From Acidobacteriota bacterium (lineage in GTDB: Bacteria > Acidobacteriota > UBA6911 > JACQSX01): DNA of 47,490 nucleotides. Location of the stretch: the NCBI GenBank assembly GCA_036507075.1, contig DASXQR010000100.1:1-47490 (forward strand), in the 5' to 3' direction. Position numbers and translations under genes: made by a program. Shown here in pieces: positions 1-47,490 of this stretch; within the stretch, counting starts at the first letter, position 1, and every line of letters begins with the position of its first letter. The notes under the pieces were generated by a model. That model had not been told where the DNA came from. It did no database searches and worked only from the letters and a program-made list of their open reading frames with translations.

Positions 1-137
1 AATCGCATCCGTTCTTCCATCGTCGACCTCTCTGCCCAGGGCATCCTGTGATCTCCTCAAAGACCCCATTCTGCCCTGTTCAATTGTGTCAACGATGTTG
101 TGAGGTTAAAGTGTCAACGATGTTGTGAGGTTGTACC
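1..137 (-). mobile_element. Left end of an IS481-like insertion sequence plus the first codons of its transposase (truncated by window edge)
   Basis: The minus-strand ORF from ATG at 44 reads MPWAERSTMEERMR, an IS481-type transposase N-terminus, with GAGGAG 8 nt upstream. Two identical 22-bp repeats GTGTCAACGATGTTGTGAGGTT (86-107, 111-132) end at ...GTAC and resemble the iterated transposase-binding sites of IS481 ends. Confidence 0.7.
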
Positions 138-146
138 CTGACCATG

Positions 147-197
147 GACAACGGACCACGGACAACTGACAACGGACAACTGACTACGGACCATCGA
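147..197. repeat. Degenerate heptamer tandem repeat (GACAACG/GACCACG/GACAACT)
   Basis: About 7 heptamer units are visible. Related tracts occur at ~9586-9621 (reverse), ~17835-17912 and ~47307-47342. Confidence 0.8.
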
Positions 198-2645
198 CTA
201 CTCATCGCGCAGCGCCGTCATCGGATCGACTCTGGTTGCTCTGCGCGACGGGATATAGGTGGCGAGCAGCGCCACCGCGACCAGCAGCGCGGTGATCGCA
301 GCAAATGTCGCCGGATCGGCTGCGGTGATTCCGTATAGAAAGGCGCCTATCAGGCGCATTGAGAGGAAAGACGCGATCAGCCCGAGAGCCATTCCCAGCG
401 CCAGCATCACCATTCCATCCATCATGACCAGTTTCAAAACGTGCTTTCCGACGGCGCCCAGCGCCATACGGATTCCGATCTCTCGCGTTCTGCGGCTGAC
501 CGCATAACTCAACAAGCCATAAATTCCTACCGACGCAAGCAGCAGCGCAAGCCCGCCAAAGCTGGTGAGCAGAATCGCCGCCATACGCTGCGCGTAGAGC
601 GAGTTCCTCTTCTGTTCTTCCAGCGTGCGCACAGCAAAAAGCGGGAGGTTCGGATCAAAGGACTGAACCTGCTTACGGATGGCTTCAATCATTGCGCTCG
701 GTTCGCCGGCGGTTCGCACATGCAGCGCCATACCAGCGGTGTAATGCTGCGCCAGGGGGAAGTACATCGTCGGAGGAATGGTTTCCGTCAGCCTGCGGTA
801 CTTGCTGTCGCGCGCCACTCCGATGACTTCCATAACCTGCGCCGGCCGTCCCGGGAAAGCGGAACGTGTCAGATGCTTCCCGATTGCGCTTTGACCGGGC
901 CAGTACTGTCGTTCGACTGTTTCGTTGACTATCACCACGCCAGGGCCCTCGTTGGTATCCTGAGGTCCGAAATCGCGGCCCCGCAGGATTGGAGTGCCCA
1001 TGGTCTTGAAATAAGAAGGCGCGATGATATTCAAGCTGAAATTGATCGGCGACCCTGGCCTCGATTGGTGGCCTTCGACCTGCACGGTCATCCGCATCCC
1101 GCTGTCTCCCAGGGGCACAATTCTCGCCAGGCTTGCCGCTTCAACACCCGGCAATGCCGAAACGCGTTCCAGCAGACTCGCATAAAACTGTCTTCCTTTC
1201 GCTTCCGTATAACTGTTCAGCTCCAGGTCCATCGACATGGTCAGGACTTTGGAAAGATCGAAGCCGGCGCTGATCGACTGCAGCTTGATCACACTGCGAA
1301 TGCACAATCCCGCGCTGATCAGAACGATCAGTGACAGCGCCACCTGCAGGACCAGCAACAGATTTCGCAGCGTCCAGCGCCGGTTTCCATGGCCGATAGT
1401 CACAACCCCCTGTTTTAAAGCCGGCACCAGTTCAGGGCGGGAAATCCTCAATGCAGGCGCCAGGCCAAAGACAATCCCGGTGAGGATGGAGATAGACACC
1501 GCAAATGCCAGCACGCGCAGATCCAGCGCGGCATCAAATGAGGATGCGGCCATTCCGGGCGGCCGGAAGGCCACCAGAACATCTCCCAGCCAGAACGCCA
1601 GCACCAGGCCCAGCGCTCCGCCCGCCGCCGAGATCACCACGCTTTCGGTGAGCAATTGGCGAATCACTCTCCAGCGGCCGGCGCCAATTGACAGCCGGAT
1701 GGCGATTTCTTTCGCGCGCATCCCGGCGCGGGCCAGCAGCAGATTTGCAACATTGGCGCATGCCATCAGCAGAATCAATCCCACTGTTGCCATCAAGAGC
1801 TTCACCGGCGTGGAAAGCTCGCGCACCATTGCCGTGTCGCCCTGGCTGCCGCCGGCAAGCACAAGGTTCGGGTAGGTGTTCATCGGTTCAATTCTGGCAA
1901 TTTGCGCCGCCAGGTTTCGGATGCGCTCTTCGGCCTGGCGAATGGTGATTCCCGGCTTCAGGCGCCCCATCATCAGAAGCCATGTGAACTGGCGCATGGA
2001 CAGTGGGTTGATGTGCATGGGCATCGCCTGCGCCACCATGGCCATGGGAACATAGATTTCCGGAGCATAGCCTCGGCGCGTGCCTGTGAATTCGGCCGGC
2101 GCAACTCCGATCACCGTGAAATCGTGGTCGTTCAGTGTGATCTTCGTTCCAATCACTGCACGATCCATCTCTAGCCGCCGCTGCCAGAATTCGTAACTGA
2201 TGAGAGCCACCGGACTGGCCCCGGGGATCTGGTCTTCATTCGCCCTGAATGCGCGGCCGAGCGCAGGCTTGATGCCAAGAACAGAGAAATAATTCCCGGA
2301 GACAATCATTCCCTGAATACGCTCCGACCAGCGTCCTCCCAGACTGAGCGGGATCTCCGAGTAGCAGAGGAGACCGCTGAACACATCGTTCTGATCGCGG
2401 TAGTCCTTGTAGAGCGGATAATTGAAACTGGTGTCTATGCCTTCCGGAAATCGGACTCCCACGATGACGAGCCGTTCGGGTTCGACGACGGGTAAGGTCC
2501 GCACCAGGATCCTGTCCGTGAGGCTGAAGATAGCCGTGTTGGCGCCGATGCCAAGGGCCATGGAAAGGACGGCAACCAGTGTGAAAGCAGGCTCCTTGGC
2601 GAGCATCCGAAGGCTGTAACGAAGGTCTTGCCAGAGTTTTTCCAT
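198..2645 (-). CDS. ABC transporter permease, duplicated MacB-PCD/FtsX (ADOP-type)
   Basis: 815 aa. It starts QDLRYSLRML...ALGIGANTAIFS, has two FtsX modules (ACANVANLLLAR...EIAIRLSIGA and RRTREIGIRMALGA), and ends RVDPMTALRDE. Confidence 0.92.
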   Translation of the reverse strand: MEKLWQDLRYSLRMLAKEPAFTLVAVLSMALGIGANTAIFSLTDRILVRTLPVVEPERLVIVGVRFPEGIDTSFNYPLYKDYRDQNDVFSGLLCYSEIPLSLGGRWSERIQGMIVSGNYFSVLGIKPALGRAFRANEDQIPGASPVALISYEFWQRRLEMDRAVIGTKITLNDHDFTVIGVAPAEFTGTRRGYAPEIYVPMAMVAQAMPMHINPLSMRQFTWLLMMGRLKPGITIRQAEERIRNLAAQIARIEPMNTYPNLVLAGGSQGDTAMVRELSTPVKLLMATVGLILLMACANVANLLLARAGMRAKEIAIRLSIGAGRWRVIRQLLTESVVISAAGGALGLVLAFWLGDVLVAFRPPGMAASSFDAALDLRVLAFAVSISILTGIVFGLAPALRISRPELVPALKQGVVTIGHGNRRWTLRNLLLVLQVALSLIVLISAGLCIRSVIKLQSISAGFDLSKVLTMSMDLELNSYTEAKGRQFYASLLERVSALPGVEAASLARIVPLGDSGMRMTVQVEGHQSRPGSPINFSLNIIAPSYFKTMGTPILRGRDFGPQDTNEGPGVVIVNETVERQYWPGQSAIGKHLTRSAFPGRPAQVMEVIGVARDSKYRRLTETIPPTMYFPLAQHYTAGMALHVRTAGEPSAMIEAIRKQVQSFDPNLPLFAVRTLEEQKRNSLYAQRMAAILLTSFGGLALLLASVGIYGLLSYAVSRRTREIGIRMALGAVGKHVLKLVMMDGMVMLALGMALGLIASFLSMRLIGAFLYGITAADPATFAAITALLVAVALLATYIPSRRATRVDPMTALRDE

Positions 2646-2691
2646 TGTTTTGAATCTTCAGTTGTGCCGGAACGGTTCACTACTTCATCGC

Positions 2692-2880
2692 AGAACCACA
2701 GCCCTGCAGAATGCCGCAATCAAGAGCCGTCCACGAGCACGTGCACGTCAACGACCACGTCTGACGTCGACGATCACGCCAACATACAGATAACCTTCAA
2801 TTCTCCGTAGTTTGTGACCCACCGAGTGAAATCGTAAACGTAATTGTGGACGTTGACGTGCACGTGCTCGTAGACGGCTT
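2692..2880. repeat. ~190-bp palindromic dispersed element, family A, copy 1
   Basis: A ~29-bp inverted repeat AGCCGTCCACGAGCACGTGCACGTCAACG (from 2725) pairs with its near-perfect complement ending 2879. The whole unit, spacer included, aligns by eye with 9721-9920 in reverse orientation. Confidence 0.85.
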
Positions 2881-2977
2881 TGAAAACTTTGCTACAGACA
2901 ACGGACAAGCTTTACTCATACCTCAATGCGACAATCGGATCGACTTCCCGTCAACCCGAAACGCGGGCACAGCCCGC

Positions 2978-3694
2978 CTAGACAAGCGCGGTTTCAGCGT
3001 TGGCGACGCTTTCGTCGACCACACGTCCGTCGAAAAGATGAACGGAACGCTGTGCATCGCGGGCAAAGCGCGGATCGTGCGTAACCATGCAAATCGTGGC
3101 TCCTTCACTGTGCAGTTCGCGCAACAGGCTCATGACCGCCTCGCCGTTCTTCGAATCCAGGTTTCCCGTGGGCTCGTCTGCCAGCAGAATCAAGGGCTTT
3201 CCTACCAGAGCTCTGGCCACTGCCACGCGCTGCTGCTGGCCGCCGGAAAGCTGGCTGGGAAGATGCTTGGCGCGGTGCGCCATGCCCACCTTTTCCAGCG
3301 CTTCCTGAACCCGCGCCTTTCGTTCCGAGCTCTTCATTCCGCGATAAGTAAGAGGAAGTTCCACATTTTCAAACACGGTCAGATCCCCGATGAGGTTAAA
3401 ACTCTGGAAGATAAAACCGATTTCACGGTTTCGAATGCGAGCCCGCTCCGCCAGTTTCAGATTTTCAACCGGCTTTCCATTGAGGGTATATTTCCCTTCC
3501 GTCGGCGAATCGAGCAAACCGAGGAGAGATAGGAGCGTGGACTTTCCGCATCCTGAAGGGCCGGCAATGGAAACGTACTCCCCGTTGGCAATTTCAAGGT
3601 GAATGCCGGAGAGCGCGTGTGTTTCGACCTCGTCGGTGTAAAAAACTTTGGTAACGCCGTCCAGCTTGATCAGCGGCGGTGCGGATGTGTTCAT
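2978..3694 (-). CDS. ABC transporter ATP-binding protein (LolD/MacB-type)
   Basis: Walker A GPSGCGKS, signature LSGGQQQRVAVARAL, Walker B LILLADEPTGNLD, H-loop VTHD. Confidence 0.95.
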   Translation of the reverse strand: MNTSAPPLIKLDGVTKVFYTDEVETHALSGIHLEIANGEYVSIAGPSGCGKSTLLSLLGLLDSPTEGKYTLNGKPVENLKLAERARIRNREIGFIFQSFNLIGDLTVFENVELPLTYRGMKSSERKARVQEALEKVGMAHRAKHLPSQLSGGQQQRVAVARALVGKPLILLADEPTGNLDSKNGEAVMSLLRELHSEGATICMVTHDPRFARDAQRSVHLFDGRVVDESVANAETALV

Positions 3695-3787
3695 CTCATC
3701 TCCTTAGTGTGTCGCGCTTTCGCGGTTCCGGCTTCTTGCAGCGAGGATGCGCTTGTTTACCCGGATTATTCACAAACCGCAAGAACT

Positions 3788-3929
3788 AGCCGCCGATTTG
3801 CGCGGACAACGCTGATGGTATCGGGGTCGAGGGATGGGCGTCGACGTCCAGCAAAACTGACAAACTGTAGCTATGGAGCCCATCCCTCGACCCCGATACT
3901 AATCCGTGTTTTCCGTGTAGATCAGCGGC
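3788..3929. repeat. Nested palindromic element, family B, copy 1
   Basis: The inner 82-bp unit (3818-3899) has a 22-bp perfect inverted repeat GTATCGGGGTCGAGGGATGGGC. It sits inside an outer GCCGCCGATTT...ATCAGCGGC imperfect inverted repeat. A second copy is at 7656-7800. Confidence 0.88.
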
Positions 3930-3989
3930 CAATTCTTTCAGTTTGCGAATAATCCGGGCTTACGCGCGCGGCTCCGCTCCTGGCAAAGG

Positions 3990-5237
3990 TTACTTCAACC
4001 TCACCCGATCGTACCCGTCCCAGGCTGCCATATCGGAAAGAATCACTTGATCGCCTTGCTTCAGGCCTCCAAGGATCTCGATTGTGTTGACCGAGCTTCG
4101 ACCGAGTTTCACCTGAACCCTGGAGGCGAACTTTCCTCCTTCTTCGATCTTGAAAAGCGTGACGTTGCTCTTCTCCTGACCGAATCCCGGCCTGCCGACG
4201 TAGAGAATATTTTCCAGCCGCTCCAACTCGATCGTCCCATCAACATTTAGATCGGGGCGCGCGCCTGACGGGAGAGGGCCGTCAAGCGCAACATCGACTG
4301 CAACCGTGCCATTTTGAGACGCGGGATCGATGCGGCTGACAAGCCCCATAACCACCCCGTTGCGGGTGTCAATTTCCGTTTTTTGCCCCACTCGGATGTC
4401 CTTGGCTTGCGTTTCCGCAATTCTCAGTTGTGCCTTGAGCCTGGTTGGGTCGGAAACGCGCGCCAGATTTGTTCCCGGGGCGACCTGCTGTCCCAACTGA
4501 ATGGGCATTTCCTGCAGCACGCCGCTCATTCCGGCGCGGACGTGAAGGGCTTCCGCCTGGCTCTTTTTTAGCTGATGAAGCGCCCGAGACTGGTCCACTC
4601 GGGTGCGCTGCGCAGCCAGTTGAGCTCTAATCGACTCGGCCGCGATCGAAAGTCGCTTCTGCTCAATGCTGTTCCGGTTTGCCAGTTCGTCAGCGGTCAC
4701 CTTGGAAAGCTTTCGAGTCAGATCGGCAATTAATCCTTCCTTCACAAGCTGCTCGTCGGTATCCGCCTTCATCTTGGCCTGGTTGTAATCGGACTGCACG
4801 CGCGCGGCCGCGGCTGCCTGATCGAGACGCTGGCTTTCAAGCTGCACCGCCAGGGTGGTGTAGTCGGCCTCGGTGGCTTTAACCTGCATTTCTGCATCCA
4901 GAACGTCGCGCTGCAGCACGGGATTGCTCAGTTCCAGCAGGATTGTCGACGGAGTAACTATAGCCCCCGGTTTAGCCAGAATTCTCTCAACACGGCCTTC
5001 CGTGCTGGCCGGTATCCAACGAATGTCTTCAGGCACCAGCGTCCCAAGACCGTGAACCTGGCGCAGCATGGAACCACGCTTGACCGTGTCGGGCCATACA
5101 GCTTCCACAAGCGGCGCGGCTGGTTTGAGGCGGTTGACGGCAACAGTAATAGCGGTGAGGAGTCCAGCCACCAGGATGAAGTAGACAATCCGGCGGATTA
5201 ATTTCTTTCTAGCTACTGATTTTCGAGGTATATCCAT
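3990..5237 (-). CDS. Efflux membrane-fusion (HlyD/MacA-type periplasmic adaptor) protein
   Basis: N-terminal TM segment, lipoyl-like half motifs (GRVERILAKPGAIV; GVLQEMPIQLGQQV), a long coiled coil and a C-terminal VKLGRSSVNTIEILGGLKQGDQVI. It is the first gene of the ABC operon. Confidence 0.9.
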   Translation of the reverse strand: MDIPRKSVARKKLIRRIVYFILVAGLLTAITVAVNRLKPAAPLVEAVWPDTVKRGSMLRQVHGLGTLVPEDIRWIPASTEGRVERILAKPGAIVTPSTILLELSNPVLQRDVLDAEMQVKATEADYTTLAVQLESQRLDQAAAAARVQSDYNQAKMKADTDEQLVKEGLIADLTRKLSKVTADELANRNSIEQKRLSIAAESIRAQLAAQRTRVDQSRALHQLKKSQAEALHVRAGMSGVLQEMPIQLGQQVAPGTNLARVSDPTRLKAQLRIAETQAKDIRVGQKTEIDTRNGVVMGLVSRIDPASQNGTVAVDVALDGPLPSGARPDLNVDGTIELERLENILYVGRPGFGQEKSNVTLFKIEEGGKFASRVQVKLGRSSVNTIEILGGLKQGDQVILSDMAAWDGYDRVRLK

Positions 5238-5269
5238 AGGTAAAAGCGCTACTCGCTTCCTTCTTACTA

Positions 5270-5286
5270 CGCAACGGCTATGCCAG
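5270..5286 (-). promoter_or_regulatory. Sigma54 (-24/-12) promoter for the HlyD-ABC-permease operon
   Basis: Minus strand CTGGCATAGCCGTTGCG has GG-N10-GC spacing and matches the TGGCAY-N5-TTGC consensus. It lies ~33 nt upstream of the ATG at 5237. Confidence 0.75.
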
Positions 5287-5419
5287 ACTCCCTTGGTCCA
5301 CTAACATATTGAGCAGAGAAAGTTTAACGTACTTGAGCCTGCCACCTGGCAGGTTAGTCCGTCCCATTTTTGGGAATAACTTCGACCGAAATCGAACAGG
5401 AAAAATTCACCACAGGCGC

Positions 5420-5670
5420 ATGGAGGAATGGAGGGATGGAGGAATGGAGGAATGGAGGAATGGAGGAATGGAGGAATGGAGGGATGGAGGGATGGAGGGA
5501 TGGAGGGATTGAGAGATTGAGAGGAGATGGAGGGAGAAGAGATTGAGGAAAAAGGAGGGGGCTTGCGGAGAGAAGACACCCATCCCTCCGTCCCTCCATC
5601 CCTCTATCCCTCCATCCCTCCGTCCCTCCGTCCCTCCATCACTCCATCCCTCAGTCCCTCAGCCCCTCCA
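5420..5670. repeat. Octamer tandem repeat foldback (ATGGAGGG/ATGGAGGA tract, then complementary ATCCCTCC tract)
   Basis: A purine-rich tract at 5420-5550 is followed by its pyrimidine-rich reverse complement at 5580-5670. Confidence 0.9.
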
Positions 5671-5737
5671 GCCACCGCGGCATTTTGAAACAATTTCCGG
5701 CCTTTCACATCCAATAAATGCAGATGGAATCGGTCGC

Positions 5738-7651
5738 ATGAAACCTAAAACCTGTATTTTCGCCCTCGGCCTTTTTTGCCTTTTGATCTTCGGGGGCCTT
5801 TCCCCTACCACGGCTCAAAACGCCCCCAGCCAGAATGACCTTCTGGAGAAAACAATCGACGCCGCCAATATTCAGAGCGTTGAGGTCAGGACGGACCTCG
5901 GCCAGATACGGATTCGAGGATGGGAGAACCGGTCGATTGCCGTACGGGCAAAGAAGCTTCCGGGTACTGAGCTTTCGATCAATCAGCTTGGCACAGAACT
6001 GCAATTGCGGCCAACCGGCCAGCGTCAGGGTGTCGAATACATGGACCTTTACCTGCCGGCTAACCTGTCGGTTAAGGTCATCACACTGGCAGCCGATATC
6101 GTGCTGCAGCAGATCAACGGTCCTATTTATGCCGACACGGTTTCCGGCAAGATTCACCTGTTTGAAAACAAAGGAAAGATTCAGGCAGTTAACAACTTCG
6201 GAGAGATTCGAATTCTCACAACACCCGACTTTGCCGCCCAGGCGGAACTGAAGAGCAAGTCAGGCGACATTCACATCACCCTTGGAAACGAAAGCGCCCG
6301 GGTTCATGCGGTAACCCAGGGGGCCATTTACTACAATGGCGCGCAGCGCGCCGCTGCAGGCAAGAAAGAGTCAGTCGTAGATGTAGGCGGCGGCGCAACC
6401 GCCTCGCTGCAGGCATCCAGCAATACCGGCAAGATTGTGATCCAGGCATCGCGGCCCGCAGGCCAGAGTACGGTTGCCCGAAACAACGAACGGCGGCCCG
6501 CAGAGCCGGTTGCCGACCCACGAACCCAGGCTTCATCGCGCCCGGCTGAGCCCTATCCGCAGCAAGCAGCGGACAACTCGGGTGACCGGAATTATCCAAG
6601 CGGCAGTCAAAGCGCCGAAGGAACCTCAGGTGATAAGAAAAACTACAAGGTCCTCGGCTCGACTGTGGATTCCGGATATGCGATTCGGACCAACGTCGAC
6701 TACATCAACCTGAACGTTAGTGTGCGCGATCGTTCCAACCGGAGCATCCCCATGCTTCGCAAGGAGGATTTTCTGGTCTACGAAGACGGCCAGCCGCAGC
6801 AGGTGGACAAGCTGCTGGCAGCAGACGTGCCGTTTAGCCTGTTGTTGCTGATGGACGTCAGCGGCAGTACTTCCGGATTCGAAGATCTGATGAAGGAAGC
6901 AGCGATTAACTTCCTGCGGCAGTTAAAACCGCAAGATGAGGTCGCGGTGGCGACGTTCAGCTCGGATGTGCAAATGCTTTCGGATTTCTCAAATCGACGC
7001 TATGACGCTGAACGCGCGATTCAAAGCATCCGCTCACATGGCGGGACTGCGTTCTACGATGCTCTGGATGCATCCATCCACGATTACATGACACACGTCA
7101 AAGGTCGCAAGGCGATTGTCGTGTTTACCGATGGTGTGGACAATCAGATGGAAGGCCGCGGCTCCGGATCGACCACGACATTCAACGAACTGATCAGAGG
7201 CATTCAGGAGATCGACACCATTATTTATCCCATCTTTCTCGACACGGAAGGAAATTCATCCTTTTCATCGGGCGGCGGGTTGGGCCGGGTTCTTGCAGAT
7301 ATTCTAAGCGGCGGGGGAACGGGACGCAGCGTGCGCATAGGCGGAGGTGGAAAACGCGAATATTACGAGCGCGCCCATCAGGAATTGGCCGCCATCGCCG
7401 AGCAAACGGGCGGCCGGTTGTACGCCCCTCACAAACCCGAGGACCTCAATGGAGTCTATCGCCAGATTGCAGACGACCTTCGGATCCAGTACACGCTGAG
7501 TTATCTGTCGAGCAATCCGGTAAAGGACGGAAGATGGAGACGAATCCAGGTCCGCATCCAGGGCCACCCTGAATACGCCGCCAGAACCCGCCTCGGATAT
7601 TACGCCGTGGATGAGACCCGACGCCGGGCCGACAGCCGCGGCCGGCCGTAG
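5738..7651 (+). CDS. Secreted protein: N-terminal beta-repeat (DUF4097/adhesin-like) domain, low-complexity linker and C-terminal VWA domain
   Basis: The start was moved to ATG 5738 (MKPKTCIFALGLFCLLIF signal peptide) because the upstream extension is octamer repeat. MIDAS motif DVSGS, GGTAFYDA, FTDGVD, and C-terminal DLRIQYTLSY...DGRWRRIQVR...RTRLGYY typical of Acidobacterial VWA proteins. Confidence 0.85.
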   Translation: MKPKTCIFALGLFCLLIFGGLSPTTAQNAPSQNDLLEKTIDAANIQSVEVRTDLGQIRIRGWENRSIAVRAKKLPGTELSINQLGTELQLRPTGQRQGVEYMDLYLPANLSVKVITLAADIVLQQINGPIYADTVSGKIHLFENKGKIQAVNNFGEIRILTTPDFAAQAELKSKSGDIHITLGNESARVHAVTQGAIYYNGAQRAAAGKKESVVDVGGGATASLQASSNTGKIVIQASRPAGQSTVARNNERRPAEPVADPRTQASSRPAEPYPQQAADNSGDRNYPSGSQSAEGTSGDKKNYKVLGSTVDSGYAIRTNVDYINLNVSVRDRSNRSIPMLRKEDFLVYEDGQPQQVDKLLAADVPFSLLLLMDVSGSTSGFEDLMKEAAINFLRQLKPQDEVAVATFSSDVQMLSDFSNRRYDAERAIQSIRSHGGTAFYDALDASIHDYMTHVKGRKAIVVFTDGVDNQMEGRGSGSTTTFNELIRGIQEIDTIIYPIFLDTEGNSSFSSGGGLGRVLADILSGGGTGRSVRIGGGGKREYYERAHQELAAIAEQTGGRLYAPHKPEDLNGVYRQIADDLRIQYTLSYLSSNPVKDGRWRRIQVRIQGHPEYAARTRLGYYAVDETRRRADSRGRP

Positions 7652-7655
7652 AATC

Positions 7656-7800
7656 AGCCGCCGATTTACACGAATTAACACTGATCAATATCGGGGTCGA
7701 GGGATGGGCGTCTACATCCAGCGCAACTGACACACAGTCTTCACGGAGCCCATCCCTCGACCCCGATATCAATCAGCGTAGTTCGCGTAAATCGGCGGCT
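7656..7800. repeat. Nested palindromic element, family B, copy 2
   Basis: The inner 82-bp unit (7688-7769) has an ATATCGGGGTCGAGGGATGGGC inverted repeat. The outer repeat is AGCCGCCGATTTAC...GTAAATCGGCGGCT. Confidence 0.88.
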
Positions 7801-9506
7801 AATTCTTGGGTTGCCGCGGCGGTGGCCCGACTCTCTAGACGCGCGTACTTTCCGGCCAGCGTGACGTAAACATCAAGCGCGCTGAAAGGCTGCTCAAAGC
7901 GCAGAAAGAACATTTTGCCTATCTGCGCGCGGGACGTCTTGCCTTTCAGATAAAGCTGGTAGAGCCTCTCACCCAGCGAGTATCCCAATTCGTGCACCAG
8001 CATGGAGTAAACATGTCCGCTGGCGTTGATTCCCTTCAGGATCACAGGAGGAATCTCCCGCATCTTTCGATAACGGAGCTCCAGCTCCGTGTGACTCTCC
8101 AGGAACTGCCGGATCAATCGGTACTGCGCGCGATGCAATCCGAACTGCTGCCGCAGATTGCGCGGCTCAGGGTTTCGGAAAATGGAGTGCTGCAGGTGGT
8201 CCCGTGTCGGGTCAATCAGCTTGGAGCCGAAGTATCCCAGGCACTCTTCCATTACCTGCACGTAAAAGAGGTCCGAACGGCTGCGGACGGTTCTGCGGAA
8301 ATATCCATGGCGCTCTCCTTTGCAGGCGAAGTTGACAAAGTGAGCCGCTTCTTCGGCGGCATGCACCGGGTCAAACGCCCCCAGGAAAATCGCATTGGCC
8401 CGCGCCACATAACAACTGCCTCGTATCTTGACGTGTGCTATGACCGCCTCGATTTCATCCGGTCTCAAGCCCGAGCCTGATAAGATGCGCGGGAAGTCTT
8501 CGGCCTCGTCCTGCGAATAGATTTCCGGATACGCATCCACAAAAAGTTCAGCGCCGCCGCCCTCGCGCTCCAGAGAGTGCTGGAATTTGTCGACCCGGAT
8601 GAATTTGGCAACCACATCGATCAGATTGTAAACGGAAGTAGTGAGACAAATCTCATCCTCGCCCTCCGCTCCCATTTCACCTTTCCAGCGCTCCAGAGCC
8701 CGATAGTAGGATTCGTATTTCAAGAAAGGATTGCTGTTGAAGACACAGTAAACACCCGGTCTAATTCGCACCTGCTCGGAATCTTCGATTCCTTCGCGGC
8801 TCAGTTGCCAGTAGATCTTGTCGATATTTTGAAGGATCGTCAGTGAAGTGACCTTACCGGACTCACTGCCGAGCATGCTGTTTACTTTTTCCGGAAGGTG
8901 ACTGCTCGCCAGGTGTGCTTCGCCGAAAATGACCACTACCTTTGATTTAGGCCACCTGTGCAGCATGTCGACAATCTTGCGTGCCGCGGCTGCGTCGCGG
9001 CGCGCAATCATGCGCAAATCATTGCGCGGCGGCGAATCGACCCCGCAAATTGGAATATGCAGCCGTCGACAAACGTCGATGATGGGACTGTAGCACTTCC
9101 AGTCGTAGCCCCATTCAAGGCTGAAGCGAATTCTTCTGAGAAACGCCTGCTCGGAGATCTGACCACTGACGTACTGGTCCAGCGCCGCCTGATTCCGCGT
9201 ATAGAAAACTTCGGTGCCGAGAACCACGGGAAACTGTTTGGCCGTGCGTTCGAGCAGCTCGGCTGCATAGTGTTGAGACTGCGGCAGCGCGTGATAATCA
9301 CCCACATAAATCAACCGGGCGCTATCGATTTGAGAATCCAATTCATCCCTGGAAACAATGGACTCGTGCCTTGAAAATTCCCTGGTGAACTCACGAACGT
9401 AGCGGGAGCGGCTGTTTTTGTCGTCTCCGAAAATCTGCCGCTGAAGGGCCGCAATTTCCCTCTGCAGGAACCGCGTCTTCTCGAGGAGATTGCCGTTGGG
9501 TTCCAA
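7773..9506 (-). CDS. ChaN/Tiki-superfamily domain protein with long C-terminal extension
   Basis: N-terminal LIYVGDYH...VVLGTEVF...LDQYVSGQISEQAFL...WGYDWKCYSPI and VVVIFGEAHL resemble ChaN. The start is assigned to TTG 9506 (GAGGG upstream); the longer ORF runs into repeats. Confidence 0.65.
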   Translation of the reverse strand: MEPNGNLLEKTRFLQREIAALQRQIFGDDKNSRSRYVREFTREFSRHESIVSRDELDSQIDSARLIYVGDYHALPQSQHYAAELLERTAKQFPVVLGTEVFYTRNQAALDQYVSGQISEQAFLRRIRFSLEWGYDWKCYSPIIDVCRRLHIPICGVDSPPRNDLRMIARRDAAAARKIVDMLHRWPKSKVVVIFGEAHLASSHLPEKVNSMLGSESGKVTSLTILQNIDKIYWQLSREGIEDSEQVRIRPGVYCVFNSNPFLKYESYYRALERWKGEMGAEGEDEICLTTSVYNLIDVVAKFIRVDKFQHSLEREGGGAELFVDAYPEIYSQDEAEDFPRILSGSGLRPDEIEAVIAHVKIRGSCYVARANAIFLGAFDPVHAAEEAAHFVNFACKGERHGYFRRTVRSRSDLFYVQVMEECLGYFGSKLIDPTRDHLQHSIFRNPEPRNLRQQFGLHRAQYRLIRQFLESHTELELRYRKMREIPPVILKGINASGHVYSMLVHELGYSLGERLYQLYLKGKTSRAQIGKMFFLRFEQPFSALDVYVTLAGKYARLESRATAAATQELAADLRELR

Positions 9507-9720
9507 AGCCCTCTTTTTCACAACTTTAAGTTTAGCGTAGAAACTTTCAAATGCGGATTTTGGAATGCGAATTGCGGAATAAAACCGTCCGTGGTCGGTG
9601 GTCCGTTGTCCGTGGTCGGTGATTTTATCGTGCAATCGTGCGGAATTGCGCACTTCGTAGCGGAGTCATAGAGGAGCCTTCACCATAAGAGCAAAGCCCG
9701 GCTGTAGGCCGCAACCATAG

Positions 9721-9920
9721 AAAAAGCCGAGGACGGCCACGTGCACGTCAACGTCCACGATTACGTTTACGACTTCGCTCGGCTCGTCGCAAACTGCGCA
9801 GAACTGAGGAGCTGTCAGTGTGTTGTCGTGTTCGTGGACGTGAGACATGGTCGTTGACGTGCACGTGCTCGTGAACGTGGACGGCTTTTTGGTTGCGCCC
9901 AACGGCCGGGCTGTGGCTCT
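9721..9920. repeat. Palindromic dispersed element, family A, copy 2 (inverted relative to copy 1)
   Basis: AAAAAGCCG...CACGTGCACGTCAACG...CGTTGACGTGCACGTG...CGGCTTTTT. The internal spacer is homologous to that of 2692-2880. Confidence 0.85.
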
Positions 9921-9980
9921 GGGGTGAAGTCTTTTTCCCGATGGCGGCCAGACCAGATCGCTACTTCCAGCCCGCTTTCC

Positions 9981-10009
9981 TTGACACTCAAAAAAACCGG
10001 TGATAGCGT
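9981..10009 (+). promoter_or_regulatory. Sigma70-type promoter for the gcv operon
   Basis: TTGACA (9981-9986), a 17-nt spacer and TAGCGT (10004-10009), with an extended -10 TG at 10001-10002. It lies 27 nt upstream of gcvT. Confidence 0.6.
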
Positions 10010-10036
10010 GCCCTGTTTCATCCACTGGTTTGACGA

Positions 10037-11125
10037 ATGAAACAGACCCCTCTGAACAGGATCCACCGGCAGATGGGCGCGCGCATGGTGGATTTTGCAG
10101 GGTGGGACATGCCGGTGCAGTACGAGGGAACCGTCAAGGAACACCTTGCGGTACGCCAGGCTGCGGGTCTGTTTGACGTCAGCCACATGGGTGAAATCGA
10201 GATCAAGGGACCCGATGCCCTGCCGCTGGTTCAAAAGGTAACTTCCAACGACGCCGCTTCCCTTCAAATCGGTCAGGCTCAATACTCGGCCTTAATGAAT
10301 CCGAACGGTGCTTTCGTCGATGACACTCTGGTCTACCGGCGCGGACCGGAGCATTTCTTTCTTTGTGTAAATGCAAGCAACCGGGAAAAGGATTGCGAGT
10401 GGATCTCCGAGAACGCGGAAGGAAATGTCCGGGTGGAGAACAACAGCGATCTGTATGTGCAACTGGCCGTCCAAGGACCAAAAGCGATTGCGATCCTGCA
10501 GCCTTTTACCGCGGTCAGGCTTGATAAGATCCATTACTACTGGTTCGCTGAAGGTGACTTTCTGGAAGCCCCGGCCATTCTTTCGCGAACCGGATACACG
10601 GGCGAAGATGGATTTGAGATTTATTTTGCGCCGGAACACGCCGAGCGGATATGGAATGCCATTATTCAGGCGGGCAAGGGCCACGGGCTTGTGCCGGCAG
10701 GCCTCGCGGCGCGAAATACGCTTCGACTTGAAGCCAGGATGGCGCTGTACGGAAATGACATCGATGACAGCACCACCGTCCTGGAGGCTGACCTTGGCTG
10801 GATCATAAAGTGGAGCAAGGGTGACTTCATCGGTCGCCCCGTCCTGGAAGAGCAGAAAGCGCAGGGTATCAGGAGAAAACTGGTCGGTTTTGAAATGGCA
10901 GATCCCGGCATCGCGCGCGATCATTATCCGGTGCACCTGGACGATGGGCGGACCACGCAAGTCTGCAGCGGCAGCTATGTTCCTTTTCTTCAGAAGAGCA
11001 TCGGACTGGTCTATCTTCCCCGCGAGTATAGCGCCGTGGGAAGCGAGTTTCTGGTTGAGATCCGCGGCAGGAAATTGAGAGCGCGCGTTGTGCCGACTCC
11101 ATTCTATAAACGGACGAAACAATGA
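10037..11125 (+). CDS. gcvT: Glycine cleavage system aminomethyltransferase T
   Basis: MVDFAGWDMPVQY, EHLAVR, GLFDVSHMGEI, SRTGYTGEDGFEI, ARNTLRLEA, C-terminal PFYK. Confidence 0.97.
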   Translation: MKQTPLNRIHRQMGARMVDFAGWDMPVQYEGTVKEHLAVRQAAGLFDVSHMGEIEIKGPDALPLVQKVTSNDAASLQIGQAQYSALMNPNGAFVDDTLVYRRGPEHFFLCVNASNREKDCEWISENAEGNVRVENNSDLYVQLAVQGPKAIAILQPFTAVRLDKIHYYWFAEGDFLEAPAILSRTGYTGEDGFEIYFAPEHAERIWNAIIQAGKGHGLVPAGLAARNTLRLEARMALYGNDIDDSTTVLEADLGWIIKWSKGDFIGRPVLEEQKAQGIRRKLVGFEMADPGIARDHYPVHLDDGRTTQVCSGSYVPFLQKSIGLVYLPREYSAVGSEFLVEIRGRKLRARVVPTPFYKRTKQ

Positions 11126-11511
11126 AGACACCTGAAAACCTGCTTTACACCAAAGACCACGAATGGATCCTGATAGAAGGAGACATCGGCACAGTCGGCA
11201 TTACTGATCACGCGCAGCATGAGTTAGGAGACGTGGTGTTCCTGGAGTTGCCAAAAGCCGGCGATTCTTTTGAACTGGGACAGCCTTTCGGCTCGGTGGA
11301 ATCGGTCAAAGCCGTGAGCGAGATTTTTTGTCCCGTCAGCGGAGAGTTAACCGAGGTGAATAAGACTCTTTCGGAGCAGCCCGAGACCGTGAACTCAGAC
11401 CCCTACGGGGATGGCTGGATGATCAGGCTGAAAATCAGGGATTCCAGAGAGCGTGACCAGCTTCTCACGGCAGACGAGTATAGCGCCTGGGTATACCAGG
11501 AAAAGAGTTGA
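11122..11511 (+). CDS. gcvH: Glycine cleavage system H protein
   Basis: YTKDHEWI, VGITDHAQHELGDVVF, lipoyl-lysine motif VESVKAVS, VNSDPYGDGW. It overlaps gcvT by ATGA. Confidence 0.97.
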   Translation: MKTPENLLYTKDHEWILIEGDIGTVGITDHAQHELGDVVFLELPKAGDSFELGQPFGSVESVKAVSEIFCPVSGELTEVNKTLSEQPETVNSDPYGDGWMIRLKIRDSRERDQLLTADEYSAWVYQEKS

Positions 11512-12851
11512 TGTTCCGGTACGTTTCGCTGACAAAAGATGAAAAGCTGAGAATGCTGAAGGCGATGGGCCGCCGCAGCGTGGAAGAGCTGTTCGATTCC
11601 ATTCCCTCGGACGTGCGGCTCAAGGGCGACCTTTCCATTCCCGGCCCGCTTTCCGAAACCGAAGTACTGCGCTACTTCAAACAACTGGCCTCACAAAATC
11701 TCAACTCCGAAGAGCAGTCGTATTTTCTGGGCGCTGGAGCCTACCATCACTTCGTACCGGTCATCATTGATTCCCTTATTTCGCGCGCCGAGTTTTTAAC
11801 CGCCTATACTCCCTATCAGCCCGAAATTTCACAGGGAACACTGCAAAGCATCTTTGAGTTTCAGACCATGATCTGCCAGTTAACCGGAATGGATGTTTCC
11901 AATGCGTCGCTTTACGACGGCAGCACCGCGCTGGCAGAGGCGCTGCTGATGGCAGAGCGCACGCTGAAGCGCCGCAGCTTCGCAATTTCGAACCTGATCC
12001 ATCCCCAATATCGGGCGGTCATGGAAACTTACACCCGCAGCATGGACTTCCGGATCACATCGGTGCCGCATACTCGCGAAGGCCTGACCGATCTGGACGC
12101 CGCACAGCAGGCGCTGAGCGGCGAATCAGCCGCGCTGGCCGTGCAGTATCCAAACTTTTTCGGGAATGTCGAAGATCTGCAGCGTGCCGCCGATGTGGCG
12201 CACCGCCACAAGGCAATGCTGATTGTGGTAGTGACCGAGCCCATCGCTTTGGGTCTGCTCCGCCCGCCGGGTGACTTCAGTGCCGACATTTGTCTGGGTG
12301 AGGGGCAGGGGCTGGGAATTCCACTCAGCTACGGGGGGCCGTACCTCGGGTTTTTTGCAGCTCGCGACGAGTTTAAAAGGCAAATGCCCGGAAGAATCGT
12401 GGGGGAAACGGTCGACTCGGCAGGGGAACGGGGATTTGTGCTCACACTGGCCACGCGCGAGCAGCACATTCGGCGCGAGAAAGCCACGTCCAACATCTGC
12501 ACCAACGAAGGTCTGATCGCCCTGATGGCCAACATCTTTATGTCCACGCTCGGAAAGACCGGCATGCGCGAACTGGCCATGCAGAATTTCAGCAAGGCCC
12601 GCTACACGGCCCGGCGGCTGCAGGAGAGCGGCGTGCCGCTGGCATTCGGCAACAGATTCTTCAATGAATTCGTGGTGCGAACACCGCGGCCCGTCGTCGA
12701 GATCAATGAGCGGCTGGCGCGGGAAGGCATCATTGGCGGGTACGATCTCTCATCTGATTATGCGGGAATGGAAAATCACATGCTGGTTTGTGTCACCGAG
12801 CAGAACACCCGCCGGCAGATTGACCGGTTTGTGGAATTAATGGCCCATTAG
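11511..12851 (+). CDS. gcvPA: Glycine dehydrogenase (decarboxylating) subunit 1
   Basis: FLGAGAYHH, EFLTAYTPYQPEISQGTLQ, NASLYDG, TREQHIRREKATSNICTN. Confidence 0.96.
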   Translation: MFRYVSLTKDEKLRMLKAMGRRSVEELFDSIPSDVRLKGDLSIPGPLSETEVLRYFKQLASQNLNSEEQSYFLGAGAYHHFVPVIIDSLISRAEFLTAYTPYQPEISQGTLQSIFEFQTMICQLTGMDVSNASLYDGSTALAEALLMAERTLKRRSFAISNLIHPQYRAVMETYTRSMDFRITSVPHTREGLTDLDAAQQALSGESAALAVQYPNFFGNVEDLQRAADVAHRHKAMLIVVVTEPIALGLLRPPGDFSADICLGEGQGLGIPLSYGGPYLGFFAARDEFKRQMPGRIVGETVDSAGERGFVLTLATREQHIRREKATSNICTNEGLIALMANIFMSTLGKTGMRELAMQNFSKARYTARRLQESGVPLAFGNRFFNEFVVRTPRPVVEINERLAREGIIGGYDLSSDYAGMENHMLVCVTEQNTRRQIDRFVELMAH

Positions 12852-12889
12852 TTGCCATGATACTCCGGCTGCTGATTCGGAACATCGCT

Positions 12890-12982
12890 TTCACCGCAGA
12901 GTCGCCGAGGACGCCAAGCCTCGCAGAGGTTAGCAATGGAAACTCTGCGGAAACTTGGCGTTCTTTGCGGCTCTGCGGTGAA
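12890..12982. repeat. ~90-bp palindromic element, family C, copy 1
   Basis: Termini are TTCACCGCAGAG...CTCTGCGGTGAA with internal nonamer-like units. Other copies are at 16197-16283 and 29249-29339. Confidence 0.88.
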
Positions 12983-13083
12983 TGCAACGTGTTCGCCTCA
13001 GATCGGCTGAGATTTGGGCTCGCTACTTTGGTTTCCGGCTATGGCTGCCCTTTGGCAACACTTCATGGTTGGCGGCAAAACAG

Positions 13084-14583
13084 ATGCGCGTACACTCAAT
13101 TCCAAATATAGACGAAAGCCTGATATTTGAGCGTTCCACACCGGGCAAGACCGCTTATTCGCTGCCGATGCTCGACGTGCCGGAAGCCGATGCGGCTTCG
13201 TACCTGGGCGCTGAAAATCTGCGACAATCAATTGAAGACTTCCCAGAGCTGTGCGAGCTGGATGTGATCCGCCACTTTACCCGCATCTCCACCTGGAATT
13301 ACCACATCGACATCGGAATGTATCCGCTCGGTTCCTGCACCATGAAGTACAACCCGCGGTTGAACGAGAAAGTATGGCGCATCGCCGGAATTTCCGGCTG
13401 CCACCCCCTGCAACAGAGTTCCCTGGCGCAGGGAAATTTGCGCGTGCAGTATGAATTGCAGAACCTGTTGCGTGAGATCACCGGCATGGTTGCCGTTTCG
13501 CTGCAGCCCGCTGCCGGAGCCCATGGCGAGTTGACGGGAATACTTATGATCCGCGCATACCATGATTCCCGGAATTCAAGGCGCAAGTACGTGCTGATCC
13601 CTGACAGCGCGCATGGAACCAATCCGGCCAGTGCGGCCATCGCGGGCTACCAGGTCAAGTCGGTTCCGTCTAACCCTGACGGTCGGGTAAATTTCGACTG
13701 GCTGAAGTCGGTTGTCAACGACGAAACAGCCTGCCTGATGATCACAAATCCCAACACGCTGGGCATTTTCGAACGGCGCATCAGGGAAATCGCCGACCTG
13801 CTCCACCAGAAGGATGCCCTGTTGTACATGGACGGCGCGAATTTCAACGCCTTGATGGGCTATACCCGCCCCGGTGAGATGGGAGTCGATGTGATTCATC
13901 TTAATCTTCACAAGACATTCAGCACTCCCCATGGAGGCGGCGGGCCGGGGGCCGGTCCGGTGGCCGTAAGCAGGCGCCTGGAGCCTTTTCTTCCCGTGCC
14001 ACTGGCGGCCCGAAAGGCCGACGGTACGTATTATTTCGATTTTGACCGTCCCCAGAGCATCGGCCGGGTGCGCGCATTCTTTGGGAACTTCGGCATGCAT
14101 GCGCGCGCGCTGTGCTACATCCTGACTTGCGGCGCCGCCGGGTTGAAGGAAATCTCTGAAACAGCGGTGCTGAACGCCAACTACCTCCGTCACCAGTTGA
14201 AGGATCTATTTGACCTTCCTTACCCGGAAGATTCACTGCATGAAGTGATCTTCTCCGATAAACTGCAGAGCCGGAAAGGCGTAAAGACTTTCGATATTGC
14301 CAAGCGCCTGATGGACTACGGTTTTCATCCACCCACAATTTATTTTCCGCTGATCGTCCCGGGAGCGATCATGATCGAGCCGACGGAAAGTGAAAGTAAG
14401 CAGGAACTGGATGCGTTTGTCGAGGCGCTTCGTTCCATCTGCCGGGAAATCGATGAGAATCCGGAAAAGGTGCTGCAGGCACCCCATAAGACCAAGCTGC
14501 GCCGCCTGGACGAAGCTCGAGCCGCGCGCCAGCCGGTTCTGCGCTGGCGCCGCCCGAACCGCCAAGAACGCGAAGAGCGCTAA
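13084..14583 (+). CDS. gcvPB: Glycine dehydrogenase (decarboxylating) subunit 2
   Basis: LIFERS, YPLGSCTMKYNP, LQPAAGAHGE, PDSAHGTNPASA, PLP-lysine motif HLNLHKTFSTPHGGGGPG. The start is placed at ATG 13084. Confidence 0.96.
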   Translation: MRVHSIPNIDESLIFERSTPGKTAYSLPMLDVPEADAASYLGAENLRQSIEDFPELCELDVIRHFTRISTWNYHIDIGMYPLGSCTMKYNPRLNEKVWRIAGISGCHPLQQSSLAQGNLRVQYELQNLLREITGMVAVSLQPAAGAHGELTGILMIRAYHDSRNSRRKYVLIPDSAHGTNPASAAIAGYQVKSVPSNPDGRVNFDWLKSVVNDETACLMITNPNTLGIFERRIREIADLLHQKDALLYMDGANFNALMGYTRPGEMGVDVIHLNLHKTFSTPHGGGGPGAGPVAVSRRLEPFLPVPLAARKADGTYYFDFDRPQSIGRVRAFFGNFGMHARALCYILTCGAAGLKEISETAVLNANYLRHQLKDLFDLPYPEDSLHEVIFSDKLQSRKGVKTFDIAKRLMDYGFHPPTIYFPLIVPGAIMIEPTESESKQELDAFVEALRSICREIDENPEKVLQAPHKTKLRRLDEARAARQPVLRWRRPNRQEREER

Positions 14584-14702
14584 GTCGCGATGGGATCCAG
14601 CGCCTTTTTCATCTCGAGGATTTGAACAGGCGAGTTAAACATCAAATCAGAACGGCCAAATGGGTTTTGCATCCTTCGCGTTCTTGGCGCTCTTGGCGGT
14701 TC
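14556..14702. repeat. Nonamer-based inverted repeat (GAACCGCCAAGAACGCGAAG...CTTGGCGCTCTTGGCGGTTC) between convergent genes
   Basis: A 12-bp perfect outer inverted repeat. Half-copies occur at ~30267-30296, ~37783-37815 and ~47373-47408. Confidence 0.8.
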
Positions 14703-14713
14703 AGCTTTTTCGT

Positions 14714-15676
14714 CTAAAAGTAGCCCTTACGGTAAACCAGGCGCGCCTGGGGTATCGTTGTTCTTACTTCGATGCGCTTGAATTGTTTCAAGTCGCGTTT
14801 GGCGGAGACTGGGGCATAGGTCAATACGTACTGCTGCTTCAATTCGGCTGCTACTTCCCGATAAAAATTTCTATAATCCGGAACTTCATCCGCAAAATAA
14901 ATCCGGCCGCCGCTGACGTCGGCCAGATCGATCATATGGCGTTCTTTTTTGCGAATAATTTCGCTCACAAGATCCTGCCCGTCACCCGTCAAGTCGCGTA
15001 ATACACGTTCGAGAAACTGCACGCGGCCGCTCTTCTGGACTTCAGAGCGCAACAACCGCGTCTTGCTGATGATGTAAACCGCGACAGAATCTTTCAACAC
15101 GGCGCCGCGCGTTGCTTCGTAGTTCAACCTGCTGTCATTTTCCATCCCGTCCGTCAGTAAAATGAGAGCCCGCTTGCCGTCGGCGTTTCTGAACTGTTCT
15201 TCCGCCATGGCATAAATCGCGTCGTAAAGGGCGGTGCGGAAACCAACCTTGATTGAGCCAATGGAGCGATCAACCTTCCTCTTGCTGCTGGTCCAGTCCT
15301 GAAGCAGTTCCACGTCACTTGAAAAAGTGGCCACGCAGATTCGATCGCGTGACGTGAGGAACGAAGCAAACTGATGGGCGGAATACTTTATTTCGTGCAG
15401 TTCGTCCTGCAGGCTGGTGGAACCGTCGATCAGCAGCGCGGCGTAAACTGGTCCCTGGTCCTGAACGAAATTGACGATGGGACGCGCTTGCCCATCCTCG
15501 AAAACGCTCAGGTCTTCTGCCTTGACTGTCGCAATAGCCCGGCCGGCCGCATCCGTCACACTGAGCGGCACCCGCACATAGTCGGCCTGAACGCGCAGCT
15601 TGTATGCAGACTGGTCCTCTGCTTTGATAAAAGCAATCAGCGGGACAAGGAAGAGAATAAAACGGGATCGAATCAC
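14714..15676 (-). CDS. Secreted VWA domain protein (Acidobacterial type)
   Basis: Signal peptide, VRVPLSVTD, MIDAS DGSTS, TALYDAI, LLTDG, C-terminal LKQQYVLTY...RKGYF. Confidence 0.85.
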   Translation of the reverse strand: MIRSRFILFLVPLIAFIKAEDQSAYKLRVQADYVRVPLSVTDAAGRAIATVKAEDLSVFEDGQARPIVNFVQDQGPVYAALLIDGSTSLQDELHEIKYSAHQFASFLTSRDRICVATFSSDVELLQDWTSSKRKVDRSIGSIKVGFRTALYDAIYAMAEEQFRNADGKRALILLTDGMENDSRLNYEATRGAVLKDSVAVYIISKTRLLRSEVQKSGRVQFLERVLRDLTGDGQDLVSEIIRKKERHMIDLADVSGGRIYFADEVPDYRNFYREVAAELKQQYVLTYAPVSAKRDLKQFKRIEVRTTIPQARLVYRKGYF

Positions 15677-15688
15677 CTCCCTATTCTA

Positions 15689-16144
15689 ATGAAAAAATAC
15701 GAAGAGATCGAGCATACGGCCGATCTTGGCCTGCGCATCTATGGCGAAAGTCTTGAAGCTCTCCTGGCGAACGCGGGCCAGGGAATGTTCTCGCTCATTG
15801 GCGAGCTTCGCGAACTCAAACAGACGCGGGAGATAAGGCTCAATGTGCCGTTTTCGGACCCATCCATTCCTTCCAGCCGCGGTTTGGATTCCCTGGAAGC
15901 CGCCGAAGATCTTCTACCCGAATGGCTGAGGCGACTGTTGACGGAATTCAACCTGCGCGCATTCTTCCCCTTTCAATATGCGCTCACATTGAACGTTAAC
16001 GGGTTGACCGCAGAATTGACGGGCGCGCTGTTTGAACCCGGCAGGGACGTCTTTTATACCGAGATAAAAGGCGTCACGTTCCATGGCTTGAAGGTTGCTA
16101 AAATGGAAGATAGATGGCAGGCCGAGGTAATTTTTGATGTATGA
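15689..16144 (+). CDS. Archease (RtcB activator)
   Basis: Archease signatures: N-terminal YEEIEHTADLG, EIKGVTFHGL and C-terminal VIFDV. It lies directly upstream of rtcB. The true start is ATG 15689 within the longer ORF. Confidence 0.93.
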   Translation: MKKYEEIEHTADLGLRIYGESLEALLANAGQGMFSLIGELRELKQTREIRLNVPFSDPSIPSSRGLDSLEAAEDLLPEWLRRLLTEFNLRAFFPFQYALTLNVNGLTAELTGALFEPGRDVFYTEIKGVTFHGLKVAKMEDRWQAEVIFDV

Positions 16145-16155
16145 ACTGCAACCAC

Positions 16156-16340
16156 GCGGGTTGCGGGTTGGCAGGTTGCGGGTTGTGGCTGCTCGCTTCA
16201 CCGCAGAGCCGCAGAGTACGCAGAGTTTCCGCAGAGATAGGAACCTCCGCGGAACTCGGCGTACTCTGCGGCTTTGCGGTGAATGCGATTGAGGTCACCC
16301 CGGCCCAACCCGGAACCCGTAACCCTTAAACTCGCAACCT
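16156..16340. repeat. Family C palindromic element (16197-16283) nested within a GCGGGTT/AACCCG heptamer foldback
   Basis: TTCACCGCAGAG...TTTGCGGTGAA is flanked by GCGGGTT repeats (16156-16188) and their complement (16297-16340). Confidence 0.85.
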
Positions 16341-16344
16341 TTTT

Positions 16345-17781
16345 ATGGAACTGAAGCAGATCGAACGCAACATCTGGGAAATTCCAAAACATGGCCCGAT
16401 GCGGGTGCCGGGGAGAATCTTTGCGAGCACGTCTTTGATGGAACAGCTTCGAGAAGATCCGGCCCTCACGCAAGTAGCCAACGTGGCCGCTCTCCCGGGG
16501 ATCGTGGGATATTCTCTGGCGATGCCCGACATTCACTGGGGCTATGGCTTCCCGATCGGAGGCGTGGCCGCCACGCGGGTTGATGAAGGCGTTATCTCTC
16601 CCGGAGGAGTCGGCTACGACATCAATTGAGGCGTCCGCCTCGTGAGGACCGGTCTGGTCTTCTCAGAAATTCAAGAACGAATTCCCGATCTCGTCCGCAC
16701 GTTATTCCAGCGCATCCCCTGCGGAGTGGGAATCGGAGGGGCTATTCCAAAGCTATCACGCCAGGATGTCCATCGCGTTCTCGGTCAGGGAGCGCGCTGG
16801 GCTGTTGAAAATGGCTTTGGCAGCGAGTCGGACCTGGATACAACGGAAGAAAACGGTGTTCTGAAAAGCGCGGCTCCTGAAGTCGTCAGCGACGTGGCCA
16901 TCGAACGCGGTGCCAGGCAACTCGGCACCCTTGGCTCGGGCAATCACTTCCTGGAGATCGACCGGGTGGAGGAAATTTATCTTCCCGAAGTGGCGGCCCG
17001 CTGCGGACTGACGATGGACGGCGTCGTCTTTATCATCCATTCCGGTTCACGGGGCCTCGGCTACCAGGTCTGCGAAGACCACCTTGGGATCATGGACAAG
17101 GCAATGAAACGCTACCGGATCGACGTCCCCGACCGTCAGCTCGCGTGCGCCCCGGTCCAGTCTGAAGAGGGCCTGACTTATCTCAAGGCGATGGCTGCGG
17201 CTGCCAATTTCGCCTGGTGCAATCGCCAGGTCATGATGGCGCTGGCAGAGCGAAGCTTTCTCGAAACATTGCAGATCTCGCCGCGCCAGCTGCAGTGCCG
17301 GCTGGTTTACGACGTCTGCCACAACATTGCAAAGATGGAAACTCACCAGGTCGACAGGAAAATGGTCGATGTTTGCGTCCATCGTAAAGGGGCAACCCGC
17401 GCTTTCGGGCCTCATCGACCCGAGGTTCCCGAGATTTATCGTGACATAGGACAGCCCGTACTGATTCCGGGAGACATGGGCCGCGGCTCTTACCTTTTAC
17501 TCGGAACCGCAGCGGCGATGTTGAAAACGTTCGGCAGCACCTGTCACGGAGCCGGGCGGGTCATGTCGCGCACCCAATCAAGGAAGGCCAGCCGGGGCAG
17601 AAACCTGGTTGAAGAAATGCGAAACCAGGGAGTGAGCGTTATGTTCCACGGTCGCAACACACTGGCTGAGGAAATGCCACATGCCTATAAGAATGTGGGC
17701 GACGTGGTCGACGTTATGCAGGAGGCGGGAATCAGTCTGAAGGTGGCCAAATTCCGACCTGTTGGGGTAATTAAAGGATAA
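16345..17781 (+). CDS. rtcB: RtcB RNA 3'-phosphate/2',3'-cyclic phosphate-5'-OH ligase, with in-frame TGA (codon 95, 16627-16629) predicted to encode selenocysteine
   Basis: The 94-aa and 379-aa ORFs are in the same frame, and readthrough gives 478 aa. Motifs present: [23 protein letters not shown][TGA][58 protein letters not shown] and terminal VIKG. Confidence 0.92.
16643..16665 (+). promoter_or_regulatory. Candidate bacterial SECIS hairpin within rtcB
   Basis: TGAG-GACC [GGTCT] GGTC-(TT)-CTCA. The loop begins 22 nt after the TGA and matches the GGUCU core of the E. coli fdhF SECIS loop. Confidence 0.75.
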
Positions 17782-17782
17782 G

Positions 17783-18006
17783 GAAAGGCCGGAAGGCGGA
17801 AGGCGGAAAGCGGAAGGCGGAAAGCGGATATCAGCGGTCCGTTGTTAGGTGTCGGTTGGTTTCATTGGAACCGCCACTTTCATGCAGCGGACTACTGACG
17901 ACAGACTTTGACAATGAGCTGTCCCGCTTTCTGCCTTCCGCTTTCTGCTTTCCGCTTACTGCTTTCTGCTTTCCGCTTTCCGCTTTCCGCCTTCCGCCTT
18001 CCGCTT
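17783..18006. repeat. Heptamer foldback (GGAAGGC/GGAAAGC tract and complementary CCGCCTT/CCGCTTT tract) between convergent rtcB and comEC
   Basis: A tract at 17783-17828 and its complement at 17924-18006 enclose a second heptamer family. Confidence 0.85.
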
Positions 18007-20569
18007 ACCGCGGGGCGATAAACAAAAAACCATCCTGGTCCGTTCTGTGGATGCTGGCACCCGCGGAGATCAACCGATCCAGCACGACTGGGTGTGGATG
18101 GTCAAAGAGGTTCCTCCTGCCGCACGAGATCAGAGTCAGTGTCGGCCGAAGCTCGGCAAGCCAGGCCTGGGAAGTCGAGGATGCGCTGCCATGGTGCGCC
18201 ACCTTTAAGATATCCACGGCTCCCACGCGCCCTGCCAGCATTTCTTCCTCTCGTCGGGTCATGTCGCCCGTGAACAGGAATGTCCGGCCCCCGCATTGAA
18301 TTCGCAGCACCAGTGAGCTCTCATTGCTGCCCGAAAACACTGTCTTCTTTCCCGGGTGCAGCACCTCGACGATCGCATGGGCCAGTTCAAATCTCTCTCC
18401 CTCGGATACAAATACAATCTGAGTCCCTTCAGGAATTCTGCTCACAAACGCCGGAAACAGCGGGTCCACCGCGGCTGCCCGTGATAAGTAAATCCGCGGC
18501 GCGCGAAGATTCCGTGCCAGGCGGGACACAGCCGAAACGTGGTCTTCATGCAGGTGCGACACGAAAATACCTTCAATCTTTCGGGCGCCTGCCTGCCACA
18601 GGGCGCGACTGAGCACATTCCTGCCGAGAAATGCGTTCTCACCGGATTCTTCACGTTCTCCGTCGGACCCGAGCGGAAATGTGCCGGCATCTATTAGAAT
18701 CACTCTGCCCTCACCGTCAAGCACCGCCGCGCTGTCGCCCTGACCTACGTCGAAGAAGTAAACACCCGGCCGGGGCTTGCGCGACTGATCGGCAAAGAAA
18801 AACCACCCCAGGTTCACCAGGAAGAGGACCAGCACCAGCACCTGCCGGGCTTTCGAGGAGCGGATGACGATCTGAAGGCCGATCATCAAAATCAGCGGCA
18901 ACAGCAGCCATTCTGTCGGATGTGGGTGGTCGGGCAGGCTCCATCGGTCAAACCAGTAAACGGCGCCGTAACAGAAACAGACCAGTCTTTCAATCAGCCA
19001 CGCAAGCGGTGAGAGCGTAATCGGGCATACACTCAGAATGAGCCCGCCCAGCAGAACAACCGAAGTGACCGGCAGGAGCACCAGGTTTGCCAGCAGCGCC
19101 GGCCCCGGTCCCTGATTGGAGTGAAAAGTTGACAGCAGCCACGTCTCATTCTGAATCAGGAAAGCGACCACCAGCCACTTGGAGATCAGAATGAAAATGA
19201 ACAGCGGCGCTCTGGCGGGCCAATAACAGAGCTGCAAATACCGGTGCGTTTCCAGCAGAGCTTCCGCATGGAATCGGAGGCTGCGCGCATCACGGCTTGC
19301 CGCATGCCTTCGCAAATCCAGCACGGGACTCCAGCACCGCCGCAGTGCTGAGAGTGGATAGAGCAGCGATTCTAAAACCGGCGGTGCAATACAGATCAGC
19401 ACGACACAGCAAAGGAAGGAAAACTGAAAACCGGGGTTAAAGAGCATCATGGGCTGCCAACAGAGCGCCAGCAGACCGGCGGCTCCGAGAAAATTCAAAG
19501 AGCTACCCTTGCGCCAAAGCGACTCGGAGACAAGCAGACAGACTGAAACGAGGAAGGCGCGGACAACCGAAGGGCCTGCATCGAGACGGATCAGAATTGC
19601 AGCACTCAATCCGGCAAACAAAGCCGCCCGAAGCGCGAATGGAAATAACAGCCTGCGCGCTATCCATGCCGCAATTCCAAGAATGAGAGCAAAATGCATT
19701 CCCGACACGACCAAAAGGTGGTACACACCCACCGACTGCGACGCCAGGATGAAGTTCTCAGGCAGCCGGTATCGATCACCCCAGAGCAGGGCGTCGACAA
19801 AGGCAGGTATAGGGCTGTTCTCAGGCCAATACCATCTCAGGAGAGTGGATCCTCGCGCGGCCAGCCAGAGCCGCTTCCAGGCGACATTCTGAGGCTGATA
19901 ATCCAGCAGCCATGGCGATTTTAGGATCGCCACCCCGTGGATTCTTTGCTCACACAGTCTGCGTTCCAGCCACAGTCGTCCGGGATTCTGAAAGGCCTGC
20001 GCGCTTCGCAGATCTCCCCAGAAGCGCACCGGGTCACCCGGCAAGGGCGGATTCCAGCTTTTTTTCACCCCGGATTGATCGAAAAAGAATTCCCAGGGTT
20101 CCAGTACGGAAGAATAGATGTGGAGTTCAACATTGGCGCTCAGGTCTCTGGCGCTGTGCCTCTCATAAACACGTCCTATTTTCGCCCGGATCACCACCCG
20201 GTCCTTTTCCATACAGGGAAGAGAATCGATCACGCCCCTAAACTCTGCTGTCTGGCCTTCCGCAGGCAGGCTTGCTCTGGCGCGATGGAAATCATCCTGC
20301 TCCGAGCTGAGGAGCGCAGCCGCGCCGAAGAATATCAAACCGAAAACTGCAGGCAATCGACCGCAAAACCTGAGCGCGGCCAGCCCCCCGAGAAGAAATG
20401 CAATTGGAAGCCAACTCCATCCTATTTTCTGCTGTGCCGCGATTCCGCCGGCCATGGCTGAAGCGGCGAAGAACAGCGGGTGCAAAAGAATGAAATTGGC
20501 AACTTTTCTCTCTGGTCTTGCCGCAGAGAATGCAGTCTGCTTTCCACAGTTTGCTAAGCTGCCGCTCAC
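18005..20569 (-). CDS. comEC: ComEC/Rec2 DNA-uptake channel with C-terminal metallo-beta-lactamase domain (start uncertain)
   Basis: Competence domain HLLVVSGMH, PSVVRA and GFQFSF; MBL domain FFDVGQGDS, SHLHEDH, SNESSLVL, LFTGD, LKVAHHGS, FDHPHP and RTDQDG. Confidence 0.92.
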   Translation of the reverse strand: MSGSLANCGKQTAFSAARPERKVANFILLHPLFFAASAMAGGIAAQQKIGWSWLPIAFLLGGLAALRFCGRLPAVFGLIFFGAAALLSSEQDDFHRARASLPAEGQTAEFRGVIDSLPCMEKDRVVIRAKIGRVYERHSARDLSANVELHIYSSVLEPWEFFFDQSGVKKSWNPPLPGDPVRFWGDLRSAQAFQNPGRLWLERRLCEQRIHGVAILKSPWLLDYQPQNVAWKRLWLAARGSTLLRWYWPENSPIPAFVDALLWGDRYRLPENFILASQSVGVYHLLVVSGMHFALILGIAAWIARRLLFPFALRAALFAGLSAAILIRLDAGPSVVRAFLVSVCLLVSESLWRKGSSLNFLGAAGLLALCWQPMMLFNPGFQFSFLCCVVLICIAPPVLESLLYPLSALRRCWSPVLDLRRHAASRDARSLRFHAEALLETHRYLQLCYWPARAPLFIFILISKWLVVAFLIQNETWLLSTFHSNQGPGPALLANLVLLPVTSVVLLGGLILSVCPITLSPLAWLIERLVCFCYGAVYWFDRWSLPDHPHPTEWLLLPLILMIGLQIVIRSSKARQVLVLVLFLVNLGWFFFADQSRKPRPGVYFFDVGQGDSAAVLDGEGRVILIDAGTFPLGSDGEREESGENAFLGRNVLSRALWQAGARKIEGIFVSHLHEDHVSAVSRLARNLRAPRIYLSRAAAVDPLFPAFVSRIPEGTQIVFVSEGERFELAHAIVEVLHPGKKTVFSGSNESSLVLRIQCGGRTFLFTGDMTRREEEMLAGRVGAVDILKVAHHGSASSTSQAWLAELRPTLTLISCGRRNLFDHPHPVVLDRLISAGASIHRTDQDGFLFIAPR

Positions 20570-20852
20570 ACACCTGGCATAACTGCCCAGTTCTGAGATT
20601 CACGAAAAAATTTTCGGCACAAACGGGGAGTTTGGACATTTTTGACGAACGATACTGCCGCATCGGTACCGCATCCGTCAGGTTGCGGCGAGCCAGCGTG
20701 GCGAGTCTGGAGATGGCGCCTGGCGGGGCTTTGCATGAGACCCGACCGGTTGGCGCGCCGCGACCTTACGGATCGCGGTACTGTAGCGCTGCTTTGCAGC
20801 GCTTAGGCCGCTGCAAGCGCCTAAGAGTGACAAACCCTCTCGTAACAGGCAT

Positions 20853-21539
20853 CTACCCCAAAAAGAACAGAGTGAATTCCGGCAAGTCGAAATGCGCGCG
20901 GAGCTTGCGGTTCATTACATTCTGCTCGATTCGGGAATACATTTCAGGTGTCACCTTCTTCTTGTAGATTCTCAGCTCCTTCCGCGCTTCCTTCTCAAAC
21001 TGTTCAAGAGCGGAGGGCTCAATCAGCCGCCGCGCCGCTTCCAGCAAGATAAAGTCGCACGCCTGCAGGGTGTTTTCGACCCGGACCAATGAGGGCGATT
21101 TACCTGGAGCAATTTCCTCTTCCAGTTCACCGAGCATCCGTTTGGCGCGCTCAATGCTTTCCCGGGCGGTGAAGGCCGGTGCAGCTTTACCGAGGCGCAC
21201 CCTTAGATCCCTGACGGCTTGCAGAACCTTTTCGTCGGCGGCGCCTTCCCGCTCTGCGTCGGTGCTCTCGCCCACTCGAGCCTGAAGATATTCGTCGTAG
21301 GACCCCATTACCGATTGCTGGCAGTAGAAAATTGAATTTACAAGTTTCTGAGTCTTGCGGGTCTGGTGCCTTTCAAAAGCACGATCGATGCCTCGAAATA
21401 CCACGTGAAGCGGAATGCCGGTCTGCTTCCAGCTCTCGATCAAGCTCCAATCGAGCGGCGAGATCAACATGTGCTTCCCCCGCCGGCGCACGAAGTATTC
21501 CTCGATTTCAGTGAAGTAATTGAAGTAACTGTGATCCAT
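20853..21539 (-). CDS. Hypothetical protein, N-terminus weakly DnaD/DnaB_2-like
   Basis: Coherent ORF YFNYFTEIEEYFVRRRGKHMLISPLDWSLIESWKQTGIPLHVVFRGID. The start is placed at ATG 21539; function is inferred only from motif resemblance. Confidence 0.7.
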   Translation of the reverse strand: MDHSYFNYFTEIEEYFVRRRGKHMLISPLDWSLIESWKQTGIPLHVVFRGIDRAFERHQTRKTQKLVNSIFYCQQSVMGSYDEYLQARVGESTDAEREGAADEKVLQAVRDLRVRLGKAAPAFTARESIERAKRMLGELEEEIAPGKSPSLVRVENTLQACDFILLEAARRLIEPSALEQFEKEARKELRIYKKKVTPEMYSRIEQNVMNRKLRAHFDLPEFTLFFLG

Positions 21540-21792
21540 ACCCTCGATCATGGCCTTGCATGTAGGACAAATCCTAAAAGAAGATTTGGCTAACAGCTTA
21601 CAAAGAATCAAGGCGTAAGCCGATATTGCTGAGCCTCCTTCCTTCCTATACTTGCTCCGTGACATGTTTCATCAGGGAAAGTCCCGGTGAGATGTCGCGG
21701 AAACATTCGACTTAACTGTCTTTTTGGTGGTTTTGCCGGAAGAACAACCGGTCATCATCATTTTTTTCAACCTTAAAGCCAAGGAGGTTACC

Positions 21793-22056
21793 GTGACAAG
21801 ACGTGGTTTTGCGGGAATGGATCAGGTACGGCAGAAGCAGATTGCAAGCAAGGGTGGAAAGGTTGCGCACGAACGTGGGACCGCCCATGAGTTTACCGCC
21901 GAAGAAGCGAGACTTGCCGGAAGGAAAGGCGGCGAGATTACCAGCCGCGATCGACTTCACATGGCTGAAATCGGACGCCAGGGCGCCGTATCCAGAAGAA
22001 GACTGCGCGCCGGACAACCCGATGCGGGCTGGGTGGAGTTTGCCGAAAAACGCTAA
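21793..22056 (+). CDS. KGG-repeat stress-induced small protein (YciG/GsiB-like)
   Basis: AAGGAGG RBS (21781-21787) before GTG 21793. Sequence RGFAGMD...IASKGG...AHEFTAEEARLAGRKGG...MAEIGRQG. Confidence 0.88.
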   Translation: MTRRGFAGMDQVRQKQIASKGGKVAHERGTAHEFTAEEARLAGRKGGEITSRDRLHMAEIGRQGAVSRRRLRAGQPDAGWVEFAEKR

Positions 22057-22133
22057 CCAATTCCCCCGAGGGGCCCGGTGGAATGAAGGACGAACGGGTC
22101 AGGTCTTGAAATCTGAAATTCCCGGCAGCGAAT

Positions 22134-22946
22134 TCAAATTCCAAGACCTGGCCCCTCGCCGGCTGACTGAACTGCCTCGCTGCGTTTGAATACTCGTTCG
22201 TAGAAAATGCGAAGACCCTCCAGCGTGAGATCCTGGTCCACATGCTGGACGGCGGGAATGTCCGGCACCAGGCTGTCAGCCAGACCACCGGTGGCCACAA
22301 TCCGTGCTCCCGGCACCTGTTCAACGATCAACTGAACCAATCCGTTTACCAGCGACACGTAGCCGTGAAAAAGACCCGACTGGATGCTCTCCACAGTTGA
22401 CGTACCGATGATCTGTTCGGTTCGCCTTACTTCCACCCGCGGCAGGCGCGCCGCTCTGGCAAAAAGCGCCTCCGCCGAGATGTTGAGTCCAGGCGCAATC
22501 AATCCTCCCACATAAGCACCTTCGGGCGAAACAACATCAAATGTGGTCGCTGTTCCAAAATCAATCACCACTACCGGCTTACCGTAGCGTTCCACTGCTG
22601 CTACGGCATTCACAATACGATCCGCGCCGACGTCGGTAATCGGATTGTAGCGAACCGGAATGAGATTCTGTTCGGCAGGATCGACAAAGAACGGAAGCAG
22701 GCCGAAATACTCCTGCGTCATTTCCCTGATCAGCGGGTTCACCGGAGGCACAACGGACGATACAACCACCGCGCTTATTTTCTTTCGATCCAGGTCCCAA
22801 AGAGAGAATAGATTTCTACACAGAATCCCATACTCGTCAGAGGTGCGATCTCTCTGCGTGGTCAGGCGCCAGTGCAGGAGCAGTTTGCTGTCGCGGAAAA
22901 CTCCCAGCACGGTGTTCGTGTTACCGATATCAACCGCCAACAACAT
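22134..22946 (-). CDS. coaX: Type III pantothenate kinase
   Basis: MLLAVDIGNTNTVLG, SSVVP, VGADRIVN, VIDFGTATTFD, GGLIAPG, VATGG, LTLEGL. Confidence 0.96.
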   Translation of the reverse strand: MLLAVDIGNTNTVLGVFRDSKLLLHWRLTTQRDRTSDEYGILCRNLFSLWDLDRKKISAVVVSSVVPPVNPLIREMTQEYFGLLPFFVDPAEQNLIPVRYNPITDVGADRIVNAVAAVERYGKPVVVIDFGTATTFDVVSPEGAYVGGLIAPGLNISAEALFARAARLPRVEVRRTEQIIGTSTVESIQSGLFHGYVSLVNGLVQLIVEQVPGARIVATGGLADSLVPDIPAVQHVDQDLTLEGLRIFYERVFKRSEAVQSAGEGPGLGI

Positions 22947-24663
22947 TCTTTGCCACCTGGCCCTTAAAGGATTTTATCTTTCCTTCGCCAACAGCCTGTT
23001 CCAGGGCCGCCACCACTTTTGCGTCGTACTTGATTCCAATCTGCGAGCGGATGTGATTCAGTACGAAATCAGTGCTCATGGGACGCTGGTAAGGCCGCAA
23101 GGTTGTCATGGCGTCAAACGTGTCAGCTACTCCGATTATGCGCGCCATGAGCGGAATCTGTTCTCCGGAAAGCCGGTGTGGGTATCCGTTTCCATCAAGT
23201 TGCTCGTGGTGATGCCGTATCCCGGGGACAACATCGCGCAATTGGGCGATCCTGCCGACGATATTGGCGCCTTTCTCGGTGTGCTGCTTCATCACTTCGA
23301 ATTCTTCCGGAGTCAGCACATCGGGCTTCTTGAGAATCCGGTCATCAATTCCGATTTTACCGATATCGTGAAGCAAGCCGGCAATGCGGAGCTTTTCGAG
23401 TGATTCTTCACTCAAACCAATAATCCTGCCGAGAATCATCGAATAGTGCGTTACCCGCTCCGAGTGACCTTTAGTGTATGGATCCTTCTCATCGATGGCG
23501 GCCGCCAGAGTCTGGATCGACTCGAGAAACAACTGCTTGTTTTGCTGAACGGCGTCCTGCAGCTTGTTGACGTAATCTTCAATTCTCTCCGCCATCACGT
23601 TGAAGTGCTCGGCAAATTCGCCGATCTCATTGTGGGCGGTGATGTTTACTCGTTCAGAGAGATTGCCCTGGGAGATAGAGCGCGTCGTGGCGGCAAGCTG
23701 GTTGATGGGTTGGCTGATGCGGCGCGCAAAGATCAGACTGAGAACCGCCGCCAGACAAATGAAGAGCAGGATCAGCGCCACAGTCTTTTGTAGGACGTCG
23801 CGTACCGGGCTGAAGATGTCCTGCTCGTCGGCCTGGACGATGACGTGCCAACCCAGATTGGCAACCGGGACTGCCGTCATCACCAGCGTTGTGGACCGTT
23901 CCGGATCCGGATAAAACCGGTTAATAGGGGCTGGCTTGGTCTCGCTTTCAAGCTCCCTGACAATGGGTTGGCGCTGAAAAGCCTCAGGAGAAAGCGGAGT
24001 CTCCCCACTTAGAGACTGCATGAAAAGCCAATGCCTTGAGTCGAGTAGTAAAATGCGGTTCCTGGATTCGGTATTCACTTGGACTATGCGCCGCACAGGT
24101 TCCAGGTCTACGACCTCCAGAATCACACCCCTGTCGTCTCCGGAAGTGTGGATCGGTTTGGCCGCGACAACGACCATGCGATTCTGGCTTCCAACGTTAT
24201 AGGGCGCGCTGGTAAGAAGGTTGCCCGTCTGCAGCGTCTCCAGGTAAGCATCCTGCATCAGCTTGGTCAGGCCCGGATCAGAAAACTCGTAACCAGCCTG
24301 GATGCCACGATCGGTCTGGCCGTAGACAGCCGTATAAAGGAGACCCTCTTTGGATCCGCTTTCGACAATTTGCTGCAGCGCCTGGGCGGATCTCGGTTGT
24401 TGCAGCTTGGTCAGGATCGGTCCTTCCTGCAATTGAAGAGTGTTTTCAATATCGTTCAACCGACGGATTGACCGGTCCATATAACTGTTTATTTCACTGC
24501 TGATGTTCTTGGCGGACTGCAACTGCATGAAGCGCTGGTTAGAGCGGAGCGTGGCGGTCACTTGATTGAGCAACACCCAGCCCACCGCCATCAAGGGAAC
24601 CGTACCCACCAGCAGCAAAATCAGAAACAAGCTGTAAGCAATCCTGCTCTTATTTCGTTTCAT
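22930..24663 (-). CDS. Membrane sensor HD-GYP phosphodiesterase (periplasmic Cache-like, HAMP and HD-GYP domains)
   Basis: Two TM helices flank a periplasmic domain. HAMP (PINQLA...NEIGEFAEHFNVMA), KDPYTKGHSERV, LLHDIGKIGI and HHEQLDGNGYP are present. Confidence 0.9.
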   Translation of the reverse strand: MKRNKSRIAYSLFLILLLVGTVPLMAVGWVLLNQVTATLRSNQRFMQLQSAKNISSEINSYMDRSIRRLNDIENTLQLQEGPILTKLQQPRSAQALQQIVESGSKEGLLYTAVYGQTDRGIQAGYEFSDPGLTKLMQDAYLETLQTGNLLTSAPYNVGSQNRMVVVAAKPIHTSGDDRGVILEVVDLEPVRRIVQVNTESRNRILLLDSRHWLFMQSLSGETPLSPEAFQRQPIVRELESETKPAPINRFYPDPERSTTLVMTAVPVANLGWHVIVQADEQDIFSPVRDVLQKTVALILLFICLAAVLSLIFARRISQPINQLAATTRSISQGNLSERVNITAHNEIGEFAEHFNVMAERIEDYVNKLQDAVQQNKQLFLESIQTLAAAIDEKDPYTKGHSERVTHYSMILGRIIGLSEESLEKLRIAGLLHDIGKIGIDDRILKKPDVLTPEEFEVMKQHTEKGANIVGRIAQLRDVVPGIRHHHEQLDGNGYPHRLSGEQIPLMARIIGVADTFDAMTTLRPYQRPMSTDFVLNHIRSQIGIKYDAKVVAALEQAVGEGKIKSFKGQVAKNVVGG

Positions 24664-24671
24664 CAGACTCG

Positions 24672-25670
24672 TTACCAGAACTCTTCCCTGAGGCGCCGTT
24701 CCATCAGGTCCGAAATCGCGGCCTGTGGCGCCTTGCCATCGTATAACACTCGGTACATCTGTTCGGTGATCGGCATTTCAACGCCATATTGTCTGCCCAG
24801 TTCCAACGTGGCCCTGGTAGTGGGAATTCCTTCGATGGACATCGGCGTGGCTTGCTGCACCTGCTGAATCGTAAATCCCTGAGCCAGTTGAATTCCCGCC
24901 GCGCGGTTGCGACTAAGCGGCCCGGTACAGGTCAGAACGAGATCTCCCAGTCCGGCCAAACCGCCCAGCGTTTCCCTGCGACCTCCCATGGACGCTCCCA
25001 GGCGACATATTTCGGCCAGCCCGCGGGTAATCAATCCTGCGATCGTGTTACTGCCAAAGCCAAGACCGGTTACTACTCCCGACGCGATGGCGATCACGTT
25101 CTTTACCGCGCCGCCGATTTCGGTTCCGACGACGTCGCTGTTTGTGTAAACGCGGAATCTGGAAGATGAAAAAATGTTTTGCACGCGCTCTGCGGCCGAA
25201 ACATCCTCACTGGAAGCCACCACTGCAGTGGGATGACCCTGGAGAGATTCTACTGCGAACGAAGGTCCGCTAAGCACCACAATTTTGGCCTGTTGGCCGA
25301 GCACCTCCCGCAGAATCTCAGAAATTCGTTTAAGGGTGCCGACTTCTATTCCTTTAGTGGCGCTCACGTAACATGAGTCAGGCTTAAAGTGAGTGCTGGC
25401 ACGCTCCAAGGTTTCACGGCAATAGCTGGACGGGACGGCACACACCACCATTTTGCCGTCAGCCAGCGCTTCTGCCATCTTCGAGGTTACCACCAGCCCG
25501 GCCGGCAGTTCATAACCCGGTAAATAGCGCGCGTTTAAACGGCTGTGATTCATTTCCTCGGCATGCTCGGAGCGCCTTGCCCACAGTCTTACGGCGTGAC
25601 CCTTGCGAGCGAGTAGAATGGCGAGCGCGGTTCCCCAACTGCCGGCGCCAAGGATTGCAATTTCAGCCAT
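24672..25670 (-). CDS. gpsA: NAD(P)H-dependent glycerol-3-phosphate dehydrogenase
   Basis: ILGAGSWGTALA, ATKGIE, LSGPSFA, GGAVKNVIAI, GLAGLGDLVLTC, SRN. The start is placed at ATG 25670. Confidence 0.96.
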   Translation of the reverse strand: MAEIAILGAGSWGTALAILLARKGHAVRLWARRSEHAEEMNHSRLNARYLPGYELPAGLVVTSKMAEALADGKMVVCAVPSSYCRETLERASTHFKPDSCYVSATKGIEVGTLKRISEILREVLGQQAKIVVLSGPSFAVESLQGHPTAVVASSEDVSAAERVQNIFSSSRFRVYTNSDVVGTEIGGAVKNVIAIASGVVTGLGFGSNTIAGLITRGLAEICRLGASMGGRRETLGGLAGLGDLVLTCTGPLSRNRAAGIQLAQGFTIQQVQQATPMSIEGIPTTRATLELGRQYGVEMPITEQMYRVLYDGKAPQAAISDLMERRLREEFW

Positions 25671-25695
25671 TGGATTTCCACACTGGTCCAAGAGT

Positions 25696-25829
25696 TGCCA
25701 CGAAGGCACGAAGACACGAAAATCTAAGCTAATGGTAGAGTGCCACTTTTAGGAACATGATAGTGGATTTGCAACGTGTCACTTCAGGATAAATACGGAA
25801 ACCCTTTGTGTCTTCGTGCCTTCGTGGCA
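25696..25829. repeat. Nonamer-based inverted repeat, family D (TGCCACGAAGGCACGAAGACAC)
   Basis: A 22-bp perfect inverted repeat (25696-25717 and 25808-25829). Relatives are at 27431-27556, 28182-28208, 41612-41700 and 44478-44535. Confidence 0.85.
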
Positions 25830-25843
25830 GCTTGTTTTTTCGA

Positions 25844-27391
25844 TCAATGACGGAAATGACGCACACCGGTAAAGATCAGCACCATGTCGTGTTGATCCGC
25901 CGCCTCGATCACTTCCTGATCCCGGACAGAACCCCCCGGCTCAATGGCGGCCGAGATGCCTGCTTTGGCGGCCTCATCGAGCCCATCGCGAAACGGAAAA
26001 AAGGCATCCGAAGCCATCACAGCGCCCCGGAGCGGCGCATTTGCCTTTTGACAAGCCAGACGCACGCTGTCGACACGGCTCATCTGGCCGGCTCCGATAC
26101 CCAGTGTCCTTCCTTGTGACGCGAAAATGATCGCATTGGACTTGACATGCTTGCAGACCCGCCAGGCAAACAGAAGATCTCGAACCTGCTCGGCGCCGGG
26201 CTTGCGTTTCGAGACGACTTTCAGGTCTTTTTCGGTCAGATAAAACTGGTCCGGATCCTGAAGCAGCAGCCCTCCCTGGATGGACCGAATGTCCCAGCCG
26301 CCGGCCGGCTGAAAAGGCTCCAGTCGCATCAGTCGAAGATTCTTCTTCGCTGATAAGATCCGAAGCGCCTCCTGCGAGTAGCCGGGGGCGATGATCGCTT
26401 CCACAAAGAGTTTGGCCAGTTCCGTCGCAGTGATCGAATCAATTTCGCGGTTAAAACCGATGACCGAGCCGAACGCCGACACCGGATCGGTTTGCAGCGC
26501 GCGCTGATAGGCCTGCGCGAGATTTTCGGCCTCGGCCGCTCCACACGGATTATTGTGCTTAATAATGGCGCAGGCGGGGCGGTCAAATTCGCGAATCAGC
26601 CTGCAGGCCGCATCCAGGTCAAGATAGTTATTGAATGAAAGATCCTTTCCCTGGAGCTGTTCAGCCGTGGCGACGGTGCAAAATGCTTCCGAATCCCTAT
26701 GACGGTAGAGTGCGCCGCGCTGGTGGGGATTCTCTCCGTAACGCAGATCCATTACTTTTTCGGCCTGCAGCGCCAGCAGCGCCGGAAGCGAATTTGCCTC
26801 TCTTGCAGCTTCGCAGCCGGACAGGTAAGCAGCCACGCGCGAGTCGTAATCGGCGGTGTGCGCGAACGCTTTTCTTGCCAGATGAAAGCGCTGGTCGCGA
26901 CTTGCATTCCCATGTGCCTCAAATTCCTGCGCTACCCAGTTATAGTCGGATGGATCCACCAGCACTGTGACCCACTCAAAATTCTTTGCCGCGGCGCGCA
27001 CCATTGCCGGTCCTCCGATGTCGATGTTTTCAATGGCTTCCTGCAGTGTGACCTCTAAACGTGCCACGGTTTTACTGAACGGATAAAGGTTTACAGCCAC
27101 CAGGTCAATCATTTCAATTCCGTTCCGGCGCGCCTCGGCGACATCGGAATCCTGGTCACGCCGCGCCAGCAGACCGCCATGGATTCTCGGATGCAGCGAC
27201 TTTACCCGGCCCTCGAATATTTCCGGGAACCCGGTGACTTCGGAAACTTCCGTTACCGAAATGCCGGCCTTGCGCAGCTCGCGCGCCGTTCCCCCCGTAG
27301 AAATGATTTCAAAGTCACAGCTCACCAGTCGCGAGGCGAAAGAGGTAACATTGCTTTTGTCGGAAACACTGATGAGCGCGCGCCTGGGCAT
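25844..27391 (-). CDS. purH: Bifunctional AICAR transformylase/IMP cyclohydrolase
   Basis: [75 protein letters not shown]. Confidence 0.97.
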
Positions 27392-27561
27392 ATTGATTCA
27401 CCAAAAAATCGGATAATACCATGGGGTATTTGCCACAAAGTCACAAAGACACAAAGACTTATCATTTAATTAGAATTAACCTTTTCGTAGAAATGTCAAT
27501 CAATGACAGAGTGTCGCTTCAAACCTGATTCTTTGTATCTTCTTGACTTTGTGGCAGACCC

Positions 27562-28218
27562 TTGAAAAAACCAAATCGTATTTCAGTCGAGCTTCGCGTG
27601 TTGCTGGCGGCAACTGTCTTCTTGTTTGTCGCTCTCGGTATTTCCCCCAAGACCGACCGCCTTACCTGGTTGATGGAGAACTTTCCTGTGATGTTCGGAG
27701 TTCCCATCCTTTTATTCACCTACGGGAGATTCCCGCTTACGCCTTTGGCTTATCGCCTGATTTTCCTGCACGCGCTGATTCTGATGGTGGGAGGTCATTA
27801 TTCCTACGCCCAGGTGCCGCTGGGCCACTGGATACGCCGCACCTGGGGTCTTTCCCGCAACCACTATGACCGGCTGGGACACTTCGCTCAGGGATTCGTT
27901 CCCGCTGTTCTGGTACGAGAATTCCTCGCCAGGAAAAGCCCATTGCATTCGGGAGCATTAATGAATTTCCTGGTAGTCTCTGTCTGTCTTGCCATCAGCG
28001 CGTGTTATGAGTTTATCGAGTGGTGGACGGCGCTGGCCAGCGGCGAGGCAGCCACTGCCTTCTTGGGGACTCAGGGGGATCCATGGGATACTCAGTGGGA
28101 CATGTTTCTGGCGCTGGCAGGCGCGACAATCAGTGTGGCGCTGCTCTCCCGAGTGCATGACCGGCAGCTCGCTAGAATATTTGCCACCAAGCCACGAAGC
28201 CACGAAGATTTACAATGA
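27562..28218 (+). CDS. DUF2238/YjdF-family inner membrane protein
   Basis: DRLTWLMEN, GGHYSYAQVP, RNHYDRLGHFAQGFVP, YEFIEW, FLGTQGDPWDTQWDM. Confidence 0.88.
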   Translation: MKKPNRISVELRVLLAATVFLFVALGISPKTDRLTWLMENFPVMFGVPILLFTYGRFPLTPLAYRLIFLHALILMVGGHYSYAQVPLGHWIRRTWGLSRNHYDRLGHFAQGFVPAVLVREFLARKSPLHSGALMNFLVVSVCLAISACYEFIEWWTALASGEAATAFLGTQGDPWDTQWDMFLALAGATISVALLSRVHDRQLARIFATKPRSHEDLQ

Positions 28219-29090
28219 TAAAAGTAGCAGCAGTTCAATTTAATCCCGAAATTGGAAAACCCGAGCGCAATCTGGAGCGGATGCTCCAGTATCTCGACCA
28301 GGCCGCCGCGACGGGTGTAAAGCTGGCCGTTTTCCCCGAAGCGGCTCTTTCCGGTTATGTTTTCGATGAAAGGAGCGAGGCGCTTTCCGTTGCAGAACCG
28401 GTACCCGGCCCGGGTAGCCGAAAGCTTGAAGAAAAGTGCGCCAAGCTGAATGTCTTCGCCGTCATGGGAATGCTGGAACGAGACGGCGAGCGTCTGTTCA
28501 ACACAGCCATATTGTGCGGGCCTGACGGGCTTCTCGGGCACTATCGCAAGACACATCTTCCTTTCCTGGGAGTGGACCGCTTCGCCACGCCCGGTGATTT
28601 TCCGCTTCACGTCTGCGATACACCGATCGGGAGGATCGGCGTGATGATCTGTTACGACCAGCGGTTCCCCGAAGTGGCCCGCTGCCTGGCGCTGCAGGGC
28701 GCCGATATCATTGTGCTTCCCACCAACTGGCCCGTGGGCGCGGAAAGCGCGCCGGAATTTATTCTGCGGACGCGCGCCTTGGAGAACCGGGTGTTTCTGA
28801 TTGGAGCAAACAGAGTGGGAACGGAACGGGGCGCGCGATTCATCGGGCGAAGCTGCATCCTGGATCCCGCGGGAAATCGAATCGCGGAAGCCGACGCCCA
28901 TTCAGAAACGCTGCTTGCAGCCGACATTGAGCCAACCAGGGCTCGCGAAAAGCGCATCGTGATTGAAAAAGGAAAATTCGAAATGGACACGGTCGGCGAC
29001 CGCCGCCCCGACCTGTACGGCGTGCTGACAGAGACTTCCCCAGGTCAGCCTGTCACAGTGGGTGTTATGAAGGGGAAAGAAGGGTTATGA
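28215..29090 (+). CDS. Carbon-nitrogen hydrolase (nitrilase superfamily)
   Basis: Catalytic Glu-Lys-Cys motifs VFPEA, YRKTHL and ICYDQRFPE, plus RALEN and DRRPDLY. It overlaps the upstream gene by ATGA. Confidence 0.92.
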   Translation: MIKVAAVQFNPEIGKPERNLERMLQYLDQAAATGVKLAVFPEAALSGYVFDERSEALSVAEPVPGPGSRKLEEKCAKLNVFAVMGMLERDGERLFNTAILCGPDGLLGHYRKTHLPFLGVDRFATPGDFPLHVCDTPIGRIGVMICYDQRFPEVARCLALQGADIIVLPTNWPVGAESAPEFILRTRALENRVFLIGANRVGTERGARFIGRSCILDPAGNRIAEADAHSETLLAADIEPTRAREKRIVIEKGKFEMDTVGDRRPDLYGVLTETSPGQPVTVGVMKGKEGL

Positions 29091-29248
29091 AGGGGAAGGA
29101 AGGGTTATGAAAGGGTATAAAGACCTTTTGGGAAATAGCCCGTCCAGCCTGCGATAACTAAAGCCTACCTGCACCGACAGAGCCGCGACCGGAAGAACGT
29201 GACCAAAAATCAGTACCGCGGGAACAGGATGGAGACGGCTACATTCTG

Positions 29249-29339
29249 TTCACCGCAGAGGCGCCGAGAACGCCAAGTTTGGCTGAGGTTGTGATAAAAC
29301 TCTGCGGAAACTCGGCGTTCTTTGCGGCTCTGCGGTGAA
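29249..29339. repeat. Palindromic element, family C, copy 3
   Basis: TTCACCGCAGAG...CTCTGCGGTGAA. The right arm is nearly identical to that of 12890-12982. Confidence 0.88.
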
Positions 29340-29480
29340 TGCTACGTGTCCGTCTACGGGCGGCTTCGATTTGGGCAGTACACCCTTCCGGTCGCGCTCT
29401 GTCGGTGCAGTCGGCCGGCACAGGCTGGACGGGCGTTTCCCCGCCCACCTCCAAGTTCAGTCTTTTTTTCGGGTTCCCTC

Positions 29481-29509
29481 TTGACAAGGAGCAAAATCTA
29501 GGCTACAAC
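29481..29509 (+). promoter_or_regulatory. Possible sigma70 promoter giving a long 5' UTR for the cold-shock gene
   Basis: TTGACA-N17-TACAAC, ~160 nt upstream of the ATG. The -10 box lacks the usual final T. Confidence 0.4.
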
Positions 29510-29670
29510 TGCGCCCACAATTGCTCTGAGGTGAGTTCGAGGCATTCAAACATCCTTCACATTCCGTTAAGCCAACCAATTTATTTGCCAGTTTTCCCTT
29601 TGTAGACTCGATGTCTTCATACCCCATGTGAAGAGTGTGATTTTGTTGAATTGCCCAGGAGGTGGGAGAG

Positions 29671-29883
29671 ATGAAAGTCACAGGCAAAGTGAAGTGGTTC
29701 AACAACGCCAAAGGTTATGGCTTTATCGAGCATGAACCGGGCGGACGCGATGTGTTTGTGCACTATTCCGCTATCAAAGAGGAAGGTTACAAAACACTGA
29801 AAGAGGGTCAGATGGTGGAATTCGACATCAGCCAGGGCCCGCGCGGACCACAGGCCGAGAACGTTGTAAAAGCAGTCAATTAA
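29671..29883 (+). CDS. Cold-shock protein (CspA family)
   Basis: [15 protein letters not shown] (RNP1), DVFVHYSAI (RNP2), [22 protein letters not shown] lies 8 nt before ATG 29671. Confidence 0.96.
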
Positions 29884-30077
29884 ATTGATGTATCAGGGGG
29901 GGCGGGGCCTTCTGCCTTCAGAAAGCCTGCCCCTGGATGAATCCCGCCTCGGTGGGGGGCCGGAATTTCCGCTCAAAACACAGCCGTTAATCCGTTCAGG
30001 GCTTGGTGTGTCCGGCGCACGGTTGCCGATTTCTCAGCTCGGCAGAGCCGCAACCAAAGAAAAAGCCGACGACCTAA

Positions 30078-30171
30078 AGCCCGCCGCTTTTGGGCGGGCG
30101 ACGCAATTCCCACGGCTGCGCTTCGCTCCGCCGTGGGCCACAGGCTGACGCCCGCCAAAAGGCGGCGGGCT
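30078..30171. repeat. REP/BIME-like palindromic unit
   Basis: AGCCCGCCGCTTTTGGGCGGGCG (30078-30100) and an inverted copy (30149-30171) flank a CCCACGGC...GCCGTGGG hairpin. Confidence 0.7.
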
Positions 30172-30385
30172 GGTGCGCCACCGCTATTTAACTAATCTCA
30201 TTCTCGTAATTCAAAAAGCCCTTGATTGATTCGCTCATCCTTCCATCTTACCGGCCTGCCTTACTATCTTGGCATTCTTGGCGTTCTTGGCGGTTAAGTT
30301 TTTTGAATGATCCAGGCTGGCGCAGCCTCAAGGATTCTTCTCCCCGCCGATTATTGATATCCTTGATCTTTAGACTTCGAACTGA

Positions 30386-31771
30386 ATGGATTCACTCTAT
30401 CGCAAGATTCCTTCCGTCGACCGCGTGCTGCAGCATGATCGGTTGCGCCTGCTGCTCGAGACACATCCCCGCGAGCTGGTGGTGCACCAGGTTCAACGCG
30501 CGCTTTCCGAACTGCGTTCCCAAGTCCAAACAGATCCGGATTCCACAGCCCTGGAGGCCGATATCGCCAGATTGCCGGAGACCGTGGACCGCCTGCTTCG
30601 CCAGAGCATTCAACTTCCCCTGCGGCGCGTAATCAACGCCACCGGCGTTGTGATCCATACCAATCTGGGCCGCTCGCCGCTGGATCCCGAGGCGATCGAC
30701 TACCTGCGCGAAGTATCCAACGGCTATTGCAATATCGAATATGATCTAGAAACCGGAGGACGCAGTCACCGGGAAATTCATATCGAATCCGTTCTTGAGC
30801 AGATCACCGGCCACAAAGTTGCGGCTGCGGTTGTCAACAATAATGCCGCGGCGGTATTCCTGATTCTGGAAACGCTGGCCTCTGGAGGCGAGGTGATCGT
30901 GTCACGCGGCGAGCTGGTCGAAATCGGCGGATCATTTCGCATCCCGGAAATCCTGGAAAAGAGCGGCGCAAAACTGCGGGAAGTGGGCACCACCAACAAG
31001 ACACGAGCCGATGATTACGCGCGCGCCATCTCCAAAAACACGCGGCTGATCCTGCGAGTCCACCCGAGCAATTTTCACATCGTGGGATTCACCGAGCGGC
31101 CCGCGCTGCAGGAACTGGTGGAACTGGCGCGCCGGCACGAGTTGCCTTTGGTGGAAGATCTCGGCAGCGGATTGATTTCCGACAACCCGGCATTCGCGGA
31201 GACCGAGCCCACCGTGCGCAGCAGCCTCAATGCTGGCGTGGACCTGATCTGCTTCAGCGGCGATAAGCTCCTGGGAGCGACCCAGGCAGGAGTGATCCTC
31301 GGAAATCCCAAGTGGATCAAGCGCATCCGAAGCAATCCGTTGATGCGCGCTCTGCGTCTGGACAAGACAGGATACGCCATTCTGGTTCATTCTCTTTACC
31401 GATACCTGACCGGCGAAAAGGAGCGATTGCCGATCCACCATTTTCTCACGCTGGCAGTATCGGAATTGAAGACACGGGCCGAAAAGCTCTCCAAACAGGT
31501 CACGGCCGGGCGGGTGGAGCTGAGGGACTCATTTTCCCTGGTCGGCGGCGGCAGCGCCCCCGACGTGAAGATCGACACCATCGTGCTGGTTTTCGAGCCG
31601 GGGGAACGCTCCGCGGAAGCAATGCACCGCTTTTTGCGGCAGCAGGAGCCGCCGATCGTGGCGCGGATCGAAGAAAACCGGCTGATTGTGGACCTTCGGA
31701 CGGTCTGGCCCGACGACGACACAACTATCGCCGACGCCGTGAACCGCTTCTACCGCGCTTCCGACGCTTGA
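30386..31771 (+). CDS. selA: L-seryl-tRNA(Sec) selenium transferase (selenocysteine synthase)
   Basis: LYRKIPSVD, RRVINATGVVIHTNLGRSPL, VVNNNAAAV, SRGELVEIGGSFRIPE, EVGTTNKT, VHPSNF, EDLGSG, PLP-lysine FSGDKLLG, RALRLDK. It is full length at 461 aa. Confidence 0.96.
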   Translation: MDSLYRKIPSVDRVLQHDRLRLLLETHPRELVVHQVQRALSELRSQVQTDPDSTALEADIARLPETVDRLLRQSIQLPLRRVINATGVVIHTNLGRSPLDPEAIDYLREVSNGYCNIEYDLETGGRSHREIHIESVLEQITGHKVAAAVVNNNAAAVFLILETLASGGEVIVSRGELVEIGGSFRIPEILEKSGAKLREVGTTNKTRADDYARAISKNTRLILRVHPSNFHIVGFTERPALQELVELARRHELPLVEDLGSGLISDNPAFAETEPTVRSSLNAGVDLICFSGDKLLGATQAGVILGNPKWIKRIRSNPLMRALRLDKTGYAILVHSLYRYLTGEKERLPIHHFLTLAVSELKTRAEKLSKQVTAGRVELRDSFSLVGGGSAPDVKIDTIVLVFEPGERSAEAMHRFLRQQEPPIVARIEENRLIVDLRTVWPDDDTTIADAVNRFYRASDA

Positions 31772-33893
31772 AACCGGTCTCTGCGCCCGCTTTTTCCGCC
31801 AGAGCGAAATCAATCAGATGGCGATCGCGATCAATCTTGTCCACAACGATTCGTACTCTGTCACCCAGCCTGAAGATTCTGCCCGAGTTCTCGCCGATAA
31901 GACGGTGTGTCCGTTCGTCGAAGAAATAGTAGTCGTCCGGCATCTTGGATACGTGGATGAATCCTTCCACAAAGTGATCGAGCAGTTCGATGAACAGGCC
32001 GTTGTGGCGCACGCTGCTCACAAAGCCGTTGTACTCTTCACCCAACCGTCCGGACATGAATACGGCCATCAGCCATTTCATGATTTCACGCTCCGCTTCA
32101 TCCGCCCTGCGCTCGCGCTCCGAGCTCTGATCGGAGATTTCCCCCAGCATTCCCCGCCATTTCTCGCGTCCCGCTGAATTATCCAGCGCCTGCTTGAGAA
32201 GCCGGTGTACCACCAGGTCCGGGTAGCGGCGGATGGGAGAGGTGAAATGCGTGTAAAAGTGCGTCGCCAGCCCGAAGTGTCCCAGATTTTCGTCGCTGTA
32301 TCGAGCCTGCTTGAAAGAGCGCAGCATTATGTAGGAAAGGAATCGTTCTTCCGGCTTTCCGGAGAAGTTTTCGCTGAGGCGCTGGAAATCCCTGGCCGAG
32401 TATTCTTCTTTTTCGGGCCCGAGACTGTAGCCGAACTCCCGCACCAGGCGCGCAAATTCTTTGACCTTGAAGGGATCCGGCTCTTCGTGAACCCGGTAAA
32501 TCATCCCCCGATCGCGGGCCGTCAGATAGGTGGCCACGGTTTCGTTGGCCAGCAGCATGAATTCTTCAATCAGCCGGTGCGCTTCATTGCGCTCGCTCCG
32601 GACAATGTCAAACATCTCTCCGTTAACGTCGTACTCGATCTCCGCTTCCGGAAGATCAAAATCAATAGCTCCTTTGGCCTTTCTTTTTGCTGTGAGAATC
32701 CGGGAAAGCTCCAGCATCCATTCGAATCGTTCCGCCAGATCGCGGTATTTCTGCGTCAGAGCCGGATCATGATCAACCACGATCTTCTTTACCGCGGTAT
32801 AGGTCATGCGGGCGCGGCTGCGAATTACACTGTGGGCGAACCGGTAGCGGCCGACATTGCCCCGGCTGTCCACTTCCATGAAAACGGACATCGTCAGCCG
32901 GTCCTCATCGGGCCTCAGGCTGCACACATTGTTGGAAAGCTTTTCGGGCAGCATGGGGATCGCGCGGTCCGGAAAATAGACCGAGGTGCCGCGTACAAAG
33001 GCTTCCGTGTCCAGCGGCTGCCCTGCAGTTACGTAATGCGACACATCCGCGATGTGAACGCCCAGAAGAAACCCGTCTTTGGCGCGCTCAATCGAAATGG
33101 CATCATCAAAATCGCGCGCCGTTTCGCCGTCGATCGTGACAATCGGCTCATCTCTCAAGTCTTCGCGGCTTTCGATCTCCGCCCGGCCCGGCGCCCGGAT
33201 TGCCTCTGCTTCCTGCAGCACCTCATCGGGGAACTGCATCGGAATCTGGTTCTTGTAGCAAACAATTTTGAACTGGATCTCCGGATCGTCCGGAAAACCA
33301 AGCACCGCCTCGACCCTTCCCAGGGGCGGCTCAAAGCGTTTCGGCTGGGCCACGATATCTACGTTGACGATCTGACCCTCATGCAACTTGTCGGGCGATC
33401 CGGTGATCTGGATGGTGTAGTGATATCGCTCGTCCAGAGGAGTAACCATCCACTGGTCGCGATGGCGGAAGAGCTTGCCCACGACTTGTTCCTGGGAGCG
33501 CGACAGCACGCGCACCACTTTCCCTTCCAGCCTGCCGGCCCGGCCTTTGCGGGAAACCTGCACTTGGACTTTGTCGCCATGAACCGCATTGGCCAGATTA
33601 TCCGGAGGGATAAAAACATCCGGCAGATTCTCCCTTTCAATCACGACAAACCCGTATCCGTCGCGGTGCGTCGTCAGCCTTCCCGTCAGCAGATTCGCCG
33701 CCGGGCGGGCGCCCGCCGTGGAATAAAGGTTTTTCTTTACACGAGCCAACCGCCCGTCCTGAACCTCCGATTCGAGCCAGCGCCTGAGCTGCCGTCGCTC
33801 GTCGACATCCAAATCGAAATGTTCAATGATTTTCCTGAGTGTCACCGGTTTTCGTTCTCTCTGGATGAATTCGAGAATATCTCTGGTATTCAT
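31725..33893 (-). CDS. rnr: Ribonuclease R
   Basis: N-terminal HTH, HRDGYGFV cold-shock domain, TIDGETARDFDDA, HIADVS, LIEEFML, YTHFTSPIRRYPDLVVHR, S1 domain and basic tail. The start is placed at ATG 33893. Confidence 0.96.
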   Translation of the reverse strand: MNTRDILEFIQRERKPVTLRKIIEHFDLDVDERRQLRRWLESEVQDGRLARVKKNLYSTAGARPAANLLTGRLTTHRDGYGFVVIERENLPDVFIPPDNLANAVHGDKVQVQVSRKGRAGRLEGKVVRVLSRSQEQVVGKLFRHRDQWMVTPLDERYHYTIQITGSPDKLHEGQIVNVDIVAQPKRFEPPLGRVEAVLGFPDDPEIQFKIVCYKNQIPMQFPDEVLQEAEAIRAPGRAEIESREDLRDEPIVTIDGETARDFDDAISIERAKDGFLLGVHIADVSHYVTAGQPLDTEAFVRGTSVYFPDRAIPMLPEKLSNNVCSLRPDEDRLTMSVFMEVDSRGNVGRYRFAHSVIRSRARMTYTAVKKIVVDHDPALTQKYRDLAERFEWMLELSRILTAKRKAKGAIDFDLPEAEIEYDVNGEMFDIVRSERNEAHRLIEEFMLLANETVATYLTARDRGMIYRVHEEPDPFKVKEFARLVREFGYSLGPEKEEYSARDFQRLSENFSGKPEERFLSYIMLRSFKQARYSDENLGHFGLATHFYTHFTSPIRRYPDLVVHRLLKQALDNSAGREKWRGMLGEISDQSSERERRADEAEREIMKWLMAVFMSGRLGEEYNGFVSSVRHNGLFIELLDHFVEGFIHVSKMPDDYYFFDERTHRLIGENSGRIFRLGDRVRIVVDKIDRDRHLIDFALAEKAGAETGFKRRKRGRSGSRRRR

Positions 33894-33895
33894 GG

Positions 33896-34100
33896 GAGTT
33901 GCAAGTTCCGAGTTGCGAGTTACGGGGTTACGGGTTACGGGTTTCGGATTACGAGTTACGGGTCCACGAATTGTGAAGCGAGAATTCTTGTTTGAAACTG
34001 CCGATGTAACAAGTCTCGCCAATTTTCAATGCAATTCGCAACTCGCCAACCCGGAAACCGCACCTTCCCAACTCGGAACCCGAAACCCGCCAACCCGTAA
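33896..34100. repeat. Heptamer foldback (CGGGTTA/CGAGTT tract and complementary AACCCG/AACTCG tract)
   Basis: A tract at 33896-33965 and its complement at 34035-34100; same family as 16156-16340. Confidence 0.8.
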
Positions 34101-34997
34101 CTATTTCACAATCGGCCGCCGTTTCCCTTCCTCCTGCAGGAACTGGATGAAGGCCTGGGCGCCGGTGGTGAGCGACCGGCCCTTCTTGTAGATTACTCCC
34201 ACCGGCCGGTAGAACACCTGCGAGAAAGGGATCGAAACCAGGGTCCCTGCTTTGACCTCCTCACGGATGGCCAGTTCCGGAACGATGGAAAAGCCAAAGC
34301 CGACCTCCACAGAGCACTTGATGGTTTCGATATTGTCGAACTCCATCACATATTCCACAGTGATCTTCTCGGCTCGGAAAATCTTGTCAATCGCCTTCCG
34401 TATGGGAATGTCCCGCTCGAAGGCTACAAACCGCTGCCGATCCAGATCTTTGATGGAGATTTTCTTGCGGTCGGCCATGGTCGATCCGGGGGCCGTGATC
34501 AGCACCAGACGATCGTGGAAAAACGGCACGGTTTCGATCTGCGGGCGGGCCGCCGGATAGGGGACGATGCCGACGTCGATCAGGTTCTTGAGACAATCAT
34601 CGTAAATGCGGTTGGTCCGCTGGTACTCGAGATGAAGGTGAACGTCCGGATATTTGCGGATGAAGCGCCGCACAACTTCCGACATCTCGTGCAACCCGAC
34701 GCTGTAGACGGTGGCGACCTTTACCTTGCCGCTGATCTGGTCGCTTGGCTTGAGCTCGCTCTCCAGTTGCGCGAACCCGTTCAAAAGCTCCTTGGCGTGC
34801 TGATAAAAGACCTGGCCCTTTGCCGTGGGGGAGATTGCTTCCCTGCCCCGCTCCAGCAGTTTGACCTCGTAGTAGTCCTCCAGTTTCTTAATCATCTGGC
34901 TTACGGCGGACTGGGAGACATAATTCAGATCCGCCGCTCTGGAAAACCGGCCGGTCTCGATCAGGTCACAGAAAACCTTCAGCTCGTGAAAGTCCAT
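34101..34997 (-). CDS. LysR-family transcriptional regulator
   Basis: HTH FSRAADLNYVSQSAVSQMIKKLE, substrate-binding domain with FIRKYPDV and DNIETIKCSVEVGFGFSIVP; 298 aa. Confidence 0.94.
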   Translation of the reverse strand: MDFHELKVFCDLIETGRFSRAADLNYVSQSAVSQMIKKLEDYYEVKLLERGREAISPTAKGQVFYQHAKELLNGFAQLESELKPSDQISGKVKVATVYSVGLHEMSEVVRRFIRKYPDVHLHLEYQRTNRIYDDCLKNLIDVGIVPYPAARPQIETVPFFHDRLVLITAPGSTMADRKKISIKDLDRQRFVAFERDIPIRKAIDKIFRAEKITVEYVMEFDNIETIKCSVEVGFGFSIVPELAIREEVKAGTLVSIPFSQVFYRPVGVIYKKGRSLTTGAQAFIQFLQEEGKRRPIVK

Positions 34998-35185
34998 AAG
35001 CCTCTCTGAATATCGAAATGACTTTTTTTAATTTTACTAATATCTGGCGCGAAAATAAACTCTTGCTCAATTGAAACTGAGGGCCAGTAGAAGGACTTGG
35101 ATCGGATGCCCCTCCCAAAGATATCCGATTCCCTTCACCGGCGTACCTAAGGTCGCCCTGGCCCTCATCCCATTCCTGGTAATTA

Positions 35186-35540
35186 CAGCCACAAAGCCAC
35201 CAAGCGACAATGAGGGGTTATGAAGGGTTATGAAGGGTTATGAAGGGTTATGAAGGGGAAGGAAGGGTTATGAAGGGGAAGGAAGGGTTATGAAGGGTTA
35301 TGAAGAGGAAGGAAGGGGATAAGGACGAAGATCGCAATGTGAAGGTGGTAGCTTGGTGCCTTGGTGGTCAAAAAATTTGAACCGCCAAAACACCGCTACG
35401 AGACCCCGTAAACATCATTTTTGTAGAAAAGTTCGTTTCAATTCTGCAACCAGGATACTAAGCCAACAAAGGGTGAGTGGCCTGACGCCCCCCTTCCTTC
35501 CCCTTTATAACCCTTCATTCCCCTTCATTGTGGCCTTGTG
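35186..35540. repeat. Composite GAAGGGTTAT decamer foldback element, copy 1
   Basis: Decamer tract 35211-35320, core GCTTGGTGCCTTGGTGGTCAAA...TGAACCRCCAA, complementary tract ~35489-35530. Confidence 0.85.
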
Positions 35541-35685
35541 GCAACGAACCCCGTTTTAATATTGTCTTACCCGCGCGACCGCCCATAGAATAAGGCTTAG
35601 ACAGCCGTAGTTTGGCTTCCTTTTCTTCCAATCATAAGCGGGGCGTCGCCGGATTTCGGCAGGGCGCCTGAATGGGAGCGTTTCA

Positions 35686-36942
35686 GTGAGTCCGAAAGAG
35701 TTGATTTCGGAAAACCAGCGCCTGAAGGACGAAGTAGTCCGCCTGCGGGGAATTAGTCAACAGTTACAGGATCAGTTTGACAAGGATCGCCATGACAACT
35801 TGAGGCAGATTGACAGTCTGCGGCTGATGTTCGAAGTCGCAGGCAGCATCGCCGCCAGCCTGGATCTCAAGGAGCTGCTGCCCACCATCATGGCCGGCGC
35901 GACGCGCGTTCTGAATGCAGAAGCGAGTTCTCTGATCCTGGTGGACGAGGAGACAGGGGAGCTGTTTTTCGAGGTTGCCCTGGGAGAGAGGAGCAGAGAA
36001 ACACAGAGAATTCGGATGAAAAAGTCCAAGGGAATCGCCGGCTGGGTGTTGGACAATGCAAAAACACTGCTGGTGCCCGACGTATCCAAGGACCCGAGGC
36101 ATGCCAGGGATGTGGCCAAATCAATCGGGTTTGCCGTAAAGAGTATCCTTTGTTCGCCGCTGCGCCAGGCGGGCAAAGTCATCGGCGTGGTCGAGGTGTT
36201 GAATAAGAAGGGCTCGGAGGGTCCTTCCTTTTCCGAGGACGACATCCCGCTGTTTGAAGCCTTTGCAGACCAATCAGCCACGGCCATCTCCAAGGCGCGA
36301 GCCTACGGTGAACTGGCCGAACTGTCGGCAAATACTATTCGGGCGTTTGCCGCCACGCTGGATGCCCGTGATCCTTATACCTATGGTCATTCCGAGCGTG
36401 TGACAGAGTTTTCCCTCGCCATCGCCGACGAGATCGGGCTGTGTGAAGAGGATCGGCATCATCTTAAAAATGCCGCCCTGCTTCACGACGTCGGCAAGAT
36501 CGGGGTGCCGGATGCCATCCTTTTAAAGGCCGGCCGGCTAACCGACGCCGAGTACGAGGTGATGAAACAGCATCCGGTCATTGGATACAACATTGTCAGC
36601 TCGGTCAAACAGCTTCGTAAGAGTCTGGCCGGAATCCGCCACCACCATGAGCGCATCGACGGCCTTGGCTATCCGGATCGATTGAAAGGAAACGAGATTC
36701 CGCTTCAGGGAAGAATCCTGGCCGTGGCGGATTTTTTTGATGCTCTTACGTCAACGCGCGCTTATCGCGAAAGATTCGGCACTGCGCGCGTCCGCCAGAT
36801 CATGGAAGAAGTGAAAGGGTCATTTCATGATCCGGATCTGGTGGACGCCTTGTTCGCCGCTTACGAGAAGGGGTTGGTCATCGAACAGTCCCGCAGGACC
36901 GAGACGGAACGCGGCGTCCGACTAGAGGGAAGTCTGGGCTGA
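35686..36942 (+). CDS. GAF plus HD-GYP phosphodiesterase
   Basis: Coiled coil, GAF domain (LNAEASSLILVD...GIAGWV...SILCSPL...IGVVEVLNK), RDPYTYGHSERV, LLHDVGKIGV, HHERIDGLGYP. Confidence 0.92.
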   Translation: MSPKELISENQRLKDEVVRLRGISQQLQDQFDKDRHDNLRQIDSLRLMFEVAGSIAASLDLKELLPTIMAGATRVLNAEASSLILVDEETGELFFEVALGERSRETQRIRMKKSKGIAGWVLDNAKTLLVPDVSKDPRHARDVAKSIGFAVKSILCSPLRQAGKVIGVVEVLNKKGSEGPSFSEDDIPLFEAFADQSATAISKARAYGELAELSANTIRAFAATLDARDPYTYGHSERVTEFSLAIADEIGLCEEDRHHLKNAALLHDVGKIGVPDAILLKAGRLTDAEYEVMKQHPVIGYNIVSSVKQLRKSLAGIRHHHERIDGLGYPDRLKGNEIPLQGRILAVADFFDALTSTRAYRERFGTARVRQIMEEVKGSFHDPDLVDALFAAYEKGLVIEQSRRTETERGVRLEGSLG

Positions 36943-36951
36943 TTGGATGTG

Positions 36952-37190
36952 GGGATTATGAAGGGTTATGAAGGGTTATGAAGGGGGATGAGGGGGATGA
37001 AGGGGATGAAGGGTTATGAAGGGGGATGAAAGGAACGTGAAGTTTGGTGGCTTGGTGCCTTGGTGGTCAAAGAGAACTGAACCACCAAGACACCGAGCCC
37101 AACAAATAAGGAGTGCGTTTATGACTTCCATCCACAACGCTTCACCCCCTTCATAACCCTTCATAACCCTTCATTCCCCTTCATAACCCG
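36952..37190. repeat. Composite GAAGGGTTAT decamer foldback element, copy 2
   Basis: Decamer tract 36952-37032, the same core GCTTGGTGCCTTGGTGGTCAAA...TGAACCACCAA, and complement 37140-37190. Confidence 0.85.
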
Positions 37191-37197
37191 GCTCAAC

Positions 37198-37770
37198 TCA
37201 ATCCCTGGCAGAAGGAGGGGGGATGTCTTCTACCACATGGGCGTGCCAGGCGATCACTTTCCAGCCGCTGTAGGTTCTGGCAAAGATGACGGTGCCGCGG
37301 TAGGCGAGGGGCTTTCCATTTTCTCCGCTCCGCCCGGTCGAGCGAAGGTAAGTCACGAATGCGGCGTTTTCGTCGATAGGATAGGTCGTTACGTTTCGAA
37401 AGGACTGGGTTGTCTTGGGGATCTCTCTTCCCTGGAACGCTTGAAGGTAGTTGTCGTATCCGATGATTTCACTTTGAGAAATCCTCACCACCAGCTCGGG
37501 AATCTGGGCGAAGCCCTTCAGGAACTGATTTTTGTCCCCTTCTGCATAAGCATCCTTCCATTCATTGAATGCCTGTTCTACTTCCTCTTTAACTTTCTTG
37601 GGGTGGGTGGCCTCAGCCGTTTCCTTCTTCTTCGTAGCTGAATCGACAGGCTGCGAAGCCTTTTCTTTCGCGGCTGTGCCGGCTGGTCGTTTCTTAGCCT
37701 GGACTTTTTGAGCAGTCGCCGGGGCTGCGACGAATGAAAGCAGCAGGAGGATTACGGCAAATCGTTTCAT
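37198..37770 (-). CDS. Secreted NTF2/SnoaL-like (DUF4440-type) protein
   Basis: Signal peptide MKRFAVILLLLSFVAAPATA, a Lys/Ala-rich linker, WKDAYAEGD and a C-terminal RGTVIFARTYSGWKVIAWH. Confidence 0.75.
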   Translation of the reverse strand: MKRFAVILLLLSFVAAPATAQKVQAKKRPAGTAAKEKASQPVDSATKKKETAEATHPKKVKEEVEQAFNEWKDAYAEGDKNQFLKGFAQIPELVVRISQSEIIGYDNYLQAFQGREIPKTTQSFRNVTTYPIDENAAFVTYLRSTGRSGENGKPLAYRGTVIFARTYSGWKVIAWHAHVVEDIPPPSARD

Positions 37771-37845
37771 GTAGTCCCTCAGATTCTTGGCGTTCTTCGC
37801 GTTCTTTGCGGTGAAGTTTTTCAATTATCCGGGTTCGTCACACGT

Positions 37846-39099
37846 TCAAACCTTCAAGCCTTCGGATTTGGCGGCATCCGCTGACGGCGTGAATCGGCGC
37901 TCAACATAATCTTCGAGAATACGGATAAATTCAGGGACAATCTGGTTGCCTTTAAGCGTGATAACCAATTTCCCGTCGACAAAAACAGGAGCTTTGGGCT
38001 CCTCGCCTGTTCCTGGAAGTGAAATTCCAATATCAGCGTGCTTCGATTCCCCAGGACCGTTGACAATACAGCCCATGACCGCCACCTTCAGTTTTTCGAC
38101 ACCGGGATGTCGCGCTTTCCACACGGCCATCTGCCTCTGCAAGTGCTGCTGAATCTGGTCTGCCATTTCCTGGAAAAAGACGCTGGTGGTACGCCCGCAT
38201 CCGGGACAGGCCGTAACCTGCGGAACAAAACTCCTCAAACCGATCGCCTGCAGAATCTGTTGGCAAATCCGAACCTCTTCGGCCCTGTCGCCGCCTGGAG
38301 CGGGCGTAAGGCTGACGCGAATCGTGTCGCCGATGCCCTGCTGCAACAACAGCGAGAGCGCCGCCGTGCTGGCCACGATTCCTTTACTTCCCATGCCGGC
38401 CTCCGTCAGGCCGAGATGCAGCGGGTAGTCACAGCGCCGTGCCAGGTTCTGGTAGATACTGACCAGGTCCTGCACATTGGAAACTTTCGCGCTCAATATT
38501 ATTCGGTCGTGCGGCAATCCGTAGCTTTCAGCCAGACGCGCCGAGTCAATCCCACTCGCCACCACCGCCTGGGCCAGTACTTCCTGAGCATCGAGCGGAT
38601 CCGGTCTCCGGCCATTCTCATCCATCATGCGAGCCAGCAGCGACTGATCCAGGGATCCCCAATTTACTCCGATGCGAATCGGCTTGCCGTTTTCCTGGGC
38701 CACACTGATCATGCGTCGAAAGTTTTCATCGTGCTGTCTTCCCATTCCGACATTTCCCGGATTGATCCGGTACTTGCTCAGGGCCCTGGCACAGGCGGGA
38801 AACTGCTCAAGCAGAAGATGACCGTTGTAGTGGAAGTCCCCGATAATCGGCACAGTGCAGCCGTGCGCTTCCAGTCTTTGCACAATTTCGGAGACAGCCC
38901 GGGCTGCTTCCTTGTTGTTGACCGTCACACGAACCAGCTCGCTGCCTGCAGACGCGAGAGCGGCAACCTGTTCGACCGTTGCGGCCACGTCTCCCGTGTC
39001 CGTATTGGTCATCGACTGAACAACCACAGGATGACAGCTGCCGATGGGAACGTTACCCACCCAAACAGTTGGTGTTTGCCGTCGGCTGATTGTGAACAT
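37846..39099 (-). CDS. ispG: (E)-4-hydroxy-3-methylbut-2-enyl-diphosphate synthase
   Basis: [56 protein letters not shown]; Fe-S ligands CPGCGRT and [11 protein letters not shown]. Confidence 0.97.
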
Positions 39100-39125
39100 A
39101 CGCGCTCGATTTTAGCACGGCCACC

Positions 39126-39395
39126 GGGAGGGATGGAGGGATGGAGGGAGGGAGGGAGGGAGGGATGGAGGGAGGGAGGGATGGAGGGATGGATGGAGGG
39201 ATGGAGGGAGGGATGGAGGGAGGGATGGCTATACTCTCGTCCCTCAGTCTCTCAGTCTCTCAGTCCCTCAGGTCCCTCAGTCCCTCAATCACTCAATCCC
39301 TCAGTCCCTCAGTCCCTCCATCCCTCAGTCCCTCCATCCCTCAATCCCTCAATCCCTCAATCCCTCAGTCCCCAGTTCCTCGGTCCCCCGGCTCC
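39126..39395. repeat. Octamer foldback (GGAGGGAT tract, then GTCCCTCA/ATCCCTCA tract)
   Basis: Purine tract 39126-39228 and complementary tract 39238-39395. Confidence 0.9.
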
Positions 39396-40570
39396 CCCTC
39401 GACAAGCCCGGTCAGTCGTCGTTTCACGAGCCAGGCGAGCACGGTTCCCAAAACCAGCCCGATTACATAGCCGAATGGCAGGCTGACAGCCGCAAGCCCC
39501 ACAAGCAGAGTGACAGAAAGGTCAGCTCTTGACTCGGTGATGTCCCGAATAAGCACCAGTAATGTGAGCGCTTCAAAGAACAAAATCATCCCCAGCACCG
39601 GCTTGGGAAAAAAGTGAATTACCTGCTCGAAACTGCCGCTAAAGAAAAACCCGAGGAGAAGATACAAAAAACCATAGATCACCACAGAACCCCCGGTGCG
39701 GCCGCCAAACGCATAATGCCCGGCCATGCCTCCCGAACCGTGACAGGTCGGAATCCCGCCGAAGAACGGGTTGATCAGGTTCATCGCGGCGTAAGTGAAG
39801 CTGATTGTGCGCACCGAGATGCGGCGCTCCGGAAAGAGGTCGTTTGCAATTTGCCGCGTCGCAAGAATGGAGTTTGCGATAGACAAGGGGATCTGCGGCA
39901 GGGCAAGCAGTACAAGGCCGGCAAAGATATCCTGCCGCGCCGGAACGTGAAGCCGGGGCAATGCCACGCCTACACCGCCAAGCAGGGCCCGCGCATCGAT
40001 TCGATAGAAGAGCGCGTAAGTGATGCCGAGCAGAATCACGAGAGGAGCCGGAGGAAAACGGCGATTGCCGAGCAGCCAGACAATCATAACAAAGGCCAGT
40101 GCGCCCAGCGCGTACCCGATAACTCCCTCGGTCGGAAGATATTGCTCCAGCGCGAGCCTGGCCAGTTGAAGACCCAAGCCGAATTGAATGCCGCGCACCA
40201 CCGGTTTTGGCACCGCCCGGGCTACAGCGTCAATCAGGCCTGTAGCGGCAAGGAACAGCATCACCAGGCCAATGGCGAGTCCCCCACCGTAAAGAATGTT
40301 GCCACTAAGCTTCTGCGTGATGACGATGGCTGCCATCGCCTTGAGCGGCTGAGCCGGCATCGGGATTCCGTAACGCAGCCCGGTGAGAACCTGCATGGCG
40401 CCGAAGAGAATGAGAACGCCGGCCGGATCCAGTTTGGCCGCAAGAATCATCCCCACTATCAACGGAAAGTCGGTCCCGATGTCGCCAAACGCTCCTGAGA
40501 ACTCGTTTCGGTCAAACCGAATGCGTGGTTGTGCTTGCGATGCAACCGTCTTGATCTCAGGCTGAGCCAT
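39365..40570 (-). CDS. MOT1-type putative molybdate/sulfate anion transporter
   Basis: EFSGAFGDIGTDFP, PMPAQPLKAMAA, VVRGIQFGLGL, PQIPLSIANS and PTCHGSGGMAGHYAFGGRTG motifs of the MOT1 family; many TM segments. Confidence 0.85.
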   Translation of the reverse strand: MAQPEIKTVASQAQPRIRFDRNEFSGAFGDIGTDFPLIVGMILAAKLDPAGVLILFGAMQVLTGLRYGIPMPAQPLKAMAAIVITQKLSGNILYGGGLAIGLVMLFLAATGLIDAVARAVPKPVVRGIQFGLGLQLARLALEQYLPTEGVIGYALGALAFVMIVWLLGNRRFPPAPLVILLGITYALFYRIDARALLGGVGVALPRLHVPARQDIFAGLVLLALPQIPLSIANSILATRQIANDLFPERRISVRTISFTYAAMNLINPFFGGIPTCHGSGGMAGHYAFGGRTGGSVVIYGFLYLLLGFFFSGSFEQVIHFFPKPVLGMILFFEALTLLVLIRDITESRADLSVTLLVGLAAVSLPFGYVIGLVLGTVLAWLVKRRLTGLVEGEPGDRGTGD

Positions 40571-40625
40571 TCGTGGCGATGGTGGCACAAAAGACTGGCT
40601 CACTGTCAAACAAATCTACCCAGCG

Positions 40626-40976
40626 GGGATTGAGGGACTGAGGGACTGAGGGACTGAGGGACTGAGGGACTGAGGGACTGAGGGACTGAGGGACTGAGGG
40701 ACTGAGGGATGGAGGGATGGAGGGATGGAGGCATAGAACGGAGTGGGGCAGTGAGGGCTCGGGGGGAGCGAGGGAGCAACACACCCCTGCAATCTGTCGA
40801 TCTCTCAATTCCCTCAGTCTCTCAATCCCTCAATCCCTCCATCCCTCAGTCCCTCAATCCCTCCGTCCCTCCATCCCTCAGTCCCTCCATCCCTCTATCC
40901 CTTCATCCCTCCATCCCTCAGTCCCTCAATCCCTCCGTCCCTCCATCCCTCAGTCCCTCAATCCCTCAGTCCCCTC
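40626..40976. repeat. Octamer foldback (TGAGGGAC tandem array, then GTCCCTCA/ATCCCTCC tract)
   Basis: About 9 exact TGAGGGAC units from 40631, with the complementary tract at 40800-40976. Confidence 0.9.
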
Positions 40977-41545
40977 ACCGGCCGACCAGCGCCGCTGCGC
41001 TTCTTCTTCCCGGGCCGCAGGGCTGAATCGACTCCGCTCCTGACTTCAATCAGGCGCCCAAAGAGCCAAAGCAGGTCAGACAGGCGATTAAGATAAACCA
41101 AGATATTCGGATTCAGTTCCTCCTGCTCGGCGACACGCACCGCGCAGCGCTCGGCTCTGCGGCAGACGGTGCGCGCCACATCGAGAGCGGCTGAGTCGGA
41201 GCGGTCGCCTGGCAGCGCCCAATCCCCCAGGATGCCATCCATTTCCTCTATCCGGGAAACCTGGTCGTCCAGGCGCTGAACCATCTCATCATCAATCTGC
41301 GGAGGTGATGTTTTGGAATCCGGCGGAGTGGCAACTGCGGCGCTGATCGTAAAGAGCTCGCGCTGGATCTTCTCGATCTTGTCGCGAACTTCCGTATCGG
41401 CGGACAAAGAACGAGCCAAACCGAGCTGTGCATTCAGTTCGTCCAGAGTTCCATAACACTCCACGCGCAGATTCGTCTTTGAAACGCGCACACGCCCGAT
41501 CAAATCCGTTTTCCCCTTGTCCCCGCGCCTGGTCACGATGCTCAT
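40958..41545 (-). CDS. pduO: PduO-type ATP:cob(I)alamin adenosyltransferase
   Basis: IVTRRGDKGKTDL, RVSK, YGTLDELNAQLG, ARTVCRRAER, YLNRLSDLLW. Confidence 0.92.
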   Translation of the reverse strand: MSIVTRRGDKGKTDLIGRVRVSKTNLRVECYGTLDELNAQLGLARSLSADTEVRDKIEKIQRELFTISAAVATPPDSKTSPPQIDDEMVQRLDDQVSRIEEMDGILGDWALPGDRSDSAALDVARTVCRRAERCAVRVAEQEELNPNILVYLNRLSDLLWLFGRLIEVRSGVDSALRPGKKKRSGAGRPVRGLRD

Positions 41546-41718
41546 GCGAATGGCAAATTATCAAAGTCAAGAATACCAGCTTGCGGGATGAATTTGTCGC
41601 CGGTCCTTCTTTTGCCACAAAGCCACGAAGAGTCCTTAGTGATCTTTGTGCCACTGTGGTGGAAAAGGCGCCCACCACAAAGGCACAAAGACCACTAAGA
41701 TCAGCCAGAATCCGGCAT

Positions 41719-42531
41719 TCAATCAATTCGCGCTTTCGCGCCTTCCCTGTTGAAGCCTTGGTAGGTTACTTGCGGAAACCCACCCAACGGGCTTGGAAAA
41801 ACCATCACATCGGCCCCGTAGGTTTGCCGGATCATGTCGGTGGTGATCACTTCTTCAGGGATTCCGGATTTCACGATCTTGCCCAGGTGAAGCAAAATCA
41901 CCGACTTGCAAAACGCTGCCGCCGCTGTCAGATCGTGAATCACCACTACTACGGTAATTCCTCTCTTCTCGTGCAGCGAGCGGAGCAATCGAAAAATTGA
42001 GATCTGATGGTTGATATCCAGATGCGCGTTAGGCTCGTCGAGAAGCAACACCGCCGGGCTCTGAGCAATGGCCCGGGCGACCAGCACGCGCTGCCTTTCG
42101 CCGCTGGAAAGCTCAGACACGGCCCTTGTTTTCACGTGGTCCAGTTCGGTCTCGCGCAAGGCGCGCTCTACAATTTCCCAATCCTGCGCGGACATGCGTC
42201 CAATCCTGCCGATGTGCGGAAAGCGGCCCATGGCGACGACGTCTTTTACCCGGAACGGAAACTCAAAATATTGCTCGGATGGAATGACCGCCATCTGCCT
42301 GGCCAGTTCCCGGGGAGGAACGTCCGACAATGGCTTGCCGTCAAACAGGATTCTTCCGCCGTGAGGCTGGACGGCATTGCTGAGCAATCGCAGCAACGTG
42401 GTCTTTCCGCTTCCATTCGGACCAATCAGAGCCAGGAACGACTGCCGGCTTATTTGAACCGTGATGTCTCGAAGCGCAAATCCAGTGGAGGGATACTGAT
42501 AACTCACATTTTCCACGTCAATCGCCGGCAC
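41719..42531 (-). CDS. Cobalamin/iron-chelate ABC transporter ATP-binding protein (BtuD/FecE-like)
   Basis: GPNGSGKT, VAMGRFPH, LSSGERQRV, LLLDEPNAHLD, VIHDL. Confidence 0.92.
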   Translation of the reverse strand: MPAIDVENVSYQYPSTGFALRDITVQISRQSFLALIGPNGSGKTTLLRLLSNAVQPHGGRILFDGKPLSDVPPRELARQMAVIPSEQYFEFPFRVKDVVAMGRFPHIGRIGRMSAQDWEIVERALRETELDHVKTRAVSELSSGERQRVLVARAIAQSPAVLLLDEPNAHLDINHQISIFRLLRSLHEKRGITVVVVIHDLTAAAAFCKSVILLHLGKIVKSGIPEEVITTDMIRQTYGADVMVFPSPLGGFPQVTYQGFNREGAKARID

Positions 42532-43482
42532 CTAGAACTCTCCCATTCGCTGCTTCCGGCGCAGCAGGAAAATAAAATAAGGGGAGCCAAACAGCGCCGT
42601 AAGCGCGCCCACTGGGATTTCCAGCGGGGGTGCCAGGCTCCGGGCGAGCGCGTCGGCGATAATCAGGAACAGGGCACCCCCCAAAGCAGAAGCGGGAATC
42701 AGCACCCGGTGGTCCGGCCCCAGCAGCAGCCGCATCATATGAGGCACGATCAAACCGACAAATCCAATCATGCCTGCAACGGCTACCGAGGCGGCAACCA
42801 TCACGGAAGCCGCTGCAAACAGAATGCGCTTGGCGTTTTCCACATCCACTCCGAGATGGAATGCCGCCTCTTCGCCCTGTGTCAGAAGATTCAACTCCCG
42901 GGCGAGGATCCAGCTTGCAAACAGACCCGCCCCTATCATGAATCCCGAAATTGTGATCAAGGTCGAATCGCCTTCCGTAAGAGTTCCCAGAAGGAAGAAC
43001 AGGATGCTGAAAGATTCCCGATAAAATATCGAGAAGAACAGAAACACGGCTGCGTTGAAAAACAGGCTCACGATTACTCCCGCCAGCACCAGCGTCTGCA
43101 CCGGGGTCTTACCGCCGGTCCGGGCGATGCGCGTAACTACAAAAATCGAGAGCAGAGCGAAGCCCAGAGAAAACAGGTAGAGCGCCGCGGGGTGATGAAT
43201 CCGCAGCATGGCCGCCACCATCACACCGGCGGCAGCGGCGCTCGATGTTCCAAGGATGTAAGGATCGGCCAGAGGATTTCGCAATACTCCCTGAAAACCG
43301 GCGCCTGCCCCTGCCAGACCGGCCCCCACCAGGATGGCGAGCAGCACGCGCGGCAATCGCACGTGCCATAGAATGGCCGCCGACGGCGTGTGCACCGGCC
43401 CGATGACCAGCGACACTCCGGCCAGCGCGATGGTAAACAGCAGCAGAGCCAGGAGCCTCTTCCCACCTGATTTCATTGCCAC
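42532..43482 (-). CDS. Cobalamin/iron-chelate ABC transporter permease (BtuC/FecCD family)
   Basis: VRLPRVLL, QGVLRNPLADPYILG, GEEAAFHLGV, GMIGFVGLIVPH, EIPVGALTALFGSPYF. Confidence 0.93.
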   Translation of the reverse strand: MAMKSGGKRLLALLLFTIALAGVSLVIGPVHTPSAAILWHVRLPRVLLAILVGAGLAGAGAGFQGVLRNPLADPYILGTSSAAAAGVMVAAMLRIHHPAALYLFSLGFALLSIFVVTRIARTGGKTPVQTLVLAGVIVSLFFNAAVFLFFSIFYRESFSILFFLLGTLTEGDSTLITISGFMIGAGLFASWILARELNLLTQGEEAAFHLGVDVENAKRILFAAASVMVAASVAVAGMIGFVGLIVPHMMRLLLGPDHRVLIPASALGGALFLIIADALARSLAPPLEIPVGALTALFGSPYFIFLLRRKQRMGEF

Positions 43483-43490
43483 CCATTCCT

Positions 43491-43640
43491 AATTGGGGAC
43501 TAATTGGGGACGGACTAATTGGGGACTGTCCCTATTTTTGATTCATTTTGCATGATTTATTTTTGGGGACTGTCCCCATTTAAGTCCCCATTTAATGATC
43601 AATTGGGGACTGTCCCCATTTAATGATCCCCATTTAATGA
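43491..43640. repeat. Array of AATTGGGGAC / GGGGACTGTCCCC palindromic units
   Basis: GGGGACTGTCCC occurs three times, with repeated AATTGGGGAC and CCCCATTTAATGATC units. The array overlaps the 3' end of the binding-protein gene. Confidence 0.8.
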
Positions 43641-44475
43641 TCCTCTCCTGAAAATCGCGCAGGCCCTCGACCAGGCGCAGGCTGCCGTTGAATCGCCGGT
43701 TTGGCTTCAAATCATCAATGACGTTGCCATTCCGGACCGCCCTGAGGTTCGACCATCCCGGTCTGTGACGAATCTCGGCCGCCGTGGCCTGGAAAGTCAG
43801 AATGATTTCGGGATTGCGGTCCAGAATTGTCTCCACGGAAGCCTGCAAAGCGGGTCGCGCAACGTCACCAAAGATGTTGTTGCCACCGCAGACCGAAATC
43901 GCATCTGTAATGAAGCTGTTCCGTCCCACTGTCCACGATGGCACATCTATCTCCACATAGACGGTCGGGCGCCGGGGCAGATTTTCTCCTCGTCGTCGAA
44001 TCTCCTCCACCTGCTTCCGCATCTCTTGAATGAGAGAGTCGGCCAGTTTCGATTTGCCTGTGGCCTGGCCCACTTCTGCAATCTGTTGATAAATTTCCGG
44101 AAGCGAAAGCGGACTGATGGTTTCCACCACATTCAGCCCGAGTTTGCGCAGGCGAGATACTACTTTTGAAGAGCTCCATCTCTCGGCCAACACGAGCGTA
44201 GGATTCAGAGAAACAATTTTCTCGATGCTTGGATTGATGAAATCCCCAATTTTCTCTTTCTGCAGCGCTTCGGGAGGATAAGTGCAGTAGTTGGTTACGC
44301 CCACTACCTGCGAGCCTGACTGCAGCGCAAACAGCGCTTCAGTCAGGCTCGGGGCCATCGAGACGATGCGATGAGTGTCGTGCGGCCCCGGTTTCCCTGC
44401 GTCTCGGGGATGACAGGCAGAAAAAAACCATGCGCCGATCAGAAGAGTCGTGAGGAGCAATCTTCGCATTTTCAT
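43543..44475 (-). CDS. Cobalamin-binding periplasmic lipoprotein (BtuF-like)
   Basis: Lipobox FSAC, RIVSMAPSLTEALFAL, VVGVTNYCTYP, EKIVSLNPTLV, GWSNLRAVRNGNV. The C-terminus is derived from repeat sequence. Confidence 0.88.
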   Translation of the reverse strand: MKMRRLLLTTLLIGAWFFSACHPRDAGKPGPHDTHRIVSMAPSLTEALFALQSGSQVVGVTNYCTYPPEALQKEKIGDFINPSIEKIVSLNPTLVLAERWSSSKVVSRLRKLGLNVVETISPLSLPEIYQQIAEVGQATGKSKLADSLIQEMRKQVEEIRRRGENLPRRPTVYVEIDVPSWTVGRNSFITDAISVCGGNNIFGDVARPALQASVETILDRNPEIILTFQATAAEIRHRPGWSNLRAVRNGNVIDDLKPNRRFNGSLRLVEGLRDFQERIIKWGSLNGDSPQLIIKWGLKWGQSPKINHAK

Positions 44476-44538
44476 TCCACCACAAAGACACAAAGGTCAC
44501 AAAGCCCCCTTTGTGCTCTTTCTGTCTTTGTGGTTATC

Positions 44539-46950
44539 TCAAAACTCCAGTTTCATCCCCAAAATGCCCGCTGCGCCCGGGGTACGATATCCATTTTCGT
44601 AATAGTGCCGGTCGAAAATGTTATCCACCTTGCCGTGAAGACGAAGACGAATTGAATCCGAGACCGGAACGGTGTAGCTCGCGCCCAAATCGGTCTTTAC
44701 TATTCCATCGAACCGAAATGCCCGCGTGGCAAACGTCTTCGGATCAAAGAAGGGAGCAAGGTAGCCGCTCGATGCGATCAAATCCAGATTCACGAAAAAG
44801 CGCGGTGTGACGCGCTGCGTGGCGACGGCTGAAAACTGATGCAGGGGAATGACAAAGGAGCTCACCACGCCCTTTGCAGCCGGATTTCTCTGATCGGCAT
44901 TGGTGTAGGTGTAGCCCAGTGCCAGGTCAAGCGCTCCCAGGGGAGCGCCGGAAACCGATAATTCCAGTCCCCGCGCCAGCTCACCACCGCTGTTTCGATA
45001 ACCGCCGAAGCGTCCAAAGGGATCCGTGGCCGGATTGATGGTCCCGGAAAAATCGAAAATGACCACTTCCTGCAGGCGTGTGTAAAAGTAAGTCGCCGAA
45101 GCGCTCAGGCGGTCGCGTAACAACTTCTGGTCCACTCCGGCGTCAAAGGCAATGGACCGATCCGGCCGGAGCCGCGGATCTCCGTAGGCGGAATATCCAA
45201 AACTACCGAAGAATGTTCCAAATCTTTCAAAGATCGACGGCGCTCGATAACCGTTTCCGACATGCGTTCTGAGCTTCGTCCCGGTGCTTCGGAAAAAATA
45301 TGCCACTGATCCATCACCCGTATAAGCGCGCGGAGGCGAGGTGAATGTAATTTCTTTATATGGAGCGGAAGCCTGCGGCGTAAAACGGGGATCGTGCAGT
45401 GAAAAAAACTGCGCGCGAAACGCCGCCGAAAATTGCAATCGATTGTCCAGCAGCCGCAACTGGTCCTGTACAAACAATGTATTGCTCCGCTGAGACGCTT
45501 CTACGGTTGAATTCTCCGGGGACCTTCCCGGAAACGACCGGTTTAAATAGCCTTCATACTCAAACTCGTAGCCGGCGGTCAGGTGCGTGCTCGCCGCGCG
45601 CAGGCTTCCCTGCGCCAGCAGTGTGTGCAGGCTGCCGTCAAAATCCGAGCGCGTTGTCGTGTTTGCGGGCTGGAAAGAAACGCCGCCGGGGCCGTTCCGA
45701 TGCGTGCGACGGGTCACCAAGCCTTGATAGTCGACCGAATACGAGAAGGTTTCGTTAAGATGTTGCGTAAAGCTGAGCAATCCGGAAAAGAAATTCGCCT
45801 CACGCCGGCTGTCCGGATCATTCGCCGCCGGAATAAAATTGGCCCGGCCGAGATTCAACCGGGAAAGAGGCGTTCCCGTCTCATACCTGCGAAGCTCTGA
45901 GCCTGACAGTGGAACGGCGTCGATAATACCCGAGGGCGGAAGTATTCCAGTCGCTTCGGGAATCGAGTTGGTCTGAAGGAATGAATTGGACGCGTAAATA
46001 CGCCCTGAAAACGAACTGTTTAGCGAAGGCCGAAAGGTGACACGGCCCTGGCCGTTGGTGATGCGCGCTGCATCATCTCCATCGACGCCGTGAACGACGT
46101 TGAGATGGGACGCTCCGCCGCTGTAAAAAATTCTCTCAGTCCCGCCGCTAAAGCCGGCCCTGCCGCGATAGAGACCAAGCGAGCCGCCCTCAAACAAAAC
46201 ATGGCCGTTTGCCCGGCCGCCGCCTGGGTCTGTCACGATGTTGAGCACGCCTCCAATCGCATTTGTCCCGTAGAGCGAAGAACCGGAACCGCGCAGGACC
46301 TCTATTCGATCGGTGTCGGTCAAAAGAAGATCTTCCAAAAAACCGGAGCTGTCTCCCTGGGGCGCACCGGGGTCACGGAAGCGCAATCCGTCAATCAACA
46401 CCGCCGTATCCTGGTTTCGCAAGCCCCTTGACTTGACGTTCACAAATGAGCCGGGACCTCCGAGTTGCTGCACACGCAGCCCCGGCACCGTGCGCAGGGC
46501 CTCGGTAAGGGAATACTCGTCGCGTTGTTCAATTTCCTGGCTGCTGACCACGGTAGTTGACTTTGACAGCTCGTCAACGGGCTGGGGATTACCCGCGGCC
46601 GTGACCACGACAAACTCCGGCGCCCCGGCCAGTTTCAGAGTGAGATCGACTATTGCGGCATATCCAGCAATTTGTACCGCACTGGTGGAAGCCCGGACAA
46701 AACCCGCGGCTTCAGCTTGAACCAGATAGTCCCCGGACACCAGATGTCTGAAGGCGTAATTTCCGCCGGAGTCGGTATTTACGGTTTGAACCACGCTATT
46801 GTCGCGCGCAAAGAGCGTCACGATAGCCCCGCTGATCGCTGCGCCGTGAGGATCGGTGACGCGCCCGGAAATGGCGGTCTCCGACTGGGCTGCAACGCAG
46901 GTTATGGTAGTGAGGCAAACTGCTATGAAAAGGAAAGCTCTGGAAATCAT
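44539..46950 (-). CDS. btuB: TonB-dependent receptor, probable cobalamin transporter (BtuB-like) with N-terminal carboxypeptidase-regulatory-like domain
   Basis: Signal peptide, ISGRVTDPHGAAI domain, plug ALRTVPGL...RIEVLRGSGSSLYGTNAIGGVLNI and C-terminal Phe. It lies directly downstream of a cobalamin riboswitch. Confidence 0.85.
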   Translation of the reverse strand: MISRAFLFIAVCLTTITCVAAQSETAISGRVTDPHGAAISGAIVTLFARDNSVVQTVNTDSGGNYAFRHLVSGDYLVQAEAAGFVRASTSAVQIAGYAAIVDLTLKLAGAPEFVVVTAAGNPQPVDELSKSTTVVSSQEIEQRDEYSLTEALRTVPGLRVQQLGGPGSFVNVKSRGLRNQDTAVLIDGLRFRDPGAPQGDSSGFLEDLLLTDTDRIEVLRGSGSSLYGTNAIGGVLNIVTDPGGGRANGHVLFEGGSLGLYRGRAGFSGGTERIFYSGGASHLNVVHGVDGDDAARITNGQGRVTFRPSLNSSFSGRIYASNSFLQTNSIPEATGILPPSGIIDAVPLSGSELRRYETGTPLSRLNLGRANFIPAANDPDSRREANFFSGLLSFTQHLNETFSYSVDYQGLVTRRTHRNGPGGVSFQPANTTTRSDFDGSLHTLLAQGSLRAASTHLTAGYEFEYEGYLNRSFPGRSPENSTVEASQRSNTLFVQDQLRLLDNRLQFSAAFRAQFFSLHDPRFTPQASAPYKEITFTSPPRAYTGDGSVAYFFRSTGTKLRTHVGNGYRAPSIFERFGTFFGSFGYSAYGDPRLRPDRSIAFDAGVDQKLLRDRLSASATYFYTRLQEVVIFDFSGTINPATDPFGRFGGYRNSGGELARGLELSVSGAPLGALDLALGYTYTNADQRNPAAKGVVSSFVIPLHQFSAVATQRVTPRFFVNLDLIASSGYLAPFFDPKTFATRAFRFDGIVKTDLGASYTVPVSDSIRLRLHGKVDNIFDRHYYENGYRTPGAAGILGMKLEF

Positions 46951-47085
46951 AATCCCTTTCTCCTCTCTCTCGAAGGAGGGTTTTTGGTGAATTCGTATGA
47001 GAGAGGATTACAAGGCAGGAAAGTTAGAAGTCAAACCTGGCCTGACAACGTCCGCTCTCATGCGAAGCATGGCACGATGCCGATT

Positions 47086-47267
47086 CGTTTGAGGCAGGTC
47101 TCCTGACTTACAGGTCAACGCGACGCCGGCGGCCTTCCCATCCCGCTGAGCGGAACAGTGGCTGCGATTCTGCCGGCGCGCTCGCTGATTACAGTGGCGC
47201 GACCGTGCGAGCTTTTCACTCGACTTCCCTTTTGACTCGCCGATTTAAGGCAAGCACCTCAAAAACG
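47086..47267 (-). ncRNA. Cobalamin (AdoCbl) riboswitch
   Basis: Minus strand TTTGAGGTG...AAAAGGGAAGTCGAGTGAAAAGCTCG...GCCACTGTAA...GCCACTG...GGGAAGG...AAGTCAGGAGACCTGCC (B12 box)...CCTCAAA closing P1. It lies upstream of btuB. Confidence 0.95.
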
Positions 47268-47423
47268 ATTAAGGGATATCATGAAGCGTGGAAGAGGGTC
47301 AAGCGCTCGGTGATTCGTCATAGGTCACTAGTCATCGGCCATACCTACTGGTCCGGAACCTTTAAAAACATTAACCGCGAAGAGCGCCAAGAACGCCAAG
47401 AGAGCGCACAGGACGGGGCTGAA

Positions 47424-47490
47424 ACTTGAAGTATGAAGGCCATCAAAACGGTGCCAGGTGTTGACTCGGTGCTGCCTTCATACTTCAAGT
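47424..47490. repeat. 17-bp perfect inverted repeat ACTTGAAGTATGAAGGC
   Basis: 47424-47440 and 47474-47490; it may continue beyond the window. Confidence 0.75.

Follow-up and report, generated by a model that had tools for sequence, protein, structure and literature searches.

A probable selenocysteine codon at the metal-bridging cysteine position of a bacterial RtcB RNA ligase

The rtcB gene of an Acidobacteriota bacterium carries a single in-frame UGA at the codon which, in the RtcB family, encodes the cysteine that bridges the catalytic metal ions. We consider it highly probable (about 0.9) that this UGA, codon 95, specifies selenocysteine in a single RtcB protein of 478 residues, the insertion of selenium itself being deduced from the sequence. 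That was the reading put forward in the original prediction, and it is supported by the position of the codon, the hairpin which follows it, the decoding machinery in the genome, and the pairing of selenocysteine (Sec) and cysteine (Cys) forms of the gene across genomes. The gene lies in a stretch of 47,490 nucleotides, referred to throughout as the window, from a genome assembly of 6.1 Mb in 233 contigs which is 95.7% complete. The features used in the analysis are as follows.

15689..16144, + strand: archease gene, encoding the RtcB activator (Pfam Archease, E 7e-27, residues 109-256 of the open reading frame 15374-16144)
16345..17781, + strand: coding sequence of rtcB (478 codons, of which codon 95 is UGA) and a TAA stop (Pfam RtcB and 1uc2 matches)
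16627..16629, + strand: in-frame UGA, putative Sec codon, at the position equivalent to the metal-bridging Cys98
16644..16662, + strand: bSECIS-type hairpin GAGGACC-GGUCU-GGUCUUC, with a 7-bp stem and a 5-nt loop, 21 nt after the UGA
30386..31771, + strand: selA, selenocysteine synthase (Pfam SelA, E 7e-128, and Se-cys_synth_N), 12.6 kb downstream of rtcB

Two open reading frames, 16345..16629 (94 amino acids) and 16642..17781 (379 amino acids), share one frame and are split, as had been claimed, by a single TGA at 16627-16629. The local reading is GGC TAC GAC ATC AAT TGA GGC GTC CGC CTC. When the TGA is read through, a protein of 478 residues is obtained with U at position 95, and there is no further in-frame stop. 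The readthrough protein matches Pfam RtcB (PF01139) over residues 43-478, covering the profile from 1 to 426 of 426 (E 6e-170, 566.5 bits). It also matches Pyrococcus horikoshii RtcB (PDB 1uc2) over residues 2-478 (E 3e-166) and TTHA1785 of Thermus thermophilus (PDB 2epg; E 4e-146). In the alignment to 1uc2, U95 stands opposite Cys98, which places the TGA at the codon named beforehand, ie that of C98 in P. horikoshii and C122 in human RTCB. The motifs expected to be intact in a product of this length were all located, with GYDIN at position 90, GNHF at 199, HSGSRG at 232, CHN at 325, CHGAGR at 400 and KG at the end. The other metal ligands and the nucleophile are conserved as D92, H201, H232, H326 and H401, corresponding to Asp95, His203, His234, His329 and His404 of the P. 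horikoshii enzyme. The bridging cysteine (Cys98), a trait of the family, is not encoded in the DNA, where the codon is TGA, and a chalcogen ligand is retained at the bridging site only if the UGA is decoded as Sec. The locus is one full-length RtcB gene and is not broken. Automated annotation does break it, as foreseen: the window's own gene is present in the protein collection only as a fragment of 379 amino acids, and fragments of that length account for three of the best 120 protein matches (P0003, P0006 and P0022).

The TGA was also looked for in other sequence data, where it was unchanged in contigs of two sequencing runs (X2 and X3) other than the possible source sample (X1). A 1508-nt contig from X2 covers 16345-16894 with no differences, and a 242-nt contig from X3 covers 16583-16824 with one difference, at 16758. 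No run had another letter at 16627-16629, in data which are Logan assembled contigs and not raw reads. Run X1 gave no long piece among the matches listed. An RNA run (X10) yielded short pieces only, from relatives including a Cys form, and is neutral on expression.

Ten of the 17 Pfam-supported open reading frames in the window terminate with TGA, so the codon has not been reassigned across the genome. Selection was compared on the two sides of the in-frame TGA, as the original prediction had proposed, using the nearest relative which also has the TGA (G003). The two proteins are identical at 82% of residues before the TGA and at 80% after it; pN is 0.12 on each side, with a pS of approximately 0.75 at which synonymous sites are saturated. 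The equal pN either side of the TGA indicates that both parts of rtcB are translated and constrained alike.

Other genomes with TGA at this codon were sought, and they were found in several phyla. RtcB was detected at E<=1e-100 in 57 of the 137 genomes of the window's class; eleven of these genes, the window's included, have one TGA and 46 have none. The ten TGA genes examined all have it as codon 95, in the context GYDIN-TGA-GVRL, and the Cys-form relatives have TGC or TGT at the same codon. One such Cys form, with 78% identity, comes from a genome of the same family as the window (G004), and another in the protein collection (P0002) has 81% identity. A scan of species genomes, one genome per species, with the pattern GG-x-G-[YF]-D-[IV]-N-TGA-GG returned at least 120 loci with TGA at this codon. 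The titles of the carrier records name Deltaproteobacteria/Thermodesulfobacteriota, Nitrospirota/Thermodesulfovibrionia, Acidobacteriota, Binatia, Eisenbacteria, Gemmatimonadales and Polyangiaceae. All 80 of the loci with examined flanks are RtcB genes reading SPGG(V)G(Y/F)DIN-TGA-GVR. Past the TGA, 70 of the 80 run for 378-383 codons to the KG end, seven leave the contig, and three (L066, L092 and L094) are broken or masked. As a control, loci were counted in which the Cys is kept and the neighbouring Tyr/Phe codon has become TAA or TAG by one step. There were two, in a metagenome collection which is far larger than, and different from, the species genomes, so that the contrast is a rough one. 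Recurrence on this scale, with at least 120 loci sharing the TGA at one codon, excludes chance. The original prediction had named, as evidence against itself, close homologues which all have Cys and no conserved downstream hairpin; what was found is a mixture of TGA and Cys forms, with the hairpin in the TGA forms only.

The absence of selB, selC or selD had been given as a further ground for rejection, and all three are present in the window's genome. The genome contains a tRNA-Sec (selC) with the anticodon UCA (Rfam, 71.7 bits; ARAGORN) and encodes SelB. Its SelD is of the Sec type, having its own in-frame TGA, and selD has a hairpin with a GUU loop 36 nt past that UGA. The selA gene, which had been reported from the window, was found there at the coordinates listed above. 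Ten further genomes of the class have the TGA; SelA was found in all of them and SelB in eight, the two SelB misses being in genomes which are 63% and 86% complete. Seven Cys-type relatives of the class gave similar results (SelB in 7/7, SelA in 6/7). The Sec machinery is therefore a necessary condition which is present but which does not discriminate within the class, since the Cys-type relatives have it too. In the wider set, the 80 listed pattern loci were searched as far as the fiftieth, and SelA was found in 46 of these 50 carriers. Three of the four genomes without a SelA match have other genes of the pathway (SelB and SelD in G162, SelB in G164, SelD in G147). The fourth, G175, lacks SelA, SelB and SelD alike, and there are two breaks in the reading frame of its rtcB. 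At least one Sec-pathway gene is thus present in 49 of the 50 carriers tested.

The hairpin which the original prediction had described only as SECIS-like was located at 16644-16662 and fits a published model of the bacterial SECIS element (bSECIS). That model has a loop of 3-9 nt, a stem of 4-16 bp, a G within the first two loop positions, a distance from UGA to loop of 16-37 nt and a minimum free energy (MFE) of -7.5 kcal/mol or lower (PMC13188914). The window's hairpin satisfies all four constraints, with a 5-nt loop beginning GG, a 7-bp stem, a distance of 21 nt and a dG of -8.8 kcal/mol. Its GGUC-type loop presumably resembles the loop of fdhF. When folded alone, the hairpin was matched in stability by four of 200 shuffled sequences. 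A fold of 64 nt recovered the same hairpin with a z of -1.5, and 16 of 200 shuffles were equally good. The stability of the 48-nt window past the UGA was ordinary for the gene (z -0.07). The stability of the window's hairpin is thus unremarkable for a GC-rich gene.

Comparison between genes lends the hairpin support. Over the 60 nt that follow the codon, the best hairpin has a mean dG of -15.9 kcal/mol in Sec genes (n=122 distinct) vs -9.2 kcal/mol in Cys genes (n=20). In the same 122 Sec genes, the loop of the best hairpin starts at +23 to +25 in 72 and at +30 to +33 in 28. Sliding 48-nt MFE was a poor discriminator, with a mean z of -1.0 in Sec genes (21/77 in their own best 5%) and +0.7 in Cys genes (0/20), and was replaced by counts of hairpins specified by position and loop. 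A hairpin with a GGU loop, at least 5 bp and a loop start at +23 to +25 was counted in 34 of the 77 Sec genes that are complete and in none of the 20 Cys genes; the rest of these genes has a background of 0.6 per 1000 nt. A count based on three fixed hairpin registers (88/122 Sec windows, 0/20 Cys windows) was rejected as evidence, the groups having been defined by the counted feature. A genome-wide scan of the window's assembly for TGA in an open frame followed by a hairpin with a GGU or AGU loop was likewise abandoned: it gave 340 candidates, 44 under stricter settings, nearly all of them noise, and selD was missed.

Within the window's class, ten Sec genes picked by kinship were compared. 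The core ACCGGUCUGGU is conserved in nine of the ten, despite the saturation of synonymous sites, and it is absent from the Cys genes of the class, which vary there. The closest Cys gene, that of G004, has a relic of the hairpin with one pair broken. In this class there is one compensatory change in five pairs, ie the hairpin is conserved and hardly covaries. A longer hairpin was found in 19 genes of the Nitrospirota type, picked by record title, with 16 predicted pairs, five of which show compensatory double changes. RNAalifold found no hairpin in 39 genes with Desulfobacterota titles, only a trivial 3-bp structure, and the register of the hairpin shifts by one base between subtypes. A Desulfobacterota structure named from the same sequences on which it was then scored had 87.6% paired cells, but lacked double changes and did not outperform shuffled sequences. 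It is in the Nitrospirota-type hairpin alone that compensatory pair changes are clear. A scan of 16560-16760 with Rfam at E<=10 matched no SECIS family and gave two chance snoRNA matches.

To follow the distribution of the two forms, the Sec/Cys column was masked and 209 rows were placed in a tree with FastTree, comprising 114 Cys proteins, 75 Sec genes and 20 Cys genes taken from the loci. The tree requires at least nine Sec/Cys changes, six of them forced by well-supported branches; with shuffled labels the number is about 62. The window's gene is in a supported group of four rows (two Sec, two Cys), within a group of 21 rows of which 19 are Cys. The tree is unrooted and the sampling of Cys forms is skewed to the window's relatives, so that gain and loss of Sec are indistinguishable on it. 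A change from Sec to Cys in the lineage of G004 is hinted at by its relic hairpin.

Three other explanations of the TGA have to be set against decoding as Sec. If the gene were a pseudogene, or the product of a sequencing or assembly error, the TGA would be a nonsense mutation or a miscall in a Cys-type rtcB. The gene callers' truncated 379-residue fragments, and the broken frames of a few carriers (L066, L094), are what such an origin would produce. However, the TGA recurs at the identical codon across species genomes, at least 120 of them, and was seen again in contigs from runs X2 and X3, purifying selection acts equally before and after it, the control stop at the neighbouring codon was found twice only, and this is the single RtcB match, with this query, in a genome which is 95.7% complete. 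The recurrence refutes this explanation, and its probability is close to negligible. It is scarcely more probable that the ribosome terminates at the UGA and reinitiates at the GTG at 16642, giving a split enzyme of 94-residue and 379-residue pieces without the bridging residue. The GTG is four codons past the TGA and begins the reading frame which gene callers report, but two such pieces would lack the essential bridging Cys, and the GVRL between TGA and GTG is conserved as coding sequence in all carriers. Nor is the GTG a conserved start, since most other carriers have CTG, CTC or ATG there, inside LLRS/LMRS.

Readthrough without selenium, whether a near-cognate tRNA inserts Trp, Cys or Arg or the tRNA-Sec is mischarged, or else a selenium-dependent brake on RtcB synthesis, is the least improbable of the three, and is still unlikely. 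The residue at codon 95 is predicted from the nucleotide sequence, and functional Cys forms are phylogenetically adjacent to the Sec forms, both of which leave some room for it. Against this, a conserved hairpin is found at the SECIS position in the TGA forms only, nearly all of the carriers tested have some part of the Sec pathway (49/50, at least one gene), and TGA is an ordinary stop in the window's genome. Moreover, Trp or Arg at the metal bridge would be expected to kill the enzyme, given that an alanine mutant is dead (PMC9745838). Decoding of the UGA as Sec accordingly remains much the most probable reading.

In the most probable mechanism, rtcB and the archease gene would be carried on one transcript, and the hairpin, which starts 14 nt past the UGA, would recruit SelB with Sec-tRNA(Sec) and so place Sec at codon 95. 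The selenolate would then bridge the catalytic metals M1 and M2 in place of the cysteine thiolate. Archease-assisted guanylylation of His401, transfer of GMP to the RNA 3'-phosphate and sealing would presumably follow, as in canonical RtcB. A selenolate is a soft ligand for Mn2+, which counts against the Sec reading. In the P. horikoshii enzyme, Cys98 coordinates M1 together with His234 and His329, and M2 together with Asp95 and His203; its replacement by alanine abolishes every step of the ligation pathway, and in one crystal it was seen as the sulfonic acid (PMC9745838). The reason which we prefer for the presence of Sec, by analogy, is that it may withstand the irreversible over-oxidation that inactivates Cys enzymes; possibly the reason is instead an altered metal preference.

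Cys-type RtcB proteins (PH1602, 1uc2/4dwq; TTHA1785, 2epg; human RTCB) have in common with the window's protein full-length homology, the metal ligands, the His nucleophile and archease. They differ in that they encode the bridging Cys (Cys98; human C122), whereas the window's gene has UGA followed by a putative recoding hairpin. With bacterial selenoprotein genes of the fdhF type (E. coli formate dehydrogenase) the window's rtcB shares the UGA, a stem-loop within 16-37 nt and an apical loop starting with G. A Cys homologue exists in both cases, and both would depend on SelA, SelB, SelC and SelD (PMC13188914). By homology the window's protein is a GTP-dependent nucleotidyl-transferase/ligase, whereas the fdhF-like selenoproteins are oxidoreductases.

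A selenolate directly ligates the catalytic metal of [NiFeSe] hydrogenase and of Mo/W formate dehydrogenase. Those enzymes are redox enzymes of Ni or Mo/W; the RtcB site, in contrast, is a binuclear Mn (or Co/Ni) centre for phosphoryl and nucleotidyl transfer. Sec has been introduced at exactly the same residue of P. horikoshii RtcB, as U98, by Haruna et al. (2014), in an artificial system in which UAG was suppressed by means of an engineered EF-Tu, with no SECIS (PMC4150793). The engineered product was cut at a nearby peptide bond (PMC4150793), and in this species residue 98 doubles as an intein splice junction. Sec at this residue is therefore not automatically tolerated. Natural Sec forms of RtcB are not mentioned in the part of that paper available to us (PMC4150793). 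The active-site Cys of metazoan RTCB is vulnerable to metal-induced oxidative inactivation (PMC12263435; PMC10630183). Metazoan RTCB is guarded by a partner oxidoreductase, PYROXD1 or thioredoxin, whereas in the window's RtcB it is the residue itself which is changed. By analogy, we infer that Sec in the bacterial enzyme may serve the same end as the metazoan protection.

A fuller account would have Sec-RtcB as widespread and uncatalogued, its selenium as a non-redox bridging ligand in a nucleotidyl-transfer metal centre, the enzyme as resistant to irreversible over-oxidation (Cys98 to sulfonic acid in the Cys form), possibly as shifted in metal preference, and as the bacterial answer to the problem solved by PYROXD1, and the Sec and Cys forms as having been interconverted at least six to nine times. 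Taken as a whole that account is offered tentatively, and we think it somewhat more apt to fail in one of its parts than to hold in all of them.

No report of a natural Sec-RtcB was found in the full-text literature on RtcB with selenocysteine, selenoprotein or SECIS, as far as it was accessible. RtcB and PF01139 do not occur in the main text, in the form available, of a 2026 review of the prokaryotic selenoproteome covering 119 families (PMC13188914); a groundwater-MAG study cited there fell outside the comparison. RtcB is likewise absent from BSepDB (111 families), in its text and one supplement, and from the accessible supplements of deep-Sep and of a 2016 survey in ISME J. NCBIfam has ordinary and intein-containing RtcB models only and no selenoprotein model, and a 2023 review of RtcB has no word starting 'selen'. 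As far as was searched, Sec-RtcB would be an uncatalogued selenoprotein family within a known enzyme family.

RtcB is the universal ligase of RNA 3'-phosphate and 5'-OH ends, acting in tRNA splicing, in RNA repair and, in animals, in the unfolded-protein response. Its metal-bridging Cys is regarded as essential and is an oxidative weak point. The bacterial selenoproteome has been described as consisting mainly of redox proteins, and a natural Sec-RtcB, if true, adds a non-oxidoreductase to it. It would also be a natural experiment on the exchange of sulfur for selenium at a metal site, with possible consequences for oxidation resistance, metal preference or rate. Further, well over 100 species would then have an rtcB wrongly annotated as a truncated gene or a pseudogene, and as a result the RNA-repair capacity of anaerobic and soil bacteria would be undercounted.

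A partner residue specific to Sec forms was also considered, namely the Cys at position 325, beside H326. It was rejected, being present in 56 of 75 Sec forms and in 119 of 134 Cys forms. Other residue differences between Sec and Cys forms track phylogeny, given that the Cys set is skewed toward the window's relatives. The archease gene is directly upstream of rtcB on the same strand, and its start is likely to be the internal ATG at 15689 of the open reading frame 15374-16144. The arrangement recurs among the carriers: upstream sequence of at least 600 nt was available for 85 Sec loci, and an upstream archease match on the same strand was found in 76 Sec loci.

The profile for intein-containing RtcB (NCBIfam) matched the RtcB of the window in two stretches, the better of which runs from residue 94 onward and covers profile positions 578-961 of 961. 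In P. horikoshii RtcB, according to PMC4150793, the intein splice junction is Cys98. Sec codon and intein insertion site thus coincide at this residue. The position is listed below with the arrays and other genes around rtcB.

Features in and around rtcB (window coordinates)
10037-14583: full glycine-cleavage cluster, with gcvT, gcvH and the P protein in two subunits, upstream of archease and rtcB
16156-16236: upstream arrays, GCGGGTT x 4 and CCGCAGAGT x 3.9
16624-16629: Sec codon/intein site, RtcB residue 94/95, from the NCBIfam profile match
17785-17828: array directly past the rtcB stop, AAGGCGG x 6
17924-17997: array about 100 nt beyond the AAGGCGG array, CCGCTTT x 10.6
18005-20569, minus strand: ComEC, downstream of the archease-rtcB pair
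31725-34022, minus strand: RNase R, adjoining selA

The closest Cys-type relative among the genomes (G004, 78% identity) retains GGACCGGUCUGGCC within the 48 nt after the Cys codon of its rtcB (L018). This element is the Sec-type hairpin minus one pair, the break being due to a Val-to-Ala change, and has the look of a remnant left by a recent change from Sec to Cys. Locus L066, from a genome whose record is titled Gemmatimonadales (G175), has both the TGA and the hairpin, yet the rtcB frame is shifted twice. A search of this 7.1-Mb genome for SelA, SelB and SelD found none of them. The L066 gene may be decaying in a lineage that has lost the Sec trait; alternatively, the shifts may be assembly indels.

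In the genome of the window itself, selD also contains an in-frame TGA (...VSCAG-TGA-AAKL..., G000:C59:4836-5753; position 1531 of locus L013), with a GUU-loop hairpin approximately 36 nt 3' of it. A second Rfam match to tRNA-Sec scored 52.3 bits, above the gathering score (G000:C43:8059-8148, L002); ARAGORN counted a single tRNA-SeC for the whole genome.

The archease ORF as listed (15374-16144) carries 105 surplus N-terminal codons with no Pfam match, and this extension is overlapped by an opposite-strand ORF with a VWA domain (14714-15676). Translation of archease probably begins with the ATG at 15689 (MKKYEEIEH...). One 583-aa collection protein, P0051, contains the RtcB and Archease Pfam domains in a single chain, and is thus a naturally occurring RtcB-archease fusion.

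Short tandem arrays of heptamers and octamers lie on both sides of rtcB. The CCGCTTT units are approximately the reverse complement of AAAGCGG units, so that the two arrays downstream of rtcB could pair with each other.
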